Below are positions 1 through 64,000 of a DNA stretch of 64,000 nt, piece after piece. The translations under genes were made by a program, and so were the position numbers. The notes under the pieces are model-generated. The model saw nothing but the letters and a program-made list of their open reading frames with translations, searched no databases and was not told where the DNA came from. Position 1 is the first letter of the stretch, and every line of letters starts with the position of its first letter. Origin of the DNA: Armatimonadota bacterium. Lineage in GTDB: Bacteria > Armatimonadota > SYMT01. The DNA lies in contig JAWLHY010000001.1 of NCBI GenBank assembly GCA_041690135.1, positions 928,001-992,000 on the forward strand, read 5' to 3'.

Positions 1-362
1 AGAGCCCCCTGGTGAAGATGGACATCCTGATCAACGGCGACCCGGTGGACGCCCTGTCGTTCATCACCCACCGGGAGCGGGCCTACACCCGCGGCAAGCA
101 GCTCGTGGAGCGCCTTAAGGAGATCCTGCCGCGGCAGATGTTCGAGATCCGCATCCAGGCCGCCCTCGGCAGCAAGATCGTAGCCGCGGAACAGGTCCGC
201 GCCCTGCGTAAGGACGTGCTGGCCAAGTGCTACGGCGGCGACATCAGCCGGAAGCGCAAGCTGCTGGAAAAGCAGAAGGAAGGCAAGAAGCGGATGAAGT
301 CCATCGGCCGCGTCGAAATCCCGCAGGAGGCCTTCCTCTCCGTCCTCCGCGTTTCGGACTAG
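1..362 (+). CDS. lepA: Translation elongation factor 4 (LepA), C-terminal part; 5' end lies outside the window
   Basis: LepA C-terminal signature [31 protein letters not shown]...IPQEAF; frame open from the window start. Confidence 0.97.
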
Positions 363-402
363 CCCCCGCGCCGCTTGCGGCTGAACGTGATTCAGGTGTA
401 CC

Positions 403-1185
403 ATGGCGTCCATGAATGGACGTGTTGCACTGGTGACGGGCGCGGGCAGCGGGATCGGCCGCGCGACGGCGGAGGCGCTGGCGGAAGCCGGGGCCGCAGT
501 TGCCGTTTCGGATTTGAATGAGGCCACGGCCGCAGCGGTGGCTGACGGCATCCTCACGCAAGGCGGCCGCGCAATCGCACTGGCGGGCGACGTCTCCCGG
601 CGGGAGGATGCCCGCCGCTGGGTCGAAACCACGCAGCGGCAGTTCGGGCGTCTCGACGTGCTGGTCAACAACGCGGGTCTCCAGCACGTGTCCCCGGTCC
701 ACGAGTTCGATGAGGACCGCTGGGATCAGCTCATCGGCGTGATGCTCACGGGAGCGTTCCTCACGACCCGTTACGCACTTCCTGGGATGCTGGAGCGCGG
801 CTGGGGGCGCATCATCAACCTGGGCTCCATCCATTCCCTGGTGGCCTCTCGCTACAAGTCGGCGTACGTGGCAGCCAAGTTCGGGCTGCTGGGGCTCACC
901 AAAACGGTGGCCCTGGAAACCGCCGGCACCGGAGTAACGGTCAACTGCGTTTGTCCCGCCTACGTCCGCACACCGCTCATCGAGAATCAGGTGCCCCTGC
1001 TGGCGCAGAAGCACGGCATTCCGGAGGACGAGGTCATCCGCACGATCATCCTGCCGAACTGCCCGCTGGGTCGCCTGCTGGAGCCGCGGGAGGTAGCCGA
1101 AACCCTCCTCTATCTCTGCAGCGACGCGGCCGCCGGAATGACCGGTGCAGCCCTCCCCCTCGACGGCGGCTGGACCGCCCAGTGA
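403..1185 (+). CDS. 3-hydroxybutyrate dehydrogenase-like SDR
   Basis: TGAGSGIG, NNAGLQHV, HSLVAS..KSAYVAAKFG and CPAYVRTPL, typical of the BdhA-type SDR subfamily. Confidence 0.85.
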   Translation: MASMNGRVALVTGAGSGIGRATAEALAEAGAAVAVSDLNEATAAAVADGILTQGGRAIALAGDVSRREDARRWVETTQRQFGRLDVLVNNAGLQHVSPVHEFDEDRWDQLIGVMLTGAFLTTRYALPGMLERGWGRIINLGSIHSLVASRYKSAYVAAKFGLLGLTKTVALETAGTGVTVNCVCPAYVRTPLIENQVPLLAQKHGIPEDEVIRTIILPNCPLGRLLEPREVAETLLYLCSDAAAGMTGAALPLDGGWTAQ

Positions 1186-1258
1186 CGAGGTTAGGGATAA
1201 GGATGGAGATGAAGATGGAGATGTGGACAACGATAAGGATCAGGAGAGCGGAACCGAA

Positions 1259-2545
1259 TTGAGTTCCTCACTCATCCAGCTTGGGGGGGGACCTTCGGTG
1301 GCCGCCACTCGCGCCCATTCGCGAGCATTCGCGGATGGAACCGCCGCGCGCGCTCCGCTGGCGCTGTACGTGCACATTCCGTTCTGCGTGCGGAAGTGCT
1401 ACTACTGCGACTTCAACTCCGGCCCCGCCTCGGAAGCGATCCGCAACCAGTTCGTGGATGCCGTCGTCGCGGAGATCCGCACCTCTCCCTGGAAGGGTTC
1501 GCCCGCCCGCACCGTCTTCTTCGGCGGCGGCACCCCGTCGGAGTTGAACACGGCCCAACTTGCTCGCATCACCACCGCCCTCCGCGAAACCTTCGCCTTC
1601 TCCGGACAGCCGAAATCCCTTGCCTCGACCCTACCTCCACACTCCCCTACCTCTACACCTCCACACCCGGAGCCGGAGTGGACCATCGAGTGCAACCCGG
1701 GCACGGTGTCGCTGGAGTCGCTGCGGGCGATGCGGGAAATGGGCTTCAACCGGATCAGCCTGGGGGTGCAGACGTTCCAAGACCATCACCTGAAAGCGCT
1801 CGGCCGGATCCACACCGCGGCGGAAGCGGCCGAGGCGGTGACCGCGGCCCGATCTGCGGGGTTCCACCGGTTGAACGTCGACCTCATCTTCTGCCTGCCG
1901 GGGCAGACGTTCGAAGAATGGAAGAGCGACCTCGAAGCGGCCTTCGCCCTGGAGCCGGAGCACCTTTCGCTGTATAACCTGACCATTGAGGAGAACACGG
2001 AATTCGGGCGCAGACACCGCCTCGGAATCTTGTCTCTCCCTGATGAGGACCTCTCTGCCGACATGTACGAGTGGACGCTTGACCGATGCTCGGTCAAGGG
2101 CTTTGAACAGTACGAGGTTTCTAACTTCGCACGCGCCGGTGAAGAGTGCCGGCACAATCAGGTCTACTGGCGACAGGAGCCATTCATCGGTTTCGGTCCC
2201 AGCGCCGCGTCGTACTTCGACGGGGTCCGCTGGACCAATACCGGCAGCATGCAACGTTACCTCGCCACGGCGGCACACGACACGGGGCCCGAAAGGGCCA
2301 CGGAAGAGGAACTTCCCCCGGTCGAAGCCGCCGGCGAGACGATCATGCTGGGGCTCCGCACGCGCGAGGGAGTGGATTTCGAAGCAGTAGCCGCACGCTA
2401 CGGCCTCGACGCGGAACGGCAATACGGTGAGGTGACCCGCCAACTGGTTGAGGACGGCCTGGCCTATCGGGACGGCCGACATCTCAAGCTCACACGCCGA
2501 GGGATTCTCCTGGCCAATGCCGTTTGTGCCCAGTTCCTGACCTGA
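1259..2545 (+). CDS. hemW: Radical SAM heme chaperone HemW (HemN-like); start uncertain (TTG 1259 chosen)
   Basis: LYVHIPFCVRKCYYCDFNS, FFGGGTPS, YEVSNFA and HNQVYW (HNxxYW of HemW); lies downstream of lepA. Confidence 0.9.
   Translation: MSSSLIQLGGGPSVAATRAHSRAFADGTAARAPLALYVHIPFCVRKCYYCDFNSGPASEAIRNQFVDAVVAEIRTSPWKGSPARTVFFGGGTPSELNTAQLARITTALRETFAFSGQPKSLASTLPPHSPTSTPPHPEPEWTIECNPGTVSLESLRAMREMGFNRISLGVQTFQDHHLKALGRIHTAAEAAEAVTAARSAGFHRLNVDLIFCLPGQTFEEWKSDLEAAFALEPEHLSLYNLTIEENTEFGRRHRLGILSLPDEDLSADMYEWTLDRCSVKGFEQYEVSNFARAGEECRHNQVYWRQEPFIGFGPSAASYFDGVRWTNTGSMQRYLATAAHDTGPERATEEELPPVEAAGETIMLGLRTREGVDFEAVAARYGLDAERQYGEVTRQLVEDGLAYRDGRHLKLTRRGILLANAVCAQFLT
1631..1667 (+). repeat. Degenerate 8-mer tandem repeat inside hemW
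   Basis: ctacctcc acactccc ctacctct acacctcc acacc, encoding LPPHSPTSTPPH. Confidence 0.6.
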
Positions 2546-2574
2546 GCGATCGGGCGAAGATGGAAAGGCACTCC

Positions 2575-3750
2575 ATGAGCCAAACAAGAGAAGACAACCT
2601 GTCGTCCGTGGGACGGACCGCGCTGGGCCTGGTGGTGCTGGGGTTCTCCAGCGCCCTCTTCGGTGCCCTGGTCGTCGGGCCGCGGTTGGGTGAGCAGTTG
2701 GTACCCGCCGCGTCGGCCCTCGAGAAGCGCCCCGTTTCCGGTCCACAACCGGCCGCCTCCGACGAAACGGCCGGTGTCGCACAAGAGGGTGGTGAGCAAC
2801 TTGCTTCCGTGGATGTCGCGGAGCGGGACGCCCCTCCCGGAATCAGTACCTCCGATACCACAGAGGTTGCGACCGGCGACCCCGCGCAGGAGCCGGCCGG
2901 TCCCGATGCCGATCCCGACCAGGGAATACCTGGGGCGGCGGATGCGGATCCCAAAACAAACGCAAACGGTGTTACGGCGCTTCCCGCGGCATTGCCCGGT
3001 GCTCCGGGGGCTTCCCGTGTTGCCGCCGAAGTCGCCCCGCCGCAGCCGGCGGTTGCTGCCGACGATACCGACCGGCTCGCGGCCGAACGGGAACGGGAAG
3101 CTGCCCGAGAGCGAGAGGCGGAAGCCCAACGTCTGAAGGAAGCGGCAGCCCGTAGCAGGCGTGAGGCTGAAGAGCGTCGGCAGCGAGCGGCCGAGTTGGC
3201 GCGCCAGGAACGGGAGCGGCGGCAGGCTGAGGAGCGAGAACGGGAGCGGGCAGCGGAACGCGAACGCGAAGCCCAGGCCAAAGAGCGCGAGCGCGAACAG
3301 CGTCTCGCCGCGGAGCGCGAACGTCGCGAGGAAGAGCAGCGCCGGGAAGCCGCACGTAAGCCGAGGAGCCAGGGACCCCGGCGCGCTGCGGCTGATGCCG
3401 ATCGCAAGCCGCAGCGGCAAGCGATCCGCCCGTCCGCGACGGACCCTGCCGAGCGGAAAGCAGCGGTCAGCCCCCGCGCCTCGTCGGCGGCCCTCCCGGT
3501 GATCCGTCCGGAAGTGGCCGAGGACCAGGGTGTGTTCAAAGTCCGGGTGGGACGGTTCAAGTCCCGCGAGGAAGCGGAGAAAGCACGAGACGCGCTGAAC
3601 CGCAGTGCCGGGAAAGAGGCCTTCCTGGTGCGGGACGGTGAAACCTACCGTCTCCAGGTGGGAGCGTACAAAGACCGCGCTAACGCGGATAAATTAGCAG
3701 GAGAGTTGCAGGGCTCGGGGTCTCGTTCCGAGTCGGGCTCCGACCGCTAA
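2575..3750 (+). CDS. Membrane-anchored SPOR-domain protein (FtsN/DedD-like architecture) with an E/R-rich helical stalk
   Basis: N-terminal TM, low-complexity linker, ER-rich run, C-terminal FKVRVGRFKSREEA and YRLQVGAYKDRANA SPOR repeats; alternative start at 2560. Confidence 0.8.
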   Translation: MSQTREDNLSSVGRTALGLVVLGFSSALFGALVVGPRLGEQLVPAASALEKRPVSGPQPAASDETAGVAQEGGEQLASVDVAERDAPPGISTSDTTEVATGDPAQEPAGPDADPDQGIPGAADADPKTNANGVTALPAALPGAPGASRVAAEVAPPQPAVAADDTDRLAAEREREAAREREAEAQRLKEAAARSRREAEERRQRAAELARQERERRQAEERERERAAEREREAQAKEREREQRLAAERERREEEQRREAARKPRSQGPRRAAADADRKPQRQAIRPSATDPAERKAAVSPRASSAALPVIRPEVAEDQGVFKVRVGRFKSREEAEKARDALNRSAGKEAFLVRDGETYRLQVGAYKDRANADKLAGELQGSGSRSESGSDR

Positions 3751-3779
3751 AGGCAACTAACCAGAAGTAGAGTGAAGCG

Positions 3780-4259
3780 ATGAAACGCCCGGAAGCGCCC
3801 GCCCGCGACAGCAAGAAGATGGTCGCCGTCAACCGGCGGGCGCGCCATGAGTACGACATTACCGACACCGTGGAAGCCGGCCTGGTCCTGACCGGCACGG
3901 AGATCAAGTCCGTGCGGGCCGGAAAGGTCCAGCTTAACGATGCCTATGCGCGGATCGAGAATGGCGAGGCGTGGCTCCACGGAATGCACATTGCGCCGTA
4001 CGAGCACGGTCATCGGACCAACGTGGAGAGCGTCCGCAAGCGCAAGATGCTGCTTCACCGCCGTGAGATCGACCGCCTCTTCGGAAAAGCCCAGGAAAAG
4101 GGCCTGACCCTGGTGCCGCTTTCGGTCTATCTGCGCAACGGCTTCGCGAAAGTGGAGCTGGCGGTCGCGAAGGGACGAAAGCTCTATGACCGCCGCGACG
4201 CGATCGCCGACCGGGAAGCGCGGCGGGAACAAGAACGTGCCATGAGCGAGCGAAGATGA
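3780..4259 (+). CDS. smpB: SsrA-binding protein SmpB
   Basis: NRRARHEY, EAGLVLTGTEIKS, RKMLLHRREI, KGRKLYDRR. Confidence 0.98.
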   Translation: MKRPEAPARDSKKMVAVNRRARHEYDITDTVEAGLVLTGTEIKSVRAGKVQLNDAYARIENGEAWLHGMHIAPYEHGHRTNVESVRKRKMLLHRREIDRLFGKAQEKGLTLVPLSVYLRNGFAKVELAVAKGRKLYDRRDAIADREARREQERAMSERR

Positions 4260-5113
4260 ACAAGAACCAACGTTTCGGCGCGCACATGGGTACGTCCGGC
4301 GGCCTTCACAATGCCCTCACCGCGGGTCGCGATGTCGGCTGCGACGTGGTCCAGATTTTCACCAAGAGCCCCCAGCAGTGGAAGGCGAAGGAGATCACCG
4401 AGGACCAGATCTCTGCCTTCCTGCGTGCACAAGAGGAGACGGGAGTTCCTTGTGTCGCCTCGCACGACAGCTATCTCATCAATCCTGCCGCGGCCGATCC
4501 CGAGCTGCTGCAGAAGAGCCGTAACGCCCTGGTGGATGAGCTGGTCCGCAGTTCTCGCCTTCGGATCCCCTACGTGGTCATGCACCAGGGAGCCTGCGGG
4601 GATGCCTCCGAAGAGGAGTCATTGGGACGCCTGGCGGAGACGGTCCGCTATGTATTGGACCGCGCACCGGAGGACGGCAGTGTCCTGCTTCTGGAAACGA
4701 CCGCCGGCCAGGGTACCTGCCTGGGCGATCACCTGGAGCACCTGGCCTACGTCTTCAATGAAGTTGATGCCGGCGACCGTCTGGCGGTGTGCCTGGATAC
4801 CTGCCACATGTTCGCTGCCGGCTACGACTTACGCGACGCGGAGAGCTACGCCGCCACCATGGAACAGGTGGAGCGGTTGATCGGCTTCCACCGGATCAAG
4901 CTGATCCACGCCAACGACTCGGTGAAGGGGTTAGGCAGTCACGTGGACCGCCACGCCCATATCGGTCAGGGCGAGCTCGGCCTGGAGGCGTTCCGCCTCC
5001 TCCTCACGGATCCCCGGCTGGCCGAAGTCCCCGTGGTGCTCGAAACCCCTAAGAAAGACGAGATGGACCCGGTCAACCTGGCGGCTCTGCGTGCTGCGGC
5101 GGGAGTTGCCTGA
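4256..5113 (+). CDS. nfo: Endonuclease IV (AP endonuclease 2)
   Basis: GAHM, QIFTKSP, HDSYLIN, LLETTAGQG, CLDTCH, HANDS, DRHAHIG, LETP; ATGA overlap with smpB. Confidence 0.96.
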   Translation: MNKNQRFGAHMGTSGGLHNALTAGRDVGCDVVQIFTKSPQQWKAKEITEDQISAFLRAQEETGVPCVASHDSYLINPAAADPELLQKSRNALVDELVRSSRLRIPYVVMHQGACGDASEEESLGRLAETVRYVLDRAPEDGSVLLLETTAGQGTCLGDHLEHLAYVFNEVDAGDRLAVCLDTCHMFAAGYDLRDAESYAATMEQVERLIGFHRIKLIHANDSVKGLGSHVDRHAHIGQGELGLEAFRLLLTDPRLAEVPVVLETPKKDEMDPVNLAALRAAAGVA

Positions 5114-5143
5114 ACCAACCATCCAAATAAGCAATGCCCAGGA

Positions 5144-5612
5144 TCGTCATTGCGAAGGCCAGACGCTGTAGCGTGTTGCCAAGAGGCTGCCGCATCTGTG
5201 TAACGACCGCTCCCCTGACCAGGGGGCCTGCCACGTCGGGTAACGGGGTACGTGGTCAGCGTGGCTGTGCTCCGACCTGGCGACGGCTTGGGGTCTGTGA
5301 AGTCGGTGGGGTTCTACCCCTCCTCGCAGAGACAGTCGCGTGGCTTCTAAACAGACTATGCTCAAGGTCGTCATTGCGAAGCCAGCCAGGGCGCGGTTGG
5401 TGGGGAGAAACAGCTACTGCCTACTTCCAGCCTATGGTTGTACGCCGCCGCAATGCCGGCTGTGGCAATCCCCCTGGTGAATGGACCAGTTAACCGTCTA
5501 CGGAGTCTCCGGCTGGGATCGCGGCGCCGTTCCTGGCCAGTGCAGAGACCCATTTTGGCTGGTCTTGGGCAGCAGGCTGCCGCACCCGTGTAAGGACATC
5601 TCCCCTGACCAG
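5144..5612. repeat. Intergenic mosaic of direct repeats
   Basis: 39-bp direct repeat at 5184-5222 / 5574-5612 (5 mismatches); exact 14-bp repeat tcgtcattgcgaag at 5144-5157 / 5368-5381. Confidence 0.8.
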
Positions 5613-6092
5613 CTACGCGGCCAGGGGGAGTTCGTCCTCACCGATCAATTCCGGCAGGCGCATCTGCTGCGCGCCGAGGGCGGGAACTGTCAGCAACTTG
5701 CCGGCGAGCCAGTCCGCGAAGACCTGCGCTTCCTGCCACTTACCGATGCCCTCCGCCCGGTTCTTGCCGGTTAGCGCCAGGACCTCGCACTGGTGCATAC
5801 CGCGGCGGTCGCGTACCGCCAGGAACTCCTGGTAGATCGCCTCGATTCGCGCCACGGACTCGCGCGCCAACTCCACGTTCTTGAACCGCAGCACGCCGGC
5901 CAAGCGCGAAGCATAGCGGTTCTGCGGCCCTGTCGAGGTGTACAGGTCCACGTACTCCGGCGTGCACCCATGTTCGATCAGGGCGTTCGCCACGTAGCTC
6001 GGGTCCGTCTGCAGCAGCTCGGCGATGGCCTCGACCCGTAGACCCTTCTCGTGCATCCCCACCGCCAGCTCTTTCTTTGTCATCCTACTCAT
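5613..6092 (-). CDS. Hypothetical protein, possible N-terminal HTH; ends in -LAA
   Basis: 159-aa ORF with protein-like composition, IAELLQTDPSYVANAL resembles an HTH; AT-rich promoter-like DNA upstream (6100-6145). Confidence 0.7.
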   Translation of the reverse strand: MSRMTKKELAVGMHEKGLRVEAIAELLQTDPSYVANALIEHGCTPEYVDLYTSTGPQNRYASRLAGVLRFKNVELARESVARIEAIYQEFLAVRDRRGMHQCEVLALTGKNRAEGIGKWQEAQVFADWLAGKLLTVPALGAQQMRLPELIGEDELPLAA

Positions 6093-6145
6093 CTGTCGTT
6101 ACTCCCAATCCGACAGATGAATTATAGCAAATATCTGTTTGCTAA

Positions 6146-7096
6146 TCAATAGCCAAGGTCGAGGCGGTCGAGACAGCTCCGCAGGATTTCCGGCTCCCAT
6201 TCGGGGCGTTCCGGGCTGCGCGGATGGGTGCGAGAGGTCGCTATCCTTCCCTGGGCGTGCAGGAAGTAGGCTGCCGAATGCTTGTAGGCGGGCACCGGAG
6301 CGCGGAAGGCGACGTTGCCGAGATACTGGAGCGCTTCGGCCAACTCCATGTAGGCAGGATCCCCCGTTTCCCACATGCGATCCCGCTCGGCGAACTTCTC
6401 CGGGCAGAAAGTCGCCAGACCCAGCAGGTAGTCGCTTCCGTATTCGATCATGTCGATGCCGAGGTCGTTACCGGTGTAAACCCGGAACTCGGGCCGGTAC
6501 TCGTCACGCAGCTCCAGGCGCCGCAGCTCCACGAGTTTGCTCAGTGAGGAGTGCTTGGCGCCGACCAATTCCGGGATGTCCAGCATTCCACGGAACGTTT
6601 CCTCGTCCCAGATCTCGCCGTTGGGTGCGAACATCTTGCCCAGTTCGAAACCAATGACCGCCCCCTGTCCGCGGCAGATCTCCCGGTAGGCGGCTACTTT
6701 CTCCGCGGGCGAGAGGTGGTGCAGGCGCGAGGTTTGGAAGAGGATGGGAGTGCCGCCATACCGGTGGATTCGTTCGATCTCACGTCGGTAGAGATCGACG
6801 ACCTCCCCCTCTCGGCCCTCGATGAAGGCCCCGGCGACGAACTCGGTTCCGGATCCCAGTGCCTCCCGCGCCAGGGCCAGCACCTGCTCCTTCTCCGCGT
6901 CGGAGAGCAGGTTGGCGTAACCCGTGTCCATGTTCACGGCGTTAACGAGGCCGGCGGCGTGAGTTGCCTGGAGATGGCGCTGGAAGTCCTCCTCCGCGAT
7001 GTTCCCATCAGCCCGGTAGGGCAACAGGGCGGCCGCGATCCCGTGAATTTTGCGTCCGGGTCGTAAGCGTGAGTAGATCTTCTGCAGTCGGCTCAT
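6146..7096 (-). CDS. Dihydrodipicolinate synthase-like (class I aldolase) family protein
   Basis: AALLPY, AVNMDTGY, GAKHSS (Schiff-base Lys), YTGND, GSDYLLGL. Confidence 0.75.
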   Translation of the reverse strand: MSRLQKIYSRLRPGRKIHGIAAALLPYRADGNIAEEDFQRHLQATHAAGLVNAVNMDTGYANLLSDAEKEQVLALAREALGSGTEFVAGAFIEGREGEVVDLYRREIERIHRYGGTPILFQTSRLHHLSPAEKVAAYREICRGQGAVIGFELGKMFAPNGEIWDEETFRGMLDIPELVGAKHSSLSKLVELRRLELRDEYRPEFRVYTGNDLGIDMIEYGSDYLLGLATFCPEKFAERDRMWETGDPAYMELAEALQYLGNVAFRAPVPAYKHSAAYFLHAQGRIATSRTHPRSPERPEWEPEILRSCLDRLDLGY

Positions 7097-7228
7097 TTGT
7101 CTCTCCAGCGGGCTTCCGCACCATGCCAGCCCTTACTTGCCACCGTTACAGTGGGCCGTTATCCGGGGAAATTATAGTTCCCCGTCACCTTTTTCGGGCT
7201 GTGGGAATAATAGGACTGGAGGTGCGAG

Positions 7229-8491
7229 ATGGCGACAGAACGCGTACAGCTTCGGGGGCACATCATCGACTCGCTCTTGCTGCCGAAGGTGCTGGACGAG
7301 ATCGCGGCCCGCAGCGGCCGTTTCGAGCTGGAAGAGCTGGTAGTAGCCCAGCGGCGGGACGAGACGAGCCACGCGCGTATCCGCGTGGAAGCGGATAGCG
7401 AGGAGATTCTGACCGACATCCTCACCCGCATCCAGGAGCATGGCGCGGAACTGGTGGATGGGCGCGAGGCGACGCTCGTCGCGGCCCCGGCGGACGGCGT
7501 GTTTCCGGAGCAGTTCTTCGTCACCAGCAACCACCCCACCCAGGTGCGCTGCGGCAACCGCTGGCTACCGGTATCACCCGTGCGGATGGACTGCGGGGTG
7601 GTGGTCGACCCGGAGTCCGGTGTTGCGCGCGCCGCGAAGTTTGCGCAGGTGCGGAAGGGGGATCGGGTGGTCGTGGGCCATCACGGGATCCGGGTCCTGC
7701 CGCTGGAGAGGGCGACCCGCCGTTCGAGCAGTTTTGAATTCATGGCCAGTGAGGTGTCGGCGGAAAAGCCGAAGGCGGTCGCGATCCGCGCCGTGGCCGA
7801 GACGATGCGCGCTACTCGTGCCGCCGGCGAGAAGATCCTGCTGGTGGCAGGCCCGGCCGTGGTGCACACCGGGGCCTCGCCGCACGTGATGCGCCTGATC
7901 GAGATGGGCTACGTGGATGTTCTCTTCGCCGGGAATGCGCTCGCCGTGCACGACATTGAGCGCGCATTCTACGGCACGGCACTCGGGGTTCACCTGGAGT
8001 ACGGCACCCCGGTGGAAGCGGGACACCAGCACCACCTCCACGCCATCAACCGGATCCGCCATGCGGGCGGCATCCGACAGGCGGTGGAAACGGGCGTCCT
8101 CACGAGCGGTCTGATGCACGCTTGCGTCCGGCACGGGGTGGAATACGTTCTGGGCGGTAGTGTGCGGGATGATGGGCCGTTGCCTGAGGTGATTACGGAC
8201 GTAGTACAGGCGCAGTTGGCGATGGCGGAGAAGATCCACGGAGTGGGTTTTGCCCTGATGGTGGCCACGATGTTGCACAGTATTGCCGCGGGCAACCTGC
8301 TACCGGCTTCGTGCCGGATCGCGTGCGTCGATATCAACCCGAGTGTGGTTACGAAGCTGGCGGACCGGGGGAGCTTCCAGGCCGCGGGGATCGTTACGGA
8401 CGTAGAGCCGTTTTTCCATGAGCTTCTGACCTACCTCACCGACCTCACCGACCTCGCCGAACCCGTTGGAACGGAGAACCCGGATGCGTAG
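7229..8491 (+). CDS. TIGR00300-family protein (ornithine cyclodeaminase-type; matches the C-terminal part of cyanobacterial ArgZ/AgrE)
   Basis: GHIIDS, APADGVFPEQF, FEFMASEVSAEK, GPAVVHTG, GNALAVHDIE, GSVRDDGPLP, CVDINPSVVTKLADRGS. Confidence 0.88.
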   Translation: MATERVQLRGHIIDSLLLPKVLDEIAARSGRFELEELVVAQRRDETSHARIRVEADSEEILTDILTRIQEHGAELVDGREATLVAAPADGVFPEQFFVTSNHPTQVRCGNRWLPVSPVRMDCGVVVDPESGVARAAKFAQVRKGDRVVVGHHGIRVLPLERATRRSSSFEFMASEVSAEKPKAVAIRAVAETMRATRAAGEKILLVAGPAVVHTGASPHVMRLIEMGYVDVLFAGNALAVHDIERAFYGTALGVHLEYGTPVEAGHQHHLHAINRIRHAGGIRQAVETGVLTSGLMHACVRHGVEYVLGGSVRDDGPLPEVITDVVQAQLAMAEKIHGVGFALMVATMLHSIAAGNLLPASCRIACVDINPSVVTKLADRGSFQAAGIVTDVEPFFHELLTYLTDLTDLAEPVGTENPDA

Positions 8492-9281
8492 ACTGCTGAT
8501 GGTGGCGCCCACTTTCTACGGCGTCGAGTACGAGATTAACCCCTGGATGAGTCGCGCCAATCCGGCGTCACGGGAGGCGGCACAGGAGCAGTGGGAGGGT
8601 CTCTACCGCACCCTGTGCGAGGAGGTCGGCGCACAGGTGGAACTGGCGGAGCCGCAGCCGGGTCTGCCGGATATGGTCTTCACCGCCAATGCCGGCCTGG
8701 TGCGGGGTCGGCAGGCGCTGCTGAGTAACTTCCGGTACCAGGAACGCCAGGGCGAGGCGGCTCACTTCCGGGACTGGTTCGAGGCCCATCGGTTCGAGGT
8801 TGTTTGCCTCCCGTCGGAGCGGCTCTTCGAAGGAGAGGGGGATGCGCTCTTCCTCGGTGACACGCTCTTTGCCGGCTACCGCTGGCGCAGCGACGTTCAC
8901 GCGCACCGGATGATCGGCGAAACGCTAGGTGTTCGGGTGCTGTCGTTGGAACTGGCCCAGCCCCACTACTATCACCTCGACACCTGCTTCTGTCCCCTGG
9001 ACGACCGCACCGCGGCGTACTTTCCGGAGGCGTTCGACGAATACGGGCGGACCGTTATCCGCGCCAACGTGCCGGACCTGATCGAGGTGTGTCCGGAGGA
9101 GGCGGCTCGCTTTGGGTGCAACGCCGTCGTGCTGGAGAAGGACGTTGTACTGAATACGGGTTGTCCCCGGTTCGAAGGCGCCCTCCGGGATCGCGGGTTC
9201 GTCCCGCATTCTACGCCGCTGGATGAGTTCCTCAAGGCGGGCGGGGCCGCGAAGTGCCTCACCCTCTACCTGGACCGCTGA
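8484..9281 (+). CDS. Amidinotransferase/guanidino-modifying superfamily enzyme (arginine dihydrolase-like)
   Basis: YEINPWM, LPDMVFTANAG, FEGEGDA, YHLDTCFCPL, EFLKAGGAAKCLTL; overlaps the upstream stop. Confidence 0.88.
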   Translation: MRRLLMVAPTFYGVEYEINPWMSRANPASREAAQEQWEGLYRTLCEEVGAQVELAEPQPGLPDMVFTANAGLVRGRQALLSNFRYQERQGEAAHFRDWFEAHRFEVVCLPSERLFEGEGDALFLGDTLFAGYRWRSDVHAHRMIGETLGVRVLSLELAQPHYYHLDTCFCPLDDRTAAYFPEAFDEYGRTVIRANVPDLIEVCPEEAARFGCNAVVLEKDVVLNTGCPRFEGALRDRGFVPHSTPLDEFLKAGGAAKCLTLYLDR

Positions 9282-9291
9282 GCGGAAAGAC

Positions 9292-10032
9292 TTATATCCG
9301 TTTCATGGCATCCAACAGGGGGTGACTCTCCTGCGGCGGAGACGGCGCGAAGCCCTGGTCGAGCTGCACGATCGTTCCGTTCTCCGAGGTGCTGAGCCAG
9401 ACGCGGTCGACTAGGTCGAGCATCATTTTATAGCCCATCCCGAGCGACACTTTGGTGGAGAAACCCGGCTTCAGGATTGCGGCGGGTAGGAAATGCGAGG
9501 CAATGCCGGTGCCCCGGTCGGAGATCCGGACGCGGATTCCGTCGTCGGCTGCGAAGACCTGGCAGCGACCGTCCACCGCATGTTTGAGTGCATTTCCCAG
9601 CGCCTCGGCCGCTGCGAGCACCAGGTCCGTAATCCTCTCTTCGGGCATTCCCGCAGCCTGCGCGGCTCGCTGGATGGTTTTCCGCGCGGCGCCGAACTCC
9701 GTGCCGTTGGTGACCGGCAGATCGACGACTTCCCGGCCTACTTCTGGGATTTCCCCGCTCTCCACCAGTTCGAATTTTCCGTGGGTGACGGTGCGGATGA
9801 CCTCACGGTAGAACTGTTTCTTCTCCTCTTCCGCACGCAGCGTCTGCTCGTGAGCCTCCTCCAACTCGCGCACGAGGGAAGACAGCCGGTGAACGGTGAG
9901 CCGGAAAGTCTCCGCAAGCTCACGCAGTTCATCTCCTTCCGCGGCGGAGGGCGCCGTCGGCTGGTCCGGTTGCCGCTCGCGGCCCCGTGTCCGTAAGTTC
10001 GCCAGCTTCCGCTGTGCGCAAAGAGAGCTCAT
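9292..10032 (-). CDS. RsbW/SpoIIAB-like HATPase (anti-sigma-type kinase) with N-terminal coiled coil
   Basis: AAAEALGNALKHA (N box), ISDRGTGI (G1), GFSTKVSLGMG (G2); ATG at 10032 preceded by GAGGA. Confidence 0.75.
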   Translation of the reverse strand: MSSLCAQRKLANLRTRGRERQPDQPTAPSAAEGDELRELAETFRLTVHRLSSLVRELEEAHEQTLRAEEEKKQFYREVIRTVTHGKFELVESGEIPEVGREVVDLPVTNGTEFGAARKTIQRAAQAAGMPEERITDLVLAAAEALGNALKHAVDGRCQVFAADDGIRVRISDRGTGIASHFLPAAILKPGFSTKVSLGMGYKMMLDLVDRVWLSTSENGTIVQLDQGFAPSPPQESHPLLDAMKRI

Positions 10033-10224
10033 TCCTCGTTCCTCACCCGCCCGGCAGGGCTTCACCCCTTCACCGTACCCGCCGGTACCACAGTCTACAC
10101 TTACCCGGCGGGGTTCGGGTTTCCGTGTCCTCCCCGTGACAATTTTCCTGGACAACTTCCCGCCGGACCCGTACGCATCCGCCGGAGTTGGGTAATACAC
10201 AGCCGAGAAAAGGAAGACGCGTGC

Positions 10225-11400
10225 ATGAGCCTCCGGATGAAGCAGGCCCTGATTCTGCTGTTCGCCACCGTGCTGCCCTTTGCCCTGGGCTGGGCCGCGA
10301 TGGCGTTTATTGTCGCGCCGGCCTACCGGCAAGCGGTGCGGAGCGGTACGGAGGAAGCGGCGCGCCGCCTGGCGGAGAGTGCTTCCCGCGACCTGACGCG
10401 AGACGTCAGCCGGCTAGAGCGGCTGGCCGCCTGGATGGAGCTACGAAAACTGGTACGCCTTCCTCCGGTCGGCGTGGAAGAGGCGGCCCGGCTCGACCGG
10501 CAGTGGTCCCGTCTCCCCGCGAATTCGCCCGCCGTTGAGCGGGTGCTGGAGAACCCCGTTTCCCGCGAATTGCGCTGGCTACACGAGACGGATGCCGCTA
10601 CCGCGGAGATCATGGTGACTAACCGGGCCGGCCGGGTCGTTGCGGCCAGTGCCCATCCGGCCGATTTCATTCAATCCGACGAAGCCTGGTGGCGACAGGC
10701 GTATGCGGAGGGGCGGGGTCGAGTCTTCATCTCCGATCTCTTTCACGACCGGAATGCCGACGTGTGGGCCTTCGACATCGCCGTCCCGGTTTACGGCGAA
10801 GGGGCCGAAGGCTCCCCTGTGATCGGCGTGTTGAAGATGACCCTGGACGTCGGCCATGCCTTCAAAGACCTCCGAACCGCGCGGGTCGGGGAAGACGGCC
10901 AGGCATTGCTGGTGGATGCGAAGGGCCAGGTCCTGGTATCCCCGGATGAGACCGAGCCGCTGAGCCGCAACATCGACGGGGATGCCATCGGTCGCCTGCA
11001 GCAACAATGGGAAGGGAGTATGGTTCTGGGCACCGGTGAGGAGGCGCTGCTGACTTCCTGGTCCCGCGTGCCGATCCTCGACCGCCTCGACCAGCGCACC
11101 GCACAGGTTCCGCGCCTGTATGTGGTCACGCAGCGGAGCGCCGCGGCAGCCTTTGGACCGCTCCGTAGAGTCCACCAGTGGATGCTGTTGATCGGACTCG
11201 TCACCATTACATTTGCCGTGACCCTGGGCTATGTACTGGTCGATCGCCTGGTCGTTCGTCACATCCGGGTGCTGGCAGAGGGTATGCGGGAACTCTCACA
11301 GGGGAACTTCGAAAAGGCCGCGGCCATTGCCGACGACTTGCTGGGGTATTCCGAACCGGAACCGCCCAAACCGCAGCCGCGTGAGCGCGCCCCGGTGTAG
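10225..11400 (+). CDS. Two-TM Cache (dCache-like) sensor with partial HAMP and no output domain
   Basis: TM1, EIMVTNRAGRVVAAS..DFIQSDEAWW..FDIAVPV..IGVLK, TM2, HIRVLAEGMRELSQGNF, then stop. Confidence 0.75.
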   Translation: MSLRMKQALILLFATVLPFALGWAAMAFIVAPAYRQAVRSGTEEAARRLAESASRDLTRDVSRLERLAAWMELRKLVRLPPVGVEEAARLDRQWSRLPANSPAVERVLENPVSRELRWLHETDAATAEIMVTNRAGRVVAASAHPADFIQSDEAWWRQAYAEGRGRVFISDLFHDRNADVWAFDIAVPVYGEGAEGSPVIGVLKMTLDVGHAFKDLRTARVGEDGQALLVDAKGQVLVSPDETEPLSRNIDGDAIGRLQQQWEGSMVLGTGEEALLTSWSRVPILDRLDQRTAQVPRLYVVTQRSAAAAFGPLRRVHQWMLLIGLVTITFAVTLGYVLVDRLVVRHIRVLAEGMRELSQGNFEKAAAIADDLLGYSEPEPPKPQPRERAPV

Positions 11401-11591
11401 CCCACATCAGACGTGTCGGCCGAACGCTCGGATCGGCCCGGCCGGGTAGCCCGTCCGCAGGTGCCGGCGGCGCGCTCATGATGGCGGTGTGCCGCTGCGT
11501 GAAACCCGTGCGTTCCCACGTGGGACCGGTGCTCGGGTGTGCACCGACCCCACGTGCTTGCGGGGCGTCAACCTCCGGGTTCAATACCTGA

Positions 11592-12428
11592 TCAACCTCG
11601 CGTGATCACGGTTTCGAGGTACTCGGCCGCGATGGCGATAGGTCCATCTCCCCCGTTGCGATCATAGCGGCGGGCCAGACCCACGAGATCGCCCTGAAGT
11701 GCGTCGCGTTGGTCTTCGGGAAGCGCTTCAAAGGCGCGCAGGGTAGGACCGTAATACGTCCGAAAGAACTCGACGTTCTCTTCCGCCGAGCGGAAACGGA
11801 AGATGGCGGTGCGCGGGTAACTCACGATGGAGCTCGCCCCCACGCCAAAGAGCGTACGGAGGTAGTCCTCGTCGCCCCAGCGAATTGGCGGCTGCAGGCC
11901 CGGTGCCGGCGGGAGATAGCGAGAGAATAGCCGGAAGGTCTCACCAATGAACCCATCCGGAGTCCAGCTGGCGATGGCGATGCGTCCGCTGGGGCGGCAG
12001 ACGCGTAGCATTTCCGCAGCGGAACGTTTGTGGTTGGGAGCAAACATGACCCCGTAGATGGAGATCACCGCGTCGAACGACGCGTCCGGGAACGGCAGCT
12101 CCTCTGCGTCCCCCTCGACGAACTCGACCGACAGGTGTTCCGCGGCGGCGCGGAGCCGGCCTCGCTCCAGAAGGGCTGGGACATAGTCGAGGCCGACGGT
12201 GTCACAGCCGCGCCGAGCTGCCGCCAGTGCGGCATTCCCACTTCCGGTGGCTACATCCAGGACCCTCCACCCCGCCTGGAGATCGGCCGTTTCGCAAAGA
12301 TGCTCGGCCTGGTAAACGATGCGGGCGGCCACGACGGAGAAATCTCCACTACTCCAGGTTGCCTGCTGTTTCTGTTTGACGGCAGAGTAATCCGGGCCTG
12401 GAACTGTCACTGCTTCGTTAACGGACAT
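11592..12428 (-). CDS. Class I SAM-dependent methyltransferase
   Basis: VLDVATGSGNA, GDAEELPFPDASFD, GVMFAP. Confidence 0.9.
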   Translation of the reverse strand: MSVNEAVTVPGPDYSAVKQKQQATWSSGDFSVVAARIVYQAEHLCETADLQAGWRVLDVATGSGNAALAAARRGCDTVGLDYVPALLERGRLRAAAEHLSVEFVEGDAEELPFPDASFDAVISIYGVMFAPNHKRSAAEMLRVCRPSGRIAIASWTPDGFIGETFRLFSRYLPPAPGLQPPIRWGDEDYLRTLFGVGASSIVSYPRTAIFRFRSAEENVEFFRTYYGPTLRAFEALPEDQRDALQGDLVGLARRYDRNGGDGPIAIAAEYLETVITRG

Positions 12429-12454
12429 GGGAACCCTCCTTTGGGAGCATTTTT

Positions 12455-12472
12455 AGAACGACCGGTCGTTCT
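12455..12472. promoter_or_regulatory. Putative TetR operator
   Basis: Perfect 18-bp palindrome AGAACGACCGGTCGTTCT between the divergent methyltransferase and tetR genes. Confidence 0.75.
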
Positions 12473-12529
12473 TTCTACTCATAGGGCCGGGCGTGCTAGA
12501 ATGTCAATGGCGAACTTTCGTTACTACCT

Positions 12530-13195
12530 ATGGAAACCACCCAACTTTCCCCCCGCAAGCCCCGTATCGATGGTGTGGAGAGCCGACGCTCCATTCTCGA
12601 CGCAGCAGCTCGCCTGGCCACGACCCACGGCCTCCAGGGCCTCTCGATTGGCGAACTGGCGACGCACATCGGCATGAGCAAGAGCGGGCTCTACGCCCAC
12701 TTCAAGTCCAAAGAGGAACTCCTTCTGGCGACCATTGCGCGGGCCGCCGAGATCTTCGAAGAGGACGTAGCTCGCAACGTGCCCGTGGACGCCCACGGTC
12801 TCGCACGCGTCTTCGCGCTGTCCGAGGCCTTCCTCGATCATCTGGCGCGCCGCGTTTTTCCCGGAGGGTGCTTCTTTGCCACCACTTTTGCCGAGTTCGC
12901 GGTTCACCCGGGCCGGGTGCGCGATCGGATTCTGGAAGTCAAGGCGGTGTGGCTCGGCCAGTTCGTCGCCGCCCTCGAACAGGCACAATGCGCGGGTGAG
13001 ATAGCGGCGGACGCGGATGTGGAACAGCTGGTCTTCGAGATCACCTCGGTGCTGTTCAGCGCCAATTTCACCTGGATCATCAGCGAGGAGCCAGCCGTGC
13101 TGGAGCAGGCGCGTGTGGGGGTGAGGCACGCCCTGGAGCGCGTCAAAGTGCAGCCGCGTGACGAACGTTTGCCTGGTATACTCAAGCTGAGTTAA
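12530..13195 (+). CDS. TetR/AcrR family transcriptional regulator
   Basis: ILDAAARL..GLSIGELATHIGMSKSGLYAHFKSKEELL; GGCFF in the C-domain. Confidence 0.93.
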   Translation: METTQLSPRKPRIDGVESRRSILDAAARLATTHGLQGLSIGELATHIGMSKSGLYAHFKSKEELLLATIARAAEIFEEDVARNVPVDAHGLARVFALSEAFLDHLARRVFPGGCFFATTFAEFAVHPGRVRDRILEVKAVWLGQFVAALEQAQCAGEIAADADVEQLVFEITSVLFSANFTWIISEEPAVLEQARVGVRHALERVKVQPRDERLPGILKLS

Positions 13196-13212
13196 CTGCA
13201 AGGAGAACCAGC

Positions 13213-14184
13213 ATGTATGCCGTGGGAGTGTTCGAGGGGAAGAGCCGGGTCGACCCAAAGGCGGGCCCCCGCACGCTGAGCGGATGGCTGGAAAACCAGG
13301 CGGAGGATACCTGGGTAGACCTTCAAGAACCCGCCGCTGAAGAGCTGACCTTTATCGAGGACCGGTACGGCGTGCATCCTCTCACGGCCGAGGAATGCGG
13401 GCACACCGGGGTCCGTCCCAAGATCGAGGAGTACGACGACCACCTTTACATCGTGCTCCACGGGATCAATCACAACGAGGGGCAGGATGCGCTGAACACC
13501 GTGGAATTCAAGTTCTTCCTCTGGAAGAACCGCCTGATTACCGTCCACGACAAGCCCAGCAGCAGCATCCGGGCCGCGCAGGAGCGCGTGAAGCGAGATT
13601 CCCACTTCCTGGCGCGGAACGGCGTAGACTCGGTCCTCCACGTGATCATCGATGCGGTCGTCGATCACTACTTCCCGGTCCTGGAGGGCCTCGAAAGCCA
13701 GCTCCTCAAACTGGAAGGAGAAGTGCTTCGCGACGCCGCTCCTTCCATGCTGGAGGACTCCGTCCGCCTGGAGCGGGCCCTGCTGACCCTTCAGCGGCTC
13801 ACCCACGCGCAGCTCGATGTGCTGGGCGCCCTCTCCTCCGGGCGGTATAGCCAGATCGACCCGCAGGATCTTGCTTACTTCCACGACGTGCACGACCACC
13901 TGCACCGGATCAGCGAGCGGGTCCATACCGCGCGGGAAGTGCTGGCGGGCATCCGGCAGTGCTACCTGTCGCAGGTCTCGAACCGGACCAACAACGTGAT
14001 GAAGACCCTGGCCGTGGTGGCGACGATGCTGATGCCCGCGACCTTCGTCACGAGCCTGCTGGGGATGAACCTGACCCACATGCCGGGCCGCGACAACCCG
14101 GAGACCTTCTGGTGGATCACCGGCGGCGCGCTGGCCGCGAGCCTCCTAAGCCTCGGCGTCATGAAGCGCCTTCGCTGGCTCTAG
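13213..14184 (+). CDS. corA: CorA-family Mg2+/Co2+ transporter
   Basis: WVDL, HPLTAEE, RPKIEEY, NNVMKTL, GMN signature, two C-terminal TMs. Confidence 0.9.
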   Translation: MYAVGVFEGKSRVDPKAGPRTLSGWLENQAEDTWVDLQEPAAEELTFIEDRYGVHPLTAEECGHTGVRPKIEEYDDHLYIVLHGINHNEGQDALNTVEFKFFLWKNRLITVHDKPSSSIRAAQERVKRDSHFLARNGVDSVLHVIIDAVVDHYFPVLEGLESQLLKLEGEVLRDAAPSMLEDSVRLERALLTLQRLTHAQLDVLGALSSGRYSQIDPQDLAYFHDVHDHLHRISERVHTAREVLAGIRQCYLSQVSNRTNNVMKTLAVVATMLMPATFVTSLLGMNLTHMPGRDNPETFWWITGGALAASLLSLGVMKRLRWL

Positions 14185-14188
14185 GAAC

Positions 14189-16834
14189 CTATTGCGCGGC
14201 CCTCTTCTGGAGTTGGTATAGCAGAGTCAACGCCTCGATGGGCGTGGTGGTGGTCAGGTCCAGCTTGCGGAGTTCTTCCAGCACCGGGTTCTCCTCCACT
14301 TCGAACAGGTTCAACTGCACCCGCTTCCGGCTTTCCGTGATTCGCGCTTGCTGCGTCGGGAGTCCGCCGTTGACGCCCCCGCTAGAGGCTTCCAGATCCG
14401 CGAGTACTTCCCGCGCTCGGGTGATCACTTCATCCGGCAGGCCGGCCAGCCGCGCCACCTGGATCCCGTAGCTCCGATCGGTGCCGCCGGGAATGATCTT
14501 CCGCAGCCAGACGATGTGGTGCCCATCTTCCTTGACCGCCGCCCGGTAGTTCTTGACTCCCGGAAGCCGGTCGGCGAGGTCGTTGAGGTGGTGGTAGTGC
14601 GTGGCAAAGAGCGTCCGCGCCCCCACCTGCTGTAGATACTCCGCCACGGACCAGGCGATGGAAAGCCCATCGTAAGTGCTGGTGCCCCGGCCGATCTCGT
14701 CCAGGATCACCAGGCTGCGGTCTGTGACGTTGTTCAGGATATTGGCCGTTTCATTCATCTCCACCATGAAGGTGGACTGCCCGCTGGCCAGGTCGTCGTG
14801 CGCCCCCACGCGGGTGAAGATCCGGTCCACCACCCCGATCTGCGCCGCATCCGCGGGGACGAAGGAGCCGGCCTGCGCGAGGAGAACGATGAGCGCCACT
14901 TGCCGCAAATAGGTGGATTTCCCGGCCATGTTCGGACCGGTGATGATCAGCATCCGGTTCTCGCTGGTATCCAGCAGCGCGTCGTTCGGAACGAACGGCT
15001 CGGTGCCCAGCTTCTCCACCACGGGGTGCCGGCCGTTGCGGATCTGGATCACCTCTCCCCCATCCACTGCGGGACGCACGTACCCGCCGCGTACGGCCGC
15101 CTCGGCGTAAGAAGTGAGAACATCCACCTCCGCGGTAGCTCCCGCCACGTCGAGGATGCGTCCCGCTTCCGCGCCGATCCGGTCCCGCAGCTCCGTGAAG
15201 AGGCGGACCTCCATGTCCTGCATCTTCTCTTCCGCCCCGAGAATCAACGCTTCCCGCTCCTTCAATTCCGGCGTGTAGTAGCGCTCGGCGTTGGCGGTGG
15301 TCTGCTTCCGGTGGTATTCCGCAGGTACCAGGTGGACGTTCGGTTTCGTGACCTCGATGTAGTAGCCGAAGACGCTGTTGTACCCCACCTTGAGGCTCTT
15401 GATCCCGGTCCGCTCGCGCTCCTGCGTCTCCAGGTTGGCGATCCACTCCTTACCCTCGGTGGAGGCCCGCCGCAGCTCGTCGAGCTGCGGAGAGTACCCT
15501 TCCCGGATCATCCCTCCGTCACGAATGCTGGCGGGCGGCTCGTCGACCAGCCCGGCATCCAGCAGCGCCGCCAGCTCGTCCAGCGGCTCCAGGCGCTCCG
15601 AGAGTTCAGAAAGGTAGACCGAACGGCACTGTGCCACCAGCTCCTTCAACTCCGGAATCCGGTGCAGGGAGCCGCGCAGGGAGCCGAGGTCGCGCGGGTT
15701 GGCGGAGCCCGTGGCGCACCGGCTGGCCAGGCGCTCGAGGTCGCTCACCTGCCCCAGGCGCTCTCGCAGGTCCCCCCGCAGCAGCGCGCTTTCGGTCAGT
15801 TCCTCCACGGCGTCCTGGCGCTCGTTGATCCGGATCGGGTCCAGCAGCGGCTGCTCCAACCACTTGCGCAAGAGGCGCCCCCCCATGGGAGTGGAACTCT
15901 GATCCACCACCGAGAGGACCGTCCTCGCCCGGCCGCCGTCCCACATCGACTGGGTGAGTTCCAGGTTCCGCCGGGCGGTCGGGTCGAGGAGCATGAACTC
16001 CGATACGGCGTAGGTCGTGAGCCCCCGGATGTGCTTCGCCGCTTCGATCTGGCGCTTTCCCAGGTAATCCAGCACGGTCCGTGCCGCTTCCACCGCGTGC
16101 GGGAGTTCCTCGCAGCCGAATCCCCGCAGGGACTGCACCGCGAAGTGATCCAGCAGTACCTGGCGCGCCGTCTTCCGGTTGAACGGATCGGCCGTGATGG
16201 GACTGACGGTCCAGGACCTTCCCTCCGTGAGCCATCCTTCCCAGGCCGCCATCAGGTTTTCCGGGAGGAGGAGTTCGCGGGGCGAGAGGCGATCCAGCTC
16301 ATCCGAGAGGCGGCGCGCAGCGTCCGCTCCTTCGATCTGCGTGACCGCGAACTCGCCGGTGGAGATATCGCAGACCGCCAGGCCGAACGCGCCCACCCCT
16401 TCCCCGCCCGCCGCACCCGGCTGCGAGGCCGACACGGAGGCGAGATAGCTGTTCGCCTTCGCGTCGAGCATCGCGTCTTCGAGGACGGTGCCCGGCGTGA
16501 TCACGCGCGTGACCTTCCGCTTGACGATCCCTTTGGCGAAGCGGGGGTCCTCGACCTGTTCGCAGAGCGCCACCCGATGTCCCGCCGCGATCAGCCGCGC
16601 CACGTAGCGGTCTACGGCATGGAACGGCACGCCGCACATCGGAATCCGCTCGCCCTGCACGTAGTCCCGGGAAGTCAGGGTGATCTGGAGCGCCTGCGCC
16701 GCCACCTCCGCGTCTTCCCCGAACATCTCGTAGAAGTCGCCGAGCCGGAACATCAGGATCACGTCCGCGTACTGCTTCTTGATCTCCCAGTACTGGCGGA
16801 AAAGCGGGGTCAACTGGTCGGAGGCAGGAGGCAT
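14189..16834 (-). CDS. mutS: DNA mismatch repair protein MutS
   Basis: FRLGDFYEMF, PMCGVP, TGPNMAGKSTYLRQ, STFMVEM, DEIGRGTST, SYGIQVARLAGLP. Confidence 0.99.
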   Translation of the reverse strand: MPPASDQLTPLFRQYWEIKKQYADVILMFRLGDFYEMFGEDAEVAAQALQITLTSRDYVQGERIPMCGVPFHAVDRYVARLIAAGHRVALCEQVEDPRFAKGIVKRKVTRVITPGTVLEDAMLDAKANSYLASVSASQPGAAGGEGVGAFGLAVCDISTGEFAVTQIEGADAARRLSDELDRLSPRELLLPENLMAAWEGWLTEGRSWTVSPITADPFNRKTARQVLLDHFAVQSLRGFGCEELPHAVEAARTVLDYLGKRQIEAAKHIRGLTTYAVSEFMLLDPTARRNLELTQSMWDGGRARTVLSVVDQSSTPMGGRLLRKWLEQPLLDPIRINERQDAVEELTESALLRGDLRERLGQVSDLERLASRCATGSANPRDLGSLRGSLHRIPELKELVAQCRSVYLSELSERLEPLDELAALLDAGLVDEPPASIRDGGMIREGYSPQLDELRRASTEGKEWIANLETQERERTGIKSLKVGYNSVFGYYIEVTKPNVHLVPAEYHRKQTTANAERYYTPELKEREALILGAEEKMQDMEVRLFTELRDRIGAEAGRILDVAGATAEVDVLTSYAEAAVRGGYVRPAVDGGEVIQIRNGRHPVVEKLGTEPFVPNDALLDTSENRMLIITGPNMAGKSTYLRQVALIVLLAQAGSFVPADAAQIGVVDRIFTRVGAHDDLASGQSTFMVEMNETANILNNVTDRSLVILDEIGRGTSTYDGLSIAWSVAEYLQQVGARTLFATHYHHLNDLADRLPGVKNYRAAVKEDGHHIVWLRKIIPGGTDRSYGIQVARLAGLPDEVITRAREVLADLEASSGGVNGGLPTQQARITESRKRVQLNLFEVEENPVLEELRKLDLTTTTPIEALTLLYQLQKRAAQ

Positions 16835-16975
16835 GGCTGTTCAATCCAGGCTGCGGGTGGAGATGGCAGCCTTCCTTATTAAGCCATGAATCGAGCGCGA
16901 TGAGAAGAAAGTGCCCGGTTCGCGCTCACGGAATGAAGGGTCTCTGCACTTCTACCGTTTGTCCCGGCGGCTCCC

Positions 16976-17803
16976 TCAAAGGGCATGGCCGCCAGCCACC
17001 TGCACCACCTGGCCCGTCATCCAGCGCGCCTGCTCCGAAGCGAGAAACAGGATCACATTGGCGATCTCTTCCGGGGTACCGATCCGCCGGAGCGGAATGG
17101 ATGGCAGCAGGGCTTGTTCGAGGTCGCGAGGGATATAGCCGGTCTGCACTGGTCCCGGCGCCACCGCATTGACCGTAATTCCCAGTGGCCCCACCTCAAT
17201 AGCTACGCTCCGGGTGAGAGCCTCCACCGCGGCCTTACTCGCTCCGTAGGCGATCTGACCGGCAAAAGCACGCGCTGCATCGGTGCTCAGGTTGATGATC
17301 CGGCCCCAGGAAGCCTCGCGAGCCTGGTACCGGCGGACGTACTCGGCGCTCATCAGCGCGGTGGCGCGCGCGTTGACCGCAAAGGTACGGTCCAACCCCG
17401 CAGCGGTCGTGGTGAACACGGTGTCCTGCTCCTCGTAGTGGGCTGCGTTGTTCACCAGCACCTCCACCGGCCCCAAGGTGCTCTCGACCCAGTCGAACAG
17501 GCGCGGGATCTCGCCCGGCTGGGAGAGGTCCGCTTCCAGCCCCACACACTCATCTCCCACCTCTCGGATGGCCGCGATCACTTCGCCGGCATCCCGCGCA
17601 CGCAAGGCATGGTACAACGGCAAACCCGGCTCCTCCGGGGTATTACCTGGCGCTGCGCCCGGCGGAGCCTCCATCCGCCGGTAGGTGACGGCTACCCGCG
17701 CTCCCTGGCGGGCGAAGGCCCGGGCAGTGGCCGCCCCGATTCCCTGGAGGTTATTCGCACCCGAGATCAACACGACCCGTCCCGCCAGTCCCGGATCGAT
17801 CAT
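16976..17803 (-). CDS. SDR family oxidoreductase
   Basis: SGANNLQGIG, VNNAA, YGASK, VAPGPVQTG. Confidence 0.9.
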   Translation of the reverse strand: MIDPGLAGRVVLISGANNLQGIGAATARAFARQGARVAVTYRRMEAPPGAAPGNTPEEPGLPLYHALRARDAGEVIAAIREVGDECVGLEADLSQPGEIPRLFDWVESTLGPVEVLVNNAAHYEEQDTVFTTTAAGLDRTFAVNARATALMSAEYVRRYQAREASWGRIINLSTDAARAFAGQIAYGASKAAVEALTRSVAIEVGPLGITVNAVAPGPVQTGYIPRDLEQALLPSIPLRRIGTPEEIANVILFLASEQARWMTGQVVQVAGGHAL

Positions 17804-17819
17804 CCTTCTACTTCCACCG

Positions 17820-18770
17820 TCACAATCCGCGACCTGCTCCGACCGTCAGCACGTCCTCACGCGGGGATTCCCCACGCGGAACCGTGGTATCTTCCTCCGA
17901 CTGGGCGGAGAGGACTTCCGTTAAGGCGTCTAGCGTGGCAGAGACTTCCCGGAACTGCTCCTGGGCAGCCGTACCAACCGAGCGGTTCGCCGACAGGGCG
18001 GAGAAGGCGCGGGTGAGCTTAGCTTCCGTTTGCACGAACACTTCGGCGGCCGCTGCGAACTGCCGCACCTGCGCTTCCAGATGAGCGGCCGTCTCGGCTC
18101 GAACCGGGGAGGAGCCCTCCCCAACTCGCTGCACACGCACCGCCACCAACTGGAGCCTGCGTGCCCAGTCGAGCAGATCGAGCAGGCGCTTTGAAGTGTC
18201 GGTTAGTAGGTCTTTTACGGGAATGCCCGTCCTTTGCCAAACCGGCTCGGCAGCGAGAGCCCGCATGGAGAAGTAGGCTTCCAGCGCCTCGTCCAGAGGC
18301 TCCGCCAGCGACTCCGAAACGGATCCCAGCGCCGCACAAGCTTCCAGCAACCGCCGATAGAGTGGGTCCCCGCGGAAGTGTCGCTTCGTGAGTGCCTCCA
18401 GGCCGCGAGTTGTGAGATAGGTCAGGGGAGCGCTCAGGCCCATCGCCGCCAGGAAGGCCGGAGCACCCACTTCATGGCCGTTAGGACCTCCGAGGGCGAC
18501 GGCTGCAATGACTCCCAGCGGGATGCCAGGGATCAGGGGCGAAATGCGGGTTGCGAAGCCACGGACCTGAGCCCACGCATCGGTAAGCTTCGCCTCCGCC
18601 TTTTGCAACTCCGCGGCCTTCTTCTGGAGGCGATCGAGAGTCGGATGGCCGGAGGGCGGTGGTGCGTGCGAGGGGGCAACTCCGGCAGGACTGGTCGAAT
18701 GACGCACGGGTTGATCCGCGAAAGAGGCTCCGATTTCCAGGACTTCCATCGGCTCCGGCACGGAAGCCAT
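17820..18770 (-). CDS. Hypothetical membrane protein with coiled-coil regions
   Basis: 316-aa ORF filling the gap between same-strand genes; two hydrophobic segments. Confidence 0.65.
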   Translation of the reverse strand: MASVPEPMEVLEIGASFADQPVRHSTSPAGVAPSHAPPPSGHPTLDRLQKKAAELQKAEAKLTDAWAQVRGFATRISPLIPGIPLGVIAAVALGGPNGHEVGAPAFLAAMGLSAPLTYLTTRGLEALTKRHFRGDPLYRRLLEACAALGSVSESLAEPLDEALEAYFSMRALAAEPVWQRTGIPVKDLLTDTSKRLLDLLDWARRLQLVAVRVQRVGEGSSPVRAETAAHLEAQVRQFAAAAEVFVQTEAKLTRAFSALSANRSVGTAAQEQFREVSATLDALTEVLSAQSEEDTTVPRGESPREDVLTVGAGRGL

Positions 18771-18834
18771 GCGTTCCGGAGGCCAAGATGCGAACAGTAT
18801 ATCAGAAGCCTTGCCGTCCCTATCCTAATCGCAA

Positions 18835-19386
18835 TCATCCATATTCGACCGCAGGCCCTTCATCCTTCCAAAGCGGGGGCATCGGCTGCGGCCCTTCCCG
18901 CAGAACCGCGGTCTCGAACGCCAGCAGGGCCTGTTTGCAGGGCAGGCCACCTCCGTAGCCGGTAAGGGAGCCGTTCGCGCCGATGACCCGGTGGCACGGC
19001 ACGATGATGGAGATCGGGTTGCGACCGTTCGCGAGCCCCACCGCGCGGCAGGCCTTGGGGTTTCCCACCTCTCCGGCAAGTTGCCCATAGCTCCAGGTGG
19101 CTCCGTAGGGAATCTTTGTTAGGATCTCCCACACGCGTTGTTGAAACGGGGTCCCCCGCCCGCCCAGTGGCACGTCGAACGACTGCCGTTCGCCCCGGAA
19201 GTACTCCGAGAGCTGCTCCCCCACGCGGGAGAACAGGGGGTGTGCGTCGTCGCGCCGCCAGTCAGGGCCCATGGAAGGTCCGTGGCGGGGATCGGGCAGG
19301 TAGAGACCGGTAAGCCGGTCACCGTCCGTCAGCAGCAGCAGTTCCCCCACGGGACTCGCGTATCGGGTGTAACAGGTATGGCTCAT
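18835..19386 (-). CDS. ogt: Methylated-DNA--protein-cysteine methyltransferase
   Basis: GTPFQQRVW, IPYG, RAVGLANGRNP, IVPCHRVIG active site; ATGA overlap with alkA. Confidence 0.95.
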   Translation of the reverse strand: MSHTCYTRYASPVGELLLLTDGDRLTGLYLPDPRHGPSMGPDWRRDDAHPLFSRVGEQLSEYFRGERQSFDVPLGGRGTPFQQRVWEILTKIPYGATWSYGQLAGEVGNPKACRAVGLANGRNPISIIVPCHRVIGANGSLTGYGGGLPCKQALLAFETAVLREGPQPMPPLWKDEGPAVEYG

Positions 19387-20840
19387 GGCTTTTTCTCCAG
19401 GCTGTTCCAGAGGTGCATGGCGGCGTAGGCGCGCCAGGGCCGCCATGGTTCGGCCAGGGTGCGGACCTGGGCCGTCGAGACGCCGCCCAGCACCTGGCGC
19501 AAGACGAGGTCGGAGGCGGGAAAAGCGTCGGGCCAGCGCAAGGCGCGTAGCGCAATGTACTGCGCTGTCCAGTCCCCAATACCCGGTAGTGCCGTGAGGC
19601 GCGCCAGCATCTGCTCGATGTCGGCTCCGGGCTCCAGGCGGATCTCGCCGCCGGCCACCGCGCGAGCCAGGGACTGAAGACTGACGGCCCGCGAGCGCGT
19701 GACGCCCAGCGCTGTCAACTCCGAGAGATCGGCTTCTGCGATCGGCTGCGGCCGGGGCGACAGGTGGGTTAAGCCCGGCTGGGGAGTAGTGATGGGTTCT
19801 CCAAAGGCGCGGACGAACCGCCCCGCCAGGGTGGTGGCGGCCCGCACGCTGATCTGCTGTCCGAGGATGGCGCGTAACCCCAGTTCGAAACCGTCGAATG
19901 CCCCCGGCACGCGCAGGCCCGGGTGCCGTTCTAGGGCCGGAGCCAGCCGCGGGTCGGCGCGGAGGTGATCTGCAATGGGAACGGGGTTCGCGTGCAGGTC
20001 AAACAGGTGCTTCACCCGGGCCAGGACCCCCATCAGCACCGGCGCCAGGGAGTGACTCACTTCCAGTTGAAGGGCGTCCTTTCCCGCCGCCGGTTCGACG
20101 GAGAGCCACCCTGCATGTTCTCCGAGGCGGACGGTGCGACAGTAGCGCTCCCCTTCCACCTGCTCTGCCCCGGCAAAAGCCCGGCCACCCAACCACCCCA
20201 GCAGTGGCTCCCAGGCCATCGGAGGGCGGTAGGTCAGCTCCAGGCGAATTGAGTCCGCTGCCGTCGGCTCCCCAGCCTCGGCCCGGCTCTTGCGCAAGTC
20301 GGAAGGCGAGAGGCGATAACGCTCCCGGAAGAGGGTGTTGAAGCGGCTCACGCTGGAGAACCCACTTGCAAAAGCCACCTCCGTGATCGGCAAAGTGGAA
20401 TCGGTCAACAGCCGCTTGGCCAGCAGTAATCGTTGCGTCTGTGCCAGCTCGATGGGAGAGAGCCCCACCTCTTCCCGCAGCACCCGCCGCAGTTGCCGGG
20501 CGCTCAAGCCCAGGTGCGTCGCCAGGTCGTCCAACGTTCCTTCGTTCAAAGCGCCATCCTCGATGCGCCGGACGGCGGCAACCGCGGCCCGGTGCGGTGC
20601 ATCGATCTGGGCCATTCCGGGCGCCAGTTCCGGGCGGCAGCGCAGGCACGGCCGGAATCCCGCCCGCTCCGCCAGGGCCGCGGAAGCGAAGAAGCGGCAG
20701 TTCTCACGGTGCGGCGTTTTGGCCGGGCAGATGGGGCGACAGTAGATACCCGTTGTCGCTACCCCAACGAAGAAGAGCCCGTCAAAGCGTGCGTCGTGTG
20801 TGGTCAAAGCCTGATAGCAGCGTTCCGAGTCGAGTAACAT
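19383..20840 (-). CDS. alkA: Ada Zn-binding/AraC - AlkA 3-methyladenine glycosylase fusion
   Basis: TGIYCRPICPA, GFRPCLRCRPE, AraC HTH, AILGQQIS, LPGIGDWTAQY, DAFPASD, WRPWRAYA. Confidence 0.93.
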   Translation of the reverse strand: MLLDSERCYQALTTHDARFDGLFFVGVATTGIYCRPICPAKTPHRENCRFFASAALAERAGFRPCLRCRPELAPGMAQIDAPHRAAVAAVRRIEDGALNEGTLDDLATHLGLSARQLRRVLREEVGLSPIELAQTQRLLLAKRLLTDSTLPITEVAFASGFSSVSRFNTLFRERYRLSPSDLRKSRAEAGEPTAADSIRLELTYRPPMAWEPLLGWLGGRAFAGAEQVEGERYCRTVRLGEHAGWLSVEPAAGKDALQLEVSHSLAPVLMGVLARVKHLFDLHANPVPIADHLRADPRLAPALERHPGLRVPGAFDGFELGLRAILGQQISVRAATTLAGRFVRAFGEPITTPQPGLTHLSPRPQPIAEADLSELTALGVTRSRAVSLQSLARAVAGGEIRLEPGADIEQMLARLTALPGIGDWTAQYIALRALRWPDAFPASDLVLRQVLGGVSTAQVRTLAEPWRPWRAYAAMHLWNSLEKKP

Positions 20841-20995
20841 ACCCCCTTCTTAGCAGATCCGGAACGGAAGTGCTCTCCGTTTTCGGACATGAAACGGGGC
20901 CGCACGCTTGTGGGAGAAGCCTGGAATTTTCTGGAACTTTTCCGCCGCGAGCGGCATCTGGTATTTAGACATTATTTAGCATCGGGACCCGCAGC

Positions 20996-22006
20996 GTGCT
21001 CAATATCCTCAATCGCCAGCCCTGTTCGCGGATCGTCGGCCTCGGCTTCGTCCTGACTTTTCTCGTCTTCCTGGCCGACTACCTGACCGGCGTCGATTCG
21101 TCGGTCCTCATCCTCTATGTGTTGCCGGTCTGCATCGTGGCGTGGTTTGCCGGACGCCGTTGGGGAGTCGTCACTTCCCTGGCGTGCGGATTGGCCTGGT
21201 TCATCGCCGATGCTCTCGTTCACCGGACAGGCTTTACCTGGATGGCGGGTTGGAACGCCGTGATGCGCGGCGGTGTATTCATCGCCCTCTCCGTTACCGT
21301 GTCGGCCCTGAGTGAATCCGCCCGCCGCAAGGAGGAGTTGCTCCATTTCATTGTCCATGACCTGCGTTCGCCGCTCACGAACGTGCTCTCCGGACTACAA
21401 ACGCTCCAGCACCATTCGGAAGGGCTGGATGAGGTCCAAAGGGAGGTCGTGGGTATTGCGGCGACCTCGGCTACCCGGATGTCGGTCCTGATCGATTCCT
21501 TGCTGGATCTCCCGCGCCTGGAGAGCCAGTCGCTGCCGCTCAAGGTCCGGACCGTTTCGAGCGACGAGATCCTGGAAGCGGCGCGCAGCCAGGTGAGCCT
21601 CTGGGCCCGGCAGAGCGGCGTCACCTTGCGGATCGAACCACATCCCGGCACTCCGCCCGTGCAAGTCGACCCGGACGTCACCGGAAGGGTGCTGGTCAAC
21701 CTGTTGGCCAACGCGCTCAAGTTCAGCCCGGTCGGGGGAACGGTGACGTTGCGGGTTGCCCCGCATGAGGAGGGCATGGTCTCCTTCAGCGTGAGCGACG
21801 AGGGCCCCGGAGTTCCCGCGGAATGGCTCGAGCGGGTGTTCGACCAGTACGCGCAGGTGGAAGGCTCCCGCGCCTCAGTCCGCGGCACCGGTCTTGGGCT
21901 TTCCTTTTGCCGGATGGCCGTCCACGCGCAGCAAGGTCGCATCTGGATGGAGAGCAGCCTGGGAAAAGGAACCACGGTCATCTTCACGGCCCCTTCGGCC
22001 GGCTAG
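20996..22006 (+). CDS. Membrane sensor histidine kinase
   Basis: N-terminal TMs, HDLRSPL, NLLANALKFS, DEGPG, GTGLGL. Confidence 0.92.
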   Translation: MLNILNRQPCSRIVGLGFVLTFLVFLADYLTGVDSSVLILYVLPVCIVAWFAGRRWGVVTSLACGLAWFIADALVHRTGFTWMAGWNAVMRGGVFIALSVTVSALSESARRKEELLHFIVHDLRSPLTNVLSGLQTLQHHSEGLDEVQREVVGIAATSATRMSVLIDSLLDLPRLESQSLPLKVRTVSSDEILEAARSQVSLWARQSGVTLRIEPHPGTPPVQVDPDVTGRVLVNLLANALKFSPVGGTVTLRVAPHEEGMVSFSVSDEGPGVPAEWLERVFDQYAQVEGSRASVRGTGLGLSFCRMAVHAQQGRIWMESSLGKGTTVIFTAPSAG

Positions 22007-22010
22007 AATC

Positions 22011-22568
22011 GTGAAACGCACGGTCACCACCTGCTACCTGGAGATGACGGACCCGGCGGACCTGCGCCCGGCCCGCGCCAGGCCGGAATTGGAGGTGGTA
22101 CGGGCCGAGATCTCCAGCCCAGAGCTTTCGCGCTACCTCTACACTGCGGTCGGCGGGCCCTGGTTCTGGACGGACCGCCTGGACTGGTCGTACTCCCGCT
22201 GGCGCGACTATCTCGACCGGCCGGAGGTCGAGACGTGGGTCGGCAGCGTTCGGGGGACGCCGGCAGGTTACTTCGAACTCGAACGACAGGCCGATGCGAA
22301 CGTAGAGATCGTCTACTTCGGGCTGCTGCCGCAGTTCATTGGCCAGGGCCTGGGCGGGTGCCTTCTGACCCGGGCGGTGGAGCGCGCGTGGGAAGGGAAC
22401 ACCCGAAGGGTTTGGGTCCACACCTGCACGCTGGACGGCCCCCTGGCCTTGCGAAACTACCTGGCCCGGGGTTTCCGCCTCTACCGCGAGGTTACCCAGG
22501 AAGCAGAACTTCCTGCCGTTCCGCCAGGCCCGTGGCCTGGCGCTGGCGCTGGCGCCGTCATCGGATGA
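22011..22568 (+). CDS. GNAT family N-acetyltransferase
   Basis: GTG start 4 bp after the kinase; YFGLLPQFIGQGLG, VWVHTCTLD, ALRNYLARGF. Confidence 0.88.
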   Translation: MKRTVTTCYLEMTDPADLRPARARPELEVVRAEISSPELSRYLYTAVGGPWFWTDRLDWSYSRWRDYLDRPEVETWVGSVRGTPAGYFELERQADANVEIVYFGLLPQFIGQGLGGCLLTRAVERAWEGNTRRVWVHTCTLDGPLALRNYLARGFRLYREVTQEAELPAVPPGPWPGAGAGAVIG

Positions 22569-22574
22569 AGGCCT

Positions 22575-22871
22575 TCAGTCTCTGCCTTTTTCGCACTCCT
22601 GCAGAGCCCGGAGAATCGCCTGCCAGCGTCGACGTTCGATCCGCTGCGTCGCGATCATGATCCCGAAGACGATGGCTACACCTAGCTGCAGGCTTCCCAG
22701 CACCAGGCGCGTAATGCCCTTCACATACGCGCCACTGTAGAGCTGGTCAACCTGGAAGCCCGCAAAGGCCTTCCACACCAGGTCGGCTAAAGTATGTCCC
22801 TCTCGGCTCCCGAAGAATGCGGCGAGTCCGACTAAGGCGAACGGATCCGGCAGTTCGTTCCACAAGTGCAC
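22575..22871 (-). CDS. Small hypothetical membrane protein (possibly a fragment)
   Basis: 98-aa ORF with hydrophobic segments and no clear RBS. Confidence 0.4.
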   Translation of the reverse strand: MHLWNELPDPFALVGLAAFFGSREGHTLADLVWKAFAGFQVDQLYSGAYVKGITRLVLGSLQLGVAIVFGIMIATQRIERRRWQAILRALQECEKGRD

Positions 22872-22937
22872 GCGGAGTCACCCAGGTGAATGCCACAGCC
22901 GGCGCCTCCACCGCGGCGGCGCCGGTAGCAGCCCTGC

Positions 22938-24245
22938 TTACTCGTGCCGGAGCGCCTGGATCGGGTTGAGCGCCGACGCTTTCATGGCCGGGTAGATCCC
23001 GAAGAAGATTCCCACGAACGCCGAGGAGCAGAATGAGATGAGCATCGGCGTCATCGTGATGTAGGTGGTGAACCCGAGACCGCCCTCGCTGTTTGGCTTG
23101 CCCATCCAGACCGCCAGCCCAATCCCGATGAGGATCCCCAGCATCCCGCCCATGAGGGAAAGGGTAACGGACTCGATCAGGAACTGGTACAGGATGTGCT
23201 TGCGCTTGGCGCCGATAGCTCGCCGGATACCGATCTCCCGCGTGCGCTCGGTCACCGTGACCAGCATGATGTTCATGATCCCGATGCCGCCCACCACCAG
23301 CGAGATGGCCGCAATGCCGGAGAGGAGCATGGTGAGAAAGCTGCTTTGCTGCGTCGCCGTCTCGAGGAGCTCCTGCTGGTTGAAAATGCGCACGCTGGGT
23401 GGATCGCCCTCCGGAACCTTGTGCGCCTTCGCCATGATCCGGTAGACCTCTTCCTCCACGTCGAGCATGCGGTCTACCGAGACAGCCGAAACACTGATGG
23501 CGCGGATGCTCTCCGTACGGAAGAGGCGACGCATCGACGTGGTAATGGGGATGCTGACCGTGTCGTCTTTGTTGGCAAAGGGTACCGCGCCCTGCTGCTT
23601 CTGCACCCCAATGACCCGGAAGCGCTTACTATTGATCAGGATCGACTTCCCAACCGCTGTCTGCGGTTGATCGTTGAACAGCTCCTCCGCAACCTCGTGG
23701 CCCAGGATAGCCACCAATGCCTTCTGCTCGATCTCCGCGGCCGTGAACATGCGCCCGACCGCTAATGGGAGGTTCCGGACCTCGAAGTACTCGGGAGTGA
23801 CCCCGTAAATGTCCGTAAGCGAATTCCGGTTCCTATACTCCACACGGATGCCGCTGTTGCGGACCTCGGGCGCTACGGCCGTGATGTAGCGCGCTTGCTT
23901 GCGGAGCATCTCCACATGCTCCAAGCGCATGTGCTCGCCGGAGCCTTGCCCCTGGCTCACACCGTTGCGGCGCAGTTCCTGCGGGCGAATGTAGAGACGG
24001 TTCGTGCCGAGCTTCTTGATCGACTCCTCCGTGGACTTCGCCGCGCCCTCTCCCAGGGCCACCATGACGATCACGGCCGAGACCCCGATGATCACGCCCA
24101 ACATCGTGAGGAAGGAGCGCATCTTGTTGGCCATCAACCCCCCCAGCGCGACCCGGAAGGGTTCCGTAAGACCCATTCCGCGATAGCGGGCGGCGGCAGG
24201 CACGGAAGGCAGCAGTGGTGTGGACGGGGATTCGAGTACGCTCAT
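22938..24245 (-). CDS. MacB/FtsX-family ABC transporter permease
   Basis: NKMRSFLTMLGVIIG, GGIGIMNIMLVTVTERTREIGIRRAIGA, GIYPAMKASALNPIQALRHE. Confidence 0.93.
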   Translation of the reverse strand: MSVLESPSTPLLPSVPAAARYRGMGLTEPFRVALGGLMANKMRSFLTMLGVIIGVSAVIVMVALGEGAAKSTEESIKKLGTNRLYIRPQELRRNGVSQGQGSGEHMRLEHVEMLRKQARYITAVAPEVRNSGIRVEYRNRNSLTDIYGVTPEYFEVRNLPLAVGRMFTAAEIEQKALVAILGHEVAEELFNDQPQTAVGKSILINSKRFRVIGVQKQQGAVPFANKDDTVSIPITTSMRRLFRTESIRAISVSAVSVDRMLDVEEEVYRIMAKAHKVPEGDPPSVRIFNQQELLETATQQSSFLTMLLSGIAAISLVVGGIGIMNIMLVTVTERTREIGIRRAIGAKRKHILYQFLIESVTLSLMGGMLGILIGIGLAVWMGKPNSEGGLGFTTYITMTPMLISFCSSAFVGIFFGIYPAMKASALNPIQALRHE

Positions 24246-24596
24246 GCGGCAGTCAGCACAGTGAGATCTAGTAGGATTGGCAAGCTCTGCCAGAAATCCG
24301 GCAACGACGATAATCCGAACCAGATCAGTTATGACCCCATTAGGGGTGTGCTGTTTCGGGAGGCGCCCCTTTCTCAAGGGAATCGCTACAGATAGCGGTT
24401 GGAGAGCGAGTAACCACCCCCCACCTGCACGACAGACCAGGTGGTGACTTGCGTCACATTACGGGAACTCGTATACTTACCCGGCTACGTAATCTAGTAA
24501 ACCTCGTGCGCAAAAAAGTTTTCCGGTCCCAAACCGGCCGCGCTGAGGACCGAGCCAAGCCGGCTCACCGCCATCATCTAATCCATTTATTTGCCT

Positions 24597-25682
24597 ATGA
24601 CACCTTTTATTCAGCTTGCTATCTCGTTCATTACGGGCGCCTCTCCGGCTCCGAAGCCGGTAGTCGCCCCGCAGCCGGTGGTCGCTCCGCAGATCGCGCC
24701 GGTTCCGTTGTTCCTGAGTGCCGTTTCCGCGGACCGGTCGGCGGCAGCCGCGCGTGTGGCTCAGACGCCGCCGAGCGCGGAGGTCGTGGCGCGTGCCCGG
24801 CAGACGGTGCAGCACCAGGCCGAGGAGGGACGGCGAGGCAAGCTGTATCACCGCTTCCGGTTCTCGGATGGTATGGAAGTCGAATTCAGCGACCGTCCGC
24901 GCCGTGGTAGGGAGCGTGCCCGTCGGGACCGTGTGGTGGTTCACGCCGGCGTGGAAACGGCGGACCGCGAGCCGGCCAGCACCTTCGAGGCCGCCGGTCG
25001 TGCCGCGGGAGTTTCCGCGGAGGCGGTGACTGCCCTGAAGTACGTCTCCGGCCACGAGGGCGGTTTCGACGCCATCAACACCTGGGACTCCGCCCGCTTT
25101 AGTTGGGGGTTCATCCAGTTCGCCGGGGGACGCGGCCTGCCGCCGCTGCTGGCCCACATGAAGGAACGCAACCCGGAACGTTTCGCGGAGTTGCTGGGCC
25201 GCTATGGCGTGGACGTGCAGCGCGATGAGAGCGGCGATCCGGAACCTGTGTATGTGAGCCCGGAGTCCGGCAAAGTGCTGCGGGGCAATGCCGCCGAGCA
25301 GGCCTATGGGGATGATCCGTTGGTGATTGCCGCGTTCATCCGCGCCGCCCGCTATCCGGAAATCAAGCAGCTTCAGATCGAGTCGGCAATCGAGAACTAC
25401 GTCGAGCCGGCGCTGGAAATGAAGTGGAAGGACGTGCCGCTGGGCCAGGTGCTCCGGACGCCCAAGACGCTGGCGCTGCTCATCGACCGGAAGGTCCACG
25501 AGGGCAACACCGCCCGGTTCCGCCGCGCGCTCGACCGCGTTTGCGCCGACCCGGCCATCGCGCCGGCCCTGGAGTCCGAAGTGGCGGCGCGTGTTGTGAG
25601 CGAGGCCGCGGCCCGCTCCGGCGCCATGATCCGCAACCGGCTGGTCAACATCTGGACCTCGGATCTTCCCGGCCCGCAGTAA
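24597..25682 (+). CDS. Hypothetical protein with a lysozyme-like (putative muralytic) domain
   Basis: HEGGFDAINTWD...SWGFIQF resembles a lysozyme-superfamily catalytic Glu plus beta-hairpin; Pro-rich N-terminus. Confidence 0.55.
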   Translation: MTPFIQLAISFITGASPAPKPVVAPQPVVAPQIAPVPLFLSAVSADRSAAAARVAQTPPSAEVVARARQTVQHQAEEGRRGKLYHRFRFSDGMEVEFSDRPRRGRERARRDRVVVHAGVETADREPASTFEAAGRAAGVSAEAVTALKYVSGHEGGFDAINTWDSARFSWGFIQFAGGRGLPPLLAHMKERNPERFAELLGRYGVDVQRDESGDPEPVYVSPESGKVLRGNAAEQAYGDDPLVIAAFIRAARYPEIKQLQIESAIENYVEPALEMKWKDVPLGQVLRTPKTLALLIDRKVHEGNTARFRRALDRVCADPAIAPALESEVAARVVSEAAARSGAMIRNRLVNIWTSDLPGPQ

Positions 25683-25917
25683 GCGGCTCCGGCCGCTTCC
25701 GCTCCGGAGTTTGGCCGACTACCTGTAGCAACAAGAATGGAAGAAGTGAATAATGGGGGAATGGATGAGCCGGGCCTCGCCGCGACTTCCATTCCCCCAT
25801 TTTCGCGCCGCTTGACTCCGAAGTGGCCTCGTACCCTGTCCTCTTGCTCCTGCTCTTACTCCTAATCCTAATCCGGCCCTCCCCACTTCATCTCGCCTTT
25901 CGTGCTCATCTATCCCA

Positions 25918-26640
25918 TCAGGGCTTCGGAGGCACCTCCCACGGATAGCGGCCCTCCGCATCCGGCCATTCGGACAGTTTCTCCGCCGGAAGCTTCTGCA
26001 CGCGCCCGTCCCAGAATGCGACCAGGGCCCGCTTGCCGGGCTTGACCGCACCGGTCCTTCGGTCCATCTCCGCATGATAGAGGCACCAGGTCACCACGGC
26101 GTTGTCGGCCGGCTCCGGCGCTGCCAGGAGCCGGCGGTCACCCGGAGTCCACTCCGCGTTGCCGGTCCAGTCCGGGCAGTAGTGGCGTTCGCAAAGCGGC
26201 GTGGAAGAGCCGGGGTTCCGCACCTGGACGTCATAGCTGCTGAAAGCGGGGATCATGGCCACGGTCCCGGTGAAGCGGTTCACTGCGGGCGCCAGTTCGT
26301 CATGGCTCCGGAACTTGACGGGGCTGTGAGAGCAAGTGAAGGAGAGCCAATCTTTAACGTACATGGGGTAGAGCCGGGTCTCCACGGTCCGGCCGTCGTA
26401 GGAGATCCCGTAGAGTGCGTCCGGAACCTCGCCATGGTCGTCCCGGTACATCTTGAGACCCTGGATCATTGCCTTCAGGTTGGACATGCACGCCCCCTGC
26501 CGGGGTCCCCGTTCGACATTGACGGTGGGCACAAGCAACGCCAGTGCGAAGATCACCCCCGTCACCACCATCAACTCCCGCAGGGTGAACCCGCGAGGCC
26601 GGTGATCCCAGGACCTGTTCCCACGCACGTGCTGGATCAT
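25918..26640 (-). CDS. Prepilin-type N-terminal cleavage/methylation domain protein
   Basis: RGFTLRELMVV + hydrophobic helix, CMSNLK..GLKMY, C-terminal H...FWDGRV. Confidence 0.8.
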   Translation of the reverse strand: MIQHVRGNRSWDHRPRGFTLRELMVVTGVIFALALLVPTVNVERGPRQGACMSNLKAMIQGLKMYRDDHGEVPDALYGISYDGRTVETRLYPMYVKDWLSFTCSHSPVKFRSHDELAPAVNRFTGTVAMIPAFSSYDVQVRNPGSSTPLCERHYCPDWTGNAEWTPGDRRLLAAPEPADNAVVTWCLYHAEMDRRTGAVKPGKRALVAFWDGRVQKLPAEKLSEWPDAEGRYPWEVPPKP

Positions 26641-26818
26641 TCCCAGACCTCTCCCCCACTGGCACTCGCAACCACCCGGCTAATTGCCTGACGCTCCGCG
26701 ATCCGCACGGGTTCCCGATCTCTTCCTGAAGGTGTGGGGGAGCTTTCCGGGAGTTCGATGTGGCGACTCCAATGATCGCCGCAATCGCCCGGTGTTTCGC
26801 GCCGCCCAGGTGCGTGAG

Positions 26819-27031
26819 GGGAGTCCGGACGCCAGTCCGGGGTTCGGAAGCGGCGGCCGCAAGGATGGCCGGACGCTAAACAGAACCGCGGAAGTCAGGT
26901 CGCCATCGGGGTCCGCGACGGGCTGAAGCCGCGCCGCTCCCGTTACCCTGCGGGGTGCCCGCCTTCGCGGGCACAGTCCGGCGAGGAGATGGGCACCCTA
27001 ATCAGCGGTTTTGTTTAGCGTCCGGACTCCC
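26819..27031. mobile_element. MITE/REP-like non-coding element with terminal inverted repeats
   Basis: 21-bp IR at 26869-26889 / 27005-27025 (1 mismatch), 14-bp IR at 26819-26832 / 27018-27031, internal hairpin at 26956-26973. Confidence 0.6.
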
Positions 27032-27165
27032 ACCCCGCGCTCTAAAAAATGGATTCGCCGGGACAGCAATCACGCCAGAGGACCGGGTGACGGCTTCCAC
27101 AGGAGGTTTCTCCGGCTGACCGTTGAAGAGATGGAGGTGCGTTGTATTCCGCTGAAGCTTTAGTG

Positions 27166-28464
27166 ATGAAAACTCCCTCCCGGTTCAAAGCGCTCCTGCC
27201 GTTCGTCGCCCTTCTTGCCGCCATTACCGCGACGGTTCAGGCCGCCCCGCCCGAGGCCCGCTGGCCGGACTTCCGCGGCCCACGCGGCGATGGTCGTGGT
27301 CCTGCGGAGGTGCACCTGCCGGTCACCTGGAGCGAAACGCAGCACGTCCGGTGGAAGGTGCCTATCCACGGCCGCGCCTGGTCCTCGCCCGTGGTGTGGG
27401 GCAACCAGGTCTGGCTCACCACGGCCACGGAGGACGGAAAGCGGATGTCGGCCCTCTGTGTGGACCGCGCGACCGGGCGCATCCTGTTGGACCGGGAGGT
27501 CTTCTCCAACGCCGACCCGGAGCCGCTGGGGCTGGGGCAAGAGGGAAACACCTACGCTTCCCCCTCACCCGTCATCGAGGCGGGGCGGGTGTACCTCCAC
27601 TTCGGCACCTACGGCACGGCCTGCCTCGACACGCACACCTTTGCCACCCTCTGGCAGCGGCGCGACCTCAACTGCACGCACTCCGTGGGCCCCGGATCCT
27701 CGCCGGTGCTCTTCCGCGACCGTCTCATCCTCACCCTCGACGGTACCGACCACCAGTACCTCGTTGCCCTGGACACGAAGACCGGTAAGACGCTCTGGAA
27801 GACGGACCGCTCCGCCAACTGGACCGTGGGCGATCCGCGCGACCGCACGCCCCAGCACGAACAGAAGAAGGCGTTCAGCACCCCGCTGCTGACCGAGTGG
27901 CAGGGGCGGCCGCTCCTCATCAGCAGCGGCGCCAAGGCGACCTACGCCTACGACCCCACCAACGGCCGGGAGTTATGGAAGGTCGCCTATAAGGGATTCT
28001 CCAACGGCTCCCGTCCGGTGGCCGGGCACGGGATGGCGTTCATCAACACCGGCTACCACCGCGCAGAGCTCTGGGCGGTGAAGTTGGGTGGCCAGGGCGA
28101 CGTCACCCGCAGCCACGTCGCCTGGTCCTACACCCGCAATGTCCCGCTGAACCCCTCGCCGGTGTTGATAGGCGACCACCTCTACCTGCTCAACCACGGA
28201 GGCATTCTCACCTGCCTCGACGCGAAGACCGGAGTGGAGGTCTGGAAAGAGCGCCTCCCCGGCACCTATACGGCCTCGCCACTCTACGCCGGCGGTTACT
28301 TCTATTGCTTCGGCGAGCGAGGCCAGGCGGCGGTCCTCAAGCCCGGGCCGCAGTTGCAGAAGGTCGCCGAGAACCAGTTGGGCGAAGGCTGCATGGCCAG
28401 CCCCGCCGTCGCCGGCGATTCCCTGGTGATCCGTACCCGCACGCACCTCTACTGCCTCAACTGA
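27166..28464 (+). CDS. Secreted PQQ-binding-like (BamB-like) beta-propeller protein
   Basis: Signal peptide, WPDFRGP, WSSPVVWG, repeated SSP/W and D..TG..W blades. Confidence 0.88.
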   Translation: MKTPSRFKALLPFVALLAAITATVQAAPPEARWPDFRGPRGDGRGPAEVHLPVTWSETQHVRWKVPIHGRAWSSPVVWGNQVWLTTATEDGKRMSALCVDRATGRILLDREVFSNADPEPLGLGQEGNTYASPSPVIEAGRVYLHFGTYGTACLDTHTFATLWQRRDLNCTHSVGPGSSPVLFRDRLILTLDGTDHQYLVALDTKTGKTLWKTDRSANWTVGDPRDRTPQHEQKKAFSTPLLTEWQGRPLLISSGAKATYAYDPTNGRELWKVAYKGFSNGSRPVAGHGMAFINTGYHRAELWAVKLGGQGDVTRSHVAWSYTRNVPLNPSPVLIGDHLYLLNHGGILTCLDAKTGVEVWKERLPGTYTASPLYAGGYFYCFGERGQAAVLKPGPQLQKVAENQLGEGCMASPAVAGDSLVIRTRTHLYCLN

Positions 28465-29353
28465 CGGAGAGGTGTTCTTCGATAGCCGCGATAACCGCCA
28501 GGGCGGAGTGCTCGTCCAGTTCGCTTCCGAAACGCCAGGTCTTCCCGTGGTAGTAGAAGGCGATCGTCGGTGTTACCGCGGCGGCCGGTCCCGCGGCCAC
28601 CGAGCCCCACGCCTCCCCCTTCGGAGGGCGGGAGAACCGCAGGTGCTGGATCTCGTCGAGGGCGAAGGTTCGCTCCCCCTTCCAGCTCAGCATGGACGCT
28701 TCCACCTTCAGGCCGCACGGGCTTACCGTGATCATCTCCGAACCGCCCTGCGTCCAGAGCCACCATTGGGCGGAGAAGTACATCAACAGGGCGAACGGCA
28801 CGCCCACCAGCAGCCCCACCCAGGGCCCCCAGGGAGTGGGCCCGCGCCCGAACATCCCCAGGATCGAGTTCATCAAGATAACCCCGCAAACGCAGAACCA
28901 GGCCGGCAGCACCAGGATCAGGAACCAGTTGCGCGTGGGGCCAATGTGGATCTGCAGGCCGCGTGGTCCGCGGTCGATCGCTACCCGGGAGGAGACCTTC
29001 CCTGCCAGCGCGCCCGGATCATCGAGGCGCGCCCGGCGCCGTAGCTCATCCTGCTCCAGCCGGGCCGCTTCGACCTCCCGTTCCATCCGCGCGATCAACT
29101 CCGGCTGCTTACCGGTGAGTTCGTGCGGCGGAACCCGCTGCAATTCGTCCAGGATGACGGCACCGTCCGCATAGAGGTTGCGGACCATATGGAAGCGCTG
29201 GCGGAAGTCTTCTTCGGTCCCCGGTGCGGGGATGAATCCGGTCACCATGCGGCGGGTCAGCCACTGTTCCGCGCGACCCTTGAGGGCGCCGTCGAGCCGG
29301 GCCGGGCCGGAGCGCTCCCCGGCGGAGAGAATGGGGCTTGGATTCGAGGCCAT
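28457..29353 (-). CDS. Hypothetical membrane protein
   Basis: About 300-aa ORF with two TMs and a C-terminal PH-like beta region. Confidence 0.65.
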   Translation of the reverse strand: MASNPSPILSAGERSGPARLDGALKGRAEQWLTRRMVTGFIPAPGTEEDFRQRFHMVRNLYADGAVILDELQRVPPHELTGKQPELIARMEREVEAARLEQDELRRRARLDDPGALAGKVSSRVAIDRGPRGLQIHIGPTRNWFLILVLPAWFCVCGVILMNSILGMFGRGPTPWGPWVGLLVGVPFALLMYFSAQWWLWTQGGSEMITVSPCGLKVEASMLSWKGERTFALDEIQHLRFSRPPKGEAWGSVAAGPAAAVTPTIAFYYHGKTWRFGSELDEHSALAVIAAIEEHLSVS

Positions 29354-29395
29354 CTTCAACTTCCCTGGGGACAGAACAAACTGCCCACAGGGATT

Positions 29396-29662
29396 CTAAC
29401 GGCTCCGCGAGCAGAAAGGCCTCCCTCGGTTGGCCTCCGTTTGCTCCGCCAGCCTGCCGTACTCCGCCAGCGCCAGGGCATAGGCGTGGCAAAGGTCCCG
29501 CGCCCACGGCTCCCCCTCGGCGCAAAACTGGCTCACGCGCGCCAGCCCCGTCAGAAGGCAGCGCGCTCCCGCCTCCACCTCGCCCCATCCCAGGAGGCGG
29601 CAGGCTTCCTGCACGGCGCGGCAGAGCAGCCGGTATTCTGCTGTGAGCAGTTCCTTTTCCAT
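29396..29662 (-). CDS. Small hypothetical helical protein
   Basis: 88-aa ORF with ATG start, co-oriented with its neighbours. Confidence 0.5.
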   Translation of the reverse strand: MEKELLTAEYRLLCRAVQEACRLLGWGEVEAGARCLLTGLARVSQFCAEGEPWARDLCHAYALALAEYGRLAEQTEANRGRPFCSRSR

Positions 29663-29813
29663 ACAAGCAGGTCATACCAAAGCTGCGGCAACTTCAACCG
29701 GGGGATGATGTTTCTTGGTCCCGTCCGGCAGTTCCTTCGCGGGACGGGACCTCTCGTGAATCCTCACCTGGAGGTAGGAAACGGCACCCTAGAACGCTCA
29801 TAGCGTGGAGGCG

Positions 29814-30674
29814 TCAGGGCTTGGCGTAGCGGACTTCTCCCTTTGCGTCCCGGAGAATCAGCTTGGGACCGATTTCGTCCACCGAGGAGAGGAAAGCCCC
29901 TACGGCTCCGTTGCGATCATACAGGGATAATCCCGGCCCTTCCTTGAATGCCGCCAGGCCGACCCGAACCTTGTCCGCACCATCATACAGGCCCAGCGCC
30001 GGGCCATCCTTGGTCAACCCTACGACGGCCCGCGCGTTCCCCGCGGCGTCCCACAGGGTAAACCGGGGAGCGTCCCCAATCGCCTCCATCCCGGCGCGCT
30101 GCGTACCATTTCCATCCAGAAGAGAGAGTTCGGGCCCTTCACCGCTCACGCGGAAGGAGGCACGCTGACTCCCGTTGGCATCGTGAAGGGAGAATTCCGG
30201 GCCCTCCTTGCCGACGAAAATGGAACTGCCCATTTTACCGGTGGATGAGTAGAGGCCCACCGCCGGACCGCCCTTGCCCGCACCGAAGGCCATCCGCGTA
30301 TTCCCCTCGGGGTCGGCGAATGTCAGCCGCGACGAAACACCGTCCGCCCTGAGAGATACCTGGCTCTTCTCGTCGGCATTGGCGAGGTAAAACGTGGGGC
30401 CGTCTTTACTGACCTCCAGGCCGGTACGGGCCTTGCCCTCCTCATCGTAGAGACTCAACAGCGGCGCCCCTTCGAACATGGTGAACAGACCCCGCACTTC
30501 CCCCCGCGCGTCGACCAGCTCAAACCGCTCTGCCTGGACAGTCTTGACCTTTTGGACCGCAATGGCCGGCGCCAGGCAGGCGAGGGACAGAACCAGGATC
30601 ATCCCCAGCCGCCACCGGCGGTTCTCTCGCTCCAGTTTCTCCAGCCGGGCCAGTATTTCGCTATCGTTCCGCAT
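29814..30674 (-). CDS. Membrane-anchored protein with about ten 22-aa beta repeats
   Basis: Coiled coil LARLEKLERENRR, TM, then repeats of GP.(L/F).L.D..G..R. Confidence 0.8.
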   Translation of the reverse strand: MRNDSEILARLEKLERENRRWRLGMILVLSLACLAPAIAVQKVKTVQAERFELVDARGEVRGLFTMFEGAPLLSLYDEEGKARTGLEVSKDGPTFYLANADEKSQVSLRADGVSSRLTFADPEGNTRMAFGAGKGGPAVGLYSSTGKMGSSIFVGKEGPEFSLHDANGSQRASFRVSGEGPELSLLDGNGTQRAGMEAIGDAPRFTLWDAAGNARAVVGLTKDGPALGLYDGADKVRVGLAAFKEGPGLSLYDRNGAVGAFLSSVDEIGPKLILRDAKGEVRYAKP

Positions 30675-31002
30675 CGCGTTATTCGCTCCGTTCTTCGGTT
30701 CGGCAACTGCCGCGCACCAAGCGTTTCAATGGCTCACCCGGCCCGCGCCCGCCGCGCCCGGCCGGGGTCACCAACCCGGCTCCGTCGTCAGGAAGCGATG
30801 CGGCCCTTAGGCAACGCTTATCGCTTCCCCCTCGACCCACCACGGGCTTGCAGGAGATTATAACAAGTGTTCGCCTGGCCTGCTCCAATCCCTCCGCAAA
30901 GGTCGGGTCAGCCGCACATTCCTCGGCGATGAACTCCTCCAGGGTCTTCCCGAAAAGGTTCCTGGTTGTCTGGCAGCCAACTAACGACGGAGGACATTGA
31001 GA

Positions 31003-32106
31003 ATGAACCGTCGCCGGATTGCCTGGGCTGTGGTGCCCACCGCACTCGTCTTATTCGCTGCTACCGGTGCGGCCCGCCCCCGCCTGAAAGTCATCAAGCA
31101 GATCCTGACGGCCAACGGCCTCACCGGCGGGGGAACCGGCCCGCAGGTCACCGTGGGGATCGCAGAAGGTGGAGTCACCGGGTCACACGTGCTTGATAAC
31201 TCATTAGGCGTCGAGGACTTCAATTCGGCCGCCCGTACGGCGCTGAAGGGCGATCCTGGACTGCAGGGGCCGGCCGGTCCCTCGGGCCCCCAGGGAGTGA
31301 AGGGAGATACAGGACCCACCGGACCGATGGGGCTGCAAGGCGCGGCAGGTGCAGATGGTCCGATTGGACCGCAAGGACCACGTGGATTCCCGGGCCCAGC
31401 GGGATCTCAGGGGCCGATTGGGCCAGCAGGACCAACCGGGGCACAGGGGCCGGCGGGACCGCAGGGACCGGTGGGCGAAGGCGCGCTGACCCAGGGTCCC
31501 GGAGTAGGTGGACAAGTCGTGGAGTTCGCGCGCTGGGGTACGCCGGCGCCCGGTGGTGGCCTCTTCTATGGCGGGAACTTCAATTCCGGAGGGGGTCTTC
31601 CCGCATCCATTTCAAATCGCCGGGGCCAGTTTTTGTTCATCACCGGTATTGATGAGAACAGTGATGGGGAGTGGAACGGGAGCGTAGATTCGGTAGGCTT
31701 GTTTCTGGCTGATCCGTCGAGCATCAACATCATAGCCAAAAGCAAAATGACACTTCCCGGAGGCGGAGTACTGCTGAAGTTTCTCCATGGACAAGAGAAC
31801 GGATACGGTCCCTTCAAGCTGGGGCAAGAGCTTTTCCTGACCGACGCAGGCGCCATCTACTTCGTGGCTGGAGTTGGTCCGAATCCTACGAGTTCGCCCC
31901 AGCGGCACTGCCTCTATGGCTGGCTGAACGGAGAGCTCTTTGCGGTGAGTGGATGGGATGCAACTACGGCCGATGGTCTGCCGATCGTGCAAGTTATGGA
32001 TGTGCATCTTCTATCCCCGAACCGCCTGGTATATCGGGGTCTGGTTGATGCCTCGAGTTTAGGTAAGGGCGACCAGATCTGCAACTTCGCGTATGCGACG
32101 CCGTAA
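31003..32106 (+). CDS. Secreted collagen-like protein
   Basis: GGAGG RBS, signal peptide, 26 uninterrupted Gly-X-Y triplets (31249-31482), C-terminal globular domain. Confidence 0.85.
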
Positions 32107-32207
32107 GTTGCGCGCCAGTGCCGTGCCGGCGGAATCTGATGACGAGCGCCCCCGAACTCCGGATAACCTCACTCGCGAGATTCCTAAGCTGGTCCGACGG
32201 GCTTTTT

Positions 32208-32269
32208 GTAAATGCTAGATAGGAAGGCCCGCCGGATACGTCCGGCGGGCCTTCCTATCTAGCATTTAC
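32208..32269. repeat. Perfect 29-bp inverted repeat (probable bidirectional terminator)
   Basis: gtaaatgctagataggaaggcccgccgga-tacg-tccggcgggccttcctatctagcatttac between the convergent collagen gene and tRNA. Confidence 0.85.
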
Positions 32270-32283
32270 GCACGATTTCAAGA

Positions 32284-32355
32284 TGGGCGGTGAGGGACTT
32301 GAACCCCCGACAGCCTGTGTGTAAGACAGGTGCTCTACCACTGAGCTAACCGCCC
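32284..32355 (-). tRNA. tRNA-Val (anticodon TAC), CCA not encoded
   Basis: GGGCGGTTAGCTCAGTGGTAGAGCA CCTGT-CTTACAC-ACAGG CTGTCGGGGGTTCAAGTCCCTCACCGCCCA forms a cloverleaf. Confidence 0.97.
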
Positions 32356-32394
32356 CTGCACCGCAAGTATACCACGAGCGCACCGCCATGGATA

Positions 32395-33861
32395 GTGCGG
32401 ATCGTTCCAGGCCAGGACACTACAGGTCCCAACGCGTTTGGTGCGCAGGACGTTACTGTCGGCCCCGCTAACTCGTCATTTCCACCAGGGGCGACGGACC
32501 TCCATAGAATCTGGAAGGCAGGGCATGCAGGCACAAGGAACCAGGGGAAACGGCGGCGCTGGCTTGTGCCCACGGTGACCCTGCTTTCGGTTGGGATCCT
32601 CTGTGCGGTTGCGGTCCTGATGCGCCAGCCTTGGCGGCAGGTATGGGTCTTCCCTAGCGGTCGGGTTCTCGGTCTGGAAGGAGTGACCTTCACACACGGG
32701 CACCAGCATCAACGGGCTGTGGGGCAGTGGTGGCAGAAGGCGCTGGGGCCGCTCCTCCCGCCGGAACTGCGACCACGCGAGATCACCGTCGGCGCGCCCA
32801 GCGGACCTAATCGATCCAGCCTCATCTTCTGGTTTTCCATACAGAAGGAGGCGCGCCCGTTGCCCCGAAGTGCGCAGGCCGCGCAACTCCGGCTTGCTAG
32901 CGAACCCTATCCCTGTGCCGAAGCGACGGATGAGACCGGAGATACCGTGGGGCCACAGAGTGGCGCCAGGCTCAACGCCTTGCGACAGGAAGGGGCCTAC
33001 ATCATTCCCGTTGAGGTGTTTCCTCGACGGGGTCGGGAGGTGAGACTGCGGTTCAATCGTCGAGACCGGAACTTGCCGGCCGTAGAATTTCGAATTCCCA
33101 ACCCGGTGCCTGATCCGTATCCGGTCTGGAGACCGGAGGCTTTCCCCATCCACCGAAGGACGGACGACTTCAGCTGTACCCTTACGAGCCTGGTCACAGG
33201 CCTGGGGGACATCGAGTCCAACGAGCGGGCCGTACCAGGAGTCCCCCCGCTCACCCGGGCAACTTTCCGAATGCGACGCGGGACCCTTGCGACCCGTGAG
33301 TGGGAGCCGGTGGGCGTGACTCTCTCCGATGCCACGGGTAATGTGCTGTCTTTCGAAGATGAGGCTCTCATCCGCCGAGGTAACGAGCAGAGTCTTTACT
33401 TCCGGGGCGCATTATCTCTTCGGGAGGCGGCCTGGAAGTTGCGGGTAGAGCTCTCTCGAACGGCGACCGCATCCTTCTCTCCGGAGGAGTCCTGGACGGT
33501 GCGCGGTGTTGCCGTACCCGCCGCGCGACAATCCACGCCTTCCGGCGAGGTCGTCACCCGCAAAGGCGTGCGGGTCCGCTTCCTGGAGTTGGCCGGCACG
33601 GACCGGGCCTGGTACAAGCCGCGCGTCCGCTTGACGGTGGAGGGCCGGATGGACGACCTCCGGCTCACCGTCCGCGCCCGCGACCAGAAGGGTCGGGTCT
33701 ACGCGGGGTACGGAACCTCGACCCATGGTCGCCAGCAACTCCGGAAGACGCGGTGCGACTACTTCCTCAACCTGCCGCCCGATGCCCGCGTGCTCGATCT
33801 CACCTTCGCCGTTCACCGCAGCCGCTACGTCGAATTCCTCGCCCGCCCCACCCCTCCGTAG
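32395..33861 (+). CDS. Hypothetical membrane-anchored protein (start uncertain)
   Basis: Long ORF with one N-terminal TM and a beta-rich body. Confidence 0.65.
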   Translation: MRIVPGQDTTGPNAFGAQDVTVGPANSSFPPGATDLHRIWKAGHAGTRNQGKRRRWLVPTVTLLSVGILCAVAVLMRQPWRQVWVFPSGRVLGLEGVTFTHGHQHQRAVGQWWQKALGPLLPPELRPREITVGAPSGPNRSSLIFWFSIQKEARPLPRSAQAAQLRLASEPYPCAEATDETGDTVGPQSGARLNALRQEGAYIIPVEVFPRRGREVRLRFNRRDRNLPAVEFRIPNPVPDPYPVWRPEAFPIHRRTDDFSCTLTSLVTGLGDIESNERAVPGVPPLTRATFRMRRGTLATREWEPVGVTLSDATGNVLSFEDEALIRRGNEQSLYFRGALSLREAAWKLRVELSRTATASFSPEESWTVRGVAVPAARQSTPSGEVVTRKGVRVRFLELAGTDRAWYKPRVRLTVEGRMDDLRLTVRARDQKGRVYAGYGTSTHGRQQLRKTRCDYFLNLPPDARVLDLTFAVHRSRYVEFLARPTPP

Positions 33862-33950
33862 CAGCTTGCCCTGCGTTAGACACTTCGCTGTCTGCCGAAG
33901 CTGCGAGTGGAAGTTCTCCCGAACGGGCGCCCGTCATCTCCTTTGCGGCC

Positions 33951-33981
33951 CTCTCCGCGTCCTCTGCGTCTCTGCGGTGAG
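33951..33981. repeat. Short intergenic tandem repeat (ctctgcgt-type)
   Basis: ctctccgcgtcctctgcgtctctgcggtgag between convergent genes. Confidence 0.55.
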
Positions 33982-33992
33982 TCGGTCCGGAA

Positions 33993-34700
33993 TCACAGGT
34001 GTGTTTGCCGGGGGAGGGTGGGTTCCGGCAGCACGTCGCCGCGGTGGGCGAGATGACCGGCTTCGGCGACGGGGCGCACGGGTGGGTGCTCGGCCAGGCG
34101 GCGCAATCGTTTGGGGGCACAATGGCGCCAGCGGATGCGGAACCGCTCTCCAATTAGCTTGAACCCGAGCCAACTCCACCAGTTGGGAAACTGGCCCAGC
34201 CGCCAGCGTGCCTGGAGGGTGAACCGTACGTCTCCGGTCTCATGGTCTTTGGTCAGTAGGAACCATTCCATCCCCTGCTCGATGTGACCATCCAGGGTGT
34301 CATAGCGATAGCCGAAGACCGTCCCCTCGGCACAGGTCTCCTCCCGCACGGCCGTTACGCGTGCCCCGCACAGGTAGCGGAGGCCGAACACCTTGATCTC
34401 CAGCAGGATGTTCCGCTGTCCCAGCGGCACGTTCGGGTCGAAGTGGCCTTCCACGATGCGGGGGTCGGAGAAGTCGTAGTTCACCAGGCCGAGCCGGGCT
34501 CGCTCGAACAGGCCGTCCGGCACCGGAGGGCCGGGCGGCTCGCGGCCGAGGACCTCCTCGATGCCGTCCACCGTCCAGCCGTTTTCCGGGATCATCGCCG
34601 CGGGATCCGCGTCGAAGCTGATCTCCTTACCGGCGAGACCCGCCAGCGTCCGCTTCAGGAATGTCTCCGACCAGCCCTGCCCGTACCGCCACACCGCCAT
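33993..34700 (-). CDS. DUF1990-like protein
   Basis: FERAR..L.NYDF, FGYRYDTLDGHIEQGMEWF. Confidence 0.7.
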   Translation of the reverse strand: MAVWRYGQGWSETFLKRTLAGLAGKEISFDADPAAMIPENGWTVDGIEEVLGREPPGPPVPDGLFERARLGLVNYDFSDPRIVEGHFDPNVPLGQRNILLEIKVFGLRYLCGARVTAVREETCAEGTVFGYRYDTLDGHIEQGMEWFLLTKDHETGDVRFTLQARWRLGQFPNWWSWLGFKLIGERFRIRWRHCAPKRLRRLAEHPPVRPVAEAGHLAHRGDVLPEPTLPRQTHL

Positions 34701-34778
34701 CGTCCGCTCTTGCCTCCCGTCCGTTCCACCAACCGGCCCGTATTACCCGCGGCTGCCACCGATGGAACCCCGAACCGA

Positions 34779-35504
34779 TCAGACCTCGCGCACTACCCAG
34801 ACATTGCGGAAGCGCACCCGATTGCCATGGTCTTGCAGCAGCAGGGGGCCGGGCTTGGTGAAGTCGCCCGGGAGGCCGGAGGTGGTGACCTTGGCTTCGA
34901 AGGCCTGGTTCTGGTGGATGAGGTAGCCGTTCAGGTAAACGGTGACGCTGCCCTTCTGCGTGGTCGTCTTCCCGTCCGGGCCGACTTTCGGCGCGCGGAA
35001 GAAGATGTCGTACGACTGCCACTGCTCCGGTCGCTTGCAGGCGTTCCCCATCGGAGCGTTGATGCTGTAGAGGCCGCCGCAGTCACTCATGGTCGGGTTG
35101 GCCAGGCCATGGGAGTCGAGGACCTGCAGTTCGTAGCGCCCCTGGATGTACACCCCGCTGTTGGAGCGGGTCTGGCCCCGGGCTTCCGGCATGTGGGGCA
35201 GCCAGAACTCCACGTGGGTCCAGGAGTCGCCGAAGCCCTCCCGGGAGATGATGTCGCCGTTGCCCGGCGCCACCTCCATATAGCCGTTCTCTACCTTCCA
35301 CCCGGCCGGCTTGCCGTCTTTGCGATTGACCCATCGGGAAAGGTCTTTCCCGTCGAACAGCACCACGGCCCCTGTCGGCGCGGGGCTCATCGGCATGTCT
35401 TCGTTATCCGCCAGTTGCGACCAGGCCGGCCGGCCGGATACCAGGGCCGTCAGCGCCGGGCCGCACAAGGCCGCGCTCGCGGCCAGGAAGTCGCGTCGCT
35501 TCAT
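34779..35504 (-). CDS. Tat-exported DUF1080 (3-keto-disaccharide hydrolase-like) protein
   Basis: MKRRDFL, LFDGKDL, NSGVYIQGRYELQVLDS, WQSYDI, LQDHGNRVRFRNVW. Confidence 0.9.
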   Translation of the reverse strand: MKRRDFLAASAALCGPALTALVSGRPAWSQLADNEDMPMSPAPTGAVVLFDGKDLSRWVNRKDGKPAGWKVENGYMEVAPGNGDIISREGFGDSWTHVEFWLPHMPEARGQTRSNSGVYIQGRYELQVLDSHGLANPTMSDCGGLYSINAPMGNACKRPEQWQSYDIFFRAPKVGPDGKTTTQKGSVTVYLNGYLIHQNQAFEAKVTTSGLPGDFTKPGPLLLQDHGNRVRFRNVWVVREV

Positions 35505-35770
35505 TCTCAATCACTCCCCGGCGGGCTACACCGCCCACCCTCTCACTCGGTTGAGGAGTCGTTCACCGCGATCGTCTCAGATTCCGCCTCGGTGTTGGAA
35601 TGGGGCCCCGCAGGAGGTGGATGAAGACACATTTTCCGTCCCCTGGGGTTCGCCCCCACGGCGCATGGGTAACTGTCGCTCGTCAACGGTGGGGCGCTCT
35701 CCATCGGGAGAGAGCGCCCTGGGACCGGCAGTCGGCCCGGGGATTTGAGCGTGCTCGAGTGGGAGCGGAG

Positions 35771-37117
35771 ATGGAGCAGAACACGGCACAGCCGAACCGT
35801 CATCTATCCGTAGCCGATGCGGTCGCCATGATCGTGGGTGTAGTGGTGGGGGCCGGGATTTTCCGCACTCCCTCGCTGGTGGCGGCCAATGCGGGGAGCG
35901 AGTGGGCCGTCCTTCTATTCTGGGCCGCCGGCGGCGGGATCTCCCTGGTAGGGGCGCTTTGCTATGCCGAACTGGCCTCCGCCTATCCGCATGCCGGCGG
36001 GGACTACCACTACCTGCGCCGGGCGTTCGGGGGCGGCCTGTCGTTCCTGTTCGCCTGGGCGCGCGTGGCGGTGATCCAGACCGGCGCCATTGCCATGCAG
36101 GCCTTCCTCATCGGCGACTACGCCTCGCAGGTCTTCCCATTGGGGGAGTACTCGGCGGCCTGGTATGCCGCCGTGGTCGTGGTGGCGCTCACCGGCGCCA
36201 ACGTGGTGGGTCTCCGTGCCGGTCCGTGGATGCAGAACCTGCTCTCCGGATTGATCCTCTTCGGCCTGGCGGGGATCTGCTTCGTGGGTTTGCTCTGGCA
36301 GCCCGCGCCGCCGGAGGCGCCGTCGGCCGGCACCGTGAGGCCGGAATTTACCGCCGGCATGGCGATGATCTTCGTGCTGCTGACTTACGGCGGCTGGAAC
36401 GAGGCCGCCTACCTCTCCGCCGAGATTCGCGGCCAGCGGGCTGCCATTGCCCGCGCCCTTTTCTGGAGCATCGGCATCATCACTGCCGTCTACCTGCTCA
36501 CCAACCTCGCTTTCCTGCGCGTGCTGGGAGTGGGGGCGATGTCCGGCTCGGAGGCCGTGGCGGCGGATGCCATGCGACGCATTGCCGGCGAAGAGGGGGC
36601 TCGCGCCGTCAGCCTGCTGATCGTGGTGGCTGCGTTGAGCACCATCAACGCGACGATCTTCACCGGAGCCCGCACCAACGTCGCTTTTGGCCAGGACTTC
36701 CCTACCTTGCGTGCGCTGGGCACCTGGCACACCCGCGCCAGTACTCCAGCCAATGCGTTGTGGGCGCAGGGGGCCGTGACTCTGGTGTTAATCTTCCTCG
36801 GCGCCTTCACCCGCGACGGGTTCGCCACGATGGTGGAGTACACCGCGCCGGTTTTCTGGTTTTTCCTCTTGATGGCGGGGGTCTCGCTGTTCGTCCTCCG
36901 CCGTCGAGACCCGCACACGCCTCGTCCCTTTTCGGTGCCGGGGTACCCGTTCACACCCGTGCTGTTTTGCCTGGTGTGTTTCTACATGCTCCGCGCCAGC
37001 ATCGCCTACACCGGGGTCGGCGCCCTGGTGGGGGTGCTCGTGCTGCTGCTGGGCATACCGCTCTACCTGGCGGCTCGCACTACCGCGCCCGTGCGGCGCC
37101 GGGCCGCGGGGAGTTAA
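35771..37117 (+). CDS. APC-family amino acid permease
   Basis: VVGAGIF, GALCYAELASAYPHAGGDY, TYGGWNE, RPFSVPGYP; about 12 TMs. Confidence 0.93.
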   Translation: MEQNTAQPNRHLSVADAVAMIVGVVVGAGIFRTPSLVAANAGSEWAVLLFWAAGGGISLVGALCYAELASAYPHAGGDYHYLRRAFGGGLSFLFAWARVAVIQTGAIAMQAFLIGDYASQVFPLGEYSAAWYAAVVVVALTGANVVGLRAGPWMQNLLSGLILFGLAGICFVGLLWQPAPPEAPSAGTVRPEFTAGMAMIFVLLTYGGWNEAAYLSAEIRGQRAAIARALFWSIGIITAVYLLTNLAFLRVLGVGAMSGSEAVAADAMRRIAGEEGARAVSLLIVVAALSTINATIFTGARTNVAFGQDFPTLRALGTWHTRASTPANALWAQGAVTLVLIFLGAFTRDGFATMVEYTAPVFWFFLLMAGVSLFVLRRRDPHTPRPFSVPGYPFTPVLFCLVCFYMLRASIAYTGVGALVGVLVLLLGIPLYLAARTTAPVRRRAAGS

Positions 37118-37143
37118 CCGTTCATAGCATAAGGACCTATCTG

Positions 37144-38019
37144 ATGAATATTCGACATCCATTCATTCCGCTGCTCGCGTTGTTCGGATTGGCGACGGCA
37201 TCTTGCTCCCCGAGTGCCGGGATCGGGCGCCAGGCTACCGTGCTCGCGGAGGACGCGCAGGCCGCCGTCCGCCGGGACGTGCCCTACGTTCCCACACACC
37301 AGAGTGTCGTCAACCGGATGCTGCAGATGGGCCAGGTCGGTGAGGGGGATCTACTCTACGATCTGGGTTGCGGCGACGGCCGCATCGTGATAACGGCCGC
37401 CCGAGACTACGGCGCTCGTGGGGTGGGCGTGGATATCGATCCCCGCCGCATTCGGGAAAGCAACGCCAACGCTCGGGAGGCCGGGGTGACCGATCGGGTG
37501 AGATTCTACCAGCGGGACCTTTTCCAGGTGGACCTCCAGGACGCCGACGTGGTCACGCTCTACCTCCTCCCTTCCGTGAACCTGCGGCTGCGCCCGAAGC
37601 TCCTCAACGAGCTGCGGCCCGGCACGCGCGTGGTCTCGCACGACTTCCACATGGAAGACTGGGAGCCGGACCAGTCGGTGGAGGTGAAGTCCCCCACCCG
37701 GACCCACAACCTTTACATGTGGATTATTCCCGCCGACGCAGAAGGCGCCTGGCAGGGCCGGAACGGTGCGGGATTGCAACTGGATCAGAACTTCCAGAAG
37801 GTGGAAGGCCGCGTCCGGATCAACGGCCGGGAGATTCCCATCTCGGAAGGCGAACTGGAAGGTCGCACGCTGCGGTTTACGGCCGTGCCCGGTGCGAGCG
37901 GAACGCCGGAGATGCTGCGCTTTGAGGGGGTAGTGAACGGCAGCGAAATCCGGGGTACGCTCCACCGCCAGGGCGGCGCGAACCCCGGTACGCAGGAGTG
38001 GGTGCTCCGCAAAGGGTAG
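37144..38019 (+). CDS. Class I SAM methyltransferase with lipoprotein signal and C-terminal beta domain
   Basis: LATASC lipobox, DVPYVPT, YDLGCGDGRI, VVTLYLLP, GTRVVSHDF. Confidence 0.88.
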   Translation: MNIRHPFIPLLALFGLATASCSPSAGIGRQATVLAEDAQAAVRRDVPYVPTHQSVVNRMLQMGQVGEGDLLYDLGCGDGRIVITAARDYGARGVGVDIDPRRIRESNANAREAGVTDRVRFYQRDLFQVDLQDADVVTLYLLPSVNLRLRPKLLNELRPGTRVVSHDFHMEDWEPDQSVEVKSPTRTHNLYMWIIPADAEGAWQGRNGAGLQLDQNFQKVEGRVRINGREIPISEGELEGRTLRFTAVPGASGTPEMLRFEGVVNGSEIRGTLHRQGGANPGTQEWVLRKG

Positions 38020-38084
38020 CCACTGATCCGCGGCTTGAACCCACGTTGCAGCCGGACGACTTTCGTCACGTCCGGCTGCAACGT

Positions 38085-39122
38085 TCACCGGTGCGGTCGC
38101 GCGTGCGGCGGCGGCGCGTACCCTACACGCCCGATGAGGGGAACCCGCAGCACCGGCCGGGAGAGCGAATCGCTCCGGAGGATCAACGTCTCGTAGTAGA
38201 ACCGCTTGTCTTCCGGAGTAAAGGAGACCTCGATCGCGACCGATTCGCCGGGGCCGAGCGACGGCGGAGCGCCGCTTGCGGAAACCGCGAAGGGTGACGG
38301 CGGCGTCTCCGCGGTGAGGGTGACGGTGTTGCCACGTGTGTTCGTCACGGTCAAGATGCGGGTCTGCGTTTCCCCCACCCGCGCCTGGTAGAACTCCAGC
38401 ACGGGTGGTTCGACATGGAACTGCCGGGGATAGCTGGTCACGTCGAGACTTAGGGCTCCGACGGTCTGCTTTTCTCCGTTGAAGATAGCCTCCTGGAGGT
38501 AGCCGTCGCCGTTCGCCACCAGGTCCAGCGCGGCTTCCCGACCGCCAAACGAGAGGACCAGGCCGTTGTAGCCTCGCAGTCGCTTGGGGCTGGGAACTTC
38601 CAGGTTCTCCAGCGGGATCGGGGCGGAGGCGGGGTATTCGCCGCGGGTCGCCCGCCCGCGGATATGAACGGTCAACTGGGTGGCGTTCCAGCGCAGCGCC
38701 ACCACCAGCGTCTCCACCCCCACCTTCTCCTTATCGCGGGTCTGGAACACGAACCGGGCGGCGCGTCGCCCGCGGCGATAGCGACGGTCTTCCCCCAACC
38801 GGGCCTGAAAACAGGCGCCCACGCGCGGATCATCCCCAAAGCAAAGGAAGAACTCCGTGCGGCGGTCGAACTCGCGGATATCCACGCCGGCCAGCGGCAC
38901 CACCACCTTGCCGGCGATGGACCCCGTCCAGCGGCTCTCCCCCAGCAGGATCCCGGTCTCACGTTCGATCCGCTCGTGGATCCGGCCGTCGAGCTGCTGC
39001 GTGAAGCGTGCATACGGCTCGAAAGAACCGGCCGACGCGGGCTGCAACGCCTCCGGCAGAAGGAGGGAGGCCCACAGGCACCCCGCGGATATCAGAAACT
39101 GTCGACGCGCTACCACCAGCAA
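38085..39122 (-). CDS. Exported hypothetical protein with C-terminal Ig-like (ASPM-SPD2-Hydin-like) domain
   Basis: ARRQFL Tat-like leader; VGETQTRILTVTN..PF..LGPGESVAIEVSFTP..L..VPLIG. Confidence 0.65.
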   Translation of the reverse strand: MLVVARRQFLISAGCLWASLLLPEALQPASAGSFEPYARFTQQLDGRIHERIERETGILLGESRWTGSIAGKVVVPLAGVDIREFDRRTEFFLCFGDDPRVGACFQARLGEDRRYRRGRRAARFVFQTRDKEKVGVETLVVALRWNATQLTVHIRGRATRGEYPASAPIPLENLEVPSPKRLRGYNGLVLSFGGREAALDLVANGDGYLQEAIFNGEKQTVGALSLDVTSYPRQFHVEPPVLEFYQARVGETQTRILTVTNTRGNTVTLTAETPPSPFAVSASGAPPSLGPGESVAIEVSFTPEDKRFYYETLILRSDSLSRPVLRVPLIGRVGYAPPPHARPHR

Positions 39123-39278
39123 AACCCCTCCCGCCCGGAGAACAGCCGACCGGACGGTATCTCATTCCGCCACTACTCCCGCTAAGCCCTCCATTCCTTC
39201 AGACCCTGTTTGGCAGGAGGTCGGTCGAACTCCCCTCCCGTATCATGAGCATGGTGGCCGCGAAACCGTGAAAGGGAA

Positions 39279-39968
39279 ATGCGCATGCTGCGAGAGATAG
39301 CTCCCGGAGAGGTGTGGGCAGCCGACATGCCGGTCTCCAAGGGCGGGTTCGACTTTGGCGCCCGGATGACGGTCGTCCGTCTCCCCCAGGGTGAGTTGTG
39401 GGTCCACTCCCCCATCGCCCTCGATCCGAACCTCAAGACCGCGCTCGCGGTGCTGGGTCCCGTACGCCACATCGTGGCGCCGGGTCGCTTCCACTACGAA
39501 CACCTGGCGGAGTTCGCCCAGGCCTACCCAGAGGCGCGCCTGTATTGCTCCCCCGGCCTCGCCGGTAAGCTAAAGGTCGAGCGTCCCCCGAAGGTCCTGA
39601 CCTCCCATCCCGAGCCGGACTGGCAGGGCGTGCTCGACCAGTCGCCCTTCCGCGGCAGTCCGCTCTATGAGGAGGTCGATTTCTTCCACCCCGCCACCGG
39701 CACCCTCATCGTCACCGACCTGCTCTTCAACATCCCTCAGGAAAAGGCCAGGCCCTCGACGCGTTTCTGGTCGACCGTCTGGGGGATCACCGGCGGTGTT
39801 AGCCCGTCCCGGAGCTTCCGATTCTTCGCCTGGGACCGGCAGGCCGTCCGCGAGTCGATCGAACGGATCGACACCTGGGAGTTCGACCGGATCATCCTCT
39901 CCCACGGTGAGATCGTCGAACGGGATGCGAAGAACGCGTTCGAGAAGGCCTTCGCTGCATTTCTCTAG
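39279..39968 (+). CDS. DUF4336-family protein
   Basis: RMTVVRL..LWVHSP, IVAP..FH, EVDFFH..TLIVTDL, WEFDRIILSHG. Confidence 0.8.
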   Translation: MRMLREIAPGEVWAADMPVSKGGFDFGARMTVVRLPQGELWVHSPIALDPNLKTALAVLGPVRHIVAPGRFHYEHLAEFAQAYPEARLYCSPGLAGKLKVERPPKVLTSHPEPDWQGVLDQSPFRGSPLYEEVDFFHPATGTLIVTDLLFNIPQEKARPSTRFWSTVWGITGGVSPSRSFRFFAWDRQAVRESIERIDTWEFDRIILSHGEIVERDAKNAFEKAFAAFL

Positions 39969-40041
39969 CGGAATGAAGAACGAACATCTGGGGCTGCTTC
40001 TGCAACCAACTGCCTGAACAGCGAGTCTAGTAGGCAGGGGG

Positions 40042-41040
40042 ATGACAATGAGCACCAGATGGATCCGAGCCGGACGGGCTACGGCCGGCCTGTTCATTTT
40101 TGCCCTGGCGCTGGTCGCTGGGGCTTCGCAGGCCTGTATCCACGTGCCCACGGAGTATCGCGAAGCCGTCACCGAGCGGACGAAGCAGGCCCTGCTCTTC
40201 CACGACGGCACGAACGCGCACTTGGTCATCGGCACGCAGGTCGCCGCAGCGAAAAAGCTGCCGGAACACTTCTCCTGGGTACTCCCCCTCCCATCGCTTC
40301 CCAGCCGGTACGCGGAAGCGGATGCCTTCCTCTTTGAGGAGCTGTACCGCGCCACCGAGCCGCCGCGGCCCTCGTTCGGTGGCCTCCGCGGCAAGAACGC
40401 TCCCAAAGCCGGAGCCTTTTCCGGTGGGGTCGGGATCGAGGTCCACACACCGGTGACCGTCGGTCGTTACGAGATCCGGCCGGTGCAGGTGCTCCGCGAG
40501 CGTGCGGGAGACGAACTGAACCGTTGGCTAACCGGCAGCGGCTACGCTCCGGTCCCCGCCAGCATGCAGCAGTACTACCTCCGACCGGGCGCTGTCTTCC
40601 TGGCCGTTAAGGTGCGTAACCCGGGCGGGGAGAACGCAAAGCTAAAGCCGCTCCACATCGTTTACCGGTCCGAGCAGGTGGCTATGCCACTCAAGTTCGC
40701 GGAGAAATCGGGGATCTTCGACGTGCTGCTCTACACCTTTACCCCGCAGCCCCTCCGCCCCACCCACTTCGCCGCCCACAGGGTGATGGGGCTGCCCTCC
40801 GTGTCGATCCGGCCTGGCGGCTCGACCCCGCTTCTGGCCAGGATCACGGGAAACCGGCAGGGCTATCTCACTCGCTTCACCGGCTACCGGTTCAATACTC
40901 CTGGCCGCCTGGTGCGCACCCTGCGGACGGACCCCAGTCTACCGGCGCCACCCACGCGCCTGTCCGGTGGGGCTACCCATTCGGCTAAACATTGGCGGAC
41001 CGCCTCGATCCGCGTGACAAAGCCGCTGGTGATCCGATAA
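40042..41040 (+). CDS. DUF2330-like exported protein
   Basis: Signal peptide ending ASQAC, FSWVLPLPSLP, VGRYE..L..WL..GY, YY....FLAVK, LKPL, YLTR. Confidence 0.7.
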   Translation: MTMSTRWIRAGRATAGLFIFALALVAGASQACIHVPTEYREAVTERTKQALLFHDGTNAHLVIGTQVAAAKKLPEHFSWVLPLPSLPSRYAEADAFLFEELYRATEPPRPSFGGLRGKNAPKAGAFSGGVGIEVHTPVTVGRYEIRPVQVLRERAGDELNRWLTGSGYAPVPASMQQYYLRPGAVFLAVKVRNPGGENAKLKPLHIVYRSEQVAMPLKFAEKSGIFDVLLYTFTPQPLRPTHFAAHRVMGLPSVSIRPGGSTPLLARITGNRQGYLTRFTGYRFNTPGRLVRTLRTDPSLPAPPTRLSGGATHSAKHWRTASIRVTKPLVIR

Positions 41041-41049
41041 GCAGAATTG

Positions 41050-41268
41050 CCTTGGTTGCCTGTAGGCGTAACCGTTGCGGAACCCCAGCTCCGTAGCGAC
41101 ACCTTCCTTCCAGAACACGGCTCGCCCGCGTCGCTCCCGTCCCGGTGCCGGAAAGGCGGTGCCGGCGATCCAGCCTCCTTCCGCCATACCCTCGACCCGG
41201 GAGCACGGAACGCCCGGCAAGCGCGGCAGAGCGATGGGTACCCCCTCGGTCCAGAGGACCGCCCGCAC
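41050..41268 (-). pseudogene. Remnant of an extracellular HAF-repeat-like gene
   Basis: RAVLWTEGVPIAL...GWIAGT...RAVFWKEGVATELG; no N-terminus (in-frame TGA about 15 codons upstream). Confidence 0.45.
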
Positions 41269-41371
41269 GCCGATTTCAGGTTCTGTTAAGAAAGGCTGCG
41301 TCTCGTCTAGCGTTCAGAGACTTAAAGGAACAAAAAAGGAGCCCTCGCAGACAAGAGGGAAAGAAGGAAAC

Positions 41372-43366
41372 ATGACAGCAGACCCTGGCCAATCGGATAA
41401 TCCACGCGGATCCGGCCTCGTGATGTGCCTGTTCATTGTGCTGTTCGGGCTGGTAGTTACCTTGCCATTCGTATCGATGGGCACGTGGAGGGTGGGGCGC
41501 ACCCTGGCGGGATTGACCTGGCCCCAGCAGCCGGCCGAACTGCTGGACGCCCGCATTATCCACGAACACAACTCCGAGAGCGACAACTACTACGTTGACG
41601 TCCGCTACGCTTACGCGGTCGACGGCACGGTTCGAGAGAGCGGTCGGTGGGCGCCTGCAATCGGAAGGTGGGACTGGGGTTCCCGTTCCACCGCCGAACA
41701 TGCGCTTCAATGGCTGCGGTCCCAACCCCTCACTGTCCGGGTGAACCCATACAACCGTGGCGACGCTGCCATCTTCGTGCGCCTCGACTCGATGTCCGTA
41801 GTACTCTTCGCGTGGGGATGGGGGTTCTTTCTCGTTTTCGTAGTGGCTATCGGCTCGGCATTTGCCGCCCAGGCGTTGGATACGCGAGCGGCTGTGGCCT
41901 CTCCGGAGCCCGACGGCCGGCTCCCGCGATGTTGGAGGCGGTTGGGTGTCCGCGACGATGGCGACACGCTCCACCTGGTCTTGCCCCGGCGCTACGCAGC
42001 CGCCATCGCTTTCCCTATGGGATTGGCGCTGGTCGGCGCCGGCCTCACGGGATTCCTCACCGCCTTCAGTCCGGTTCCGGAAGGGATCTGGCAGTGGGTG
42101 ATCATCGCGGCGGCCCCCATCGCGGCGCTTCATGGGGTTCGGGACAAGCTCGCGCAGACCCACTGCACGCTCGACGCTCGGGAGCGAATGCTCTCTGTCG
42201 GCTCCACGCCGCGTGCCCTTTCGCAGGCGCGATTTTCGGAGCTTGCCGGGCCGGAACTGATGACTTCCCGCAACCCGGATCGTCCGAGCGACAGGCGGCA
42301 GCATCTGGTCTTCCGCCGCCGCGGGGAGCACCTCGCGCCGGTAGCCGTGCTCGACCTGGACGGTTGGCCCCAGCCGGCGGTACAGTCCTTGATCCGGCGC
42401 ATCGAGCGGCTCACGGGGCTTGCGTCCTGCTTCACTCCGGATGGCGCGATCGCTTCGGCGGCGCCCGCCGTCCCCGGCATCCCGCTCCAGCCCTATCGTA
42501 AGACCGTCCAGAGCCTGTGGGGGCAGTTGTTCTACTTGCTGTTCGGCTCCGTCTTCGTAGCGGGCGCCGGGACCTCGCTGGTTCGGCTTCTGCCCTGGCT
42601 CGGCCGCGAGGGATCATCATCCCTCTGGATGTTCCTCGCCGGAGCCTCGGTCGCCTTGCTCTTCGGTCTCACGATGGCCGGCGGCGCGCTCTGGGAGGCT
42701 GCCTTCATCCTCCGGCTCGGACAACCCCGGGCGAGCCTGCAGCCGGCAGCCCCGCGGTGGGACGAACCATTCCGCTTCGCATTTGAGCTGCTTTTCCGCG
42801 GGACGCAGCGGATGCGAAGCGTCAACACCGTGCTGGTCCTTCGCGAACAATTCGAGACGAAGGACCACGAAGGGAGCACCCAGGTCCGCCATGTGGACCG
42901 CCTGGTGCAACAACATCCTGGAAGTTCGCCCCTGGAGATATCCGCGCACGGCGTTACGGTCGACGTGCGGTTCCGCATTCCGGCGGATGGCCTCACACGC
43001 TACCGCAGCGGCGACCATCCTTACCTCTGGGTGGTGAAGGTGTTGCTGGACTTCGGGCGAGGCGATCTCTACACCTACGATTACCTGCTGCCGTTGGAAG
43101 ATAAGCCCGCCACGGAGACCTCCCCTTTCACGGGCTCCGCGGAACCTTACTATGACGTTCTGCTGATCGAGCCGGGTCCGGGCCTGATGAAGTTCCCCCG
43201 CGCCGTTCAGAAGGCGATGCCGTTCCTCAACTTGGCCCAAACCTCGGAGCTCTTGGTAGTCACTCCCACCCTTCTCCGCACCGGTGCGGATCGAGGCGAG
43301 GCGGAGAAGCTGCGCCGGGCGATCGAAGCGGCTGGAGGACGCGTGCTGATTCAAGAGCGATCATGA
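41372..43366 (+). CDS. Multi-TM protein with DUF3592-like domain and C-terminal ribosomal L7/L12-CTD-like domain
   Basis: W...A.L...YYVDVRYAY.VDG..LTVRVNP; C-terminal TP.LL.G..RGEAEKLRRAIEAAGGRV. Confidence 0.65.
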   Translation: MTADPGQSDNPRGSGLVMCLFIVLFGLVVTLPFVSMGTWRVGRTLAGLTWPQQPAELLDARIIHEHNSESDNYYVDVRYAYAVDGTVRESGRWAPAIGRWDWGSRSTAEHALQWLRSQPLTVRVNPYNRGDAAIFVRLDSMSVVLFAWGWGFFLVFVVAIGSAFAAQALDTRAAVASPEPDGRLPRCWRRLGVRDDGDTLHLVLPRRYAAAIAFPMGLALVGAGLTGFLTAFSPVPEGIWQWVIIAAAPIAALHGVRDKLAQTHCTLDARERMLSVGSTPRALSQARFSELAGPELMTSRNPDRPSDRRQHLVFRRRGEHLAPVAVLDLDGWPQPAVQSLIRRIERLTGLASCFTPDGAIASAAPAVPGIPLQPYRKTVQSLWGQLFYLLFGSVFVAGAGTSLVRLLPWLGREGSSSLWMFLAGASVALLFGLTMAGGALWEAAFILRLGQPRASLQPAAPRWDEPFRFAFELLFRGTQRMRSVNTVLVLREQFETKDHEGSTQVRHVDRLVQQHPGSSPLEISAHGVTVDVRFRIPADGLTRYRSGDHPYLWVVKVLLDFGRGDLYTYDYLLPLEDKPATETSPFTGSAEPYYDVLLIEPGPGLMKFPRAVQKAMPFLNLAQTSELLVVTPTLLRTGADRGEAEKLRRAIEAAGGRVLIQERS

Positions 43367-43367
43367 C

Positions 43368-43398
43368 AAAACGGGCGAGGTGCGATGCACCTCGCCCG
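43368..43398 (-). terminator. Rho-independent terminator downstream of infC
   Basis: 12-bp stem cgggcgaggtgc/gcacctcgcccg followed by TTTT on the minus strand. Confidence 0.75.
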
Positions 43399-43467
43399 CC
43401 GCGAAAACCACCACGATGGCGCGAGTAGTTTGGGAACACTCGGCAGCCGCCGGTAATCGGGAGTTGC

Positions 43468-44001
43468 TTACTTGGGGCTGAGCAGCATGGTCATCCGGCG
43501 TCCGTCGATGACGGGCGGCCGCTCGACGACGCTGATGTCCGATAGCGCCGCCGCCATCTTCTCCATCTGGTTGCGTCCGATTTCCGGATGGGCCATTTCG
43601 CGGCCCCGGAAGATCAGGGTCACCTGGACCTTGTTCTTCTTCTCCAGGAACTTACGCGCGTCGTCGGTCCGGTACTGGAAATCGTGCGGGTCGATACCCG
43701 GCCGGAGCCGGATGCCCTTCACCTCGACGGTGTGCGCGTTCTTACGAGCGTCCTTCTGCTTCTTGGCCTCGTCGTACTTGAACTTGCCGTAGTCCAGGAT
43801 GCGACAGACCGGAGGGCTGGCGTTGGGAGCCACCTCCACCAGGTCCAAACCCTTCTCCTGGGCCAGGGCCAGGGCCTCGCGCGTGGGCATAATGCCCAAC
43901 TGCTGCCCTTCGTCGTCGATTACCCGGATCTCCGGCACGCGGATGCGGTAGTTCGTGCGTGGCCCGAGATCGCGGCCGCGGTTGTCAGCGCCTCTGTTAA
44001 T
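43468..44001 (-). CDS. infC: Translation initiation factor IF-3 with ATT start codon
   Basis: PRTNYRIRVPEIRVID, GLDLVEVAPNASPPVCRILDYGKFKY, FRGRE; GAGGTG RBS, 7 nt, then ATT at 44001. Confidence 0.95.
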   Translation of the reverse strand: MNRGADNRGRDLGPRTNYRIRVPEIRVIDDEGQQLGIMPTREALALAQEKGLDLVEVAPNASPPVCRILDYGKFKYDEAKKQKDARKNAHTVEVKGIRLRPGIDPHDFQYRTDDARKFLEKKNKVQVTLIFRGREMAHPEIGRNQMEKMAAALSDISVVERPPVIDGRRMTMLLSPK

Positions 44002-44205
44002 GGTTGTTCACCTCGTCTCAAATCAGGCTCGACCGGATCATTCCGGCGAGAAGCCGCGGTTGCGGCATTGACGGCCATGTTATACCGAAACGACCGTTCC
44101 TGTATACAGGGCAATCGGGCACAATTAGGAATGCCCGTTCCTGCGGATCTTAAACCGGATCTCATGCAGGCGAGCGCCTGACGCCTGGTCGGCCGTTCCT
44201 CCATT

Positions 44206-46233
44206 ATGGAGTGCGGGAAGGGTCGTTCAGTTCCATATATTTCACGTGAAGATTGTAACTCCTCCGTGTGCGCCCTTGCTCTCCTCAACTGGTTGAAGGC
44301 CCCGGCTTCCCGGGAGATTATCCGGCGCTGGACGCGGGCGAGCCCGTCCGGCGAGCATTCGCTCGACCTTCGCCTGCCGGACCCTGGGGAGGCGTATGAA
44401 GTCCTGGTCGTAGGCGATACCGGAGACGCCGAAGTAACGGGGAGTGGGCTGGCCCCGCAGGATGCCGTTGCGCGCTATCTGGCGGAGGATGCATGCCTCC
44501 CTGGCTCCGCGGGAAAGGGCCTGCTGGTGCTCCACACGGGCGACGTGGTCTACATGACGGGCGAGCGCCGTCTCTACGAGCGCAACTTCCGGCGACCTTT
44601 TGCTCCCTTCCTGACGCCCGACAGCACGGTGGACCGGCTCGTGTTCCGGATTCCGTTTTTGCCGGTCCCCGGCAACCACGACTATTACGATTTTGCCCCC
44701 TGGGCGGCGGCGCTTGCTCGCGCCCCCGCGGTGGGAGCGGGACTTCGGGCCGTGGCGCGGGAGCTCTTTGCCTTCAGCGTGCCGCAGGGTGGGTCGGACC
44801 AGGGCCGTGCTTTCATGGATGCGTTTCTCCGGCCCGAGCCTTCGCCGCTGCCGGGACCGCTCCCGTACATCCCCGGTGAGATCACCCGCCTTCCGAACCG
44901 GTACTACCGCTTCCGCGTGGGGTCCGTCGACTACTTCGCGCTCGACTCGAACACCCTGGAGGCCCCATCTCCGTCGCCGGTCTTCTCCGGAGAACGGGCG
45001 CAGGCGGAACGGCGCGTGAAGCTGCTCCGGAAACACGCCCGGCAGGTGGACCATGAGCTTCGACAGCTAGAGCTGGAGTTGGAGGAATTGCAGCGCGGCC
45101 ACCGGCGCCGGGTGGCGTTGTCGCTGCGGATGCACTCGACTTTCCAACCGGCCCTGTCCGAGCTTTTGTCGGCAGCGAAAGGGATGGCAACGCTCCTGGA
45201 GCGCAACCCTGTGGACAGCACGGAGGGCACGCGGGCGCGGCGACTCCTGGAACGGACCCTCGGCGAGTGGGAACAGGTGCAGCATCGTCTCCTGGCCGCC
45301 ACGGGATCGCGTTCCTTCCGAGATGCCCTGGACCGGGCCGACACGGCTTCACGCTCCCTATCCGCAGCCCTGAAGGCTGCGGATGGATATCTCGGGCACC
45401 TACCGGAGGGCCTGCCGCACGCCGAACTCTCGACGGCCCGCGGGTCCCTGGAGGCCGCGCTCCAGGCCTGGACGCGGCTGGCCTCTCCCCCACCGCCCTC
45501 CGATCTGGCCGAACGCCTCCACCACCTCTCGGATACCGCTCTGGACATCCAGCGGACCCTGGCCGTGGAGAGGCGTCGCGCGCATTCGCAGCCGGAAGAC
45601 TTCGATCAGGCGCAAATTCGCTGGCTGGACGCGGCCCTGGCCGAGTCGGTCCGGGAACGGCCCGATAATTGGCGGGTCGTCTACCTCCACCACCCGCTGT
45701 ATTCGACCATCACCAACCACTGCGAGTTGGCGGATATTCAGGGCGTGCGCGCCAACCTGATCGGGATCCTGCGCGGTCGCGTCCATGCCGTCTTCGGCGG
45801 GCACGCCCACGCCTTCGAGTGGACTCGCTCCCGCGAGTTGCCGCATACCGGGCTCTTTGTTACGGGGGGAGGCGGCCAGGTATCGCTGCGTCGATCCATC
45901 CTCGACCCCAGGCGCTTCGCCCGCCATTCCGGACAGTACGCCGCGCTCCGGACTGCCGGCGTTACGGAAGCCGTGGTTTGCGGCCGAGGCCCCGCCGCCG
46001 CGGACGGGGAGGACGGGAACGTGTTCCACTACCTCCGGGTGCAGGTAACGCCGGAACGTCTCATCATTCGTCCGGTAGGGGTCCGGCAAACCGCCGCCGG
46101 CTTTCGGAGAGAAGAACCGGTATTGGCCTTCCACGCCTCGTCGCTTCCGGTAGGACAGCCTCCCTGGGAAGCCCGCACGCTGGAAGGTATCGCAATTCGC
46201 CGGGACCAACCGCCGGAACCGATCTGGACCTAA
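44206..46233 (+). CDS. Metallophosphoesterase (purple acid phosphatase-type motifs) with a large helical insertion; start uncertain
   Basis: GDTG, GDVVY, PGNHDY, LHHP, GHAH. Confidence 0.85.
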   Translation: MECGKGRSVPYISREDCNSSVCALALLNWLKAPASREIIRRWTRASPSGEHSLDLRLPDPGEAYEVLVVGDTGDAEVTGSGLAPQDAVARYLAEDACLPGSAGKGLLVLHTGDVVYMTGERRLYERNFRRPFAPFLTPDSTVDRLVFRIPFLPVPGNHDYYDFAPWAAALARAPAVGAGLRAVARELFAFSVPQGGSDQGRAFMDAFLRPEPSPLPGPLPYIPGEITRLPNRYYRFRVGSVDYFALDSNTLEAPSPSPVFSGERAQAERRVKLLRKHARQVDHELRQLELELEELQRGHRRRVALSLRMHSTFQPALSELLSAAKGMATLLERNPVDSTEGTRARRLLERTLGEWEQVQHRLLAATGSRSFRDALDRADTASRSLSAALKAADGYLGHLPEGLPHAELSTARGSLEAALQAWTRLASPPPPSDLAERLHHLSDTALDIQRTLAVERRRAHSQPEDFDQAQIRWLDAALAESVRERPDNWRVVYLHHPLYSTITNHCELADIQGVRANLIGILRGRVHAVFGGHAHAFEWTRSRELPHTGLFVTGGGGQVSLRRSILDPRRFARHSGQYAALRTAGVTEAVVCGRGPAAADGEDGNVFHYLRVQVTPERLIIRPVGVRQTAAGFRREEPVLAFHASSLPVGQPPWEARTLEGIAIRRDQPPEPIWT

Positions 46234-46560
46234 AGGGCGATTCCGACAACGGGAGCGGGAAGTGCCAGACTCACCTCCATCAGCGCGACGGAAGCGGACT
46301 GGCACAGGTTCCGCCACGGGGCTCGTGACTGTAGGAGATGTGACGCCGTTCCATTCCGAAGGGAACGAAGTTGATCCCGTTTGGCTCAGCGGGAACACTC
46401 TTGTTCCAGGACAGCCACGGGCCTGCAGGACGCGATCAGGAGCAGTCCTGCGGAACGCTACGGTACACCCGGCGAAGTTAGGGCGAGACGTTCCCTACGG
46501 GTGCCGTACACAGAGACACGCAAGTCGGCCCCGCCGAGAACCTCTGGATTGCATGGCACC

Positions 46561-46580
46561 CCCGAGACCGGAGTCTCGGG
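46561..46580 (-). terminator. Hairpin just after the HMA gene stop
   Basis: cccgagac-cgga-gtctcggg, 13 bp past TAA; no clear U-tract. Confidence 0.5.
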
Positions 46581-46593
46581 AGTTGCTAAACCG

Positions 46594-46929
46594 TTACTCG
46601 CTCTTCACGCTTCCCTCGAAGTCCGAGTGCTTCGTAATCGCCTCGGCCAACTCCTGGGGATTGGTCTTCGCCGGATCGTATTCGACCTCCACCGTCTGGG
46701 TCTTCACGTCCGCCTTCATCTTCTTAAATCCATCGACTCTGACCAGAGCCGCTTCCGCGCGGGGCGGTCAGCCGGCCGGTCAATGCATGCCCTTCGCATT
46801 CAACACCGCGGTCTTCATCCCGGGCTCGGGCGCGATCGGCTCCTGCTCGGCGGTCGGAGCACACCCCACGAACGTCCCGGAGACGACGGCGCCGGCCAGA
46901 AGGGCGAAGGCTCGCCTCGTCAGTACCAT
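46594..46929 (-). CDS. Tat-lipoprotein heavy-metal-associated (HMA/MerP/CopZ-like) protein with two in-frame TGA codons; candidate double selenoprotein
   Basis: Manual translation MVLTRRAFALLAGAVVSGTFVGCAPTAEQEPIAPEPGMKTAVLNAKGMH*PAG*PPRAEAALVRVDGFKKMKADVKTQTVEVEYDPAKTNPQELAEAITKHSDFEGSVKSE-TAA; AGGAG RBS; TGA at 46780-82 and 46768-70. Confidence 0.85.
46735..46750 (-). promoter_or_regulatory. Putative bacterial SECIS hairpin
   Basis: GGCUCU-GGUC-AGAGUC; loop begins 24 nt after the second UGA and 36 nt after the first. Confidence 0.55.
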
Positions 46930-47007
46930 CCGCTTCTCCTCGGTAGTCGGAAAGCGGACCCATTCCTTGCCGCCTTCCCTTCCCTTATCCTACGCGCATC
47001 GAGGCAA

Positions 47008-48462
47008 TTAATCACCTGTCGTTCCACTATCGATTGCCTCTATACCTACCGCGGGGAATTCCACGCGGAAGGTGCTGCCTTTTCCCGGGCGGCTCTCGCA
47101 CGAGATGGCCCCCTCATGGGCTTCCACCGCCCAGCGGGTGATGCTGAGCCCCAGGCCCGTGCCTCCGGCGGCGCGGGCGCGGCCCTTGTCCACGCGATAG
47201 AACCGGTCGAAAATGTGCGGCAGGTGTTCGGCCGGGATGCCGATGCCGGTATCCCGTACCTCGAGGATCGCTTTGGATTCGTGCTTCCGCAGCGAGAGGG
47301 TCACGCAGCCCCCTTCCGGCGTGTACTTGATCCCGTTGCTGAGGAGGTTGGTGACCACCTGGTTCAGCCAGAGCGCATCGCCGGCCACGGTAGCGTCTTC
47401 CACCTCGGCCAAGTCCAGCCGCACTCCGTGGCGGGCTGCGAGGGGCTCCAGGCTCTCCATCGCCACCAGCACCAGGCCGGGAAGCTCCACGGGCTCCTTG
47501 CGGATCAACTCCACCCCGGCGTCGGTGCGGGCCAGCAGCAGCAGGCTATCGACGATCTCCGACATCCGCTCCGCCGATTCGAGGATGCTGCCGAGGGAGC
47601 GCCGGTACGCGGCGGCGTCCTGCTCCTCCATCAACGCGACCTCGGCTTCACCGCGGATCGCCGTCAGGGGAGTTTTTAATTCGTGGGAGGCATCCGCGCT
47701 GAACTGGCGGACCTGCTGGAAGCTGCGGTCGAGGCGGGCGATCATCTGGTCGAAGGCCTGCGCCAGGCGACCGATTTCGTCTTCGGGTCCCTCGTGCTGA
47801 AGGCGCCGCTGCAAGTTGGTACTCTGGATATCGAGGGCGGTGCGGGTGAGGCTGTCGACCCGCCGGAGCGCGCGACCCACGACGAGCCAGTTGCCCCCCA
47901 GCGCCAGCAGGAAGACGCCCGGGGTGAGGCCGATCAGGATCCACCGCGCTCGCTGGAGGGCCGCCTCCACCCCTTCTAGTGAGGTGCCGGCCTGAACGAG
48001 GTAGGGGATGCGCGACCCCATGCGCACCGGCACGGTGGCGATGCGGACCGGATGCTCACCCAGCCCGTGGACCGTTTCCAGGTGCGCCCGTCCCGCCAGC
48101 CCCGCCCGCAGCGCGGGCGCGAGCACCGGCAGCGGGTTGGTCTGCAGTCCGTCGGACTTCTCGCGGATGTTCCCCTGGGGGTCCACCACCTGGATGTAGC
48201 GTCCCCAGGTGCGCAGGTCGTTCGCAAGAAACTGCGGAAGAGGGGCGGCCATTCCGGCGTCGTGGGCGGTCTCCAGGCGGTACAGCGTCGTCGCCATCTG
48301 GCGGGCAGTGGTGTCGGCATGCTCCAGAAGTGCCTGATCCGCGCGAGAGTAAAGTACGCGGAAAAGGAGGGCGTAGGTGAGCCCTCCCAGCCCCAGCAGC
48401 GTGAGGCCCATCAGGCCCGCATGCCACAGGGCCAGCTGCGCGCGCAAACCGCCGATCTTCAC
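47008..48462 (-). CDS. HAMP sensor histidine kinase (CusS/CzcS-like heavy-metal type)
   Basis: DEIGRLAQAFDQM, QFSADASHELKTPL, NLLSNGIKY, FDRFYRVDKGR, GTGLGLSI. Confidence 0.92.
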   Translation of the reverse strand: MKIGGLRAQLALWHAGLMGLTLLGLGGLTYALLFRVLYSRADQALLEHADTTARQMATTLYRLETAHDAGMAAPLPQFLANDLRTWGRYIQVVDPQGNIREKSDGLQTNPLPVLAPALRAGLAGRAHLETVHGLGEHPVRIATVPVRMGSRIPYLVQAGTSLEGVEAALQRARWILIGLTPGVFLLALGGNWLVVGRALRRVDSLTRTALDIQSTNLQRRLQHEGPEDEIGRLAQAFDQMIARLDRSFQQVRQFSADASHELKTPLTAIRGEAEVALMEEQDAAAYRRSLGSILESAERMSEIVDSLLLLARTDAGVELIRKEPVELPGLVLVAMESLEPLAARHGVRLDLAEVEDATVAGDALWLNQVVTNLLSNGIKYTPEGGCVTLSLRKHESKAILEVRDTGIGIPAEHLPHIFDRFYRVDKGRARAAGGTGLGLSITRWAVEAHEGAISCESRPGKGSTFRVEFPAVGIEAIDSGTTGD

Positions 48463-49136
48463 GCCGGCTCTTCCCGCAAGACGTAGCCCACGCCGCGGAT
48501 GGTGTGCAGGAGCTTGCGCCCCGCGGCGGGATCGATCTTCTTCCGGAGAAAGTTCATGTACACTTCGAGCACGTTCGACTGCGTTTCGAAGTCGTAGCCC
48601 CAGATGTTCGACAGCAGCTCCTCGCGGGTCAGGGTTTTCTCCGGGAACCGCATCATGTACTCCAGCAGCGCATACTCCTTGTTGGTGAGCTCGATCCGCT
48701 TTCCGTTCCGCGTGACGGTGCGGGAAACGGGATCTAGCACCAATCCCGCGTATTCCAGCGCGGGTACCCGCACCGCCGTGGCCCGGCGCAGCAGCGCCCG
48801 TAGCCGGGCCAGGAGCTCGCCGAACGCGAACGGCTTCGGCAGGTAGTCGTCGCAGCCGGCGTCCAGACCCTCGATCCGGTCCTCCGTGCTGCCGAGGGCC
48901 GTGAGAGCCAGCACGGGGACTTCCATCCGCATACGGCGGATCTCCCGCACCACGTCCAGGCCGCCGATCCCGGGCAGCATCAGGTCCAGTACCACTGCGT
49001 CGTAGCTGGTCGCTTTCAGGCGTTCCAGCGCGGCTTCTCCACTCGCTGCGACTTCCGCTTCGAAGTCGGACTGCTCCAGGCCGCGCCGGATCACGTCCGA
49101 GACCTTTTCCTCGTCCTCCACCACCAGGATCCGCAT
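48459..49136 (-). CDS. OmpR-family response regulator (CusR/CzcR-like)
   Basis: MRILVVEDE, LDLMLP, DDYLPKPF, LTNKEYALL, SNVLEVY..LRKKID, TIRGVGY; GTGA overlap with the kinase. Confidence 0.95.
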   Translation of the reverse strand: MRILVVEDEEKVSDVIRRGLEQSDFEAEVAASGEAALERLKATSYDAVVLDLMLPGIGGLDVVREIRRMRMEVPVLALTALGSTEDRIEGLDAGCDDYLPKPFAFGELLARLRALLRRATAVRVPALEYAGLVLDPVSRTVTRNGKRIELTNKEYALLEYMMRFPEKTLTREELLSNIWGYDFETQSNVLEVYMNFLRKKIDPAAGRKLLHTIRGVGYVLREEPA

Positions 49137-49138
49137 GG

Positions 49139-50875
49139 TTACTGTCCCTTCCCCTCTCCCTCGATGAGGACGACTTCCCGGTCCGGCTGCGGACCGGGGA
49201 AACTCTCGACCGCGCCGCTGGGCCAGCGCACCTCGATCTCTTCCACAGTGGTGTGTTGGCCCAGTCCGAAGGTGAGCCGCAAATCGGACTGCGAAAGATA
49301 GCTGGAGCCGCCGCGGACCATCCGGTACTGGTCGGTGCCCCCGCTCCGCACCCTTACGCCGGCTCCGATCGCGCTCCGGTTGCCGCGCCGTCCTTCTAAC
49401 CGCAGTCGCAGCCAGTGGTGGGCCGGACGCCCGGCCTGCCGCAGCAGCGCCGGCGGTCCGCCGTTCGCGCTCAAGAGCACGTCCAGGTCGCCGTCGTTGT
49501 CGTAATCTCCATAGGCGGCGCCGCGGGCCACGCGCGGCTCACGCAGGGCGCCGATCTCGTCCCCCACCGGCTCGAACCGGCCCTCCCCCAGGCCCCGGAA
49601 GAACAGGCCCGGCTGTGCGTGGGTAACCCCACTGCTGCGGACCTCGATATCGTCCTGGATGTGCCCGTTCGCCACCAGAATATCCTGGTTCCCGTCCAGG
49701 TCGGCGTCGAAGAAAAAAGCACCGAACCCGAGGAACTGCTGGCTGGGGGTGCCGATGCCGGCCCGTGCCGCCACGTCGGTGAAGAGCCCCGAGGGGTCTC
49801 GCCGGTAGAGGCTCAACTGCTCGCCCGTGAAGTTGGTGATCAGGACGCCATCCCGGCCGGCGTTCTCGTAGTCCGCGACGTCGATGCCCATCCCCGCTTT
49901 GGCGATCCCGCCTTCGGCCACCGCCATCCCCGCCTGTACCGCTACTTCCTTGAAAGTAGCGCGCTCGCCCTGGTTGTGGAAGAGGAAGTTGGGCACCATG
50001 TCGTTGCTCACCGCCAGGTCCACCCAGCCGTCCCGGTCGAAATCGCAGAGCGCCACTCCCAGGGCTTTCGAGTTCGCCAGGCCGATCCCCACCCGCGCGG
50101 ACACGTCTTCGAACCGGCCTCTCCGATTGCGGAAGAGCTGACACGGCTCCCCCGAATAGTTGTCCGGCCGCGCGTAGGACTTCCGGACCCCGTCCAGCGA
50201 AGCGAACACGTCCGACTCCGGGGTCCACTTTACATAATGACATACGAACAGGTCGAGGCGGCCGTCCCGATCGTAGTCCAGAAGGGCCGCGCTGGTCGGC
50301 CAGCCAGGCGTAGCAAGCCCCCAGCGCTTCGTGACGTCCTCGAACCGCCGGCCGTTCACATTTCGGAGCAGGCGGGACCCACCCAGCGCCGTGAGGACCA
50401 GGTCGCAGAAGCCGTCGTTGTCTACGTCTCCCGCGGTGACTCCCATTCCGTAGATTCCGACCGGCATGTTGTATTCCCGGGAGACATCCGCAAAGGTCCC
50501 GTCCTTCCGGTTCCGGTAGAGGCGACACCTTCCGGGAGGCAACGGGCTGCCGGGCCAGGGCGTCGAGTCGACCAGCACCAGGTCGAGCCAGCCATCGTTA
50601 TCGACATCCATCCACGCGCAGCCCGCGCCCATCGTCTCCGGCATCCACTTCCGGCCTTCCGCCCCCGTGGTGTGCCGGAACGTGATACCCGCCGAAGCGG
50701 TCACGTCCTCGAACCGCACCGGCGCCCGCTGCGCCGCCGGCTCCGTCTTCGGCACAGGCCGAGCAGGACCGCAGCCTACAGCAAGAAGCGCTATCGCCGG
50801 AAGCGCTCCCCAAATTGCAAATTGCAATTTGCAATTTGCAACTGACAATAGCTCTCTCTTGCAGTTGCCGCTCAT
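49139..50875 (-). CDS. CRTAC1-family FG-GAP / ASPIC-UnbV lipoprotein
   Basis: LAVGC lipobox, many D.D.DG.LDL repeats, NRSAIGA.V..GGSSYLSQS..FGLG..VRWPSG. Confidence 0.9.
   Translation of the reverse strand: MSGNCKRELLSVANCKLQFAIWGALPAIALLAVGCGPARPVPKTEPAAQRAPVRFEDVTASAGITFRHTTGAEGRKWMPETMGAGCAWMDVDNDGWLDLVLVDSTPWPGSPLPPGRCRLYRNRKDGTFADVSREYNMPVGIYGMGVTAGDVDNDGFCDLVLTALGGSRLLRNVNGRRFEDVTKRWGLATPGWPTSAALLDYDRDGRLDLFVCHYVKWTPESDVFASLDGVRKSYARPDNYSGEPCQLFRNRRGRFEDVSARVGIGLANSKALGVALCDFDRDGWVDLAVSNDMVPNFLFHNQGERATFKEVAVQAGMAVAEGGIAKAGMGIDVADYENAGRDGVLITNFTGEQLSLYRRDPSGLFTDVAARAGIGTPSQQFLGFGAFFFDADLDGNQDILVANGHIQDDIEVRSSGVTHAQPGLFFRGLGEGRFEPVGDEIGALREPRVARGAAYGDYDNDGDLDVLLSANGGPPALLRQAGRPAHHWLRLRLEGRRGNRSAIGAGVRVRSGGTDQYRMVRGGSSYLSQSDLRLTFGLGQHTTVEEIEVRWPSGAVESFPGPQPDREVVLIEGEGKGQ
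50811..50838. repeat. Perfect 28-bp AT-rich palindrome built from 7-mers
   Basis: CAAATTGCAAATTGCAATTTGCAATTTG is its own reverse complement. Confidence 0.9.
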
Positions 50876-53220
50876 GGCACCATCACTAACTCATGCACAT
50901 GCAGAGGCCGTTCTTCCGTCGCTTCCGGACCGGATGCCACACCCTGCTTCAGGGAAGGTGCGCCGCTATCCGCCAGGAGCCGGTACATCGCCTCTTCGCG
51001 CTGCGCCGCCGTCAACCGGTTCAGGCGCTGCTGGCAGAGCATCAGGTTGTAGTGCGCCGAAACGTCGAGCGGGTCGACGTCGAGCATCGCTTCGAACTCC
51101 CGCGCCGCTTCCTGATGCTTCAGGAGCGCCATTAGCGTGAGACCCAGCTCGAAGCGTAGCTGCCGGTCTCGTGGAAAGCGCTTCGCCAGTACTCGCAACT
51201 CGCGCGCGGCCGCGTCCGGCTGCCCCATCCGGCGAAGGACGGCCGCCTCCCAGGCCCGAGCACGCAGCGTGGTGGGTACTCCGGCGTGGGTGCTCTCGAC
51301 TCGGGTTCCGGCTGCGCGCCGGAACGCGTCTCGGGCCGCCAGCAGGTCTCCCTCTCGCAGATAGACTTGCCCCAGGGCCAGTTCCGTCTCCCCGGTTTGC
51401 GCTTCACTGTCCCGTGCCCGGAGCAGGTACCGGATCGCCTCGGGGTAGGCCTTCACCGCTGCGAGAGCCATGCCGTAACACCGCAAGCGCTCGCTCGCCG
51501 CAGAGGTTTCTGCGTCGAACGAATGCAGTTCGGCGCTTGTCTCGGCCAAGACCTCCGGCGCCCCTGCCGTCTCCCCCGCCCACCGGGAGAATTCGGGCCG
51601 CCGTCGCCGGAGAAGCCGCACGCGGGCTCTCCCTCCATTCGCCGGAATCTCGGGGAGGCGGTAGCGGGCCAGGTCGCTTTCTCCCGCCGGGATCCTCCGC
51701 CACTCCCGCACCGCCACCATCTCATCCAGGTTGCCGTGCTCAACCCACTTCCCCCGGCGATCGAGGGCCACCAGGCGGTAGACGTGCGCCTCCGGATCGA
51801 GGGCGCCGTCCGGCCGGATTGCGCCACTCCGGGCCCGCAGTCGCCCTTCCCGATCCCTCACCTCCACTTCCAGCCATGCCTCGTGGAGATCCGGCATGCC
51901 ATAGGGGAAGTCATGCCCGACCCCGCTGTTGTGCACTACGACATCCAGGATTCCACCCAGCCGATGGTCTTCCTTCTCCCAGTCCGGCGAGCTTCCGGTA
52001 TCCCGCGGAACAGGCGGGCTGGGGCGCAGAAAGAGGTCGAGGCGCAGCGGCGCCGGGCGCCCGGCGATCTTCTGGGTTGTACCGTGGGGATTGTGACAAC
52101 CGGTGCAACTTCGCGCTGCCGCGCCTTCGCCCGCAGCGAACAGCGAGGTCCCGGAGAACCGGCTCGCCTGCCAGGCCCGGTATTCATCCGGACCCTCCAT
52201 CCACCGGAACTGGTTCTGCGGCAGGTTCCAGTGTTTCCGGTGACAGCTCCCGCAGAACTCGGCGGAGCGGTGCAAGGCCGGGCGCAGCATTTGTGTGGCA
52301 TGGCTGCGTGGTCGCAGGCGGGTGTCCAGGTCGCTCCAGAACGCCCGCAGCCCCCCGGCCTTTCGCTGGCTCGCGGCGCCGTCCAGGACCAGCGCCCCGC
52401 TTCCGAAGCCGGCGTGGACCTCCTCTGCGGTGTGGCAGGCAGCACACCCCACGGATTGCCGGGCCGCATCCGGCTCGTGGCAACCCCGGCACCAGCCTGC
52501 TGCCTCGCTGCCCTTGCGCCGCTCGAAATCGGCCAGGGTCGCGCGGTACGCGGGGTTCCGCATACCGGCGGCGTGTCCCCGGGTGGCGTGTTCCTCGCCT
52601 ACTCCCGGGTGGCAGCCGGCCTGCTCGCAGCTCGCCTCGGGGACCCCCGTCCGTCGCAACGCGGTCGGGAATCCCGCTTCGCCGGCCTGCTCCGCGGTGG
52701 TTGCGGTGAGGAAGCGGTAACAGGCGACCGCATCATAACCCGGCGGTTGCCAACCGGACGTCCGGCGCTCCCCGGCTAGCGAGGCGAATGCCGGGCTCAG
52801 GCAAGCCAGCAGGCACGCCAGGCCGACCGCATGGCGCGCCGCGGGTGTTCTTGCGTGGGTGAACAACCATCCCGCCACGACCAGCAGCACTCCGCCGCCG
52901 GCAAACGCGTGGGCCAACAGCACACCCCCTCGCGCCGCTCCGGGTGGCAGCGGCCAGAGACTACCCATCCCGAAGAGAAGGGTGAGCGCACTCCCGATGA
53001 CGGCGAGGGATCTTGCCCGCAAGCCGAGGCGTGGAACTGTCAGAACCACCACCGCCAGGAACCCCAGGGCGTGGAGGAGTAGGAGGGCCAGGCTCCCGGT
53101 CCCGGCGACGCGATCCCCCACTCCGGCTAGCATCGATGCCGTCGCACCCGCCAGTGCGCAGCAGGCTGCGACCGGGAAACGGATGGGCCGGAGCTTTTTC
53201 GGGGTGTTTGGGAGATCCAC
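50872..53220 (-). CDS. Membrane-anchored multiheme cytochrome c with C-terminal TPRs
   Basis: N-terminal TMs; CRGCH, CAACH, CGSCH, CTGCH plus CEQAGCH; GVGHDFP; TPR helices; ATGA overlap with the CRTAC1 gene. Confidence 0.85.
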   Translation of the reverse strand: MDLPNTPKKLRPIRFPVAACCALAGATASMLAGVGDRVAGTGSLALLLLHALGFLAVVVLTVPRLGLRARSLAVIGSALTLLFGMGSLWPLPPGAARGGVLLAHAFAGGGVLLVVAGWLFTHARTPAARHAVGLACLLACLSPAFASLAGERRTSGWQPPGYDAVACYRFLTATTAEQAGEAGFPTALRRTGVPEASCEQAGCHPGVGEEHATRGHAAGMRNPAYRATLADFERRKGSEAAGWCRGCHEPDAARQSVGCAACHTAEEVHAGFGSGALVLDGAASQRKAGGLRAFWSDLDTRLRPRSHATQMLRPALHRSAEFCGSCHRKHWNLPQNQFRWMEGPDEYRAWQASRFSGTSLFAAGEGAAARSCTGCHNPHGTTQKIAGRPAPLRLDLFLRPSPPVPRDTGSSPDWEKEDHRLGGILDVVVHNSGVGHDFPYGMPDLHEAWLEVEVRDREGRLRARSGAIRPDGALDPEAHVYRLVALDRRGKWVEHGNLDEMVAVREWRRIPAGESDLARYRLPEIPANGGRARVRLLRRRRPEFSRWAGETAGAPEVLAETSAELHSFDAETSAASERLRCYGMALAAVKAYPEAIRYLLRARDSEAQTGETELALGQVYLREGDLLAARDAFRRAAGTRVESTHAGVPTTLRARAWEAAVLRRMGQPDAAARELRVLAKRFPRDRQLRFELGLTLMALLKHQEAAREFEAMLDVDPLDVSAHYNLMLCQQRLNRLTAAQREEAMYRLLADSGAPSLKQGVASGPEATEERPLHVHELVMVP

Positions 53221-53256
53221 GCGTCTACAGCCTGAGTGCTGTCTCCGGACCGGTCG

Positions 53257-54168
53257 TTACCGCATGAGACGAAGACCGGGCACGTTCACATCCAACCGGA
53301 AAAGGCCGCCCGGTTCGCCGCCGGTGGCGTAGAGCGTCGCCCCCTTGGGTCCCGCGAAACAAAGATTACTGGTGGTCCGGTTGCCGCCATCGTAGCTCAT
53401 CAGTAGCCGGCCCCGGGCACCCAGCACGTGGATCGCTTTCATGCCGTAGTGGGCTACCCACAGCCGGCCCTCCGCGTCCAGGGCCACCCCATCCGGTTGA
53501 TTCCACTCCTTGCCCGGTCGCTCCGTGTTGCGCGGCAACTCGGCGAAGAAGCGCGGCTCCCCCTCCGGCACTCCCGGCGCCTTGAGCGGAATGACCAGGA
53601 TACGGTTCTCCAGGCTCTCCGCCACGTACAGCCGCTTCCGGTCCGCCGAAAGGGCGATCCCGTTCGCGAAGTTGATGTCTTTCGCTACCAGCCGCTTGGT
53701 CCCGTCCGGAGCCACGTAGTGGACGGCGCCGGTCTGCGGCACCGAGTCGGTGAAATAGAAGCCGCCCTGGGGGTCCAGCGTCAGGTCGTTCGGCGTGCGG
53801 ATCTCCAGGCCGCCCGACTGCCCCTCGGCCGCGACGCCAAGCACCTTTCCGGAGGCATCCAGCCGCAGCACGGCTTTACGACTGCCGTCGCAGACCAGGT
53901 GCTCCCCATTGGGGAGAATCTTGTGTCCGTTCGGGGCGCCCGTTTCCGCCCAGGTGGCCGCTTTGCCGTCGGGCGTGGTCTTGGTGATGATCTTGCCGTG
54001 CGAGAAATAGAGGTTCCCTTCCCGGTCCACCACCACCCCTTCGGTGTAGTCGTTGGTGATGACCACCGGGGTCGGCTTGATGCGGGCGCGCTCGGGAAGC
54101 GGAGTGGCCGCGGGTACGGCCGCCGCCAGCAACATCAGGGCGCCGGATGCGAGGGTCAGGTGTTTCAT
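53257..54168 (-). CDS. Secreted SMP-30/gluconolactonase family protein
   Basis: Signal peptide, TEG, PNDL, FANGIALS, PDGVALD, SNLCFAG. Confidence 0.9.
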   Translation of the reverse strand: MKHLTLASGALMLLAAAVPAATPLPERARIKPTPVVITNDYTEGVVVDREGNLYFSHGKIITKTTPDGKAATWAETGAPNGHKILPNGEHLVCDGSRKAVLRLDASGKVLGVAAEGQSGGLEIRTPNDLTLDPQGGFYFTDSVPQTGAVHYVAPDGTKRLVAKDINFANGIALSADRKRLYVAESLENRILVIPLKAPGVPEGEPRFFAELPRNTERPGKEWNQPDGVALDAEGRLWVAHYGMKAIHVLGARGRLLMSYDGGNRTTSNLCFAGPKGATLYATGGEPGGLFRLDVNVPGLRLMR

Positions 54169-54324
54169 CCCGGTTCCTCCAGACCGCTCACGGGCAGGGT
54201 CGAGCGCAAAAGGCGCCCGACTGTGGTTACGTTCGGATCACCCCCACCGGGTTCCTTTCCGGCCCACGGCCTACGGCCGATAAAGATAAGGAAGGAGCCG
54301 GAGGATAAGGAAAGGACGTCGAGG

Positions 54325-54987
54325 TCACCCTGTGCCTTCATCGCTTTCCAACCCCTCGCCATCGCCCCTTTCCCCTTCCACAACCTCATCGTCGAAGCCG
54401 CTGAAGTGCGGAATCTCCGGCTGGGGAAGATGCCGGTCCCGGTCGAACGGCCGTGGTTTCCGCGGGGGCATCGGGTAGGTGGGGAAGTCCTTGAGCCAGC
54501 TGGCGCGGGTATCGTCATCGGCGTAATAGGTCATCCAGATCGTGATGTCTTCCTCGCTGCCGGAGCCCGCGAAATCGATACCCCGGAAGGCATTCGGACT
54601 GCACGGAAAGTCCTTCACGGCTTCGTGGAGCGCTTCCCGATAGAGGCGGGTGTACAGCTCCCGGTCACTCAGGTGGTCCGTGGAGTGCAGGTAGACCCGC
54701 CGGCGGGCCAGCGCTCCGATCAACATCCACAGCGCCTTGCCGACGCTTTCGTCGTCCAGATCATCCGGCGGAGGCAGTTTCACCCCATCCTTACCGAGCA
54801 ACTCGGCGTCCGTGGTCCATTCGGCTTCCTCATACGCCGCCACCGTGCGCCAGAACGTCTCCTCGATCTCGATAGGCGTTTCGGGTGCCTGCGAAGTGGA
54901 AAACTCCGAACCGGCGGCTTCCGCGGCACGCCTTTTGAGGCCCAGGATCTCGATCTCCCGCTCGATCCGGCTCTTATCTTCAGACAT
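54325..54987 (-). CDS. Hypothetical protein
   Basis: Acidic ORF with AGGAGG RBS; TDHLSDRELY..L and DRDRHLP motifs. Confidence 0.7.
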   Translation of the reverse strand: MSEDKSRIEREIEILGLKRRAAEAAGSEFSTSQAPETPIEIEETFWRTVAAYEEAEWTTDAELLGKDGVKLPPPDDLDDESVGKALWMLIGALARRRVYLHSTDHLSDRELYTRLYREALHEAVKDFPCSPNAFRGIDFAGSGSEEDITIWMTYYADDDTRASWLKDFPTYPMPPRKPRPFDRDRHLPQPEIPHFSGFDDEVVEGERGDGEGLESDEGTG

Positions 54988-55029
54988 GGAGGCCCTCCTT
55001 TCACCTATATCCGGTCGCTCCACTCGCAC

Positions 55030-56118
55030 TCACAGCACCTTGGCTTGGAGCCACTCCACCACCTTGGATTTACCTTTGGCGAGCGCGATGTCGAGCGGCG
55101 TCCGGCCCTGGCCGTCCCGCGCGGTCACGTCGGCGCCGGCCCGGACCAGGGCCTCCAGCAGCCGCGGCGCCGCACCACGAGCCGCCGCATAGTGGAGCGC
55201 CGTGCTGCCGTCGGGGTCCTTCCGGTTCGGGTCCGCGCCCCGCTCCAACAGCCACAATACCACGGTGGTGTGCCCCCAGTGCACCCGGCTGTGGAGCAAG
55301 GGGATGCCCTTCTCTTCCACCCCGTTCGGGTCGCCGCCCCGCGCGTGGAGTAGCTCCGTCACGTCGTTCGGCTCGCCCCAGAGGAAGCTCTCGAAGCCCG
55401 TGTTCGGGTCCACACCGGCATCGAGCAGCACCTCCACCACCGCGCGATTCCGCGGAGCGGCGAAATGCAGCACCGGCAGCCCCCGGTAGGAGGCCACGTC
55501 CGCTCGGGAGTGGGGGTCCGCGCCGTGGGCCAGCAGCAGCTCGGTCACCCGCCGCAGCCGTATAGCGCACTCCGGGTCCGCGTCTCCCATCCCGGAGGCC
55601 GCGGCGTAGTGGAGCGCCGTCATGCTGTTTGTGTCGCGACTGGATGCTTGCTCCGGCTCCGCCGACAGAATCGCTTCAACCTGCTCCGGGCGGGCGATGG
55701 AGCAGGCGGCGTAAAGGTCCACGTTCGCTCCCGAGGCCAGCAGCATGTTGACAAGCTCCGCGTCGCCTACCCGCCCCGCCGTCGCCAGGGCCGTCATCCG
55801 CTGCCAGCAGCCGCGCGCTTCCGGATTCGCCCCGGCCCGAAGGAGAACTTCCACCACCTCCCGGTGCCCCGGGCACTTGGGGACCCCTTTGTGCTCGATC
55901 GCCCGGTGGAGCGGACGGTACTGGTGTTCCGAGCGCGAAACCGTCTCGGGGTCCGCGCCGTGCGCCAGCAGGAGCCGAACCACTTCCGCATGGCCGTGGA
56001 GACACGCCTCGAGGATCGGCTGCCAGTGCCGCGCCAACTCCGCGTCCTCCCGCAGGAGCGCCGCGACTTCCGCCGCATTCCCGCGGGCTGCCGCCGCCGT
56101 CAGGTGCTTGTAGGTCAT
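55030..56118 (-). CDS. Ankyrin repeat protein
   Basis: Multiple (T/R)(A/P)LH.AA..G..VV.LLL..GADP repeats. Confidence 0.92.
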   Translation of the reverse strand: MTYKHLTAAAARGNAAEVAALLREDAELARHWQPILEACLHGHAEVVRLLLAHGADPETVSRSEHQYRPLHRAIEHKGVPKCPGHREVVEVLLRAGANPEARGCWQRMTALATAGRVGDAELVNMLLASGANVDLYAACSIARPEQVEAILSAEPEQASSRDTNSMTALHYAAASGMGDADPECAIRLRRVTELLLAHGADPHSRADVASYRGLPVLHFAAPRNRAVVEVLLDAGVDPNTGFESFLWGEPNDVTELLHARGGDPNGVEEKGIPLLHSRVHWGHTTVVLWLLERGADPNRKDPDGSTALHYAAARGAAPRLLEALVRAGADVTARDGQGRTPLDIALAKGKSKVVEWLQAKVL

Positions 56119-56317
56119 GAATCTGCCGTTTCCCTCACAGGAATCCCGCCCCGGACCGGGAAATGGTGTATAGTGGGTCAGCGCTGAACCGTACTGCAGC
56201 CGAACCTTCACGATCCAATAGTGACTTCACCGTCCTCGGTTAGCAGTCGGACGGTTTACGGTAGTTACCCGTTCAGCGCCCCGCAGCGGATGCGGTTGAT
56301 CCGCCCGGGAGGTGACC

Positions 56318-58117
56318 ATGGCGCGAGTTTGCGATCATACGACTGAGAGCGGGATTCCCGTGGTCGGTCAACTCGGTTGGGGCGCGCACTTCTGTCAGTT
56401 CTACCGCACCCGGGAGGACCTCGCCGACATCCTGGCCCCCTACTTCATCGCCGGCCTCCGGCAGCACGAGCAGTGTCTCTGGATCGCCTCTCCCCCACTT
56501 TCCGCGGAAGATGCCTGCGACCTGATGCGGGAAGCCTTGCCGGGCTTCGAGGCCTATCTGCAGCAGGGCCAGATCGAGATTCTGGATTATCAGGACTGGT
56601 ACCTCCGCACCGCGGGCTTCAGCACCAGCGACGTCCTCCGGATGTGGGTCGAGCGGCAGGAGCGGGCGCTGGAGCAGGGCTACCATGGGCTGCGCCTCAC
56701 GGGCAATACCTTCTGGCTCGATCGGAGCGGTTGGGACAGCTTCATGGAATATGAGGCGGAGGTCAACCGCACCTTCCGCAGTTTCCGCATCGTGGGTCTC
56801 TGCACCTATTCATTGGATCGGTGCGGCGGCGAGGACGTGCTGGACGTGGTCCGGAACCACCAGTTTGCCCTCGCCCGTCGCCAGGGCGAGTGGGATCTTC
56901 TGGAGAACGCTTCGCTCAAGATCGCCAAGGACGAGCTGCGCCGCCTGAACGAGGAACTGGAGCAGCGCGTCGAAGAGCGGACCCGCGAACTGGAGCGAGC
57001 TCTGCGCGGTCGGGACGAGTTCCTGGCCATGCTGGCCCACGAGCTCCGGAACCCCCTTGCGCCGATCCGGAATGCCGCACACGTGCTGCGGCAGGTCCAG
57101 CCCAGCGAAACGACCCTGCAGTGGGCGCGCGAGCTGGTGGACCGCCAGGTCCAGACCTTGTCCCGCCTGGTGGACGACCTGCTGGATGTCGCCCGGATCA
57201 CCGGAGGAAAAGTACGCCTGGAACGGGAGCGAGTGGAGGTGGCGCAGGTGGTGGCCCGCGCAATCGAGACCGTGCGCCCCACCCTCGACCGCAAGGGCCA
57301 GACGCTGGAGGTGTCCCAGCCCGGTGGCTCGCCCGTCATCCAGGGGGATGCGACCCGGCTCGCCCAGGCGCTGGGAAACCTCCTGCACAATGCCTCCAAG
57401 TACAGTCCCGAAGGCGCTCGCATCCATCTGGAGGTGACCGACCCCACCTTAACCGACCCCTCCCGCGACGCGACCGAGCTGGCTATCCGGGTCCGGGACG
57501 AAGGGGTCGGCATCTCTCCCGAAATGCTGCCGCACGTCTTCGACCTGTTCACCCAGGCCGACCGTTCTCTGGACCGTTCCGAGGGCGGCCTGGGGGTAGG
57601 CCTGACCCTGGCTCGCGGTCTTATTGAGCTGCACGGGGGCCGGATCGAAGTTCGGAGCGAGGGCCCAGGCCGGGGGAGCGAGTTCACGATCTTCCTCCCG
57701 CTTCCGGGAGGCGCCGCGCAAGAAGGGGAGGCGGGTTCCGTCGAGGCGGGGCCGGCAACCGGACGTCGGAGCGTGCTGGTGGTGGACGACAACGTGGATG
57801 CGGCCGAGAGCCTGACGGTGCTGTTGGGGCTGTTCGGGCACTCCGTGGGGGCCGCCCACAGCGGGCGAACTGCCCTGGAGAAAGCCGCCCGAGAGCAGCC
57901 CGACGCCGTGGTGCTGGACATCGGACTACCGGACCTGGACGGCTACGAGGTGGCCCGCCAACTCCGCGCCCAGCCCGGCGGAGAGCGGCTGCTGTTGATT
58001 GCCCTGACCGGCTACGGCCGGGAGGAGGACCAGTGCCGTAGTCGCGAGGCCGGCTTCGATTTCCACATGATCAAGCCGGCCGATCCCGAGCAATTGCGGC
58101 GGCTTTTGCAAGATTAG
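56318..58117 (+). CDS. Cytoplasmic hybrid sensor kinase: MEDS - HisKA - HATPase - REC
   Basis: WGAHFCQFY..GLRLTGN..LCTY (MEDS), LAHELRNPL, GGLGVGL, VVDDNVDAA..LDIGLP. Confidence 0.92.
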   Translation: MARVCDHTTESGIPVVGQLGWGAHFCQFYRTREDLADILAPYFIAGLRQHEQCLWIASPPLSAEDACDLMREALPGFEAYLQQGQIEILDYQDWYLRTAGFSTSDVLRMWVERQERALEQGYHGLRLTGNTFWLDRSGWDSFMEYEAEVNRTFRSFRIVGLCTYSLDRCGGEDVLDVVRNHQFALARRQGEWDLLENASLKIAKDELRRLNEELEQRVEERTRELERALRGRDEFLAMLAHELRNPLAPIRNAAHVLRQVQPSETTLQWARELVDRQVQTLSRLVDDLLDVARITGGKVRLERERVEVAQVVARAIETVRPTLDRKGQTLEVSQPGGSPVIQGDATRLAQALGNLLHNASKYSPEGARIHLEVTDPTLTDPSRDATELAIRVRDEGVGISPEMLPHVFDLFTQADRSLDRSEGGLGVGLTLARGLIELHGGRIEVRSEGPGRGSEFTIFLPLPGGAAQEGEAGSVEAGPATGRRSVLVVDDNVDAAESLTVLLGLFGHSVGAAHSGRTALEKAAREQPDAVVLDIGLPDLDGYEVARQLRAQPGGERLLLIALTGYGREEDQCRSREAGFDFHMIKPADPEQLRRLLQD

Positions 58118-58226
58118 CCTGCCGGCGAAGTTACCGCAGGTTAATTGCTTGAACAGCGTGCTGGTTCGCGGCATCTGAGGGAGGGCGCTCGCCGGGATAC
58201 CCCTCTACTTGTCGCAGCGAACCTAT

Positions 58227-60203
58227 ATGCCAGCCGCCTCGCCTGCTGATCAGCTTCGCCGGAACAATCTCCACGATCTGCCCCATTCCCTCGCCGGTCG
58301 TGGGATACCGCCGCCACCCGGTTTCCTCCCTGTTGCCCAGGAAGATGCTCTTCAGACGATTCCGTCGCGCCTTCGCCAGATTGCCCGGCGACATCCGGAG
58401 CGGCCAGCAGTGCACACGCCCGCCGGCACGCTGACCTACCGGGAGCTGGACCGGGTAACGGACGGTGTTGCCCGGGCTCTCCTCGCCTGCGGGCTCCAGC
58501 GCGGCACACCGATTGGGTTGCTCCTGGATCAGAATGCGACCTCCGGCGCGGTGGGGGTGGTCGGTGCGCTCAAATCCGGCTTTCCCTACCTGCCTTTGGA
58601 CCCCCGGTTCCCGCCGGAACGACTTCGGTTCATGGTGGAGCAATCCGGAACGGCCTTGCTGGTGGCGGATGCCCCTTCGGCGGAGTTCGCCGCGCGATTG
58701 GCCGCCGAGCAGGGGCTTCCGTTACTCCACCTCGAGACACTCTCGTCCGACCCGGAAGCCGCCGCGCCGGAGGTCGAGATCGGTCTCGATGATCCCGCCT
58801 ACCTCTTCTTCACCTCGGGATCGACGGGACGCCCCAAGGGAGTACCGCAGACGCACCGCAACCGGCTGCAGAACATGCGGAACTTCATGAACCTGCTCCA
58901 GGTCTCCCCGGAAGACCGGTTCAGCATGCTCCACTCCTTCGGCTTCAGTGCCTCGGCTTCCGAGTTGTTCGGCGCGTTGATGGCGGGGGCATGCGTCTAC
59001 CCTTACGACGTCCGGCGACAGGGACTTGCCGGTCTCTCCGATTGGCTGGACGAAACCGGGATCTCCGTATTCCAGTGGATTCCCAGCGCACTCCGGGCCC
59101 TCGCCGCGAGTTTGGAGCCTGCCCGTGTGTTCCCGTCGGTGCGGGTCCTCCAGCTCAGCAGCGAGCCCGTTACCGAGACCGAGGTGGTCTTGTTCCGCCG
59201 GCACTTCCGGCCCGGCAGCGTCCTGGTCAACCGCTACGGCACCACCGAGACCAGCATCGTCACGCAGTTCCTCGTCGATCACGACACCACGCTCGATGGG
59301 CCTCTCGTTCCTTCCGGTTACCCGCTTCCGGGGAAAGAGGTTCTGATCCTGGATGAACAGGGCGCCGCATGCCCGCCGGGCACCCCAGGAGAGATCGCGA
59401 TCCGGAGCGCTTTCCACTCCCCTGGCTACTGGCGGGCTCCCGAACTCACCGCGCAGCGTTTCCGGGAGCTTGAAGGAACGGACGACCGCCTCTATTTCAC
59501 CGGCGACCGGGGCCGCCTGCGGCCGGACGGCTGCCTGGAACATCTGGGCCGGCTCGATCAGCAGGTGAAAGTGCGTGGCTACCGGGTGGAGATTGCGGAA
59601 GTAGAAGCGGCGCTGCGGCGGATCGAGGGCGTCCGGGATGCGGCGGTTCTCGCACGCGTGGATGACGCCCAGGGGGATGGTGAGGTGGAATTGGTCGCCT
59701 ACGTCGTGCGGCAGGAGGCGACTACCCATACCCGGTTGCGAACCGTGCTGGCCGGTCTTCTCCCGGAGGGGCTGCTCCCCCGCCGGTACATCTTCCTTCC
59801 CCACCTGCCCATCACGCCCACGGGTAAACTCGACCGGTCCGCCCTTCCGGACCCCGGGGCGTCCCGTCCCGATCTGGACGGACCTTACATTCCGCCGGAG
59901 ACCCCGCTGGAAGAAGAGCTTGCCGGTCTCTGGTCCGAGACCCTGGGCGTACGTCCGGTCGGGCGGCACGACTCGTTCCTGGAATTGGGCGGCAATTCTC
60001 TCCGGGCGGCCAAGCTCCTCGCGCGTATCGGGGAGCGCTGGGGAGTGCGTCTGGCTCCGGTGGACCTTTTTGCCCGGCCGACGGTCGCCCAGACCGCCAC
60101 CGCCATCCTCTGCCATGTGGCTGAAGAGGCGGGCGCGCCGTCCCTGGAAGCACTACTCTCTGAACTGGATGACGACGAGCCACAAGGGGAGGCGCGACCA
60201 TGA
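58227..60203 (+). CDS. Stand-alone NRPS adenylation-PCP didomain protein 1
   Basis: LTYREL, FTSGSTGRPKG, NRYGTTE, YFTGD, QVKVRGYRVE, PITPTGKLDR, FLELGGNSL. Confidence 0.93.
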   Translation: MPAASPADQLRRNNLHDLPHSLAGRGIPPPPGFLPVAQEDALQTIPSRLRQIARRHPERPAVHTPAGTLTYRELDRVTDGVARALLACGLQRGTPIGLLLDQNATSGAVGVVGALKSGFPYLPLDPRFPPERLRFMVEQSGTALLVADAPSAEFAARLAAEQGLPLLHLETLSSDPEAAAPEVEIGLDDPAYLFFTSGSTGRPKGVPQTHRNRLQNMRNFMNLLQVSPEDRFSMLHSFGFSASASELFGALMAGACVYPYDVRRQGLAGLSDWLDETGISVFQWIPSALRALAASLEPARVFPSVRVLQLSSEPVTETEVVLFRRHFRPGSVLVNRYGTTETSIVTQFLVDHDTTLDGPLVPSGYPLPGKEVLILDEQGAACPPGTPGEIAIRSAFHSPGYWRAPELTAQRFRELEGTDDRLYFTGDRGRLRPDGCLEHLGRLDQQVKVRGYRVEIAEVEAALRRIEGVRDAAVLARVDDAQGDGEVELVAYVVRQEATTHTRLRTVLAGLLPEGLLPRRYIFLPHLPITPTGKLDRSALPDPGASRPDLDGPYIPPETPLEEELAGLWSETLGVRPVGRHDSFLELGGNSLRAAKLLARIGERWGVRLAPVDLFARPTVAQTATAILCHVAEEAGAPSLEALLSELDDDEPQGEARP

Positions 60204-62206
60204 TCACCCCCGTAATCCGCGAGCGGAACGCTCGGTTCGAAGCGGTGCACTCGCTCCGCGCGCGCGGGATCCCGCCCCCACCCGGCTATCGGCCGATGGC
60301 GGAAGAAGAGGCTCGTCTGTCCGTAGCAGACCGCATCCGCCAGATAGGAGAGCGCTATCCCCACCGGCCCGCGTTCCACACCGAGGAGGAAGTGGTTACT
60401 TACGCGGAGCTCAACCGGCGAGCCAATCAGGTGGCAAGGGCCATCCACGCGATGCAGCCGGAGGCCCTCGCCCCTATCGGCCTCTGTTTTGCACCCACCC
60501 GCCCGCCGATGGCTATTGGCCATGTGGGTGCGGTTAAGACAGGTCGGCCTTACGTGGCGCTCGACCCCGGTTTCCCCCGCGACCGCCTGGTGTACGCGCT
60601 CCGCCACTCCGGCGCCTCGCTGATCCTGACCGACACTTCCTCCTCGGCGCTGGCGCATGACCTGGCGCGAGAAAGTGGAGCAGCGGTCATCGATACGGAA
60701 ACGCAGGCGGGGGCCTTCCCCGACACCGATTTTCGCGTGGAGATCGGTCCCAACGATCCGATCTACATCGTTTACACCTCGGGTTCCACCGGAGAACCAA
60801 AAGGCGTCTGGTGGCCGAACCGGTCTCGAATGGTCGCCACCTGGCTCTTTAACCGGCACTTTCACTGCAGTCCGGAAGACCGGTTTACCATGCTCCACTC
60901 CTACGGCTTCGCCGCCTCCAAACCGGAGTTCTGGGGCGCGTTACTGGAAGGAGCGTGCGTCTACCCTTACGACTTCCGCCGGCGGGGTGTTCAGGACCTG
61001 GCGGCGTGGCTCCAAGAGCAGCGGGTCACGATTTTCCAGTGGATTCCCAGTGCACTGCGGGCTTTCGCCGCGGAACTCCCTCCGGAGGTAACGTTTCCCT
61101 CGCTGCGGCTGCTGCTCTTGATCAGCGAGCCGGTCACGGAACGGGAGGTCGCCATCTACCGCGAGCGCTGCTTGCCGCCGTGTGTGCTCGGCAACCGGTA
61201 CGGCAGCACCGAAGCCGGTCTCACCACCCATTTCCTCGTCGACTTCCATACCCCCCTGGAAGGGCCGGCGGTGCCTTCCGGGTACCCGCTGCCAGGAAGG
61301 TCGGTGCAGATCGTGAACCCGCAGGGCGCACAACTTCCCCCCGGCCAGGATGGAGAGATCATCGTCCAGTCGGCGTTGACCTCGGGCGGTTACTGGCGGG
61401 ATCCGGCGTTGACAGCGGCCCGCTTCACACCGGTTCCGGGTTCGGACGAGCGAGTCTTCGCCACTGGCGACCGGGGCCGCCTGCGACCGGACGGCTGCCT
61501 GGAACACCTGGGGAGGCTCGACGCGCAGGTCAAGGTCCGCGGTCACCGGGTGGAAGTCGCCGAAGTGGAAGCGGCCCTCCGCCGGCTGCCGCGGGTGGCC
61601 GACGCCGTGGTCCTGCCGCGGCAGGTTGACGAGGAGGTGGCCCTGACTGCTTACCTGGTGGCCACCGGCGGCGCCGCACTCCCCGTATCGGAAGTGCGGA
61701 GCGCCCTCGCCGCGAGTCTCCCCTCCGGCTTCGTCCCCGACCGCTATGTGCTGCTTCCGGACCTGCCCCGCACCGCTACGGGCAAGGTCAACCCGAGCGC
61801 GCTCCCGGACCCGGACGACTCGCGGCCGAATCTGCCGCAGCCGTTCGCAGCCCCAGAAACCCCGCTGGAGGAGCAAATCGCCACCCTGTGGTCCGAGATG
61901 CTCCGAGTCTTCCCGGTCGGTCGCCACGACTCGTACCTCGACCTGGGCGGCAACTCGCTCCGGGCCGCCCGCATCGCCGTCAGGCTCTCACAGGAGTGCG
62001 GTGTGAGTCTCACTCCCGTGGATCTGTTCGCTCATCCTACCGTGGCTCAGCTCGCGTCCCACATCCTGTCGCTGCTGATGGACCAGGAGGCCCCGGAGGC
62101 ACTGGATGAATTCCTTTCAAGCTTCCGCGAACCGGAAAGTCACTCCTCCGGGAGTGATGCGGCCCCTAGCCTACCCTCCCCCGTATTGCCCGCCGCCAAC
62201 GTGTGA
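60200..62206 (+). CDS. Stand-alone NRPS adenylation-PCP didomain protein 2
   Basis: YTSGSTGEPKG, NRYGSTE, ATGD, QVKVRGHRVE, PRTATGKV, YLDLGGNSL; ATGA overlap. Confidence 0.93.
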   Translation: MITPVIRERNARFEAVHSLRARGIPPPPGYRPMAEEEARLSVADRIRQIGERYPHRPAFHTEEEVVTYAELNRRANQVARAIHAMQPEALAPIGLCFAPTRPPMAIGHVGAVKTGRPYVALDPGFPRDRLVYALRHSGASLILTDTSSSALAHDLARESGAAVIDTETQAGAFPDTDFRVEIGPNDPIYIVYTSGSTGEPKGVWWPNRSRMVATWLFNRHFHCSPEDRFTMLHSYGFAASKPEFWGALLEGACVYPYDFRRRGVQDLAAWLQEQRVTIFQWIPSALRAFAAELPPEVTFPSLRLLLLISEPVTEREVAIYRERCLPPCVLGNRYGSTEAGLTTHFLVDFHTPLEGPAVPSGYPLPGRSVQIVNPQGAQLPPGQDGEIIVQSALTSGGYWRDPALTAARFTPVPGSDERVFATGDRGRLRPDGCLEHLGRLDAQVKVRGHRVEVAEVEAALRRLPRVADAVVLPRQVDEEVALTAYLVATGGAALPVSEVRSALAASLPSGFVPDRYVLLPDLPRTATGKVNPSALPDPDDSRPNLPQPFAAPETPLEEQIATLWSEMLRVFPVGRHDSYLDLGGNSLRAARIAVRLSQECGVSLTPVDLFAHPTVAQLASHILSLLMDQEAPEALDEFLSSFREPESHSSGSDAAPSLPSPVLPAANV

Positions 62207-64000
62207 GAGTGCTTGTGATTGCAGTTGATCCCCGCCCGCAACTCGTCCCGTCCCCCATACATGCCACAATCCATGCCCGCATCACCACCATTGCCCGTAT
62301 GCATTCCCAACGTCGGGCGCTGGTTTTTCACGGAGGTAGCTGGAGCCACGGACAACTCGATCGGACTGCCGCGCAAGTAGCCCGCGTGCTGATAGAGGAA
62401 GGTGTCGCCCCTGGGGAGCCGGTGGCGGTTGGTATGGGGCAGTCGCCGTTCACCATTGCCGCTTTCCTCGGAATTGCAAAAGCCGGCGGCGCGTGGGTAC
62501 CGATCGACCCGGCGGCGCCCCCCGAAGCCTGGGAAAGCGTACTTCAAGACACCGGCGCCCGGGTGGTGCTTGCCGGGAAAGAAGCCCCTGGCGCCCTACA
62601 GCAGGATCTCGCGCGGTGGTGGGTGCCGCTTCCGGAGGCGCTGGACGGCGTGGCCCCGGATCCGCCGGAAGTTTCCGGCTCGGCCCACCTGCCCATGTCG
62701 ATCATGTACAGCTCGGGCTCCACGGGCCGGCCGAAGGGGATCATCCAGACACATTGGTCTCGCCTGCATCAACTCGACGCGCACCTCCGGACGCTGGAGG
62801 TGACCGAGACGGATCGCTTCACCCTGCTGCACCAACTCCACTTCGCTACCTCGTCTTCCGACGTGTTCGGCGCGTTACTCTCCGGCGCGGAACTGCACAT
62901 GTTCGATCTCCTCGCGGAAGGCATGGAGAGCCTCGCAGGGTGGCTCCTCGCCTCCCGAGCCACCATCTATGCGTGGACACCGAGTGCCTTCCGGGCGTTC
63001 ACACGCGGGTTGCCGCCGGGGACCCACTTTCCGGACGTCCGGCGGGTGATCCTGGGGAGCGAACCGGTACTGCGTTCGGATATCGAAGCCTTCCGCCGGC
63101 ATTTCCCCGCCTCCTGCCAATTCGTCAACCGCCTCGGTTCGGCGGAAGCTGGGAACTACGCCTATTACTTCGCGGGATCGGAAGAAGAGCCACCGGACGA
63201 TATCGTGCCGGCAGGTCGAGCTCCCGTCGGCTGGGACGTGAGCGTGGTTGACGAGCGCGGCAGCCCGGTGCCGGACGGTGAAACAGGCGAGATCCAGGTT
63301 CGGAGCGCCTATCTCTCTCCCGGCTATTGGCGAAGACCGGAGTTAACGGAAGAGGTGTTCCGCCCGGATGGCGAGCGTGACGTACAGGTGATCCGGACGG
63401 GCGACATGGGTCGCTTCCTCCCTGATGGAAACCTCCTCCACCTGGGGCGCAAAAACTTTCAGGTGAAGATCGGCGGTGTGACCATCCATCCGCTGGAAGT
63501 GGAAGCTGCACTGGCACAGCTTCCCGGCATCGTGGAAGCTGCCGTCGCGGCCTATCTGGATCGGGGTGGAAGCTCCGTTCTGGCCGCGTATCTCGTAGGC
63601 GAGGCCGGCGGTCGCCCGTATACCACCAGTCGTCTCCGGTCTATCCTGGGAGAGAAGCTCCCTCCTGCCGCCATACCAACGTCGTTTCAGTACCTGGAAA
63701 GTCTCCCGCGAACGCACGTGGGTAAGGTCGACCGCCTCGAATTGCCACGGCCGGCAGGTGAGCGGCCGGAACTGGACACACCTTTCGCACCGCCAGAAGG
63801 CCCCACGGAGGGACACCTCGCCCGGATCTGGTCGGAAGTGCTGGAGGTCTCGCCGGTCGGAAGACACGACCCATTCCTCGAGTTGGGTGGCAGCTCGCTC
63901 CGGGCCGTGCAGATCCTGGCGCGAGTTTCTGAACAGTGGGGAGTTACTCTCCCGCTGACCGTGCTCTTCGCCGATCCGACCGTGGCCGGGCTCGCCCAGG
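62203..64000 (+). CDS. NRPS adenylation-PCP protein 3, running off the window (absent from the ORF track)
   Basis: Manual reading from the GTG overlapping the previous TGA: MYSSGSTGRPKG (62704), NRLGSAE, IRTGD, QVKIGG, PRTHVGKVDR, FLELGGSSL. Confidence 0.88.
   Translation, partial: MRVLVIAVDPRPQLVPSPIHATIHARITTIARMHSQRRALVFHGGSWSHGQLDRTAAQVARVLIEEGVAPGEPVAVGMGQSPFTIAAFLGIAKAGGAWVPIDPAAPPEAWESVLQDTGARVVLAGKEAPGALQQDLARWWVPLPEALDGVAPDPPEVSGSAHLPMSIMYSSGSTGRPKGIIQTHWSRLHQLDAHLRTLEVTETDRFTLLHQLHFATSSSDVFGALLSGAELHMFDLLAEGMESLAGWLLASRATIYAWTPSAFRAFTRGLPPGTHFPDVRRVILGSEPVLRSDIEAFRRHFPASCQFVNRLGSAEAGNYAYYFAGSEEEPPDDIVPAGRAPVGWDVSVVDERGSPVPDGETGEIQVRSAYLSPGYWRRPELTEEVFRPDGERDVQVIRTGDMGRFLPDGNLLHLGRKNFQVKIGGVTIHPLEVEAALAQLPGIVEAAVAAYLDRGGSSVLAAYLVGEAGGRPYTTSRLRSILGEKLPPAAIPTSFQYLESLPRTHVGKVDRLELPRPAGERPELDTPFAPPEGPTEGHLARIWSEVLEVSPVGRHDPFLELGGSSLRAVQILARVSEQWGVTLPLTVLFADPTVAGLAQ

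Follow-up and report, generated by a model that had tools for sequence, protein, structure and literature searches.

A probable selenoprotein gene of an Armatimonadota bacterium with UGA codons at both metal-ligand positions of an exported HMA-type domain

On the minus strand of the window (the whole stretch of 64,000 nucleotides of Armatimonadota DNA analysed here) lies a gene that, judging from comparison with its homologues, is with high probability a real selenoprotein gene. The product would be an exported and probably lipid-anchored protein made of a single HMA domain of the MerP/CopZ-like kind, in which both metal ligands are selenocysteine (Sec, U) within a GM-x-U-P-x-G-U-P loop and a soft metal would be bound, and we hold this account as a whole to be likely. 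What supports it is the conservation of both UGA codons over large distances, their alignment with Cys, a full Sec machinery in the genome and the predicted HMA fold. The features of the gene and its neighbourhood are collected in Table 1.

Table 1. Features of the double-Sec HMA gene, its candidate RNA elements and the adjacent regulatory genes, in window coordinates.
Feature	Position	Strand	Basis
Predicted double-Sec HMA lipoprotein coding sequence, 111 codons + TAA	46594..46929	-	translation, Pfam HMA match, orthologues
Start codon ATG	46929	-	
Stop codon TAA	46596..46594	-	
AGGAG ribosome-binding site, 6 nt 5′ of ATG	46936..46940	-	read from sequence
Putative signal peptide with TRRAF and lipobox F-V-G-C (Cys23)	46861..46929	-	read from sequence, homologue leaders
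HMA domain, residues 39-108, predicted beta-alpha-beta-beta-alpha-beta	46606..46815	-	AlphaFold2, Foldseek
UGA 1 (putative Sec50), aligns with first metal-binding Cys of GMxCxxC	46780..46782	-	translation, alignments
UGA 2 (putative Sec54), aligns with second metal-binding Cys, one residue beyond canonical motif position	46768..46770	-	translation, alignments
Hairpin Ha1, CCGC-CCCGC-GCGG, directly 3′ of UGA 2, candidate SECIS for UGA 1	46755..46767	-	in minimum-energy fold
Hairpin Ha2, GGCUCU-GGUC-AGAGUC, codons A-L-V-R-V, best-supported SECIS candidate	46735..46750	-	covariation, 9 sequences
GC-rich 8-bp hairpin 3′ of stop, without T-run	46561..46580	-	read from sequence
Sensor histidine kinase (HAMP, HisKA, HATPase_c), closest to heavy-metal sensor kinases	47008..48462	-	TIGR01386 266.2 bits, cut-off 292.55
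OmpR-type response regulator, closest to heavy-metal response regulators	48459..49136	-	TIGR01387 226.3 bits, cut-off 279.2

The original prediction described a frame that starts behind an AGGAG ribosome-binding site, is interrupted only by TGA at codons 50 and 54 and ends at a TAA followed by a hairpin, and translation of the window bears this out in each respect: the two TGAs, both inside GMH-U-PAG-U-P, are the only in-frame stops within the 111-codon frame. The hairpin behind the TAA is absent from the list produced by the terminator scan. With Cys placed at both TGAs, a Pfam scan gave an HMA match (PF00403) of 39.2 bits against a gathering cut-off of 24.8, a score far above chance, so that the HMA-like domain seen at the outset holds, as it does in the predicted MerP-like fold described below. 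Under the standard code, translation of the gene stops at codon 50. A word-based search of 5.8 billion clustered proteins with a C-substituted query (E≤1e-5; the 'shorter' and 'longer' length options lay outside this search) found no full-length protein of the double-Sec HMA kind, which fits the expectation that gene callers miss the gene. Two antisense open frames (window 46262-47011 and 46381-47679, both on the plus strand) lie opposite the HMA and kinase genes, and since the minus-strand genes show strong family matches we hold these frames to be probably artefacts of high G+C content.

Six-frame translations of 61 related genomes, read through stops, were searched in an unbiased way, and 9 of the 61 have homologues with an in-frame TGA at the two ligand columns. 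Double-TGA genes are present in the source genome and in G002-G005, four further members of its taxonomic family, and all five read U-P-x-G-U-P. Single-TGA homologues were found in G007, G010, G016 and G038, three with U-P-x-G-C and one with U-G-S-C. A homologue in G001 has no TGA and reads C-Q-G-S-C at the same alignment columns; because its kinase is 65% identical to the kinase of the window, we take this gene to be the orthologous Cys/Cys form. Sec and Cys are thus paired as U/U, U/C and C/C variants at exactly the same two columns, and these Cys/Cys relatives, together with the alignments, agree with the placement of the TGAs at the two Cys ligand positions, with CxxxC spacing, that had been proposed from the sequence of this gene by itself. 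G005 contains a Cys-type HMA paralogue without stops, 37% identical, between the kinase and the double-Sec gene (L018, about 2140-2421; G005:C16:38340-38621), and so holds Sec and Cys versions in tandem.

Conservation of the motif extends well beyond these relatives. A scan for the motif as a DNA pattern in 185,579 species genomes (one per species) matched at least 119 stretches and returned 80 loci, and among these 80 listed loci 13 are HMA genes with both TGAs (E-values of 7e-11 to 2e-45 to a profile built from the family) while the remaining 67 are chance matches. Three of the 13 repeat G002-G004, so at least ten sequences are new; by their record labels, the ten listed comprise seven of Planctomycetota type, two from Armatimonadota (Chthonomonadales and Armatimonadaceae) and one from Haliangium (Myxococcota). 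The pattern GM-x-TGA-P-x-G-TGA-P is therefore kept in at least 15 distinct homologues (the sequence of the window and 14 others), and GMxUPxGUP is invariant though identity over the domain drops to about 22-30% between clades. The one-residue insertion between the ligands is found in 18 of 19 TGA-bearing homologues, the canonical spacing occurring in L030 only. A profile search of 1.84 billion representative proteins gave 33,043 matches; most of the best 150 carry at least three HMA repeats and, dominated in this way, these 150 are uninformative on the frequency of CPxGC Cys forms.

Several individual records deserve mention. Submitter labels disagree among the records of the closest homologues, with L078 and L092 labelled Actinomycetota and L051 and L099 labelled as Armatimonadota-type; L078 and L092 were assigned to the taxonomic family of the window itself. 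In a copy labelled Gemmataceae (L065:2766-2990, minus strand), HMA similarity is lost about 35 residues past the motif, which suggests that this copy is frameshifted or decayed. L177 (G065:C48:17762-17944), in the genome of L099, is another HMA-like ORF with a single TGA in frame and scores 52.8 bits to NF041115.

These data bear on the alternative that the gene is dead or misassembled, with two nonsense changes having struck a former Cys/Cys HMA gene. Such a gene would have a standard translation that ends at codon 50 and would leave no full-length protein in a collection of 5.8 billion, as is the case here. However, the same two TGAs recur in the 15 or more distinct sequences, which come from separate assemblies and in which the frame past the TGAs stays open and is conserved. 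Among five close orthologues, dN/dS 3′ of UGA 2 is 0.15-0.47 in 8 of 10 pairs, below the 0.5 mark, and 0.86 and 1.14 in the remaining two pairs, for which dS estimates are low. In addition, both TGA codons are unchanged in two metagenome contigs from two other sequencing runs, one of 253 nt with 7 differences outside both TGAs and one of 151 nt that is identical; each of these contigs spans part of the gene, and one of the two may stem from the source sample. Conservation across assemblies rules out a pseudogene or an assembly error for practical purposes, and we assign this explanation a negligible probability. The initial argument that Sec recoding is favoured over two chance nonsense mutations is thereby strengthened, both by the conserved double-TGA sequences and by the presence of a Sec machinery.

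That machinery is complete in the source genome (9.1 Mb, 97% complete), which contains selA (481 bits), selB (82 bits), selD (370 bits) and tRNA-Sec with the anticodon UCA (tca; 67 bits), the genes whose presence the original prediction had made decisive for a Sec reading. The selA, selD and tRNA-Sec genes lie side by side on contig 1, and selB lies on contig 8. The selD gene, located outside the window between selA and tRNA-Sec (L166; G000 contig 1, 1150877-1151803), has one in-frame TGA, from which it follows that SelD would itself be a selenoprotein here; a Sec-containing SelD is a known arrangement. Across the 61 related genomes, SelA was found in 40, and TGA-bearing HMA homologues occur in nine genomes that are all SelA-positive and in none of the 21 genomes without SelA, figures that serve as plain counts only since related genomes are not independent. 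Of the ORFs in the window that reach 400 aa (26, some of them spurious), 10 stop at TGA, 9 at TAA and 7 at TAG. Genetic code 4 or 25 was rejected, as it had been from a few neighbouring genes, because TGA is a frequent stop in the window.

Another possibility is that the UGAs are recoded to an amino acid other than Sec, for example to Cys by a tRNA resembling tRNA-Sec, or are read through by a near-cognate tRNA, and the presence of Cys at the same columns in relatives would suit such decoding. Against it, the genes for SelA and SelD, the proteins that produce Sec-tRNA, adjoin that for tRNA-Sec, selD contains a TGA of its own, the TGA-bearing homologues are confined to SelA-positive genomes (9 of 9, compared with 40 of 61 overall), and TGA serves as a stop in the window. 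We therefore consider non-Sec recoding very unlikely, and return to Sec as the probable residue at both codons.

The start of the protein has the features of an export signal. A lipobox is a motif ending in Cys after a hydrophobic leader, and the F-V-G-C of the window protein has counterparts in L-V-G-C, L-L-G-C and L-S-G-C in the leaders of close orthologues; from these motifs a lipoprotein is likely, and the double-Sec HMA protein is thus likely to be lipid-anchored. A lipobox-type Cys is present in 9 of 19 UPxG[U/C]P or near homologues, the others having plain signal peptides or being fusions to MerT. The leader had further been described as a twin-arginine signal, and here the outcome is mixed. 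The Tat signal motif is S/T-R-R-x-F-L-K, and TRRAFAL is indeed present; however, no Tat-signal model matched at E≤1, and within the same taxonomic family RR occurs in 4 of 6 leaders and TRRAF is not conserved.

The remainder of the protein is predicted to adopt the beta-alpha-beta-beta-alpha-beta ferredoxin-like fold of HMA domains. AlphaFold2, run with an alignment of ten sequences, gave block pLDDT values of 83-97 over residues 31-110, with 66 residues above 90. In a Foldseek comparison the top structural match of this model was MerP in its oxidised form (1osd; TM 0.88 on target, rmsd 1.4 Å, 32% identity), followed by copper-ATPase domains and CopZ. The metal-binding loop of HMA domains is GMxCxxC, and the loop of the window protein departs from this canonical form in reading GMxUxxxU: in every alignment to a PDB chain (phmmer), both Sec positions fall on the canonical Cys residues with one extra residue between the ligands.

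The genes around the HMA gene point to a metal context in some lineages. In the window, the HMA gene is preceded upstream, with a gap of 78 nt, by the sensor kinase gene. Linkage of a kinase and the HMA gene was also found in G001 and G005, with synteny kept in L021 and L018, and regulators of heavy-metal type lie upstream of the HMA gene in three related genomes. The HMA module is fused to MerT in L083 (U/U) and L023 (U/C), and the L050 protein joins it to a second HMA-like domain and to a thioredoxin-like domain with the CxxC motif WCQPC. A MerR-family gene adjoins L099 and a TolC-type gene adjoins L053, and gene neighbourhoods differ between lineages. In the source genome (97% complete) there was no match to MerT, and no MerA above the cut-off (best score 377.5 bits, compared with 454.45, located elsewhere in the genome).

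Two of the fused forms have additional features. In L099 (853-1686, minus strand), the double-Sec HMA domain comes, within one ORF, after a Cys-rich stretch (CLGC...C) some 100 residues long, a domain that had no NCBIfam match. In L086 (6381-6791, minus strand), the double-Sec HMA domain is followed by a second HMA-like strand (VTFHVTGMKK...) and then by another TGA, at the point where the similar L050 protein runs on into its thioredoxin-like domain; the extra TGA in L086 may be a third recoded TGA or may mark a truncated fusion.

The main alternative to a metal role is a redox role, in which the double-Sec protein is real but UxxxU forms a diselenide/diselenol redox centre in the envelope and the HMA fold is a mere scaffold. 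The widened spacing departs from the canonical CxxC of metal-binding HMA domains, the top structural match is an oxidised MerP, the source genome has no mer operon and the L050 module is joined to a thioredoxin-like domain with WCQPC, all of which would suit a redox centre. That last fusion, however, may merely keep the site reduced, and two lineages fuse the module to MerT, a metal-ion transporter. Moreover, the heavy-metal-type regulators in three related genomes and the MerR-family gene next to L099 argue for a metal function, and every sequence and structure neighbour is a metal-binding domain. On this evidence we regard a pure redox centre as unlikely, and a soft-metal site of two selenolates in the envelope, inferred by analogy with these metal-binding domains, as the preferred reading.

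If both UGAs are decoded as Sec, RNA elements downstream of them would be expected to take part, and two small hairpins are candidates. In the usual bacterial SECIS, the apical loop lies some 16-37 nt past the UGA and has a G near its start. The loop of Ha1 begins about 19 nt past the U of UGA 1, and small hairpins that resemble Ha1 by eye are present in orthologues. The loop of Ha2 begins 26 nt past the U of UGA 2 and 38 nt past the U of UGA 1, which fits within the usual bacterial window for UGA 2 and at its edge for UGA 1. In nine sequences of the clade of the window, Ha2 pairs in 54 of 54 cells and three of its six base pairs show compensatory change; counting used the very sequences from which the hairpins had been drawn, and the hairpins fall within conserved codons, both of which favour such pairing counts. 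The covariation score of Ha2 was reached by none of 500 shuffles. The single-UGA relatives retain Ha2 as well, 38 nt away from the UGA in L023 and 35 nt in L030.

The Planctomycetota-type clade has different hairpins. The second of them is 90.5% paired (a count favoured in the same way) and has three compensatory pairs, and helix 1 occurs in two registers, with no compensatory change within a single register. Ha2 is absent from the minimum-energy fold of the window itself, in which the UGA 2 segment CUGACC pairs with GGUCAG. The 101-nt fold of the window is no more stable than shuffles (z +0.83); with synonymous-codon shuffles, only one sequence out of 20 falls in the 4% tail, the window itself giving a z of +0.11. 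An Rfam search gave no SECIS or other meaningful match. Ha1 and Ha2 are thus candidate SECIS elements.

Taken together, these observations suggest the following scheme. SelB with Sec-tRNA(UCA) would read both UGAs, which are 12 nt apart, and decoding would be guided either by one downstream hairpin for both or by two hairpins, one for each. The mature protein would reside outside the cytoplasmic membrane, where its two selenolates may together hold a soft metal ion (Cu(I), Ag(I) or Hg(II)). Its probable task would be to trap the metal in the periplasm or to pass it on, either under the control of the neighbouring two-component system of heavy-metal type or in parallel with it. Going further, we tentatively raise the possibility, which we hold to be more likely wrong than right, that proteins with the UPxGUP module make up a selenoprotein family of their own that has so far gone uncatalogued. 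The wider loop with its two selenolates could then allow metal chemistry beyond the reach of the Cys form under the oxidising conditions of the envelope (such as the capture of Hg(II), Ag(I) or Cu(I) present in traces), or could act as a diselenide switch through which the neighbouring CusS-like kinase senses metal or redox state, and the two closely spaced UGAs could be served by a tandem or shared SECIS arrangement uncharacterised in bacteria.

No new principle is involved, since Sec-containing HMA proteins, the UxxU form included, have already been catalogued. The gene nevertheless points to a gap in annotation, as a double-Sec HMA gene is invisible to ordinary gene callers, and it would be a natural case in which two selenolates make up the complete predicted metal site of an exported chaperone-type domain. 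The occurrence of U/U, U/C and C/C forms of one scaffold allows ligation by Se and by S to be compared directly, and two Sec codons four codons apart, accompanied by covarying hairpins, offer a compact test system for how SECIS elements serve neighbouring UGAs.

The closest known counterparts are other Sec-containing proteins of the HMA type. A two-Sec 'putative mercuric reductase' or metal-binding protein with UxxU is tabulated in PMC13188914 and PMC9312934, as is a P-type ATPase selenoprotein with UxxC, in which the first ligand is the single Sec listed, and the GOS paper tabulates a MerP selenoprotein. Related NCBIfam entries are NF041115 ('UxxU_metal_bind, metal-binding (seleno)protein') and NF045683 (a MerT/CopZ-fusion selenoprotein). 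Given NF041115 and the entries in both reviews, an HMA protein with two Sec residues already has a precedent. The original prediction had left it undecided whether an exported double-Sec form had been reported: the catalogued UxxU proteins take away the novelty of two Sec residues in an HMA site, whereas an exported UxxxU form was not found in the searchable literature. A search for the UxxxU selenoprotein motif found no mention in that literature (supplements lay outside the search), and one combining PF00403 with selenocysteine gave nothing relevant. The text of the 2026 review yielded nothing relevant on UxxxU, UxxxC, CxxxU, MerT or lipoprotein forms, and 'mercuric reductase' and 'UxxU' are absent from the main text of the 2007 paper that the review credits, the supplements of which may hold them.

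NF041115 resembles the window protein in having an HMA-type domain with Sec at both metal-ligand positions, and its profile aligns over the whole domain. The two differ in spacing, which is UxxU there and UxxxU here (U-P-x-G-U-P, with Pro after each Sec), and in the export signal that the window protein carries. The window protein scores 38.4 bits to NF041115, and the seven family members scored, the window protein among them, range over 28.7-56.7 bits, against a cut-off of 95; no NF041115 member above the cut-off was found in 156 genomes (five, plus 151 of one order). None of six family members scanned passes any curated NCBIfam cut-off, and the seventh, scored against NF041115 alone, is also below. 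NF045683 and the Sec-containing HMA domain of the P-type ATPase (UxxC) likewise have Sec for Cys in a heavy-metal HMA context, with the first ligand Sec, but a single Sec as far as those tables list; family scores to NF045683 are 23.9-79.5 bits, compared with a cut-off of 375.

Among Cys-containing proteins, MerP (TIGR02052; PDB 1osd and 1afi) is the nearest: it too is small, exported and built of one HMA domain, it gives the best structural match and TIGR02052 is the best NCBIfam match (41.3 bits, below the cut-off of 92.55), and in L083 and L023 the module of the window protein is joined to MerT in the manner of MerTP proteins. In contrast to MerP, the window protein would have Sec ligands, an extra loop residue and a lipoprotein-type signal, and its source genome, in which no merT and no merA above the cut-off were found, lacks a recognisable mer operon. 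CopZ and Atx1-type copper chaperones (PF00403) share the fold and the GM-x-ligand-...-ligand loop, but are cytoplasmic and have Cys ligands with CxxC spacing. We conclude that Sec, and even two Sec residues, in an HMA site is already catalogued, and that the present family differs from the catalogued forms in the UxxxU spacing with Pro after each Sec, in its export and in scores that lie far below the curated cut-offs.
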